From: Cyanobacteria bacterium P01_D01_bin.156
GTDB taxonomy: Bacteria; Cyanobacteriota; Cyanobacteriia; Phormidesmidales; Phormidesmidaceae
Direction of reading: 5' to 3'
DNA length: 32,715 nucleotides
Assembly: GCA_039024555.1 (NCBI GenBank)
Contig: JBCCQQ010000067.1
Span: forward strand, 1 to 32,715
The notes below the pieces were generated by a model. It was not told where the DNA came from. It ran no database searches and saw only the letters and a list, made by a program, of their open reading frames with translations. Position numbers and translations under genes: made by a program. This document shows, piece after piece, positions 1 to 32,715 of the stretch (within the stretch, counting starts at the first letter, position 1; the number at the start of each line of letters is the position of its first letter).

Positions 1-136
1 AGAAGGTTGTCGGTACATTTCCCGAAGTAGGTGCAAGGGTTGTGAGCATTTTAGCTAGTTTCCCGTGCACTTAAGCACGTCGCAATAGATTGAAACCCTT
101 GCAAAATCTGGGTGCCTGACTTTAACAGCAAACCCT
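1..136 (-). mobile_element. Left end of an IS5-family-like insertion sequence, including the first 6 codons of a probable transposase (ATG at 18, MYRQPS...); continues beyond the window
   Basis: The minus strand reads TA|GGGTTTGCTGTTAAAGTCAG... exactly where the tpsA paralogue loses similarity to its neighbour. An ORF start ATG TAC CGA CAA CCT TCT runs off the edge. Both resemble cyanobacterial IS5-family ends and MYR-starting transposases as I recall them; only one end is visible. Confidence 0.62.
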
Positions 137-484
137 AATTAGATACAAATTGGCACTGCTGCCAAAGACTTGTAACAGACCATCAATATACGAAGCACCA
201 CCTAAAACACTGCCTAGAACATTCTGCACCTCTGAGCCAGTGATAAAATTTGCTGTCTGTCCTGTACCTAAACTAAACTCATTGAAATTGTGAAAAAGGT
301 TAGCGCCATCACCAGACGCCGCACCTCCTGTAATGTCATACTGATTGTTAGTTTGATTAACTTGAGTTCCAGTACTTAGAGCACCCGTTTCAGGAGAAAT
401 CGATTGAGCGACAGCGGGTAATGTCAGCCCCAGAAACACGCAAGAAAGACTCTGAAGCAGTATTAGCCACACACGATTTACCAT
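122..484 (-). pseudogene. Filamentous haemagglutinin-family (TpsA-like) protein, N-terminal fragment interrupted by the IS
   Basis: Signal peptide followed by GANLFHNFNEFSL...NVLGSVLGGASYIDGLLQV..SANLYLI. It is clearly paralogous to 924..3071 but diverges to RVCC* where the paralogue has the conserved NPAG. Confidence 0.85.
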
Positions 485-723
485 TAAAACCTCTTCACCA
501 CAACTCTTTTAGAGCAGGTGCATACTTTAAATACTCAATTTCTATAAAATTAAATGCCCCCTAAAAGGTGGAATAAAACCACGCTTTAAAATAAAGCTTC
601 AGACATTAGCTGCTTTGACTAGCTATAAATTCAAAGTAGAGCACTTAGATATAATTTTTGATTGAATACACCCTAAATTGTTTCAGTATAAAAAGAAAGT
701 TTCCTTGAAGTGTTTCAACACCC

Positions 724-764
724 TTTCATAAAGGAGTAGTATTTCTTCATGCTCCTTTATGAAA
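724..764. other. 13-bp inverted repeat between the two tpsA genes
   Basis: TTTCATAAAGGAG (724-736) pairs with CTCCTTTATGAAA (752-764). There is no U-tract on either side, so function is unclear. Confidence 0.5.
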
Positions 765-923
765 TTGATTCAGTTATCCGGAGTGATTATATTTATCAGA
801 CAAATTGTTTCAGATAATAATTTTAATAGCATTAGCATAGATGAGCAGCCTCGAAAAAACTGTCTGACGACAGTCTCTTACTATAATCTGAGGTTAAAGT
901 CTTTTTTGATCTAGCTGAGGTAC

Positions 924-3071
924 TCACTGACATTCTTCTGGTAAAACTTCAGCCACTGAAAGAATATCTGTTGAAATAAAAGCACTACACATTTCATCAT
1001 TTACTGAAGACTCTATTTCTCTCTCCTCAACAAAATCTTCCTCAGTATCCTCTGGGTCCTCTAATCCTCCTATATTGTCTGTTGGCAACGTAGCACTCAG
1101 CACAATAGAATCTTCAAGCCCATCGGAGTTGGCAGTTTCTGGAGAATTAACTGGATTGCTTGGGTTAACTGGATTATCTGGGGTAACCGGATCAACTGGG
1201 TTGACTGGTTCAACTGGATTACCCGGATCAATTGGATCAACCGGATTAACTAGATCATACTCAATTCCTGAAACAAAAGATTCGATATAACCATTGCCTC
1301 CTATACCTATAACGATGGATCCTGCCGTTCCACTAGCATTTTCTGGGAAATTATCGGGGTCAACTTCAACCAGAGAGAACTCTTGAGTTACAGCAAACAC
1401 CCCGTCTATCAATCCATCGTATACATTAAAGCTAAATCCATCCTCGGGAGTTACAGCTTCAGGTCCCACAATGAAATTTTCCCCAGAGTGAGTAATTTGA
1501 ATACGACTATCGTCAGGATCAATCCCAAAATCAGGAGTCCTTGCTAAAATACTGACAGGAACTCCACTAATATCTTGTCTAATAAGTCTTCTTCTTTCTA
1601 CTTCTGAATCTTCAAACACTATCAAAGATAGTTTTCGTGTTTCAGAATTTACTGATGTTAGTGGAACAGTATCATTATTTATATCTACAAATACATATCC
1701 GTTCTCATCTACAAATTCCCTATTTAAGGTGGGAGGGGCATTACCGTCTGGAATCAGAAGATTTTCACTAATCAAAAAATTTCTAATATCAATGTTTTCA
1801 GGCTCATCTATATCCAATCTTGGTAATCCTGCTCTCTCATCAGGTCGAATAAAATCATCAAACGTTGCTTCTATTTTGCCTGTTGCCCTGAACAAGCCTG
1901 CTGCATTAATTTCTATAATTCCAGGCTCAGAATCAATACCATCTATTTGAATATCCCCAGCCAAAGATCTTAAGAAAACCCCTTTAGTGAGTAGCTCCTC
2001 CGAAGTAATATCACCACGAGCAACGTTTGTGATTATTCCACCAGTTATGTTTCCTTGAGCTACTAACTCAACAAGACCACCATTATTATTGATGTTATTC
2101 CAAATAACAATTTGACCGGCAGAAGAGATGAAAGTATCCCCTCCAGAAGTAATCTCATTTATTGTAATATTCGCAAATGGAGCAGATGTATTATCAGAAC
2201 TTATGACATCTTCTGAATTTGCTAAATAAACCTGCTCATTTTGAACGGTAAACTCCAGTCTCTGCAACACATCTGCTCCATTTGTTAGCAATCCAGGTAG
2301 GTCTAAAGGCCTAAAGACTTGATCATCGTCTCTCAAAATACTTTCTTCAAGTGACGGTACGATTAAGCTCAGTAAGTTACCTTCTTGACTAATTCTGACT
2401 AAGCCCTCTCCATGGACTGTTGCAATATTCACATTGCCCCTGACTGTCTCTATCGTGCCTGTATCACTGCTGTTAATGACGGCACCACCTACAAGTGTAA
2501 TACTCTCATCATTCTTTAACTTTGCTGTATTGACAACCAGCTTTGATTCTTCCTCTGAGAAGATTAGACTGGTTGGGTTATCTACTAACTGAGAATAGGC
2601 ATTCGTCTCTAGCAGATTAAAAATATTGTCACCAAAACCTAACCCTGTAGCCGTGGTAGCCGTAAATGCTCCATCCAAGTTCAATGCTGCATTCTCGCCA
2701 AACACAATACCTGCCGGGTTGAGAAAATATAGATTTGCACTGCTGCCAGATACTTGCAACGTACCATCGATAAAGGAAGAAGCACCACCCAAAACACCAC
2801 TCAAAACATTCTGTACCTCTGAGTCAGTGATGAAATTAACTGTTTGATCTTTAAGTAGAGTAAACTGATCAAAATTGTGAAAAAGGTTAGCACCATCCCC
2901 AGATAGCTCACCTCCTGTGATGTCGTACGTATCGTCAGCCTGATTAACTTGAGTCCCTGTTGTCAAATCACCATTTTCAGGAGAGATTAATTGAGCAACA
3001 GCTGGCAACATCAAACCTAGCCATGCAAAAGAGAACCCCTGAACTAGAACCAGCCAAACACGATTAAACAT
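924..3071 (-). CDS. Filamentous haemagglutinin N-terminal (TPS) domain exoprotein, TpsA-like
   Basis: Signal peptide ending AVA, then NLFHNF, ANLYFLNPAGIVFG and AFTATTA TPS motifs. Acidic C-terminal half with a Pro-rich repeat. SD-like GAGGAG upstream of the ATG. Confidence 0.9.
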   Translation of the reverse strand: MFNRVWLVLVQGFSFAWLGLMLPAVAQLISPENGDLTTGTQVNQADDTYDITGGELSGDGANLFHNFDQFTLLKDQTVNFITDSEVQNVLSGVLGGASSFIDGTLQVSGSSANLYFLNPAGIVFGENAALNLDGAFTATTATGLGFGDNIFNLLETNAYSQLVDNPTSLIFSEEESKLVVNTAKLKNDESITLVGGAVINSSDTGTIETVRGNVNIATVHGEGLVRISQEGNLLSLIVPSLEESILRDDDQVFRPLDLPGLLTNGADVLQRLEFTVQNEQVYLANSEDVISSDNTSAPFANITINEITSGGDTFISSAGQIVIWNNINNNGGLVELVAQGNITGGIITNVARGDITSEELLTKGVFLRSLAGDIQIDGIDSEPGIIEINAAGLFRATGKIEATFDDFIRPDERAGLPRLDIDEPENIDIRNFLISENLLIPDGNAPPTLNREFVDENGYVFVDINNDTVPLTSVNSETRKLSLIVFEDSEVERRRLIRQDISGVPVSILARTPDFGIDPDDSRIQITHSGENFIVGPEAVTPEDGFSFNVYDGLIDGVFAVTQEFSLVEVDPDNFPENASGTAGSIVIGIGGNGYIESFVSGIEYDLVNPVDPIDPGNPVEPVNPVDPVTPDNPVNPSNPVNSPETANSDGLEDSIVLSATLPTDNIGGLEDPEDTEEDFVEEREIESSVNDEMCSAFISTDILSVAEVLPEECQ
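1139..1250 (-). repeat. Degenerate 9-nt tandem repeat encoding a (V/x-N/D-P)n Pro-rich linker
   Basis: Translation VNPVDPIDPGNPVEPVNPVDPVTPDNPVNPSNPVNSP. Confidence 0.8.
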
Positions 3072-3413
3072 AGGGGATTTCTCCTCTCTATGGAGTAGAG
3101 TAAACGTATACTAGTCAAGATTTTCTTCGATAGAGTTTAAAAATCTGCAAACAGCACGTGGTCCACAAAAGATTATAGAACCTCAATAGGCAAACAGATT
3201 GATAAGCCTTGAGAAAGAAAGTATCACTTAAAAATTACACGAAATAATCGTAATTTTCTCTTAAAAGGAAACACGTATCTATTAATTCAATTCAATAATT
3301 CTTTACAACTGCGTAGCTTTCATGCGCTTAGTCAACAAAAGCTTCGCTGAAATATGACATCTAAAAAAACATCAAGGGCCTGATGCAGGTCTTACAACCT
3401 AATGCAACCGCCA

Positions 3414-5162
3414 TTAAAACCGATATCGAAGATTGAAATCCACCAGAATATCAGGTGATTCATCAGTAGAGACTAACGGTACGCCTAAATCCACTGAGGC
3501 ACTTAATCCCTCTACTGGATTAACCACTAATCCTATGCCAGTGCTCAGCAAGAAGTTATCATCCCCGAGAGCATCCTGAACATCATCATCCGAAAACCAC
3601 GCATAGGCCAAATCCACGAAGGGCACTAGCTGTAGCACAGCGTTATTATCCTGGTTGCGCTGCAGAGTGATGTAATCAGATACTGAAAATCGAAAGCCGC
3701 TATCCCCAAACTGCTCATTCTGAAAATAGCCTCGTACAGAGCTCGGTCCTCCAAGGAAAAACTGCTCTGACCCCGGTAGGCGATCATCCGTAATCTGCCA
3801 ATTTGTCTGAAAGACCAGCAAATGTTTTGGGTTTATCACCTGGGAACGCTGTGCCTGCCCTGCCCAGACAAAAAACGAATCATTTGTGTCTGTTGCATCA
3901 AATAGGTCGGTGCCAATACGAAACTGTGACTGTAGCGCCCAAGCCCCCTGCGTATCCCGTTTGAGATAGTCCTGCCCCAAAGATACTACGCTCGTTCTAA
4001 TCGATGGTGTGACATTTCCAGCAACAACAGATGAACCTTCGCGATAGCGTAACCCTGCAGAAAGGGCAAATTCTTCCCGAAGACTGCGAATTAATGGCTG
4101 CCGAATACTCGCTTCATAAATCTCAGTTGAGCCACTAGCATCCAGCCTTGATGGTGTAGCACTACGATTAGTAATCCGAAAATCACTAGGAGCTACTCTC
4201 AGCAAAATAGTCCCATTCATTGGATTAAGGGGCACCTGATAGGCAATTTCATAGGCTTCAGACCCTCCAGTAGTGGTCACATTCGCTGCCGTAGACAGAC
4301 GGTCCCCTAACCCAAGTAGATTCAAATATTCTAGACGTGCACCGCCGCGATAGCGCCCCACACTCAAAGGTGACAGAGTGTCAAAAGATAGACTGCCCTG
4401 TAGTGGTGCTGCCTCGGTAACTGTGACGATTAAAAGACTCTGCCCTACAGCAGTTCCCGGTGCTAGATCAGCTGTGACTTCATCAAATAGTGGATCAGTT
4501 TTCAGTAACCGCAGCTGCTCCTCAATACGAATTGAGTTAACAGGTGTTTTACCAGCTAAAGCAACTCGGCTATGGGCATAGGCCGCCAATCGCTCAGTAC
4601 CGGCAATCTGAATTTCCTCTAAACTGCCCTCAATTACTTGAATCTGAATAACACCATCTGCAATGGTTTGCTCAGGAACGATCGCTCGCGATGTAATATA
4701 ACCTGACTTGAGGTAGTGCCCCGTAATCGCATCTGCTACATCCTGTAGCTCTTCTACCGTCAAATTTAAGGGCTCATCAGATTGTGCGACTGTCCCCAAT
4801 TGCTCAGCAATTACCTGCATCAGTTCCTGATCATCAAAGACTGTGCTGCCAACAACCTCAATCTGACGAATCTCTAGACGCTCTAACGTATTGTCAGATG
4901 GTGCTGGTGTATCTTCCGATGCAGGCGGCGTTACCTCTTCTTCAGGTGATGAAGGTTCTAATGGTTCAGGTGATAAATCTAAATCAGGAAACCTATCCTG
5001 ACTCGGATCTGCTTGGCTAATTAGCCCAAAGCTATTAGCCGTCGAGAGTTCTTTAAAGCTAGGTCTACGTTCCCCATCATTTGCAGATGCTTCTGCTCCT
5101 AAGGCAGCTAAAACTACAAAAGATAATACCCAAACTCCACACAAAACCCGAAAAATCCCCAA
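3414..5162 (-). CDS. ShlB/FhaC/HecB-family (TpsB) outer-membrane secretion/activation protein
   Basis: POTRA-like IEVVGSTVF...ITGHYLKSGYITSRA...IQVIEG, barrel loop motif LGGPSSVRGY, C-terminal Phe (LRYRF). TTG start with GAGGA upstream. Confidence 0.92.
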   Translation of the reverse strand: MGIFRVLCGVWVLSFVVLAALGAEASANDGERRPSFKELSTANSFGLISQADPSQDRFPDLDLSPEPLEPSSPEEEVTPPASEDTPAPSDNTLERLEIRQIEVVGSTVFDDQELMQVIAEQLGTVAQSDEPLNLTVEELQDVADAITGHYLKSGYITSRAIVPEQTIADGVIQIQVIEGSLEEIQIAGTERLAAYAHSRVALAGKTPVNSIRIEEQLRLLKTDPLFDEVTADLAPGTAVGQSLLIVTVTEAAPLQGSLSFDTLSPLSVGRYRGGARLEYLNLLGLGDRLSTAANVTTTGGSEAYEIAYQVPLNPMNGTILLRVAPSDFRITNRSATPSRLDASGSTEIYEASIRQPLIRSLREEFALSAGLRYREGSSVVAGNVTPSIRTSVVSLGQDYLKRDTQGAWALQSQFRIGTDLFDATDTNDSFFVWAGQAQRSQVINPKHLLVFQTNWQITDDRLPGSEQFFLGGPSSVRGYFQNEQFGDSGFRFSVSDYITLQRNQDNNAVLQLVPFVDLAYAWFSDDDVQDALGDDNFLLSTGIGLVVNPVEGLSASVDLGVPLVSTDESPDILVDFNLRYRF

Positions 5163-5676
5163 AAGACTATCCTCACAACCTCTATCTATTAGAGAAGCAC
5201 ATAAACCTTCAAATTTCAGTTACATCTAGCAAATTCAAAGTTGCCATACAACAACCACACACAGTAGGCGAGTAATTGAATTACTGATGTAGGATAAAAA
5301 CTTACTGAGGGCACAGTTAAAGGACTAAAAGTACAGTTCACTTTTATATGTCAAAAGGTTCTCTTCTAGCAACTTTTGACCGTTTATATAATGGAACAGA
5401 ACAGTCCACATGATGACGATGAATGCGAGGAGCATAGAAGAACTTACTCAAACTTTCTGCTCTTACCTTTCACTTGATGCCATAGTTAGATTTCGCATGG
5501 CTTAAGCAAATAGCCCCTCAAGTTATCATTGAGAGGCTAAGTTATATTCCGTTTTCACAAGCTAGTTCTTGTGAAAATTAGTAATAACAAGAAGTTTTCT
5601 GAACTTACGCAATTTGTTGCAGCTTCGCTTAAATTCTAACCAGTAGGATGAAACTGGCTGTTATTTAACTGCTGGA

Positions 5677-6240
5677 CTAAGCAGGATTCCAAAGAACAGT
5701 TTTTTGAATGAGCTGAATCGGCTCTTGAACAATTTTAGTGTTAGCAGGATTTGCTCGACTCAGCCAAACGACTGGTTCGTTAAGATCTAAAACAGTTTTA
5801 CCCTCATCTGTAGAGACAGTGAGAGACTGACGATGCACCGCCATACCGTGAATGGGCAACCAGCCAGACTGACCTTGTAGCAACAGATCACGGCTATGAT
5901 CACGACGTGTAAATAATCGCTTTAATACCCGCCAATCTTGCCATAGCCGCTTGGCACTATCGCAGTTGAGATAATAATCTGGCAAAACTTCGAGGGAAGC
6001 ATAATCTTGAACAGAGGACTGATTAACCATGGCGAAGGGCTCCCAGGTGAAACGGACGAACATATTCCAAACCTGACTAATGGCCTGGAAAAGCATTTTC
6101 CACGGATCTAAGTGACGATCATGCGGAGACGACCAAACCCGATCTTCGAAGATGGGATTGTTCATCCAAAACATCCGATTGAACCAATCTTGAATGAGCA
6201 GCAATTTGGAACTCCTATGAACTGTTGTTGACCTTGACAT
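5677..6240 (-). CDS. Hypothetical protein (187 aa)
   Basis: Long ATG-initiated ORF filling the intergenic space; no motif recognised. Confidence 0.6.
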   Translation of the reverse strand: MSRSTTVHRSSKLLLIQDWFNRMFWMNNPIFEDRVWSSPHDRHLDPWKMLFQAISQVWNMFVRFTWEPFAMVNQSSVQDYASLEVLPDYYLNCDSAKRLWQDWRVLKRLFTRRDHSRDLLLQGQSGWLPIHGMAVHRQSLTVSTDEGKTVLDLNEPVVWLSRANPANTKIVQEPIQLIQKTVLWNPA

Positions 6241-6404
6241 AGTTCAGCATTCTGTCAAAGCATCTGTGGACAGGAAAAAATACAGAAATACATCATTAAT
6301 TCCGTGAAAATACGGATTCCAAGAGTCAGACACTTATGAGTATCCCTGATACCTGATAGTATCCTGAACATTCATTCAGGCTTGCTTCAACGGACGTATC
6401 CCTT

Positions 6405-6905
6405 ATGACTACTATCATTCGACCAACCCAGCCCCGTGATCTTGCGGCTCTGACCTGTCTTTATAATCACTACATTGAAAATACTGCCATCACATTTGAC
6501 ATCACCCCCTATACGGTGGAGCAGCGTCGAGACCAATGGTGGTGCCACTATGCCTCCCAAGGACGTCACCAATTATGGGTGGCCGAACAGAATCAAGTTG
6601 TTGTTGGCTATGCCACTAGCAGTCAGTTTAGAAGTAAGGCGGCTTATGACACATCGGTTGAAACGAGCATCTATCTGGTACCTGAGGTACAGGGACAGGG
6701 GCTAGGAACCCAGTTGTATAAAGCCTTATTTGAGTCCTTATCCGATGAAGATGTACATCGCGCCTATGCAGGCATCACGCTGCCTAATACTGGTTCCATT
6801 GCTCTGCACCAAAAATTTGACTTCCACAGCGTTGGTTGCTATCGGGAAGTGGGCCGAAAGTTTGATAAATATTGGGATGTAGAGTGGTTTGAAAAGTCTC
6901 TTTGA
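6405..6905 (+). CDS. GNAT N-acetyltransferase, phosphinothricin/methionine-sulfoximine acetyltransferase-like (Pat/YncA family)
   Basis: YNHYIENTAITF, AYDTSVETSIYL, acetyl-CoA motif QGQGLG, PNTGSIALHQKFDF, VGRKFDKYWDV. Confidence 0.88.
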   Translation: MTTIIRPTQPRDLAALTCLYNHYIENTAITFDITPYTVEQRRDQWWCHYASQGRHQLWVAEQNQVVVGYATSSQFRSKAAYDTSVETSIYLVPEVQGQGLGTQLYKALFESLSDEDVHRAYAGITLPNTGSIALHQKFDFHSVGCYREVGRKFDKYWDVEWFEKSL

Positions 6906-6924
6906 GAAACCTTTCGATGGTTCG

Positions 6925-9144
6925 CTAGCAGCGACAGTTTTTTAATCGCAGTGCATTAGTGACTACAGATACTGAGCTAAAGGCCATCGCAGCCCCGGCA
7001 ATCATTGGATTGAGTAGCCAGCCAAAAGCTGGATAGAGAATACCCGCGGCAATCGGAATACTGAAAATGTTGTAGATAAAGGCAAAAAATAGATTTTGTC
7101 GAATATTGGCCATGGTTGCCTTGCTTAGACGAATAGCGGTAACCACACCCTGAAGATCTCCAGAAATAAGGGTAATGTCACCGGCTGAGATCGCAACATC
7201 CGTTCCTGTCCCAATGGCCATACCTACATCAGCCTGGGCTAGGGCTGGCGCATCATTAATGCCATCCCCCACCATGGCAACTCGCTTACCATCTGTCTGT
7301 AATTGTTGCACGTAGGCCGCTTTCTGGTCGGGACGCACCTGGGCAAAGTAGCGTTGAATGCCCACCTCTTTAGCAATGGCTGCAGCGGTTTGAGGATTGT
7401 CTCCCGTTAGCATAATCACCTCCAAACCCATTTTTTGCAGCCGATGTACCGCCAGTACAGATGAGGGCTTGAGAGCATCGGCAATACCGATTACTCCTTC
7501 GAGTCGACCATCCACGGCTATCCACACCACCGTTTGGGCTGCAGCTTGCCAGACTTGACTCTGGTCCTGCAGCGGTTGAGTATCGATGCCTATTTCGTGC
7601 ATCCAGCGTTGTGTGCCAATGTGCACCTGCTGACCCTGGACAATCCCCTGGACACCGTGACCCACCATCGCTTCAAAGCTATCTACCTCCGGTAGTGCTT
7701 TTATTCCTTGGTCCATGGCATAGGCGACTACGGCGGCGGCGAGCGGATGTTCCGAGTTGCCTTCAACCGCCGCCGCTAGCTGGAGGATGTGCGCCTGGTT
7801 GTTGTGAACTGTTGTGTAACTGGTTACCGTCGGTTGACCTTGGGTCAGCGTACCCGTTTTATCCAACACAATGGTTTGAACCCGGTGGGCCTGTTCCAGG
7901 CTCGCCGCATCCTTAATTAAAATGCCCCGTTCTGCCCCTTTGCCAGTGCCCACCATGATGGAGGTGGGGGTGGCTAGCCCAAGGGCACAGGGGCAGGCAA
8001 TAATCAATACTCCCACGGTTGTGATCAGCGCCAGGGTGAGATTACCTGTGAAATTTAGCCATAGGCAGAAGGTTAGGAGTGCGATCGCAACCACCACCGG
8101 TACAAACCATCCGGTCACCTGATCTGCCAGCTTTTGGATAGGCGCTTTTGACCCTTGGGCATCTCTTACTAACTGGACAATCTGAGCCAGCATGGTCTCC
8201 CTACCCACGCGGGTCGCCCGAAATCGAAAGCTGCCAGTCTTGTTTAAGGTGGCCCCGATTACCTCATCTCCCAGATGTTTTTCCACCGGCAGCGGCTCCC
8301 CCGTTACCATGGACTCATCTATGGTTGAATTTCCTGACACAAGGGTGCCATCTACTGGAATCTTTTCCCCTGGGCGCACCACAACAATGTCATCAACCAC
8401 CACCTCAGCAATGGGAATATTGACAGCGGTCCCCTGGCGGATCACTTGGGCCGTTTGAGGCTGCAGACCCATGAGTTTTCGTATTGCCTCTGAAGTTTTG
8501 CCCCGCGCACGATTTTCTAAGTATCGTCCCAATAACAACAGGGCAATAATCACCACCGCTGCTTCGTAATACACATCAGTAGCAACTCCCCGCGCCCGCA
8601 AAACCTGTGGAAATAGTGTGGCAAACAAAGAGTATAGATAGGCCGTGCCAGTTCCCAAAGCCACCAGGGTATTCATATTGGCAGTTCGATGGAGAAGACT
8701 TTTCCAGGCCCCAACAAAAAAGTCCTGACCGCACCACACCAGCACTGGCGTAGCCAAAACTAGCTGCAGCCAAGCATTGTGAAATACCATAGGCCAACCT
8801 GGAATAGACACGCCCAGCATGACGGGTAGAGAACCCACCATCAGGACTAGTCCTACAGCACCACTAACAACCACCCGCACGAATAACTTCCGCTGCTGCT
8901 CTTGCTGCTGCCGCCGGTCCTTTTCTGGACTGATGATCTCAGTCGCTTCGTAGCCAGCATCTGCTACGGCAGTCCGAATAGCCTGAATATTGGTGCTACG
9001 CTCATTAAAATCAACGCTGGCCTGTTCTGCAGCAAAGTTGACTTGAGCACTAGTAACGCCCGGTACCCGTTGAATGATTGTTTCGACATTGTGGGCACAG
9101 GCAGCACAGCTCATGCCCTTGAGGTTGAGGGTGGTGGTGGTCAT
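6925..9144 (-). CDS. copA: Copper-translocating P1B-type ATPase (CopA/PacS-like)
   Basis: N-terminal GMSCAAC metal-binding domain, TGE, CPC, DKTGTLT, SEHPL and GDGINDAP motifs, plus the YN and MAFSS Cu(I)-type signatures. Confidence 0.95.
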
Positions 9145-9223
9145 AGGAAGCTCCTTGGGATTAACCCCATGGCTCCATTAAGAGGACGAAAAATTGGCTT
9201 GGCATTACACCAGGTAGACCGCA

Positions 9224-9421
9224 CTATGCAGCAGCCGGATATCCTGCTTTTTCCAGCGCTGCTCGAATGGATGCTTCAGCGGTCTCTGTTTCAATATCAA
9301 CCAGCTTAGTCTTTGGGTCTGCTGAAACAGTCGCCTGCGCATCAAGGGTTTTAATGGCACTGGTGATATTCTTTGCACAGGAATCACAGGCCATATTGGG
9401 AACCGTCAACTGCAAAGCCAT
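9224..9421 (-). CDS. Heavy-metal-associated domain copper chaperone (CopZ/Atx1-like), 65 aa
   Basis: MALQLTVPNMACDSC...ALEKAGY. Start moved to the ATG at 9421 because the longer ORF overlaps the promoter. Lies directly upstream of the Cu-ATPase. Confidence 0.88.
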   Translation of the reverse strand: MALQLTVPNMACDSCAKNITSAIKTLDAQATVSADPKTKLVDIETETAEASIRAALEKAGYPAAA

Positions 9422-9455
9422 GGGAACTAAACACATACATGAACGTCGTGTTGTC

Positions 9456-9487
9456 AGCATAAACCCTACAGTTGACTAGAGAGTCTA
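9456..9487 (-). promoter_or_regulatory. MerR/CueR-type promoter-operator for the chaperone-ATPase operon
   Basis: Minus strand TAGACT, 20-nt spacer, TATGCT, with the imperfect dyad ACTCTCTAGT-CA-ACTGTAGGGT across the spacer. Confidence 0.72.
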
Positions 9488-9885
9488 GAGGGTGAACCCA
9501 ATTGCTTTTATTGATTTAAGGAATGCAACGATCTGTGGGGCTTTGCAAAGAGCAGAATTTGCACAATAGGACCAGTCTGAACCGTGAGAACGTCGCACAG
9601 CGTCCTTCAACCCGCCCCATTTGAAAAGGTAAACAAACCTAAACAAACCTGAACTTTTTGCTGATTCTAGAACCAGCCATGATCCCGCTTCTACCATGGC
9701 TAGAGCAAAGTAGATAAGTTACTTATGAACGTTTCGTCCCAGATTAATGCCAATCCATGGCTTAATTTTTCCATGATTGGACTGATGTGGCTGCTAAATG
9801 GTCTCTGCTTTTTGTACTGCGCCACAACGATTGCGTTACTTATGAAAAGCCTTTTAGCTTAGAACGGCTAGATTTCTTATCGCCA

Positions 9886-10269
9886 CTAGGGTTTTTCGTT
9901 CCAGATTTGGCGGTGGATTTTCCACTCCCCTTGTGCTTTCTTCATTAGCCAGAAGCCGCGAAATTTGATCTGAATAGGTGAGCCACCATCGTGGGGGTGG
10001 ATGGTAACTAGAGCAATACCGGTAGCATAGCCAGTGTCTCCAGTGACCTCTATTTCTTCTACGGAGAGGCTTGGGTCTAAGTCTTTATCGGCAATCTGTT
10101 CTGCGTAACCTGTGGCAATATCAGCGCGGCCATAGCGATCAGGGACATTGGGGGGCATCTGAATTGCTGCTTCGGTAAACATGTCAGCGTATTCTTGGGG
10201 GTTTCTGGCCCTAGCCCTAGCTGGGTAAATGTCTTCAAAAATGGTTTGGATTTGGTTGCGATCGCACAT
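9886..10269 (-). CDS. SnoaL/NTF2-like (DUF4440/YybH) protein
   Basis: YADMFTEAAIQMPPN...GR, EIEVTGDTGY and WKIHRQIWN patterns. The ATG at 10269 is preferred over the upstream alternative start. Confidence 0.8.
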   Translation of the reverse strand: MCDRNQIQTIFEDIYPARARARNPQEYADMFTEAAIQMPPNVPDRYGRADIATGYAEQIADKDLDPSLSVEEIEVTGDTGYATGIALVTIHPHDGGSPIQIKFRGFWLMKKAQGEWKIHRQIWNEKP

Positions 10270-10425
10270 GGACTCACCCCAACGTGGACTACCTACTAGG
10301 ATATTCACACTTAACCTGTCCGATGAATAGGGCCGCTGTGTGTGAGTTGGAGATAATGCCGAGATAATAAAGCGGTCATTTCTTTAGGTAGGAAATGACC
10401 GCTTAAAATTTTAAAACCGCAGATC

Positions 10426-10917
10426 TTAAATTGCGGCAACGCCAAAGGTAACATTAAACTGACGGCACCAGATGACTGCAGATGCAAACTCATCAAGAAC
10501 AACATCTGCAGGAATCTCATACCGTTGACTACCGGCAACAGACTGTAGGTCACCCAGGTTTACATATTTTTCAGAACTATAGCTTTGAGGATCAGCTTCT
10601 TTATGTAGCAAGACAAATAGGTCAGGGCCGTCTTCGGTGCTGAATGTTTCGTCAAATTCAAGGTACCGCTTGCCATTCTCTTCAACAATAGTGGCATTGC
10701 CAGCGGTGTTGCTGGAAACCGTTTTGAAATGGCCTGTGCTGGCCGCCGCGCAAGGATTGGCCGCCGCACAAGGGTCAGCGGCACAAGGATTCACAGTAGC
10801 TGCAGCACAGGGATTCGCCGCGCCAGGATTCGCAAAAGCTGGCTGTAAACTAACGGTAGCCGAGCCAACAGTAAGCATAGAAGAAATGGCTAGGGCTGCA
10901 AAATAGGTGAGTTTCAT
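10426..10917 (-). CDS. Secreted DM13-domain protein with N-terminal NPCAA repeats
   Basis: Signal peptide, then GPDLFVLL, LGDLQSVAGSQRYEIP and VIWCRQFNVTFG, which are typical of DM13. Confidence 0.88.
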   Translation of the reverse strand: MKLTYFAALAISSMLTVGSATVSLQPAFANPGAANPCAAATVNPCAADPCAAANPCAAASTGHFKTVSSNTAGNATIVEENGKRYLEFDETFSTEDGPDLFVLLHKEADPQSYSSEKYVNLGDLQSVAGSQRYEIPADVVLDEFASAVIWCRQFNVTFGVAAI

Positions 10918-11262
10918 GTTGTTGTTACAAATTTAATTAGGATGGGTTTGGGATGCTGATTCAATTCGCATAACAATCATAGTAAACAGGTATGAACTGA
11001 ATTTCGCCTGAGGAAAATGGGTCGCTAAATAAGCTTTCGATTAAAAAATGCGTCGTTGCTGATTTGTTGTATGAAACGAGCTATACAACAGGCTATGGGG
11101 CAGTATCGTCTGCGGGAATCATATCGAGGATCGGCAACGCCAAAAATGCAGTATTGCTAATTATTGGGTAACCTTGACTCTCAAATTCTGTTCCTTGGGA
11201 GCGCCTACAGCTCCTTTCACTATCTAAATTAGCAACAGCAAAGACTCTTGCTTTAAAGGCAG

Positions 11263-12747
11263 TCAGCTAGCCAAAAGCTTACGGGCCAATTGTTTTTTAG
11301 CCAAATGGCCTAATGTTTTCATGGCGTGATCAATTTCCCCTGACCAAGAAAGCCCTGTATTTAAGCGAAAACAATTCTGGTACCCACCAGATGGGGAAAA
11401 CATCGGGCCGGGGGCAATACTAATATTATATTTTACTCCCTCTTCAAAGAGTTCTAGGGCATCAAACCCACCAATAATCTCGACCCAAAGCACATGGCCT
11501 CCCCTGGGGCGGGTTACCCGCGTCTCGGCGGGGAAATAGTCTAAAATCGCCTGATGCATTCGATTCATTTGTTGTTGATAGGTACGCCGCAGCATACGCA
11601 AATGACGGTCATAGCCACCATTGGCAAAGAATGCAGCTACCGCTAGTTGAGGCGCTGTGGCCGTCATATGACTGACAACAACTTTCATATGTTCCACCTG
11701 TTGTTGATATCGCCCTGGAATACACCAGCCTACCCGTAGCCCAGGCGAAAGGGTTTTACTCACCGATGAACAATAGATAACCCGACCTTCTGTATCAAAC
11801 GCTTTAATGGCCTTGGGGCGGGTGCCCTCGAAATTCAGTTCGCCATAGATATCGTCTTCAATCAGAGGAATATCGTACTGGTTGAGCAGTTCGACTAGCG
11901 CCTTTTTTTTGCGATCGCTCATGCAGCTACCGATGGGATTACTAAAATTCGACACCAAAATGCCCGCCGCTACAGACTGCTTTTCCAAGGCAGAGTGTAA
12001 TGCGCTCAACGAGATCCCATCCTGGGGGTGGGTGGGTAGTTCCAGGGCATTTAGCCCTAAAGAATTCATGGCTTCTAGGACTGCATAGTAAGCGGGGGAC
12101 TCAATCACCACCGTATCCCCTGGTTGGGTCACCGTACGTAGTGCCAAATAATACGCTTCGGTGGTTCCCGCCGTAGCAACAATCTGATCGGGGGTAACAG
12201 AACACCCCGCATTGAGCATCCGTTTTGCCACCTCTCGGCGCAGAGATTCACAGCCAGGAACGGTGTTGTAGGAATGAACTGCCATGGGGTCAGCCCGCAT
12301 CACTTGGCCCATGAGTCGATTTAGGGTATTTAACGGAAAATGTTCTACGCCAGGTACAGCTGTTCCCAGGTTAATGGCCCCTGGCGAGAAATCCATGCGC
12401 AGTAACCGCAGCATTAGGGAAATATCCACAGGTCGCACCTGGGCTGGTGGCGTAGACTGGGCAGGTTCGTCCGGTAGGGCCGTGAGTGCCGTCGTTTTAA
12501 CGTAATACCCTGACTGGGGGCGGGCCACAATAAACCCACGATCTTCTAACAAACGGTAGGCCTCCAGCACAGTGGACATGCTCACCGATAGCTGTTGCTT
12601 AAGTTTGCGCACCGATGGCAGGCGATCGCCGGGAGCCAAGGTGCCGTCCCGGATCAGTGCCTGAATGCGATCCGCCACCTGTTCGTACAATGTGTGCTCG
12701 GTCGTGGCAGTCAACGTAAAAAGCTGATTGGCTATGGGGTTGGCCAT
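11263..12747 (-). CDS. MocR-subfamily GntR regulator (wHTH plus PLP-dependent aminotransferase-like domain)
   Basis: LYEQVA...GDRLPSVR...ARPQSGYYV HTH region; IEDDIYGEL; SVSKTLSPGLRVGW containing the PLP lysine. Confidence 0.93.
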   Translation of the reverse strand: MANPIANQLFTLTATTEHTLYEQVADRIQALIRDGTLAPGDRLPSVRKLKQQLSVSMSTVLEAYRLLEDRGFIVARPQSGYYVKTTALTALPDEPAQSTPPAQVRPVDISLMLRLLRMDFSPGAINLGTAVPGVEHFPLNTLNRLMGQVMRADPMAVHSYNTVPGCESLRREVAKRMLNAGCSVTPDQIVATAGTTEAYYLALRTVTQPGDTVVIESPAYYAVLEAMNSLGLNALELPTHPQDGISLSALHSALEKQSVAAGILVSNFSNPIGSCMSDRKKKALVELLNQYDIPLIEDDIYGELNFEGTRPKAIKAFDTEGRVIYCSSVSKTLSPGLRVGWCIPGRYQQQVEHMKVVVSHMTATAPQLAVAAFFANGGYDRHLRMLRRTYQQQMNRMHQAILDYFPAETRVTRPRGGHVLWVEIIGGFDALELFEEGVKYNISIAPGPMFSPSGGYQNCFRLNTGLSWSGEIDHAMKTLGHLAKKQLARKLLAS

Positions 12748-12774
12748 GGTTTATCCATCCTTATCCAGAAAGGG

Positions 12775-12867
12775 CACCCGTACAGTTGAGGGAGAAAATT
12801 ACCGGTACAGTTTTAGTTTTCTTGACTGTGCTCATAGCAATTTAACCTAACTGCGTCTGTTCTGGTG
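12775..12867. promoter_or_regulatory. Probable MocR operator in the divergent promoter
   Basis: Direct repeat ACC(C/G)GTACAGTT at 12776-12787 and 12801-12812, followed by inverted ACTG/CTGT half-sites near 12825 and 12849-12867. Confidence 0.6.
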
Positions 12868-12900
12868 ATGTTTTTTTAGCAAAAATAGGGTCATCCTCAA

Positions 12901-13218
12901 ATGGAGTTAAGACCCATGAAATTTAGACGTCGGGTATCTGAGCCTCAGCTAATTATTTTGGATAATTGCCCATCGGAACAGTCACGTTCTTGGGTGGGCA
13001 ATGGGTTACAGCAGATGGCGAAGGGTATTTCGTCAAAGTCTTTTTGGAATTCTGTTTTGAAATTGGCGACGGGGTCCTCCGAACCTGTTATTGAGAAACA
13101 ATCTGATCGTCAAGGTCAGCCCGTTTATAGCGTCTATGATCCGGTGACACAACAACGGGTAGATTGCCTATCTGAAGCAGAGGTTCGGGCATGGCTAGAG
13201 CAGCGATATTATCAATAG
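12901..13218 (+). CDS. Small hypothetical protein divergent from the MocR regulator
   Basis: 105-aa ORF (start may be 12916). The C-terminal YDPVT...SEAEVRAWLEQRYY resembles a recurring cyanobacterial hypothetical family, from memory. Confidence 0.7.
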   Translation: MELRPMKFRRRVSEPQLIILDNCPSEQSRSWVGNGLQQMAKGISSKSFWNSVLKLATGSSEPVIEKQSDRQGQPVYSVYDPVTQQRVDCLSEAEVRAWLEQRYYQ

Positions 13219-13248
13219 ACGACAGTGGACGTTGGGAGCATGTTCTGG

Positions 13249-14400
13249 CTATTCTGCCTGGGCATCTGAGATGGATAGCCAACGTCCACGCCAGAGGACC
13301 TTGGTTGAAAATAAGCTGTGGATAAAGATTGGTAAGCTGATGAGTTCATTTAACAGGGCGACCCATAGAAATGGCCATAGTTTTTTGTCGTTGACCAAGC
13401 GTTGATTAATCACAACGATGGAAAACACGTCGGCCAACAATACGGTGCCCGCTAATACAACTCCCACTGTAATGTGAGTTTGTTGTAGCAGGGCTACGCC
13501 TAAAAACAACAATGCCCACCACAGTGGCAGGGCAAGCATAATCATCACCCATGGAAATCTAGGAAAATAGTGGCGAATGGTCACTAGCCAACGATGGATC
13601 TGCCACCAATATTTTGTAACTGTGTCGCGGCTGTGATAAATCCGTGCAGGCTGTCCCAGCAGTTGGATTTGGTACTGAGCTTGGGAAATGGCTTGCCCTA
13701 GGGATACATCAATGCCAACAATGCGATTTGCGATCGCATCCAGGCCACCAATGGCATCCAGCACATCTCGGCGGGTAACAATAATGGAGCCCACCACACT
13801 GTTGTTGCGCTGTTGATAAGCAGCGGCACCATAGTTTAGGGCGGAGGTATTAACAGTAATATTGTGAAGAGCAGCCACCCAGTCTTCGCTACCATAGGAG
13901 ACCGGAGCGGCAAAAGCTGCACCGGTTTCAGGGGCTTCAACAAAGCCTACGGACTGACTGAGAAAATCTGAAGCAACCCGCACATCAGAATCAACCAGAA
14001 CAATCACGTCATGCTGACTGGCTCCATAGCCTGCGATTAGGTTCTTGATTTTACCAACGGCGGTGAGGCCCAGGGAATCGCTCAATACCAGCTTGCCCCG
14101 CTTAGGGTAGCGTTGAATAAGCTCTTGGATAGCGGGGAATGCCGGATCATCCTCAGTTTCAAGGGCAAAGATGACCTCGTAGGGGGCTGCATAGGTTTGC
14201 TGACACAGGCTACTAAAATTAAGACTTGCCTGTTCGTCTAATCCTTTTACCGGCACAATCATAGACACCGTCGGCTGCCAGGTGGATTCTGGTTGTTGCT
14301 TTACCTGGTGGAAATAGGCCCAAGTCTGCCAATGTGTGGCGAGCCGCAGTAATAGGCTCAGAATGATAGGAATTACCAGTAAAAATGGCAAGTAACTCAT
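13249..14400 (-). CDS. GT2/GT21 glycosyltransferase, ceramide glucosyltransferase/HpnI-like
   Basis: N-terminal TM helix, VSMIVPVKG, YEVIF, KIKNL, DSD motif, QxxRW (QIHRW) and C-terminal VLWRGR. Confidence 0.82.
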   Translation of the reverse strand: MSYLPFLLVIPIILSLLLRLATHWQTWAYFHQVKQQPESTWQPTVSMIVPVKGLDEQASLNFSSLCQQTYAAPYEVIFALETEDDPAFPAIQELIQRYPKRGKLVLSDSLGLTAVGKIKNLIAGYGASQHDVIVLVDSDVRVASDFLSQSVGFVEAPETGAAFAAPVSYGSEDWVAALHNITVNTSALNYGAAAYQQRNNSVVGSIIVTRRDVLDAIGGLDAIANRIVGIDVSLGQAISQAQYQIQLLGQPARIYHSRDTVTKYWWQIHRWLVTIRHYFPRFPWVMIMLALPLWWALLFLGVALLQQTHITVGVVLAGTVLLADVFSIVVINQRLVNDKKLWPFLWVALLNELISLPIFIHSLFSTKVLWRGRWLSISDAQAE

Positions 14401-14508
14401 GTATATCCACCCTAGGGACTTAGTTACTGATTATTTTCCCACATCGGTTTCTATTTGCTAAAAGGGCAAAATATCTGTCTAAACTCACATTATGAAAGTC
14501 TCTAGAAA

Positions 14509-14763
14509 TTACATATTACGAGTAATTTTTCGGCGCATACCAACAAATCGCATGTAACCTACTACGCCTGTTGTAAAGGATAGGGGCAGCAGTAGATAGC
14601 CCAGGGATTGAAGCATTCGGGTATCGGTTGCAAAAAGCTTTATCAACGTAATACCCGATGCAAACAGCATAATGGCTGTCCGTAGGTATGCTAAGAGAGT
14701 GCGCTCATTAGCCAACAGCGTTCTATCGCGGGCAAGGGTATCTCGTGATTGGGGTTCTTCCAT
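14509..14763 (-). CDS. DUF202 (YidH-like) membrane protein
   Basis: LANERTLLAYLRTA signature and two TM helices. ATG at 14763 avoids overlap with ilvE. Confidence 0.88.
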   Translation of the reverse strand: MEEPQSRDTLARDRTLLANERTLLAYLRTAIMLFASGITLIKLFATDTRMLQSLGYLLLPLSFTTGVVGYMRFVGMRRKITRNM

Positions 14764-14803
14764 TTTATAGCCATAACCTATGGGCCTAGGACAACAGGCT
14801 GCC

Positions 14804-15718
14804 CTAGGCAATATCTACTGCAAAGACCCAATCTTGATATTGAGCATCGCGACCTTCAGTGATGGCGGATAGTTTATTTCGAATATGATCGGTCACTGGA
14901 CGCACGGTGGATAGCGTATAGTTTTCTACCTGCCGCACGGGGGTGACTTTAGCCGCCGTACCGCTAAGAAAGACTTCATCCGCAATCAGTAGTTCCGATT
15001 TGTCTACGGGGCGCTCAACGACATCGATGCCCAGGTCTCGGGCTACCTGTAGTACGCTGTCGCGGGTAATGCCTTCTAGGATATCTTGTTCAAAACCTGG
15101 AGCAATGAGTTTGCCATTACGTACGATAAAAATGTTCATCCCTGACGCTTCACTAACTTTGCCCTGGGAGTTCATGAGAATAGCTTCGTCAAACCCGGCT
15201 TCCACAGCTTCGGTTTTGGCTAAGGAGGAGGTGATGTAGGCACCGCTGATTTTACCGCGTAGGGGGAGGCTACGATCTTCTTGACGGTACCAGGAGCTGA
15301 TCCGACAGCTAACGCCCTCAGGAGAAAGATAATCTCCTAGCTCTAGACCGTAGACAAAAAAGTCTTTTCTTACATTGTGTAGTCGAGGCGCAATCCCGAG
15401 GTCCGACGTATATACAAAGGGACGAATATAGAAAGAGGTTTTGGGGCTATTCTTTTTAACAAACTCTGTAATGACGTGCTGAATCTTGTCTGCAGGTAGG
15501 TCGAAGTTTAGCAGGCGCGCACTCTTGCTCAGGCGGGCGCAGTGACGATCTAACCGAAAGAGCAATGCCTGATTTTCGTTTTGAGGATTGGGGATGCCTC
15601 GCAGGCCACCAAAGGCACCGGTACCATAGTGCAACGCATGGGTCGCAATGGAAATTTTGGCATCTTCAAACGGACAAAATTGACCCTCAAAATACGTAAT
15701 CGGCAGAAAGTTATGCAT
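14804..15718 (-). CDS. ilvE: Branched-chain amino acid aminotransferase
   Basis: HALHYGTGAFGGLR, GKISGAY, EASGMNIF, ILEGITR and ADEVFLSGTAA class IV aminotransferase motifs. Confidence 0.93.
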   Translation of the reverse strand: MHNFLPITYFEGQFCPFEDAKISIATHALHYGTGAFGGLRGIPNPQNENQALLFRLDRHCARLSKSARLLNFDLPADKIQHVITEFVKKNSPKTSFYIRPFVYTSDLGIAPRLHNVRKDFFVYGLELGDYLSPEGVSCRISSWYRQEDRSLPLRGKISGAYITSSLAKTEAVEAGFDEAILMNSQGKVSEASGMNIFIVRNGKLIAPGFEQDILEGITRDSVLQVARDLGIDVVERPVDKSELLIADEVFLSGTAAKVTPVRQVENYTLSTVRPVTDHIRNKLSAITEGRDAQYQDWVFAVDIA

Positions 15719-15911
15719 TGGACCTGCGGTTTCCAGAATTCGTCCTACCTAGGATAGAGGAGTTCTTGATGAAACGGGAGATAGGGCAACTGAATGTATT
15801 GCAAATGTGCTGAGGCATTTGGGCAGGTGGGCATCAAGGTAGCTATTGTGACTCAAGGCTTTTAGGGACATCAGCTGGGGTGACTGGGCTGACCGATGTT
15901 GTAAGGGTTCT

Positions 15912-16751
15912 TTAAGATTGTGGGCTAGTTAGGGTGATGGCGGTTAGTTCTGGGTTGCAAAATAGTCGCCCTGGGGCGTAGGTGCCTAGGCCGCGATTGA
16001 CATAGAGGGTATTTTTTCCAACCTGGTGTAGTCCCATGGCCCATTCCCAATGACTGAGGACATTGACACATCGATCGCTGAGATAGGGCAGCTTGCTTTT
16101 ACGGATAAATCGAGGCAGTTTACTGCGAAATTTAAACCACCGTTCGGCTAACACACCGATACCGGGAATAACGATCTGACCACCGTGGGTATGGCCTGAA
16201 AGCTGTAAATCTACCCGCCAAGGCATCATAAATTCAGCAGTGTCGGGATTGTGGGATAGTACGATGCGCGGTAGCTCCGAAGGCAGCTGAGTCAGGACAT
16301 CTAGACTAAAGTCGGCGTGGTGGTAGTCGGCCAGTCCTACAACAGGAAGACCGGGGCCAAAGGGATAGGCAATCTGATTCCAGAGCACAGTAATGCCTAT
16401 GTCTGTGAGGGTATGGGTAATGATGTCGGTAGCATTTGGCCACCAGATGTCGTGGTTTCCCAGAATGGCTAGGGTGGGATAGGTCTGGGCAATGGGCCGC
16501 AGCTGAGTGGCCAGTTGATAAATTGGGTCGGGAACCGTGGTGACAAAGTCGCCTGTGAAGACCACCAGGTCTGGGTTAAGGGTGGAAATCGTTGCGATCG
16601 CATGGCTCAACATACGATTCGATAGCCGCATGCCATCGTAGTGAAAGTCTGAGAGCTGAACAATAACCTTGCCCTCCAGGCGGGTGGGCAGGTCTTGGAT
16701 AGGGATCTGGAACGCTTCAACCGTCAGGGGGCCAGTAAATAATGGACGCAT
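15912..16751 (-). CDS. Calcineurin-like metallophosphoesterase (YkuE/YaeI-like)
   Basis: SDFH, TGDF, GNHD, LSHNPD, SGHTHGGQ and VNRGLG motifs. Confidence 0.92.
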   Translation of the reverse strand: MRPLFTGPLTVEAFQIPIQDLPTRLEGKVIVQLSDFHYDGMRLSNRMLSHAIATISTLNPDLVVFTGDFVTTVPDPIYQLATQLRPIAQTYPTLAILGNHDIWWPNATDIITHTLTDIGITVLWNQIAYPFGPGLPVVGLADYHHADFSLDVLTQLPSELPRIVLSHNPDTAEFMMPWRVDLQLSGHTHGGQIVIPGIGVLAERWFKFRSKLPRFIRKSKLPYLSDRCVNVLSHWEWAMGLHQVGKNTLYVNRGLGTYAPGRLFCNPELTAITLTSPQS

Positions 16752-16995
16752 TGTTTCAGAAAGACTCGTTACTTAACTTAACCCTCAGCCTTGGTCTTTA
16801 GCACAGTTGTTCCGTAGCTACAGTTGGTCAGTTGCCACACTGGTCTACGGGAGGCCACAGGTGCAGAGTTTGCCGAGGACACTATAAAATCCACATAAAC
16901 ATTGGATGGTTTTTGAGTCCTACTGGACCCCAGCTTTTTGAGCTGCAAAAACATTGTTAATTAAGACAATAAGACGCTGTTTCTACGATCTCTTT

Positions 16996-18921
16996 ATGGC
17001 TGCCGCTATCCTCATCCCTCAAGAGCAACAAAATCTTGCCCAGTCCATTGACTACAGTCATGTCCAGTCGGTGGCGGAAATTTGGCCCATTGTCGCTGAA
17101 CGGTTTCCCCAGCAGGTGGCCCTGGAGGACCCCCATGGCACTCCACAGATTACCCTCACCTATGGTGAACTAGCCCAGCAGATTCAGCAGTTTGCCGCCA
17201 GTTTGCAACAGTTGGGAGTGAACCCCCAGGATAAAATCGCCCTGTTTTCAGATAATCAGCCCCGCTGGCTAGTGGCTGACCAGGGGATTATGACTGCGGG
17301 GGCTGTGGATGCGGTACGGGGTTCCCAGGCTGATAAAGAAGAGCTGGCCTACATTCTCGACAATAGTGATGCCATGGCCATGATCGTTCAAGATCAGGCC
17401 ACCCTGACCAAGTTGGCTCCATTTTTAGGGGATAAGGGGCTGCGGTTTATTGTGTTGCTCTCCGATGAAATACCCCAGCTAGAAACAGACGCCAAACTAT
17501 TGAACTTTAACCAGCTGATGGAGCTGGGGGCGGGTAAGACCGTAAATTCGATGGAGCGCGATCGCAATTCTCTTGCCACTTTGATGTATACCTCCGGCAC
17601 ATCTGGCCGTCCTAAGGGAGTGATGCTGAGCCAGAGTAATTTGCTTTCTCAAATTTCTGGGGCCTGTAGCGTTGTGCGGCTTAGTGCCGGGGCTAAAGTC
17701 ATGAGCATTTTGCCCATTTGGCACTGTTACGAGCGCACCTTTGAATATTTCACCCTGTCCCAGGGGGTACATCAGATTTACACCAGTATTCGCTACGTCA
17801 AAAAAGACCTCAAAGCCTATCATCCCAACTATATGGTGGGTGTGCCCCGGCTGTGGGAGTCCATTTATGAGGGGGTACAAAAACAGTTTCGGGAACAGCC
17901 CGAGAGCAAACAAAAACTGATCAATTTCTTTTTGCACCAAAGCCAGCGTTACATCGCCGCTAAGCGCATTGCCGATAACCTGAGCCTTGACCAAGAACCT
18001 AATACCTTTGATCAGGCCATGGCCAATGCCCAGGCCGCTGTACTTTGGCCCGTTCATAAAATGGGCGATGCCATTGTCTATAAAAAAGTACGGGAAGCCA
18101 CGGGGGGAGCCATCGACTTTGTTGTGAGCGGCGGCGGCTCCATTGCCGATCACCTAGAAGATTTCTACGAAATCATCGGCGTCAATATCCTGGGTGGGTA
18201 CGGTCTGACCGAGACCTCTCCCATTACCCATGTGCGCCGACCCTGGCAGAATTTGCGCGGTGCCGATGGGCAGCCCTTGCCTGGTACTGAAACCCGGATT
18301 GTCGATCTCGACAGCCGTCAAGATTTACCCCAAGGTAAACAAGGGCTGGTGCTAATTCGCGGCCCTCAGGTGATGCAGGGCTATTACAAAAATACTGAAG
18401 CCACTGCCAAGGCCATTGATGCTGATGGCTGGTTTGACACGGGAGATCTAGGCAAGATTACGCCCAATGGTGATTTGATCATCACCGGACGGGCTAAGGA
18501 TACCATTGTGCTGACCAACGGCGAGAATATTGAACCCCAGCCTGTGGAAAATGCCTGTGCTCGCAGTGCTTACGTGGATCAAATTATGCTGGTGGGCCAG
18601 GATCAAAAGGTATTGGGCGCCCTGATTGTTCCCAATGTGGAAGCCCTGAGCCAGTGGGCGGCGACCCAGGGCATTACCATTGATGAAGCCAATCCGGCAG
18701 AGGCTTTGACAGATCCCAAGGTTCAAACCCTGTTTAAGCAAGAACTAACCCGAGAAGTTAAGGCCCGTCCTGGCTATCGTCCTGATGAGCGCATTGGCCC
18801 CTTTACACTGCTAAGTGAGCCTTTTTCTATTGAGAATGGCATGCTGACCCAAACTATGAAAATCAAGCGCCCGGTGGTCACCCGCAACTATCAAGAGGCG
18901 ATTGATCGTTTGTTTGACTAG
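16996..18921 (+). CDS. aas: Long-chain acyl-ACP/acyl-CoA synthetase (Aas)
   Basis: YTSGTSGRPKG, GYGLTE, GWFDTGDLG and GRAKDTIVLTNGENIEP AMP-binding motifs. Its position upstream of ylqD and pdhC fits cyanobacterial aas. ATG at 16996. Confidence 0.88.
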   Translation: MAAAILIPQEQQNLAQSIDYSHVQSVAEIWPIVAERFPQQVALEDPHGTPQITLTYGELAQQIQQFAASLQQLGVNPQDKIALFSDNQPRWLVADQGIMTAGAVDAVRGSQADKEELAYILDNSDAMAMIVQDQATLTKLAPFLGDKGLRFIVLLSDEIPQLETDAKLLNFNQLMELGAGKTVNSMERDRNSLATLMYTSGTSGRPKGVMLSQSNLLSQISGACSVVRLSAGAKVMSILPIWHCYERTFEYFTLSQGVHQIYTSIRYVKKDLKAYHPNYMVGVPRLWESIYEGVQKQFREQPESKQKLINFFLHQSQRYIAAKRIADNLSLDQEPNTFDQAMANAQAAVLWPVHKMGDAIVYKKVREATGGAIDFVVSGGGSIADHLEDFYEIIGVNILGGYGLTETSPITHVRRPWQNLRGADGQPLPGTETRIVDLDSRQDLPQGKQGLVLIRGPQVMQGYYKNTEATAKAIDADGWFDTGDLGKITPNGDLIITGRAKDTIVLTNGENIEPQPVENACARSAYVDQIMLVGQDQKVLGALIVPNVEALSQWAATQGITIDEANPAEALTDPKVQTLFKQELTREVKARPGYRPDERIGPFTLLSEPFSIENGMLTQTMKIKRPVVTRNYQEAIDRLFD

Positions 18922-19170
18922 GCAGAATGAACTCTGAGTATCGGTGTCTGTGGAAAGACGTAGAACACCAAACCGCTATCAAATAGGAATATTAATCCTT
19001 GGTGTGCGAGGCGCTGTCTTTACTTGATGCTTATAAAGCATAGACCACATCTTCGATAGTTTTACCATTTCAGTATCATTTGAGTCGGTGCCAAAATATG
19101 TGAAACAGAGGGAACGTTGACCGATTGGTCCGGTTTCCCAAGATTCACTTCGATACAGAGGAATTACCTA

Positions 19171-19314
19171 ATGTCTAAGCAAGTTAAAGCCGTTAAGGCC
19201 GCTCTCTGGCAGCCCGTCTCGAATAAGCAGGCAGAAATTATAAAAGGTGGCTACATTCATATTCATTCATATTGTTCTCGCACAAAAAAAATGATGTTTC
19301 CTCAAGCACGGTAG
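19171..19314 (+). CDS. Putative double-glycine-leader precursor peptide 1 (47 aa): MSKQVKAVKAALWQPVSNKQAEIIKGG|YIHIHSYCSRTKKMMFPQAR
   Basis: SD GAGGA before the ATG. The leader fits the hydrophobic-S-x-x-E/Q-x-x-x-I-x-GG consensus and is paralogous to peptides 3 and 4. Confidence 0.78.
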   Translation: MSKQVKAVKAALWQPVSNKQAEIIKGGYIHIHSYCSRTKKMMFPQAR

Positions 19315-19349
19315 GTTACTGGTTGACATTCACTGAAAGGAGTTATCTA

Positions 19350-19486
19350 CTGACTAACTGAATCAAAGCGTCCAAAGCGGTTCTCTGCTCAACAGACAGA
19401 AATTGCAAAAGGTATTGAATATGACACTATCCTTATTTTTGGGGTAACCGAACCCGAAAAATTATAGGTTTTCGCGTTATGTGTAA
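19350..19486 (+). pseudogene. Decayed copy (no. 2) of the precursor peptide gene
   Basis: AAGGAG SD retained, ATG changed to CTG, in-frame TGA at codon 4. IKASKAVL aligns with VKAVKAAL; after a frameshifting deletion it reads QTEIAKG. Same 3' flank as the other units. Confidence 0.65.
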
Positions 19487-19591
19487 GTTATCGGTTGATA
19501 CTCGCTAATTCTACAAAAAATCAACTAGAGGAAACGCGGGCTTGTTAGTTCGATTTCCAAATGTCCATCTCAATTACAAAGGAAATTTCCA

Positions 19592-19735
19592 ATGGCTAAG
19601 CAAGCCCAAAAATCTGAAGCAGTTAATGCGATTCTCTGGCATCCTATTGTTGATAAGCAAGCAGAAGTTGTCAAAGGTGGCCTTAAAACACATTACGGTA
19701 GCTTTTGTCCTATAACTAAGAAACTTATGCGTTAG
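19592..19735 (+). CDS. Putative double-glycine-leader precursor peptide 3 (47 aa): MAKQAQKSEAVNAILWHPIVDKQAEVVKGG|LKTHYGSFCPITKKLMR
   Basis: Translated by hand (below the ORF-track cutoff). AAGGA SD; leader and core motif shared with peptides 1 and 4. Confidence 0.78.
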   Translation: MAKQAQKSEAVNAILWHPIVDKQAEVVKGGLKTHYGSFCPITKKLMR

Positions 19736-19794
19736 GGGCGTTAGATATAAGGTCTCGATTGATATTCGCTAGTTCTACAAAAATTCAGCACGCC

Positions 19795-19836
19795 AATCGT
19801 TAGAGGAACCTCTTGCAGGTTCCTCTAACGATTTTT
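19795..19836 (+). terminator. Intrinsic terminator after peptide block A
   Basis: Perfect 17-bp stem AATCGTTAGAGGAACCT / AGGTTCCTCTAACGATT, 5-nt loop, T-run. Confidence 0.85.
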
Positions 19837-19887
19837 GATTTAGGGTTGAGGGATCGGTAGACTGGTCCGTCGTGTTGGTCCATACGC

Positions 19888-20138
19888 CCAAAACCACAGA
19901 AAATCTTCTAACAGCACCCTTTCTAGCCGGAGCGGGTAATAGACCTATTGGAATTAATCAATAAACCCCACTATTTAAATTTCATGGACGCTTCGCAATC
20001 CCAACTACTATTAAAGCGAGTTATCAACGTAAAAGCCGTTGTCACTCCCATCTGGAAAGAAGAAGCCCAGAACCAGCTGCAAAAGCAGATTAATGATGTT
20101 GACAAGCGTTTACAGCAGCTCGAAATGCAGGGCCAGCG
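19888..20138 (+). repeat. About 250-bp direct repeat (copy 1) of the ylqD upstream region and 5' coding end; copy 2 is at 20793..21044
   Basis: Aligns by eye from CCAAAACCACAGAAAATC to GGCCAGCG. Confidence 0.92.
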
Positions 20139-20166
20139 TAGTGAGGTGACACCACGAGACCGTTAG
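19984..20166 (+). pseudogene. Truncated YlqD-family gene (first 52 codons, then the unrelated tail SEVTPRDR*)
   Basis: Near-identical to the N-terminus of 20890..21330. Confidence 0.85.
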
Positions 20167-20422
20167 GTGTTTTGTGGGTATGCAGGAAGTCGTAGATGCT
20201 GGCAGCAAATCCATAGAATACTGAACAGCCATCAGTCGGGTATATCAATCCTTCATGCATTGGGAGCTTCCTTTACTTTGGGCTCATGAAAAACGTGATA
20301 AAACCTCCGTGCTTTAATCGTTACAGCATGATTGTAGTCGGTGCCAATATGTGCGGTGTGGAAGCAACGTTGGCCGCTGGGCTCGACTTCCTCTGTTCAT
20401 CTCAGTTGCAAAGGAATTTCTA

Positions 20423-20596
20423 ATGTCTAAGCAAGTTCAAACTCCTAAAACCATTAAGACAGCTCTCTGGCAGTCCATTTCTGACCAGCAAGCAGAATCT
20501 ATGAAAGGTGGCAGTATAATGCGACTTCCCAACGGACAACCGTTTTGCACTACAACCAAGTCAAAGATGGGTAATGCTGCATGGTATTCTCACTGA
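20423..20596 (+). CDS. Putative double-glycine-leader precursor peptide 4 (57 aa): MSKQVQTPKTIKTALWQSISDQQAESMKGG|SIMRLPNGQPFCTTTKSKMGNAAWYSH
   Basis: AAGGA SD before the ATG at 20423; paralogous leader and FC-x-x-TK-x-x-M core motif. Confidence 0.78.
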   Translation: MSKQVQTPKTIKTALWQSISDQQAESMKGGSIMRLPNGQPFCTTTKSKMGNAAWYSH

Positions 20597-20674
20597 GCAA
20601 AGTTAATCCTCAAGGATCAAATGTCGGCTGACACTAGCCGATTTCATAAGACATTGCTTAAATAAAGCCTGTGC

Positions 20675-20715
20675 ATCACTAGAGGCACCTACGAGAGGTG
20701 CCTCTAGTGATTTTT
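20675..20715 (+). terminator. Intrinsic terminator after peptide block B
   Basis: Perfect 16-bp stem ATCACTAGAGGCACCT / AGGTGCCTCTAGTGAT plus TTTT; homologous to the 19795 hairpin. Confidence 0.85.
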
Positions 20716-20889
20716 GAGTTATGTTCTATAGCGCTATGTGACAACCAGTCAGATTTGCCAAGAAGAAACCCTGGTTGTCATCCCTGATGATTCCAAAACC
20801 ACAGAAAATCTTTTAATAGCGACCTTTCTAGCCGGAGCGGGTAATATACCTATTGGAATTAATCAATAAACCTAACTATTTTAAGTTTC

Positions 20890-21330
20890 ATGGACGCTTC
20901 GCAATCTCAACTACTTTTAAAGCGAGTTATCAACGTCAAGGCCGTTGTTACTCCCCTCTGGAAAGAAGAAGCCCAGAATCAGCTGCAAAAGCAGATTAAT
21001 GATGTTGACAAGCGTTTACAGCAGCTCGAAATGCAGGGCCAGCGCATGGTGGGTGAGCTTCAAAAGCAAGAGAGTCAAGAAGCTGTCCAAAAGCAGATGG
21101 CGGCTGTTCAAAGCAAGCTTAATGAAGAAAAAAATAAGCTGCTACAGCAAAAGAATCAGGTCCTACAGCAGCTTCAACAAGTACAGACCTTGGAACTGAA
21201 TAAAGAAGTAAGCCAAGGTCAAATCGACGGCTTTTTTAAGGCCGCCCAAGGTGACAACCTGGTTAAAAAAATGCAGGTGGAAATATTGCTACGGGATGGC
21301 GTTATCGAAGAAATTCGCGGTGAGCTGTAG
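20890..21330 (+). CDS. YlqD-family coiled-coil protein
   Basis: LLLKRVINVKAVVTPLWKEE...MQVEILLRDGVIEEIRG, Gln-rich coiled coil, located between aas and pdhC. Confidence 0.85.
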   Translation: MDASQSQLLLKRVINVKAVVTPLWKEEAQNQLQKQINDVDKRLQQLEMQGQRMVGELQKQESQEAVQKQMAAVQSKLNEEKNKLLQQKNQVLQQLQQVQTLELNKEVSQGQIDGFFKAAQGDNLVKKMQVEILLRDGVIEEIRGEL

Positions 21331-21369
21331 GTAGCCTGATCAATGCTCTTGATAGATTCTCTAACAGCG

Positions 21370-21398
21370 CCAGTCGTTTATACGCGGCTGGTTTTTTT
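21370..21398 (+). terminator. Intrinsic terminator after ylqD
   Basis: CCAGTCG / CGGCTGG stem followed by T7. Confidence 0.75.
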
Positions 21399-21596
21399 AT
21401 GAGTACTTAATCTAATGACACAAAGTCTTTTAGAATAAGATGCTGGCGTGCTGCTATTACATTTGTCAGATTAGTTTGAGTGATAAGGATAGCTAAAGGT
21501 CCTAAATTACAAGGCTAGCCTGACTAGCAATCGATGAATCTGATTGCTGTAGGGTTCGCTGTCGCATATGTTGTCCACCCGTCTCGGAATTTTCCA

Positions 21597-22880
21597 ATGA
21601 TTCGCGAAGTGTTCATGCCTGCCCTGAGCTCCACCATGACTGAGGGAAAAATTGTGTCTTGGACCAAGGCACCTGGTGACAAGGTAGAAAAGGGCGAAAC
21701 CGTCGTTATTGTTGAGTCCGATAAGGCTGATATGGACGTTGAATCGTTCTATGAAGGCTATTTGGCCACCATCGTTGTGGAAGCCGGTGGGGTGGCAGCT
21801 GTGGGTAGTGCGATCGCGCTACTCGCCGAAACCGAAGCTGAAATTGAAGAAGCCAAGAAACAGGGAGCTGCCGCTGCTGCTGCTGCCCCTGCTCCCGTTG
21901 CTGCCGCTGCCCCTGAACCTGTGGCTGCTGCCGTTGCTGCTCCCGCTGCTGCAAATGGTAATGGGGCTGCCCCCAGTGGCCGGTTAATCGCCTCACCCCG
22001 CGCCAAGAAGCTGGCAAAGCAGCTCAAGGTTGACATTAAAACATTGGTTGGTTCTGGCCCTCACGGTCGCATTGTGGCCCAGGACGTAGAAAAAGCAGCT
22101 GGCAAAACACCTACGCCCGTAGCCGCTGCAGCTCCCGCTCCCGCTCCCGTCGCTGCAGCTCCCGCTCCCGTCATTCCTGCAGCTCCCACTGCAACACCAC
22201 CGGTACCTGGTCAGGTAACTGCGTTCAATACTATGCAGCAGGCCGTGGTGCGCAACATGAACGCCAGCCTGTCGGTGCCCGTCTTCCGCGTTAGCTACAC
22301 CATTACCACCGATGCCCTGGATGCCCTATACAAGCAAATTAAACCCAAGGGGGTGACTATGACGGGGCTGCTGGCAAAGGCGGTGGCCATGACCCTGGTG
22401 AAGCATCCCGTCATTAACGCTAGCTATACCGATGCCGGTATTCAGTACAACGGCAGCATTAATGTAGCAGTAGCAGTAGCCATGCCCGACGGCGGTTTGA
22501 TTACTCCCGTTCTACGCGGTGCGGACCAGATGGATATTTACTCCCTATCTCGCGCTTGGAAAGATTTAGTCGCCCGTTCTCGCAGTAAACAGCTGCAGCC
22601 TGAGGAGTATTCCACCGGTACCTTTACGGTGTCTAACCTGGGTATGTTTGGCGTGAATAGCTTTGATGCGATCTTGCCTCCTGGCACGGGCTCCATTCTG
22701 GCCATTGGTGGCTCTAAGCCCACGGTGGTTGCGGATGCTAACGGCATGATTGGCGTGAAGAAGCAGATGACGGTTAATATCACCTGTGACCACCGGATTA
22801 TCTACGGTGCTGACGGTGCGGCCTTCCTTAAGGACTTGGCAGAGCTGATTGAGAACAATCCCCAGTCGTTGACCTTATAA
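21597..22880 (+). CDS. pdhC: Pyruvate dehydrogenase E2, dihydrolipoamide acetyltransferase
   Basis: MPALSSTMTEG, lipoyl motif ESDKADM, Ala/Pro linkers, E3-binding ASPRAKKLA...GSGPHGRI and catalytic DHRIIYGA. ATG at 21597. Confidence 0.95.
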   Translation: MIREVFMPALSSTMTEGKIVSWTKAPGDKVEKGETVVIVESDKADMDVESFYEGYLATIVVEAGGVAAVGSAIALLAETEAEIEEAKKQGAAAAAAAPAPVAAAAPEPVAAAVAAPAAANGNGAAPSGRLIASPRAKKLAKQLKVDIKTLVGSGPHGRIVAQDVEKAAGKTPTPVAAAAPAPAPVAAAPAPVIPAAPTATPPVPGQVTAFNTMQQAVVRNMNASLSVPVFRVSYTITTDALDALYKQIKPKGVTMTGLLAKAVAMTLVKHPVINASYTDAGIQYNGSINVAVAVAMPDGGLITPVLRGADQMDIYSLSRAWKDLVARSRSKQLQPEEYSTGTFTVSNLGMFGVNSFDAILPPGTGSILAIGGSKPTVVADANGMIGVKKQMTVNITCDHRIIYGADGAAFLKDLAELIENNPQSLTL

Positions 22881-22962
22881 ATCCCGTAGGGTGCCACCCA
22901 TTTATCTTTCAGGTCTGCTGAATCGACATTAGGCTGGAACAGCCCACTTTTTCAAAAACAAT

Positions 22963-23006
22963 AAGCCCTATATTTGTATCTTTTCGAAGATACAAATATA
23001 GGGCTT
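22963..23006. terminator. Long hairpin between convergent pdhC and oxoprolinase genes (probable bidirectional terminator)
   Basis: Perfect 20-bp stem AAGCCCTATATTTGTATCTT / AAGATACAAATATAGGGCTT with a TTCG loop. Confidence 0.78.
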
Positions 23007-23098
23007 CGCTCTTTCTACGAAAGTAGAAAAGAGTGCAAAACTTTGTAAGAAAATTGGCTGAAGCGACTGTCTCACAAAGTTTTCAAGCGTAGACAGCT

Positions 23099-26000
23099 TT
23101 ATAAAGATCCAAAACCACCACCACCAGGAGTTTCAATAACAAACACATCATTAATCTCCATGGCAATCTGGCCATTGCTGCCAACCGATTCAACAGTGCC
23201 GTCAGCTCGCTCAACCCGATTACACCCCGTCTTTCCGGACTGACCTCCCTGCAAACCAAAGGGAGTTACCTGACGATGGCCAGAGATAATTGCAGCCGTC
23301 ATCGCTTCCCGAAACTGAAGACGCCGAACAACGCCATTGCCTCCCACATATTTCCCAGTTCCACCGCTGCCAGACCGAATCGAAAAATCCTCCACCAGGA
23401 CTGGGAACCGCCACTCCAACACCTCTGGATCGGTGAGCCGCGAGTTAGTCATCTGGGTTTGCACCGCATCGGTTCCGGCAAAGTCAGGACCAGCCCCAGA
23501 GCCCCCACAGATAGTCTCGTAATACTGATATTGCTCATTACCGAAGGTGAAATTGTTCATGGTGCCCTGACTAGCGGCCATGGTTCCCAAAGCGCCGTAG
23601 AGGGCATTGGTTATGGCTTGGGAGGTTTCCACATTACCGGCAACTACAGCGGCTGGATAGTGCGGATTTAAGAGACATCCCTCGGGGACAACAATTTCCA
23701 ACGGTTCAAGACAGCCTGCATTCAGGGGGATATCATCATTGACCAGGGTGCGAAATACATAGAGTACCGCTGCCTTGCACACGGCTAGGGGGGCGTTAAA
23801 GTTGTTCTCCTGTTGGGGAGATGTGCCCGTAAAGTCAATCCGGGCTGACCGTTTTTCTGGATTAATGGTGATAGAAGGACAGATTTTGGTGCCATTATCT
23901 GTAGTGTAGGTAAACTCTCCATCTGAGAGCACATCAATTACCCGACGTACTGCCTCAGCCGCATTATCCTGCACATATTGCATATAGGCCTGCACCTGGT
24001 CTAGACCATAGTGGCCAATCATCCGCTGCAGTTCTTGAACACCCCGTTTATTGGCGGCCACCTGAGCCTGTAAATCCGCCAGGTTCTGAGTTAAGTTCCG
24101 TACCGGATAGGGACCGGACTGTAACAGCTCAGTAATTGCGGCTTCGCGAAATTCTCCCTGCTCAATTAGCTTAAAGTTGTCGATCAGGATACCCTCTTGT
24201 TCAATGGTTTGACTGTAGGGCGGCATGGAGCCGGGGGTAATGCCACCGATATCCGCATGGTGGCCTCGGGAGGCGACGTAAAATAGAGGTGAGCAGTCGC
24301 TTTCAGTAGGGTCTGAAAATACCGGAGTAATCACCGTAATGTCTGGTAGATGGGTACCCCCATTGTAGGGATTGTTCGAGGCATACACATCCCCTGGCCG
24401 GATAGTCTCTCCCTGTTGTTGAATTAGACTAGCTACGCTCTCTCCCATGGAACCCAGATGGACGGGAATATGGGGGGCATTGGCCACCAGCTGTCCCTGC
24501 TGGTCAAAGAGGGCACAGGAAAAATCCAGTCGCTCCTTAATGTTGACAGAATAGCTGGTATTTTGCAGGGTAATACCCATCTCTTCCGCAACGGAACGAA
24601 AGAGATTGTTGAAGATTTCTAATTTAACTGGGTCGGGAGCAGCGGCAGAGTCTTGATCTACAGTCTGCTCAGAGGTGGGCGGCTGGTGGTTAAGAATAAG
24701 GTGATTTTGTGGGTTCAGTCGGGCCGACCAATCCGGTTCAATCACATTGGTGCCGGTGGGTTCAATAATCAGTGCCGGTCCTTGGATAACATCACCAGGT
24801 AGCAGCTCATGACGCTGGTACACAGGCGTTGTGTGCCATTGCCCCTTGGTGTAAACAGGGACTGTGGTGATGGGAGTTAGGGGCGTGGTTCGTTTTTGCA
24901 GAATGGTTGGTTCATCAATAGCGTTGGTCTGGCCAATGGTTTCTACGGAAATGGCCTCTACCATCAAGGCTTTATGGGGCATGGTGAACCCATAGCGCTG
25001 TTTGTAGATCTGCTCAAACTGGGTTTGCATCTCTGTCAGAGACCCCCAGGCAACAATCAGGGCTGAGTCGGTACCGGTATAACGTAGGTGAACGTTCTGT
25101 AGCGTCGTGATGTGTTCAGCAACAATGCCCTGTTCCACCATTGCTTGTTTTCCAGCGTCTGTTAAGGTAGCTAGATTTTTGGTGAGCGATCGCAACGTCT
25201 CCTCTGAAAGTATGGCTTCAATGGCGTGCTCTTTAAGAATACGCAGATCGGCCAAGCCAATGCCGTAGGCAGACAGTACACCTGCCAACGGATGAAGAAA
25301 AATTTGTTGCATACCCAGAGCCTCTGCAATCAGACAGGCATGCTGGCCTCCGGCCCCACCAAAGCTGCAGAGGGTGTACTCGCTGACATCATAGCCCCGC
25401 TGAATGGAGATTTTTTTAATAGCGCTGGCCATTTTTTCAATGGCAATGGATAAAAAACCGGCGGCAACGGTTTCTGGTGGGAGGGGAGTGTGTTGCGAAA
25501 TTTGTTGGGCTAAGGCTTGAAAGCCCTGGACAACAGCGGCTTGATCCAAGGGCAGATCGCCCTTGGGACCAAACACCGTTGGGAAAAAATCTGGCTGCAG
25601 TTTGCCCACCATGACATTACAGTCGGTGACAGTCAATGGCCCACCCCGTCGGTAGCATGCAGGTCCAGGATAGGCTCCAGCGGACTCTGGACCGACTCGA
25701 TACCGGGCTCCATCAAACTGCAGGATGGAACCGCCCCCCGCAGCCACCGTATGGATAGACATCATCGGTGCCCGCAGTCTGACACCGGCCACCTCGGTTT
25801 CAAAGGTGCGTTCATAGCCGCCCATGTCGCCGTTGTAGTGGGAAACATCGGTAGAAGTCCCGCCCATGTCAAAGCCAATGATTTTTTGAAATCCGGCGCT
25901 CTCACAGGTTTTGACTGCGCCGACAATGCCCCCGGCAGGACCGGAGAGAATGCTATCTTTGCCCTGAAACCTCTCTGCATCGGTTAGCCCGCCGTTGGAT

Positions 26001-26764
26001 TGCATAAACATCAGCCTGGGGGCTTTCGAGTCTGCGCAATTCGCCGGAGCTAGAGCCATTTCTACCTGATTCACATAGCGACGCAAAATCGGTGAGAGAT
26101 AGGCATCAACAACGGTGGTATCCCCTCGGCTCACCAGTTTCATCAGGGGGCTGACCTGGTGAGAGATAGAGATTTGGCTAAAGCCAATCCGTTTGGCAAT
26201 AGCTGCCACCTGACGTTCATGGTTGGGGTAGCGGTAGCCATGGAGGAACGCGATCGCACACCCTCTCACCCCTTTTTCATACACCTGGGCCAACTCATCC
26301 ACCCAGTCGCCTTCTGTTTCTAGAATCATTAGTTCTTCACCTTGAGCACTATACCGTTCCGGCACTTCGATCACCTGCCCATACAGCATTTCCGGCAGCT
26401 GAATATGACGGGCAAAAATATCCGGTCGGTTCTGGTAACCAATACGCAGCGCGTCCTTAAAACCCTTGGTAATCAGTAACACTGTGGGGTCACCCTTGCG
26501 CTCCAACAGGGCATTGGTAGCCACCGTAGTGCCCATCTTCACCACCTCAATGTGTTCCGCTGGGATCGGTTCATTCTTTTTCAAGTTAAGAATCTCACGA
26601 ATTCCCTGGATGGGAGCATCGGCATAGCGTCCAGGATTTTCCGACAGGAGCTTATGCACCTGCAGCTGACCATCAGGACGGCGAGCAACAATATCGGTAA
26701 AGGTGCCCCCTCGATCAATCCAAAACTGCCAGCGATTATTTGTAGAGTCCGATAAATAAGTCAT
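23099..26764 (-). CDS. ATP-dependent 5-oxoprolinase (fused hydantoinase A/B family)
   Basis: [64 protein letters not shown] and ETPGGGGFG motifs. ATG at 26764 preferred. Confidence 0.93.
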
Positions 26765-26803
26765 GGTTGAAGCCAAGCAGAGCCTGGTTGAAGCCAAGCA
26801 GAG
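26764..26803. repeat. Perfect 19-bp direct repeat with 21-bp period
   Basis: TGGTTGAAGCCAAGCAGAG at 26764-26782 and 26785-26803. Confidence 0.9.
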
Positions 26804-26913
26804 TCGATGGAGCTGTTTCACATCACGGGTTAAGAAATCCGTTGCAATCGTGTTTCAGCTGGAGGAAGCCCGCTACCCTAGGTGCAGCCAAGTTATATTT
26901 TGGAGCATTGTGC

Positions 26914-27636
26914 ATGGTTTGGCAGCGTCCGGATAGTCGGCAACCCAACGAACTTCGTCCGGTAAAATTTGAACGGCACTTTACCCGCTACGCAGCGGGG
27001 TCTGTGTTAGCCCACTGTGGCAACACCCAGGTGCTCTGTACCGTATCAGCATCCCAGGACCTACCCCGATGGCTAAAAGATTCAGGCCAGGGCTGGCTAA
27101 CTGCTGAATACCGGATGCTGCCTAGTGCCACACACACCCGCAGCCGACGTGAACTGATGAAACTATCGGGGCGTACCCAGGAAATCCAGCGACTGATTGG
27201 CCGCAGTCTGCGGGCTGCCATTGACCTAGAAGCACTGGGTGAGATTTCCCTAATGGTGGATGCGGATGTAATCCAGGCCGATGGGGGTACACGTACTACA
27301 GCCATCACTGGAGCCTATGTGGCTTTAGAGGATGCCATTGGTAAACTGATTGCTGACGGCACCTTAGAAAAGTCTCCCCTAAAACATCAGATCGCAGCTG
27401 TTTCCGTCGGGTTGTTGGAAGGGGATGCATTTCTCGACTTAAACTACCCAGAGGATGTGGCTGCCGACATTGATTTTAATGTGGTGCTTAATAGTGATTT
27501 GGGCTATGTAGAAGTTCAAGGTACTGCTGAGGCCAACAGCTTTAGCCGACAGCAGCTAAACCAAATGTTGGATTATGCCGAAGTGGGTATTAAGCGACTA
27601 ATGGCGCTACAGAAAGAGGCTTTGTTAGAAACTTAG
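26914..27636 (+). CDS. rph: Ribonuclease PH
   Basis: [41 protein letters not shown] and EVQGTAE motifs. ATG at 26914. Confidence 0.96.
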
Positions 27637-27790
27637 GCCCCATCAAAAACATTTGCTAGACCCATCATCGGGATGAAAAGTTAGCGTGGGCCTGTCAGCT
27701 ATCGTTTAACGGTAGGTTAGGTCTACGCCACTTCACCATTAGGTGTCTGTAAAAATGAGTGAAGAGGAATTAGAGAAAGTAAATAGCTGC

Positions 27791-29011
27791 TTAGATGGCT
27801 TTTGCTTCCTTGCTTGGAGTATTTAGAGAAAGGGCAAAGGCCGCGATCGCAATGGTTAATCCACCCGCCACAAAAAACGGCATGCCATAGCCAAAGGTGA
27901 CCAGTACCCCCGATATGGCTGGCCCTATCGCATTGGCAATACTCAAATACGATGAATTTGTCCCTAGCGTTTCACCCTGTTCCTCCTTCGGTGTACGCAA
28001 CGACAACAACGAGTCGACCAGCGGCATCGGAAACGCATTCACAATGCCAAAGAACACTAGCAACACCCAGAAGGCCTGAATTGTTGGAAATGACGGATAG
28101 AGAATTAACAAAATCCCTCGCAAGATTAACGCCACCACTAACAACGTCACCAGGTTCATACGCTTACGCAACGGTTCCAGCAAGAATACCTGGGAGAGAA
28201 AGGCCAAAATGCCAAAACAAACAAAGGCAAAGGCTAAATTCTTAGTATCTTGCCCAAGCACCGTGATAAAGAACGGTTGAAACGCAAAGGTAAAGACGGT
28301 AAAGGTGGCCCCGTTGAGGAAGGTCATGATAAAAATGCGACCCACTACTGGCTTACGAAATGAGGTAGCCAGACGACCAAAGCCAAAATCAGCAAAGGAG
28401 AGTTTGAGGGTGCGATCGCACTTTGACGGAGGATGGGTTTCCGGTAACACCGCAAAACACAGGATTGCTGCCACCAGCGCCATTAGCGCAGACACCATAA
28501 AACTCATACCCAAGGGGCTTACTCCTGGTAATGGTGGTAGCGTCTGGGCAAAGTATGCCAAAGGTGGCCCCACCACAAAACCCAAACGGAACATGCCCCC
28601 AAAAATGCCAAACGCCTGGGTCCGCTGTTCCGGTGTTGTAATATCACTCACCACCGCCTGAGCCACCGAGTTATTCCCGCCGGTAAGGCCATCCAGCATC
28701 CGCGCTAAATATAACCACCAGGCAAATGGGCTAACCGCCGCCAGTAGGTTAGCCACTACCGTCCCCAGTAAACTTATGACCAAGAGAGGCTTTCGACCAA
28801 TACGATCCGACAAACGCCCCAAGATAGGCGTGCCAAAAAACTGAGATAGGGAAAAAGCGGTTGTCAGCAGACTGGCGGCTAAGTCACTCAGGCCAAACTC
28901 CTTGGCATAGGGATACAGCGTCGGAATGATAATGGTAAAGCTGACAGAATTAATAAATGCCACCAAGGTGACAATCCAAAACTGCAGGGGCAAACGCGAC
29001 TTAGCGGCCAT
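27791..29011 (-). CDS. MFS transporter, TetA/DHA1-like
   Basis: Motif A GRLSDRIGRKP, ARMLDGLTGG, GFVVGP and about 12 hydrophobic segments. Confidence 0.9.
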   Translation of the reverse strand: MAAKSRLPLQFWIVTLVAFINSVSFTIIIPTLYPYAKEFGLSDLAASLLTTAFSLSQFFGTPILGRLSDRIGRKPLLVISLLGTVVANLLAAVSPFAWWLYLARMLDGLTGGNNSVAQAVVSDITTPEQRTQAFGIFGGMFRLGFVVGPPLAYFAQTLPPLPGVSPLGMSFMVSALMALVAAILCFAVLPETHPPSKCDRTLKLSFADFGFGRLATSFRKPVVGRIFIMTFLNGATFTVFTFAFQPFFITVLGQDTKNLAFAFVCFGILAFLSQVFLLEPLRKRMNLVTLLVVALILRGILLILYPSFPTIQAFWVLLVFFGIVNAFPMPLVDSLLSLRTPKEEQGETLGTNSSYLSIANAIGPAISGVLVTFGYGMPFFVAGGLTIAIAAFALSLNTPSKEAKAI

Positions 29012-29162
29012 AGGGTGAAAACATGAAGTTTTGTAACCCTGTCAGAATATCAGGATGCTTGTCGAAGTGTGAAATTAGCAACGCCGCAAAATCATACGGA
29101 ACGAGCCAAACTAAACTTGTTTCAATAAACTATAAGCCCCCGCTTTATAGAGGCCGAATATT

Positions 29163-30149
29163 ATGCCCGAGCAGAATGCAAATCCCCCTCGACGGAGCTC
29201 TGAGCAGGGCAAAATAAGGACCTTTCCAAACAAATTGCAACCCCCACCGCCGCCACTGAGGCTACCAGAGTCTGAACAAAAGCTCACCTTACATATTCCA
29301 GAGGCCGTTACCGTTAAGCAGCCCGACCCGACCCGATGGGAAATTTGGAAGCAGGTGTTTTGGAGCTTGGTCAGCGTCATTGGTGTTCCCCTAGCACTGC
29401 TGTTAGTTAGTCATGAAATTGAGCAGGCCAACGAAGCTACGGCCCAAAATACACGGGAAGCAGAATCAATTGATGCCTATGTAGATTCCGTCGGTGAGCT
29501 TTTGCTGAATATCGATATTGAGCAAGCAGACCCATCTAAAATTGAAAGACTGATCCGTTCAAAAACATTGTTGGTGACGAGACAAATTAATCCCAATCGG
29601 AAAGGACAGGTGGTTCGCTTCCTTTACGATCAGGAACTGATTTTTTCTGAACAAGAGGTGCAAAGACGACAACAGGAAATTACTAACGCACAATCTCTTC
29701 AGCAGACAACAGAACGATTAGAGGAAGTGCCACCGCAAGAACTTGCTGAAAGTCAATCTCCTCAAAAAACAACAGAAGAGATAGAGGACACGTTTCATCA
29801 AGTCAATCTAGGTGGTTTAGACCTTGTTGGTGTTAATCTAAACTCAGCTTTTATCCCTGGCATCAACCTGGCAAATACCACGATGCAAAAGGCTAATCTG
29901 AGCAATACAAACCTAGTGCGTGCCGATTTTACGGGTGCTGACTTGAATCGTGCTGACTTGAGTGGTGCCGATTTAAGCAGTGCGACTTTAGATGGCTCTA
30001 ATCTTGCAAATGCAGTATTTACAGATGACACCACATCTCAAGCAGTCTGTGAAAAATATTCACTGCTAAAAGAGGGAGAATCCACCTGCCCTACTATTTT
30101 TCCCGATGGCTTTGACCCATCAACTCAAACCATGGTGTTACTTCAATAG
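29163..30149 (+). CDS. Membrane-anchored pentapeptide-repeat protein
   Basis: One TM segment (VFWSLVSVIGVPLALLLV) and C-terminal A(D/N)Lxx repeats (ANLSN TNLVR ADFTG ADLNR ADLSG ADLSS). Confidence 0.88.
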   Translation: MPEQNANPPRRSSEQGKIRTFPNKLQPPPPPLRLPESEQKLTLHIPEAVTVKQPDPTRWEIWKQVFWSLVSVIGVPLALLLVSHEIEQANEATAQNTREAESIDAYVDSVGELLLNIDIEQADPSKIERLIRSKTLLVTRQINPNRKGQVVRFLYDQELIFSEQEVQRRQQEITNAQSLQQTTERLEEVPPQELAESQSPQKTTEEIEDTFHQVNLGGLDLVGVNLNSAFIPGINLANTTMQKANLSNTNLVRADFTGADLNRADLSGADLSSATLDGSNLANAVFTDDTTSQAVCEKYSLLKEGESTCPTIFPDGFDPSTQTMVLLQ

Positions 30150-30236
30150 TTAATATTGATTGGCTCAGGGAAGAAAAAGCTTGGAGTATCTTCTCCATAA
30201 GGCATCCAGCTGTTTGAAAAATCTTTTCAGGAGTAG

Positions 30237-30266
30237 TTGACGCTTCTAAAGCAGGTAGGCTAGTAT
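30237..30266 (+). promoter_or_regulatory. Putative sigma70-type promoter for the leuA leader
   Basis: TTGACG, 18-nt spacer, TAGTAT, ending 35 nt before the leader ATG. Confidence 0.55.
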
Positions 30267-30301
30267 TGCCTCATTGAGTTTAATCACAAACTTTCGTTGT
30301 C

Positions 30302-30388
30302 ATGAACGCCACTAAGCAGCTACCGCTACAGAGTCTTACTAGCCTTTTGGGGCTAGGGCTACTGCTGCGCTTGGCGCATACTAATTAG
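30302..30388 (+). CDS. Putative leucine-rich leader peptide (28 aa): MNATKQLPLQSLTSLLGLGLLLRLAHTN
   Basis: Translated by hand. 10 of 28 codons are Leu, four of them CTA; it lies upstream of leuA on the same strand. Confidence 0.66.
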   Translation: MNATKQLPLQSLTSLLGLGLLLRLAHTN

Positions 30389-30752
30389 ATTTTCACCAAC
30401 CCAATAGTTCCAGCAGGTTTGTTTCATACTGCTCAATAGTCCATGCCTCCAAAGGGTTTATGGTGCTTGCGAATACATTTATGGCCTAAACAATGTCTTC
30501 CAAGACTCTTTTGGATGGATGACGTGTTTTGACGATAGTTGATGCTTATTGTTTTTGGTGCCTTGCCTGCTTTAGAGTCTTCCATTGCATACTAAACGCC
30601 CGTTCGAGAAGGACGCTTGGTGATAATTCTCCTTGCCAGAATGTGCCAATAGTTTGATCTTCTCATCGTCTGTGTTTATCGAAAAAATCACTCTCTCAGG
30701 GTGATGGTTCATAGTATTTCTGACAGTCAACAATACCTTTAGGAAAAATATC

Positions 30753-32456
30753 ATGTTGAAGAATCCTGCTCAAAAATATCGTCCATTTCAGCCCATTAAC
30801 TTGCCAGATCGCACCTGGCCCAGCCGCACCATAACCCGGCCCCCTGTGTGGTTGAGCACCGATCTGCGGGATGGTAACCAAGCCCTGGCCCAGCCCATGC
30901 CCATTGACCAAAAGCTGCGGTTCTTTAAGCTGTTGCTGCAGATTGGCTTTAAAGAAATTGAGGTGGGTTTTCCATCCGCATCTGCAACAGAATTTGAGTT
31001 TGTACGACGGCTGATCGAAGAGAACCATATTCCGGAAGATGTCACCATTCAGGTGCTTACCCAGGCAAGAGAGTCTCTAATTCATCGCACATTCGAAGCG
31101 TTAAAAGGGGCAAAACAAGCAATTGTCCATGTTTACAATGCTACGGCACCGATTTTTCGGCGGGTGGTGTTTGGTAACAGCAAGCCTAAAACTATCGAAT
31201 TAGCCGTATCAGCAGCTACTCTGATTCGTCAGCTGGCACAGCAGCAACCAGAAACAGCCTGGCGATTTCAGTACTCTCCTGAAGTCTTTACCTCCACTGA
31301 ACTCTCCTTTGCCCGAGATATTTGTAATGCAGTTTTGGCCGCATGGCAGCCTACTCCCGATGCAAAGGCCATTATTAACCTGCCTGCCAGCGTGGAGGTG
31401 GCCACTCCTAATATATTTGCTGACCAGGTGGAATGGATGCACCGCCATTTGGACTATCGGGATGCGGTCGCCCTAAGCGTTCATCCCCATAACGATCGCG
31501 GCTGTAGTGTGGCAGCGGCGGAGCTGGCTCAAATGGCGGGAGCCGATCGTGTGGAGGGTTGTTTGTTTGGCAATGGAGAGCGGACGGGTAATGTGGATTT
31601 GGTGATTCTGGGGATGAATCTCTACACCCAGGGCATCCATCCGGGGCTGGACTTTTCTCAAATTGACCAGGTGGCGGAACTGGTGAAACACTGCACCCAG
31701 CTGCCTATTCATCCTCGTCATCCCTATGTAGGTGAACTGGTGTTTACAGCGTTTTCCGGCTCTCACCAGGATGCTATCAAAAAAGGTTTTGCCCAGCGGC
31801 AACCCCTGGACCCATGGGAGATTCCTTATCTACCGATGGACCCTGCTGATGTGGGCCGCTCCTATGAGGCAATTGTGCGGGTGAACAGTCAGTCTGGTAA
31901 AGGGGGAATCGCCTTCTTGTTAGAGCGAGACTATGGTGTTGTACTGCCTAAGCGACTGCAGGTGGAATTTAGCCAGGTGGTGCAACAGGTGATGGACCAG
32001 ACCGGCAAAGAAATTTCATCGGCAACAATCTGGCAGCTATTCCAGCAAACCTACAGCCTAGCGTCGGGGCCACTGGTGTATGAATCTCACCATTTAGAGA
32101 CAACGGGAGACCATAATCAGCTACAGCTCTGGCTACAACAAAATGGGAAACCAAGATGCTTCCAGGCTTCTGGAAATGGTCCCATTGATGCGTTAGTGAC
32201 GGCTCTACGACAGGGGGACATTCACCTGGAAATTGCAGATTATGAGGAACGTGCCCTCAATGCAGGCAGTGGCGCAGATGCGATCGCAATCGTTGCTGTC
32301 ACAACACCCTCTACGGAGCATCGATACTACGGTGTGGGTACCCACAGTAATATTACAACGGCATCGATTTTGGCGGTGATGCATGGTTTAAATCGATTAC
32401 TCACTGCAAACAAAGCGGCTGAAGACGTTCAACAGCCGATTATCTCCTGTGGTTAG
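30753..32456 (+). CDS. leuA: 2-isopropylmalate synthase, type 2 (yeast/actinobacterial/proteobacterial-like)
   Basis: LPDRTWP, STDLRDGNQAL, FQYSPE, SVHPHNDRG, GNGERTGNVDL, FSGSHQDAIKKG and RVNSQSGKGG motifs, plus the C-terminal GNGPIDA regulatory domain. AGGA SD. Confidence 0.95.
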   Translation: MLKNPAQKYRPFQPINLPDRTWPSRTITRPPVWLSTDLRDGNQALAQPMPIDQKLRFFKLLLQIGFKEIEVGFPSASATEFEFVRRLIEENHIPEDVTIQVLTQARESLIHRTFEALKGAKQAIVHVYNATAPIFRRVVFGNSKPKTIELAVSAATLIRQLAQQQPETAWRFQYSPEVFTSTELSFARDICNAVLAAWQPTPDAKAIINLPASVEVATPNIFADQVEWMHRHLDYRDAVALSVHPHNDRGCSVAAAELAQMAGADRVEGCLFGNGERTGNVDLVILGMNLYTQGIHPGLDFSQIDQVAELVKHCTQLPIHPRHPYVGELVFTAFSGSHQDAIKKGFAQRQPLDPWEIPYLPMDPADVGRSYEAIVRVNSQSGKGGIAFLLERDYGVVLPKRLQVEFSQVVQQVMDQTGKEISSATIWQLFQQTYSLASGPLVYESHHLETTGDHNQLQLWLQQNGKPRCFQASGNGPIDALVTALRQGDIHLEIADYEERALNAGSGADAIAIVAVTTPSTEHRYYGVGTHSNITTASILAVMHGLNRLLTANKAAEDVQQPIISCG

Positions 32457-32599
32457 TCAATAGCCGTAGGGTAGGCAGTCTCTACTAATACCTTCGAAAG
32501 GTTTCAGTTCCCAAGTGTGGAGACTGTCCTGATGGCATTGTCGCCAACGTAAGGGAAGTGCGTGAAAATAAGATACCTTAATAAGGCTTGGCGATACCT

Positions 32600-32701
32600 G
32601 GTTCCCCTTGGCAAGGGGAACCGTCAGGGAGGGGTCTGGAAAACTAGCGCAAATGGCCGAAGACCCCTCCGCCTAAGGCACCTCCCCTTGTTAAGGGGAG
32701 G
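32600..32701. repeat. Pair of cyanobacterial REP-like palindromic elements in inverted orientation
   Basis: GGTTCCCCTTG-G-CAAGGGGAACC, then GAGGGGTC...GACCCCTC, then CCTCCCCTTG-T-TAAGGGGAGG. Confidence 0.7.
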
Positions 32702-32715
32702 ACGTTGCTTAATAA

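Follow-up and report, generated by a model that had tools for sequence, protein, structure and literature searches.

Double-glycine-leader precursor genes with an aromatic-Cys-x-x-Thr core, dispersed in a marine cyanobacterial genome, with products probably exported in trans

Precursor copies at the window locus

Several short open reading frames lie between a fatty-acid–CoA ligase-like gene and a ylqD-family gene of a marine cyanobacterium, and the question raised by this locus is whether they encode secreted peptides and, if so, which machinery would mature them and what they might do. The window, i.e., the whole stretch of DNA that was analyzed, is 32,715 nucleotides long. The three intact frames of 47–57 aa and the decayed copy of the original prediction were all found on the forward strand, and a purine-rich, Shine–Dalgarno-like run was observed 7–9 nt upstream of each of precursors 1, 2, and 3. 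The features of the locus are listed below.

16954..18921, + strand, long-chain fatty-acid--CoA ligase-like gene, flanking context outside the system
18972..19164, + strand, promoter-like cassette of copy 1 (genome scan; nhmmer, 22.6 bits with a profile built from 6 other copies, this one being held out)
19171..19314, + strand, precursor 1, 47 aa; GG at residues 26-27; predicted mature core of 20 aa, net charge +4, one Cys
~19335..19467 (approximate), + strand, decayed copy; no ATG, in-frame stop, leader deletion, frameshift
19527-19585, + strand, cassette remnant 5' of copy 2 (E 6.8)
19592..19735, + strand, precursor 2, 47 aa; predicted core of 17 aa, net charge +4
19795..19833, + strand, intrinsic-terminator-like hairpin closing copies 1-2 (17 pairs and a T run)
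19888..20142, + strand, partial ylqD duplicate comprising the region upstream of the gene and its 5' third (cut off after 53 codons)
20224..20419, + strand, promoter-like cassette of copy 3 (genome scan; held-out hit of 16.1 bits)
20423..20596, + strand, precursor 3, 57 aa; predicted core of 27 aa, net charge +3, one Cys
20675..20711, + strand, intrinsic-terminator-like hairpin 3' of copy 3 (16 pairs and a T run)
20890..21330, + strand, intact ylqD-family gene (Pfam PF11068, E 1.6e-40), flanking context

In the decayed copy, CTG replaces the ATG and a 14-nt gap relative to copy 1 is found in the leader, in addition to the stop and the frameshift. When the three window precursors were aligned, 15 columns proved invariant, among them L-W, Q-A-E, K-G-G, C, T-K, and M, in agreement with the shared leader that had been proposed. 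The copies had also been described as a single array, which was not the case: the terminator and the partial duplicate of ylqD (frame 19984-20142; 94% DNA identity to ylqD over 252 nt) separate copy 3 from copies 1-2. Only a cassette remnant precedes precursor 2, which is thus probably read together with copy 1. Contigs of run X1 that span 18717-20041 and 20109-21009 showed zero differences from the window and an even depth; since X1 may itself be the source of the window, this agreement argues only against gross misassembly.

A genome-wide family and its upstream region

The search for homologues yielded 24 double-glycine-leader genes at 16 loci of the source genome (G000, 99% complete), all 24 with intact frames, and core-bearing kin in three relatives (G013, G145, and G158). 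Two long repeat proteins (P0017 and P0022) were removed from the family hit list as spurious, and alignment A3 leaves out P0010, P0024, and P0027, which are devoid of the core motif. An aromatic-Cys-x-x-Thr core, in which the aromatic residue is mostly Trp, is common to 16 of the 24 genes. The [FY]CxxTKxxM core initially proposed therefore held only in part: the aromatic-Cys-x-x-Thr element is present in the 16 source-genome copies, but the aromatic residue is not limited to F or Y (W in 11, F in 3, Y in 2), and neither the residue following T (K in 9, R in 3, G in 3, H in 1) nor the position of the M (M in 9, another hydrophobic residue in 7) is invariant. The net charge is positive in 15 of these 16 cores. 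The genome-wide extent of the family, its shared 5' cassette, its insertion pattern, and the distant kinship of its leader with the CTB family all go beyond the original prediction.

After 20,000 shuffles of the 16 source-genome cores, [FWY]CxxT was found in a mean of 0.25 cores (maximum 4) versus 16/16 in the actual set, but shared ancestry also feeds this last figure, so that the evidence for selection rests on codon use. Among the 32 core-bearing members, L, G, G, and C are invariant (32/32) and T is found in 30, the two exceptions having Ala or Ser (one of them Ala) with the Cys kept, while the invariant sites use all six Leu codons, all four Gly codons, and all four Thr codons. The leader had a pS of 0.62 and a pN of 0.23 (dN/dS of 0.21), and the core of one paralogue pair showed 7 synonymous versus 2 replacement differences; in one pair from G013, the leaders are near-identical and the cores very different. 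These results support the view that the window frames are double-glycine-leader precursors under selection, as had been put forward, and no Pfam or NCBIfam family name was found for them or for their core.

So far, the core has been seen only in a single cyanobacterial family. G013 (75% complete, and also without ylqD) carries four core-bearing copies, and an array of four copies of the window-peptide family was found in the cultured strain Le. kymatousa TAU-MAC 1615 (record L128). The scan of GTDB named contigs gave 49 pattern matches and one locus, with Phe-type leaders missed as the pattern demanded Trp. In the JGI metagenomes, none of the 62 matches to a first pattern was confirmed as a family member, nor was any of the six matches to a second pattern upon translation. 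No paper describing the core was found in a literature search in which the motif itself was not queryable and subscription papers were mostly outside the scope. A PDB sequence search gave a best E of 0.73. The ESM Atlas gave leads only: clusters without a name scored 0.90 and had 137-138 features in common with the query, ComC clusters scored 0.86-0.88, and lantibiotic clusters scored below 0.9.

AlphaFold modelled copy 1 as a hairpin with strands at residues 33-35 and 40-42 (pLDDT 84 in residues 31-40), and a second member (L039:11021) with strands at 29-36 and 41-48 (pLDDT ~90). In both folded members, the aromatic-Cys-x-x-Thr motif is predicted to sit at the turn of a beta-hairpin, in models whose global confidence is low (pTM 0.25 and 0.33, for 47-49 residues and 32 alignment rows). 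A PDB fold search with both models gave no match at E<=0.001, and a homodimer prediction with residues 20-49 (score 0.02) gave no answer either way.

A promoter-like cassette of ~190 nt, homologous among its copies, was found 5' of 14 family genes of the source genome. Its profile matched 12 of the 24 held-out 5' regions, and 14 of the 17 hits of a genome scan at E<1e-4 precede family genes. An orphan cassette lies 5' of a PAS histidine kinase gene (G000:C7:66802, E 4.5e-5) and two further orphan cassettes precede no gene, for which reason orphan cassettes may be debris. The cassette is a nearly gap-free block with repeated short motifs; it was rejected as a coding sequence, having no codon periodicity, and as a structured RNA, having no consensus RNA structure.

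The distance between the ligase-like gene and ylqD is 119-497 nt in 16 of 19 congener loci, and the corresponding gap was empty in congeners at all three loci tested, the window locus included, which indicates that the cassettes are lineage-specific insertions. A spread driven by REP/TnpA elements is not supported, as no common terminal repeat or REP was found among the 3' ends, and none of the six Y1 transposase matches is near a family copy. A 19-row tree of the cassette DNA, from which copies lacking the cassette were excluded, had a star shape, and we do not derive any sequence of events from it. Each gene may be viewed as a self-contained cassette, comprising a promoter-like region, a Shine–Dalgarno run, a double-glycine-leader precursor, and usually a terminator, that would have been copied into many intergenic gaps within the lineage, as shown for three loci. 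One regulator probably governs the copies through their common 5' region.

Export, modification, and possible roles

In the 22 tabulated copies, the spacing between the L-[WF] pair and the GG is constant at 14 residues, position -12 is always hydrophobic, position -4 is hydrophobic in 21 and Thr in one, and position -7 is always A, S, T, or E. For LahT, recognition through hydrophobic leader residues at -4, -7, and -12 has been shown, with Leu-7 being of importance (PMC6363468). The exact GG and the residues at -12 and -4 match two of these three positions, but a standard PCAT may not necessarily cleave these leaders, since -7 is never Leu in the tabulated copies.

As anticipated, no modifying gene lies beside the copies at the window locus, and export in trans by a C39 ABC transporter appears most likely, because leader kin directly adjoin a short C39 exporter in eight relatives (G021, G020, G158, G187, G196, G016, G017, and G015) and intact homologues of the C39 ABC transporter and of HlyD are encoded elsewhere in the source genome. 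In G158, the first gene of the exporter-side array bears the Cys core, and no other Cys-core copy has a PCAT beside it; this exporter shares 48-52% identity with the three short PCATs of the source genome, where it has no clear orthologue. Contig C106 of the source genome ends 168 nt beyond its last copy, at the place where G158 encodes its exporter. The C49 exporter of the source genome is 74% identical to the peptide-adjacent exporter of G021, with the C-H-D motifs kept. Only a long-type C39 match, and none to the short exporter, was detected in the 75% complete G013, and no leader kin were found at three other PCAT loci, namely L220, L221, and L219, the contig of which breaks off where the gene starts. 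As five genes separate it from the C77 copy, an NHLP-type transporter at a distance of 5 kb was regarded as incidental. A short-type C39 peptidase ABC transporter and HlyD, encoded elsewhere, would thus probably remove the leader after GG and export the core, the best transporter candidates being C49 (L032:13532-15673) and C46 (L031:11946-14156); this proposal draws on the neighbourhoods in relatives and on established PCAT biology.

The Cys-Thr thioether ring that had been suggested is not supported by the gene content. The LanM dehydratase domain (PF13575) had no match in G000, G013, G145, and G158 (one match in the control G021), the LanC-like cyclase (PF05147) had none in G000 (one match in the same control), and neither HopA1 (PF17914) nor YcaO (PF02624) was found in any of five genomes including G000, with 1 and 5 of 14 controls being positive, respectively. 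The LanB profile matched nowhere, control genomes included, so that this result carries no weight by itself, and no Nif11 match was obtained among the family leaders. A single SPASM gene was present among the 20 unsorted radical-SAM matches of the source genome. It was rejected as the maturase of the two copies nearby: it is genus-wide (19/21 congeners; 106/173 family genomes; not found in G013), and the two peptides are an insertion, absent at 16/16 congener loci. No glycosyl- or acyl-transferase gene was found beside any family copy. No modifying gene was found at the 16 loci of G000, and the syntenic TPS-side locus in G013, G145, and G158 likewise showed none.

Our best explanation, which we hold with about as much confidence as doubt, is a set of hairpin peptides under common regulation that are cationic, carry a single cysteine, stay unmodified, and are exported in trans. 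The products would be of 17-35 residues, mostly cationic, and without enzymatic cyclisation, with the aromatic-C-x-x-T-[KG]-K motif forming the predicted beta-hairpin turn with one free cysteine while the flanks vary freely. As to their role, we infer, tentatively and with more doubt than for the repertoire itself, an outward-directed antagonistic function resembling that of class II bacteriocins or microcins. No immunity gene candidate was found beside any copy, which is awkward for a bacteriocin, and the genome paper of Le. kymatousa TAU-MAC 1615, whose record carries an array of the family, found no bacteriocin cluster in that strain (PMC8225149). Chemistry accounts better for a strictly invariant cysteine than does the shape of the hairpin by itself.

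Alternatively, prior to export by the PCAT, a single trans-acting enzyme outside the searched families could modify the aromatic-C-x-x-T motif, be it by thioether formation, S-glycosylation, S-acylation, or prenylation. The invariance of Cys and near-invariance of Thr between free flanks would fit such a RiPP, as would the unsorted radical-SAM matches and the combination of many orphan precursors with one distant enzyme, which is the prochlorosin pattern (PMC3140520; 10.1101/2020.03.09.984088). We nevertheless consider it unlikely given the lack of LanM, LanC-like, HopA1, and YcaO matches in a genome searched alongside positive controls, the wide distribution of the only SPASM enzyme, the loci free of modifying genes, and the member with Ala in place of Thr. 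Equally improbable is a role in matrix formation or adhesion along the lines of EbfG1-4, in which PCAT-exported hairpins would stack or bind anionic polysaccharide, with the Cys forming cross-links and TPS-domain exoproteins as partners. Core-bearing copies adjoin an orthologous TPS-domain gene in G000, G013, G145, and G158 (53-73% identity), G000, G013, G016, G020, and G021 have another TPS-linked array, made up of leader kin, in common, and EbfG1-3 form amyloid (10.1101/2022.07.13.498973). On the other hand, the cores are cationic and of 2-4 kDa, compared to 6-7 kDa for EbfG, only 3 of the 16 G000 loci are next to a TPS gene in a genome with 24 TPS matches, and a structural role would hardly seem to call for sixteen divergent copies.

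For a signal peptide, as many as sixteen variants per genome would be unusual, and we consider it quite improbable that the peptides are pheromones of a density-sensing circuit, activating a response regulator that drives the shared promoter. The common promoter-like block with its repeated motifs, the orphan cassette in front of the histidine kinase, and the ComC clusters, a lead only, point in that direction, but the kinase shows only PAS and ATPase domains (Pfam) with no sign of an outside sensor, the two other orphan cassettes have no following gene, and no receptor lies beside any copy. Far less credible still is a small mobile unit, selfish or neutral, that has multiplied in the genome and is now decaying without function: lineage-specific insertions, the decayed window copy, and promoter-only remnants are what it would leave, whereas purifying selection at the protein level with near-saturated synonymous sites, 24 intact frames, and the lack of common terminal repeats or of nearby Y1 transposases argue against it. 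A bolder version of the repertoire reading, doubtful and slightly less probable than the RiPP or matrix proposals, would be a lineage-specific regulon of self-contained peptide cassettes entering intergenic gaps and served by one distant exporter, in which the aromatic-Cys-x-x-Thr turn of a new single-cysteine beta-hairpin class is the site of undescribed chemistry, either through a trans enzyme outside LanM, LanC, HopA1, YcaO, and SPASM or through enzyme-free Cys pairing or metal bridging, giving a combinatorial library from 16 variants.

Comparison with known systems

Cyanobacteria encode hundreds of double-glycine precursors, almost all with unknown products and with cores reported as unconserved. 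The family described here is a rare handle on them, as its core motif is constant and under selection, a fold is predicted, a promoter-like region is common to many copies, candidate exporters can be named, and a cultured strain carries members. If the cysteine were modified, the enzyme would belong outside the families usually searched.

Like the window family, the CTB family bacteriocins (NCBIfam NF038167, cyan_ocin_like) are short cyanobacterial double-glycine-leader precursors found in arrays. Ten of the 32 members matched this profile weakly, mostly through the N-terminal leader (profile positions 2-43 of 72), with a best score of 19.6 bits against a 32-bit cut-off and no hit for the three window peptides; weak class-wide matches of the family profile correspond to leaders of general CTB type, several beside a PCAT. 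The leader thus appears to be distantly related to that of the CTB family, whose arrays in Nodularia are transcribed and induced by P limitation (PMC9846622). The window family differs in its short, cationic cores with an invariant Cys and in its dispersed genes with their own promoter-like region.

The prochlorosins (ProcA/ProcM) likewise show a lineage-specific expansion of precursors with a conserved leader and a variable core served in trans, but here the leader is short with no Nif11 match, the genome has no LanM, the core has one Cys in a fixed motif, and no Y1/REP transposase link was found. The HopA1/phosphotransferase "Family 1A" (Eyles et al. 2021, PMC8153245) also combines cyanobacterial double-glycine leaders with several non-identical precursors per locus; its cores, however, have no conserved Ser, Thr, or Cys, and no HopA1 match was found in G000.

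In the clusters surveyed by Wang, Fewer, and Sivonen in 2011 (short C39 ABC transporter and HlyD), the precursors are arrayed beside the exporter, like our leader kin. That survey describes most clusters as having no lanthionine machinery, unknown products, and very little conserved cores (PMC3140520), whereas the core motif of the window family is invariant. A motif search of five of its supplement files, which may not present the precursor table as sequence, gave no member. Most copies of the family would be missed by the 20-kb search of the survey because they are far from any transporter. Double-glycine peptide genes can thus disperse as cassettes with their own promoter-like region, and cluster-based genome mining misses such genes.

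Finally, EbfG1-4 of Synechococcus elongatus PCC 7942, compared here by description, are the one case in the literature consulted for which cleavage and export of cyanobacterial double-glycine-leader proteins by a C39 transporter (PteB) was demonstrated experimentally; biofilm formation depends on them (PMC4997328). They differ from the window family in forming one four-gene operon beside the exporter, in their larger mature products, and in their biofilm role.

Precursor family and selection

Three intact short ORFs, each with an SD, and one decayed copy had been described in the original prediction, and all four were present in the window, where the SD-like runs were upheld.

Peptide features of the window
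19171-19314: precursor ORF, copy 1, SD-like run
19592-19735: precursor ORF, copy 2, SD-like run
20423-20596: precursor ORF, copy 3, SD-like run
~19335-19467: decayed copy, start lost and frame broken

A fatty-acid--CoA ligase-like gene flanks the ORFs on one side and ylqD on the other, and copies 2 and 3 are each followed by a terminator-like hairpin. Fifteen alignment columns are invariant among the three peptides, none of which matched Pfam or NCBIfam at E values up to 10. The start of ylqD is duplicated within a 252-nt stretch (94% identity), and the peptide units flanking the duplicate are merely 67% alike; contigs of one run, possibly the window's own source, span both halves of the locus with zero differences and even depth. 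The window start (122-5162) also holds two TPS-domain genes, one short, and, upstream of them, a gene that we take to be outer-membrane-transporter-like.

A profile of the three peptides was searched over the window's own genome (G000) and iterated on short frames that fit the pattern W...GG. The search proposed originally did find relatives genome-wide, converging on 24 genes, spread over 16 loci and cleanly set off from the next match (E 1e-11 vs 6.7). The aromatic-C-x-x-T core occurs in 16 of these genes, at 10 loci, and the other eight carry other cores behind the same leader. Matches were found in 10/173 genomes of the cyanobacterial family, the Cys core being present outside G000 in G013 (four copies), G145 (one), and G158 (one, with Ala replacing Thr). 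Protein collections added ten core-bearing sequences from metagenome assemblies, all 'hypothetical', with Leptothoe kymatousa, Phormidesmis sp., and an unclassified cyanobacterium as named sources; the sole named GTDB locus (L128), titled Leptothoe kymatousa, was excluded from the genome count. Twelve other genomes in a class-wide sample of 401 gave weak matches (E 1e-5 to 9e-4), all lacking C-x-x-T on inspection. Thus, among the genomes searched, the core was not found outside the family, whereas the leader type is widespread.

Across 32 core-bearing members, which were selected for core presence, L, G, G, and C never vary, and 30 of them retain T. In the 22 copies with DNA, these sites use all six Leu codons, all four at both Gly, all four Thr codons, and both Cys codons. 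The proposed dN/dS comparison gave 0.21 for the leader pooled over 20 copies (pS 0.62, pN 0.23); synonymous sites are saturated in the motif block, and the cores of one paralogue pair show 7 synonymous differences in 15 sites and 2 replacement differences in 51. The precursor genes are functional. One G013 pair, with almost identical leaders and very different cores, suggests core swapping or gene conversion.

Upstream cassettes and insertion sites

About 190 nt upstream of the family genes are homologous. Of the 24 held-out 5' regions, 12 scored >=10 bits against a profile of six copies, including those of window copies 1 and 3 and of two genes with other cores, and a rebuilt profile gave 17 genome matches (E<1e-4), of which 14 precede family genes and three are orphans.

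Orphan cassettes in G000
C14:41693-41587: no gene follows
C50:2121-2213: no gene follows
C7:66802-66686: a PAS histidine kinase follows

The central 95 nt align nearly gap-free, with no codon periodicity and no consensus RNA pairs, which led us to reject a coding sequence or a structured RNA and would suit a promoter whose elements are evenly placed from copy to copy.

In congeners, the genes on either side adjoin each other, and the gap between them is empty of peptides. At the window locus, 16/19 congeners have a gap of 119-497 nt vs 1972 nt here, with a peptide in 0/19; the figures are 13/20 and 202-632 vs 1914 nt on contig C2, and 13/16 and 78-164 vs 1000 nt on C55 (one on a weak match), with no peptide and no promoter match in either set. 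A probable older site adjoins a TPS-domain gene, orthologues of which flank Cys-core copies in G000, G013, G145 (where the gene is split into several frames in the assembly, L082:1968-5135), and G158; in G158, an exporter comes directly after. Spread driven by REP/Y1 elements was not supported, as the copies share no REP element and have no Y1 transposase nearby, unlike prochlorosins, for which an association with such elements has been reported (10.1101/2020.03.09.984088).

Other arrangements were also observed. Two near-identical leader kin (L031:7443-7631 and L045:7624-7800, on C46 and C90 of G000) have Gly/Trp-rich cores ending in Cys and share their own upstream region, unlike the main cassette. 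In G000, G013, and G021, an orthologous TPS-domain gene is preceded by arrays of a second subfamily (L048:6878-7595, L035:9195-10413, L034:7552-8763), whose cores are rich in Arg/Gly and in several cases end in RG. Beside one copy on C8 lies an apparent biosynthetic cluster (L044:205-7242). It comprises a CmlA-like diiron hydroxylase that is fused both to a TubC docking domain and to a terminal reductase, along with a methyltransferase, an aminotransferase of class III, and two genes that match nothing in Pfam.

Modification and export

A Cys-Thr thioether ring had been suggested as a possibility, with a check for homologues beside LanM, YcaO, or radical-SAM genes. The usual enzymes gave this ring no support: in G000 (99% complete), searches with working controls returned neither a LanM nor a LanC-like domain, nor HopA1 or YcaO, and a LanB search, run without such a control, gave no match. 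Among 20 radical-SAM matches in G000, the sole SPASM gene is located 1.3 kb from two copies, but it is genus-wide, is present in 106/173 family genomes, and keeps its neighbourhood in congeners where the peptides are absent, and was rejected as a maturase. The gene (L041:4711-5793, C55) falls in no NCBIfam family above cut-off and was found in 0/53 genomes of one genus. The products would probably be unmodified.

Leader positions -12 and -4 are hydrophobic, GG is exact, and -7 is small or polar. Since, for LahT, -4, -7, and -12 sit in a hydrophobic groove (PMC6363468), the leader departs from this recognition at one of three positions, which the conserved L-W pair farther upstream may make up for. 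In eight relatives (G021, G020, G158, G187, G196, G016, G017, and G015), leader kin adjoin a short C39 transporter, in most cases together with HlyD; a weak match (E 0.04) adjoins one of the C39 transporters of G145, and 3/7 C39 loci in one scan showed no leader kin. Among five C39 matches in G000, the C49 transporter is 74% identical to, and groups with, the peptide-adjacent exporter of G021, and the C46 transporter has two leader kin ~2 kb from its HlyD, with psbQ and a FAD oxidoreductase in between; both transporters keep the C-H-D motifs. Against export by these two, the G158 exporter, which alone adjoins a Cys-core copy, lacks a clear G000 orthologue (48-52%), and G013 (75% complete) has only a long-type C39 match. 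Also on the negative side, a paper on Leptothoe genomes reports no bacteriocin cluster in TAU-MAC 1615 (PMC8225149). The association of the leader with short PCATs is shown, and cleavage and export in trans are probable.

Between the divergent hlyD and C39 genes of C46, a 48-aa ORF (L031:11458-11604, no NCBIfam match) has a leader of different type, with GG near its end and a short aromatic tail, and is probably a substrate of the adjoining transporter. An NHLP-type transporter pair (L030:13156-18315, C77; TIGR03796 above cut-off) has no HlyD or precursor directly alongside. Long PCAT-adjacent GG-leader arrays with recurrent hydrophobic core motifs occur at L130 and in G198 (L141), G231 (L140), G017 (L217), and G196 (L131), beside a subtilase-family (S8) gene in G231 and a ~300-aa gene in G198 and G196.

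Predicted core hairpin, function and related systems

In the AlphaFold models of the two members folded, two strands are joined by a four-residue turn, which C and the second residue after T close; this region is modelled most confidently in each case, although pTM is low. This predicted hairpin offers an alternative reason for motif conservation; C-x-x-T-G-K is similar to degenerate zinc-knuckle turns and to D-x-x-T-K hairpin turns. Cores are 17-35 residues long, with positive net charge in 15/16 and a single Cys in 14/16. We propose a co-regulated family whose precursors would be cleaved and exported in trans. Function is the least certain point: a diverse repertoire of small, cationic, aromatic hairpins suggests antagonism, although the family loci show no immunity gene. 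GG-leader proteins such as EbfG can serve as matrix components (PMC4997328, 10.1101/2022.07.13.498973), and a GG motif is no predictor of bacteriocin activity (PMC12267927).

The family did not show the defining features of lanthipeptides or of the HopA1 family as given in PMC8153245. Its leader is distantly akin to that of CTB, but the best score (19.6 bits vs a 32-bit cut-off) places it outside that family, which appears in PMC9846622 and PMC9679502 only as an annotation. The original prediction did not recognise the core from any named family, and no description of it was found in the literature searched, where the motif itself is not queryable and the supplements covered are those of PMC3140520; members may be listed in the supplements of other genome-mining papers. 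The family works like the cyanobacterial GG-leader/PCAT systems of PMC3140520, a kind already known, and what sets it apart is the conserved single-Cys core, predicted to form a hairpin, and the dispersal of its genes as promoter-bearing cassettes.
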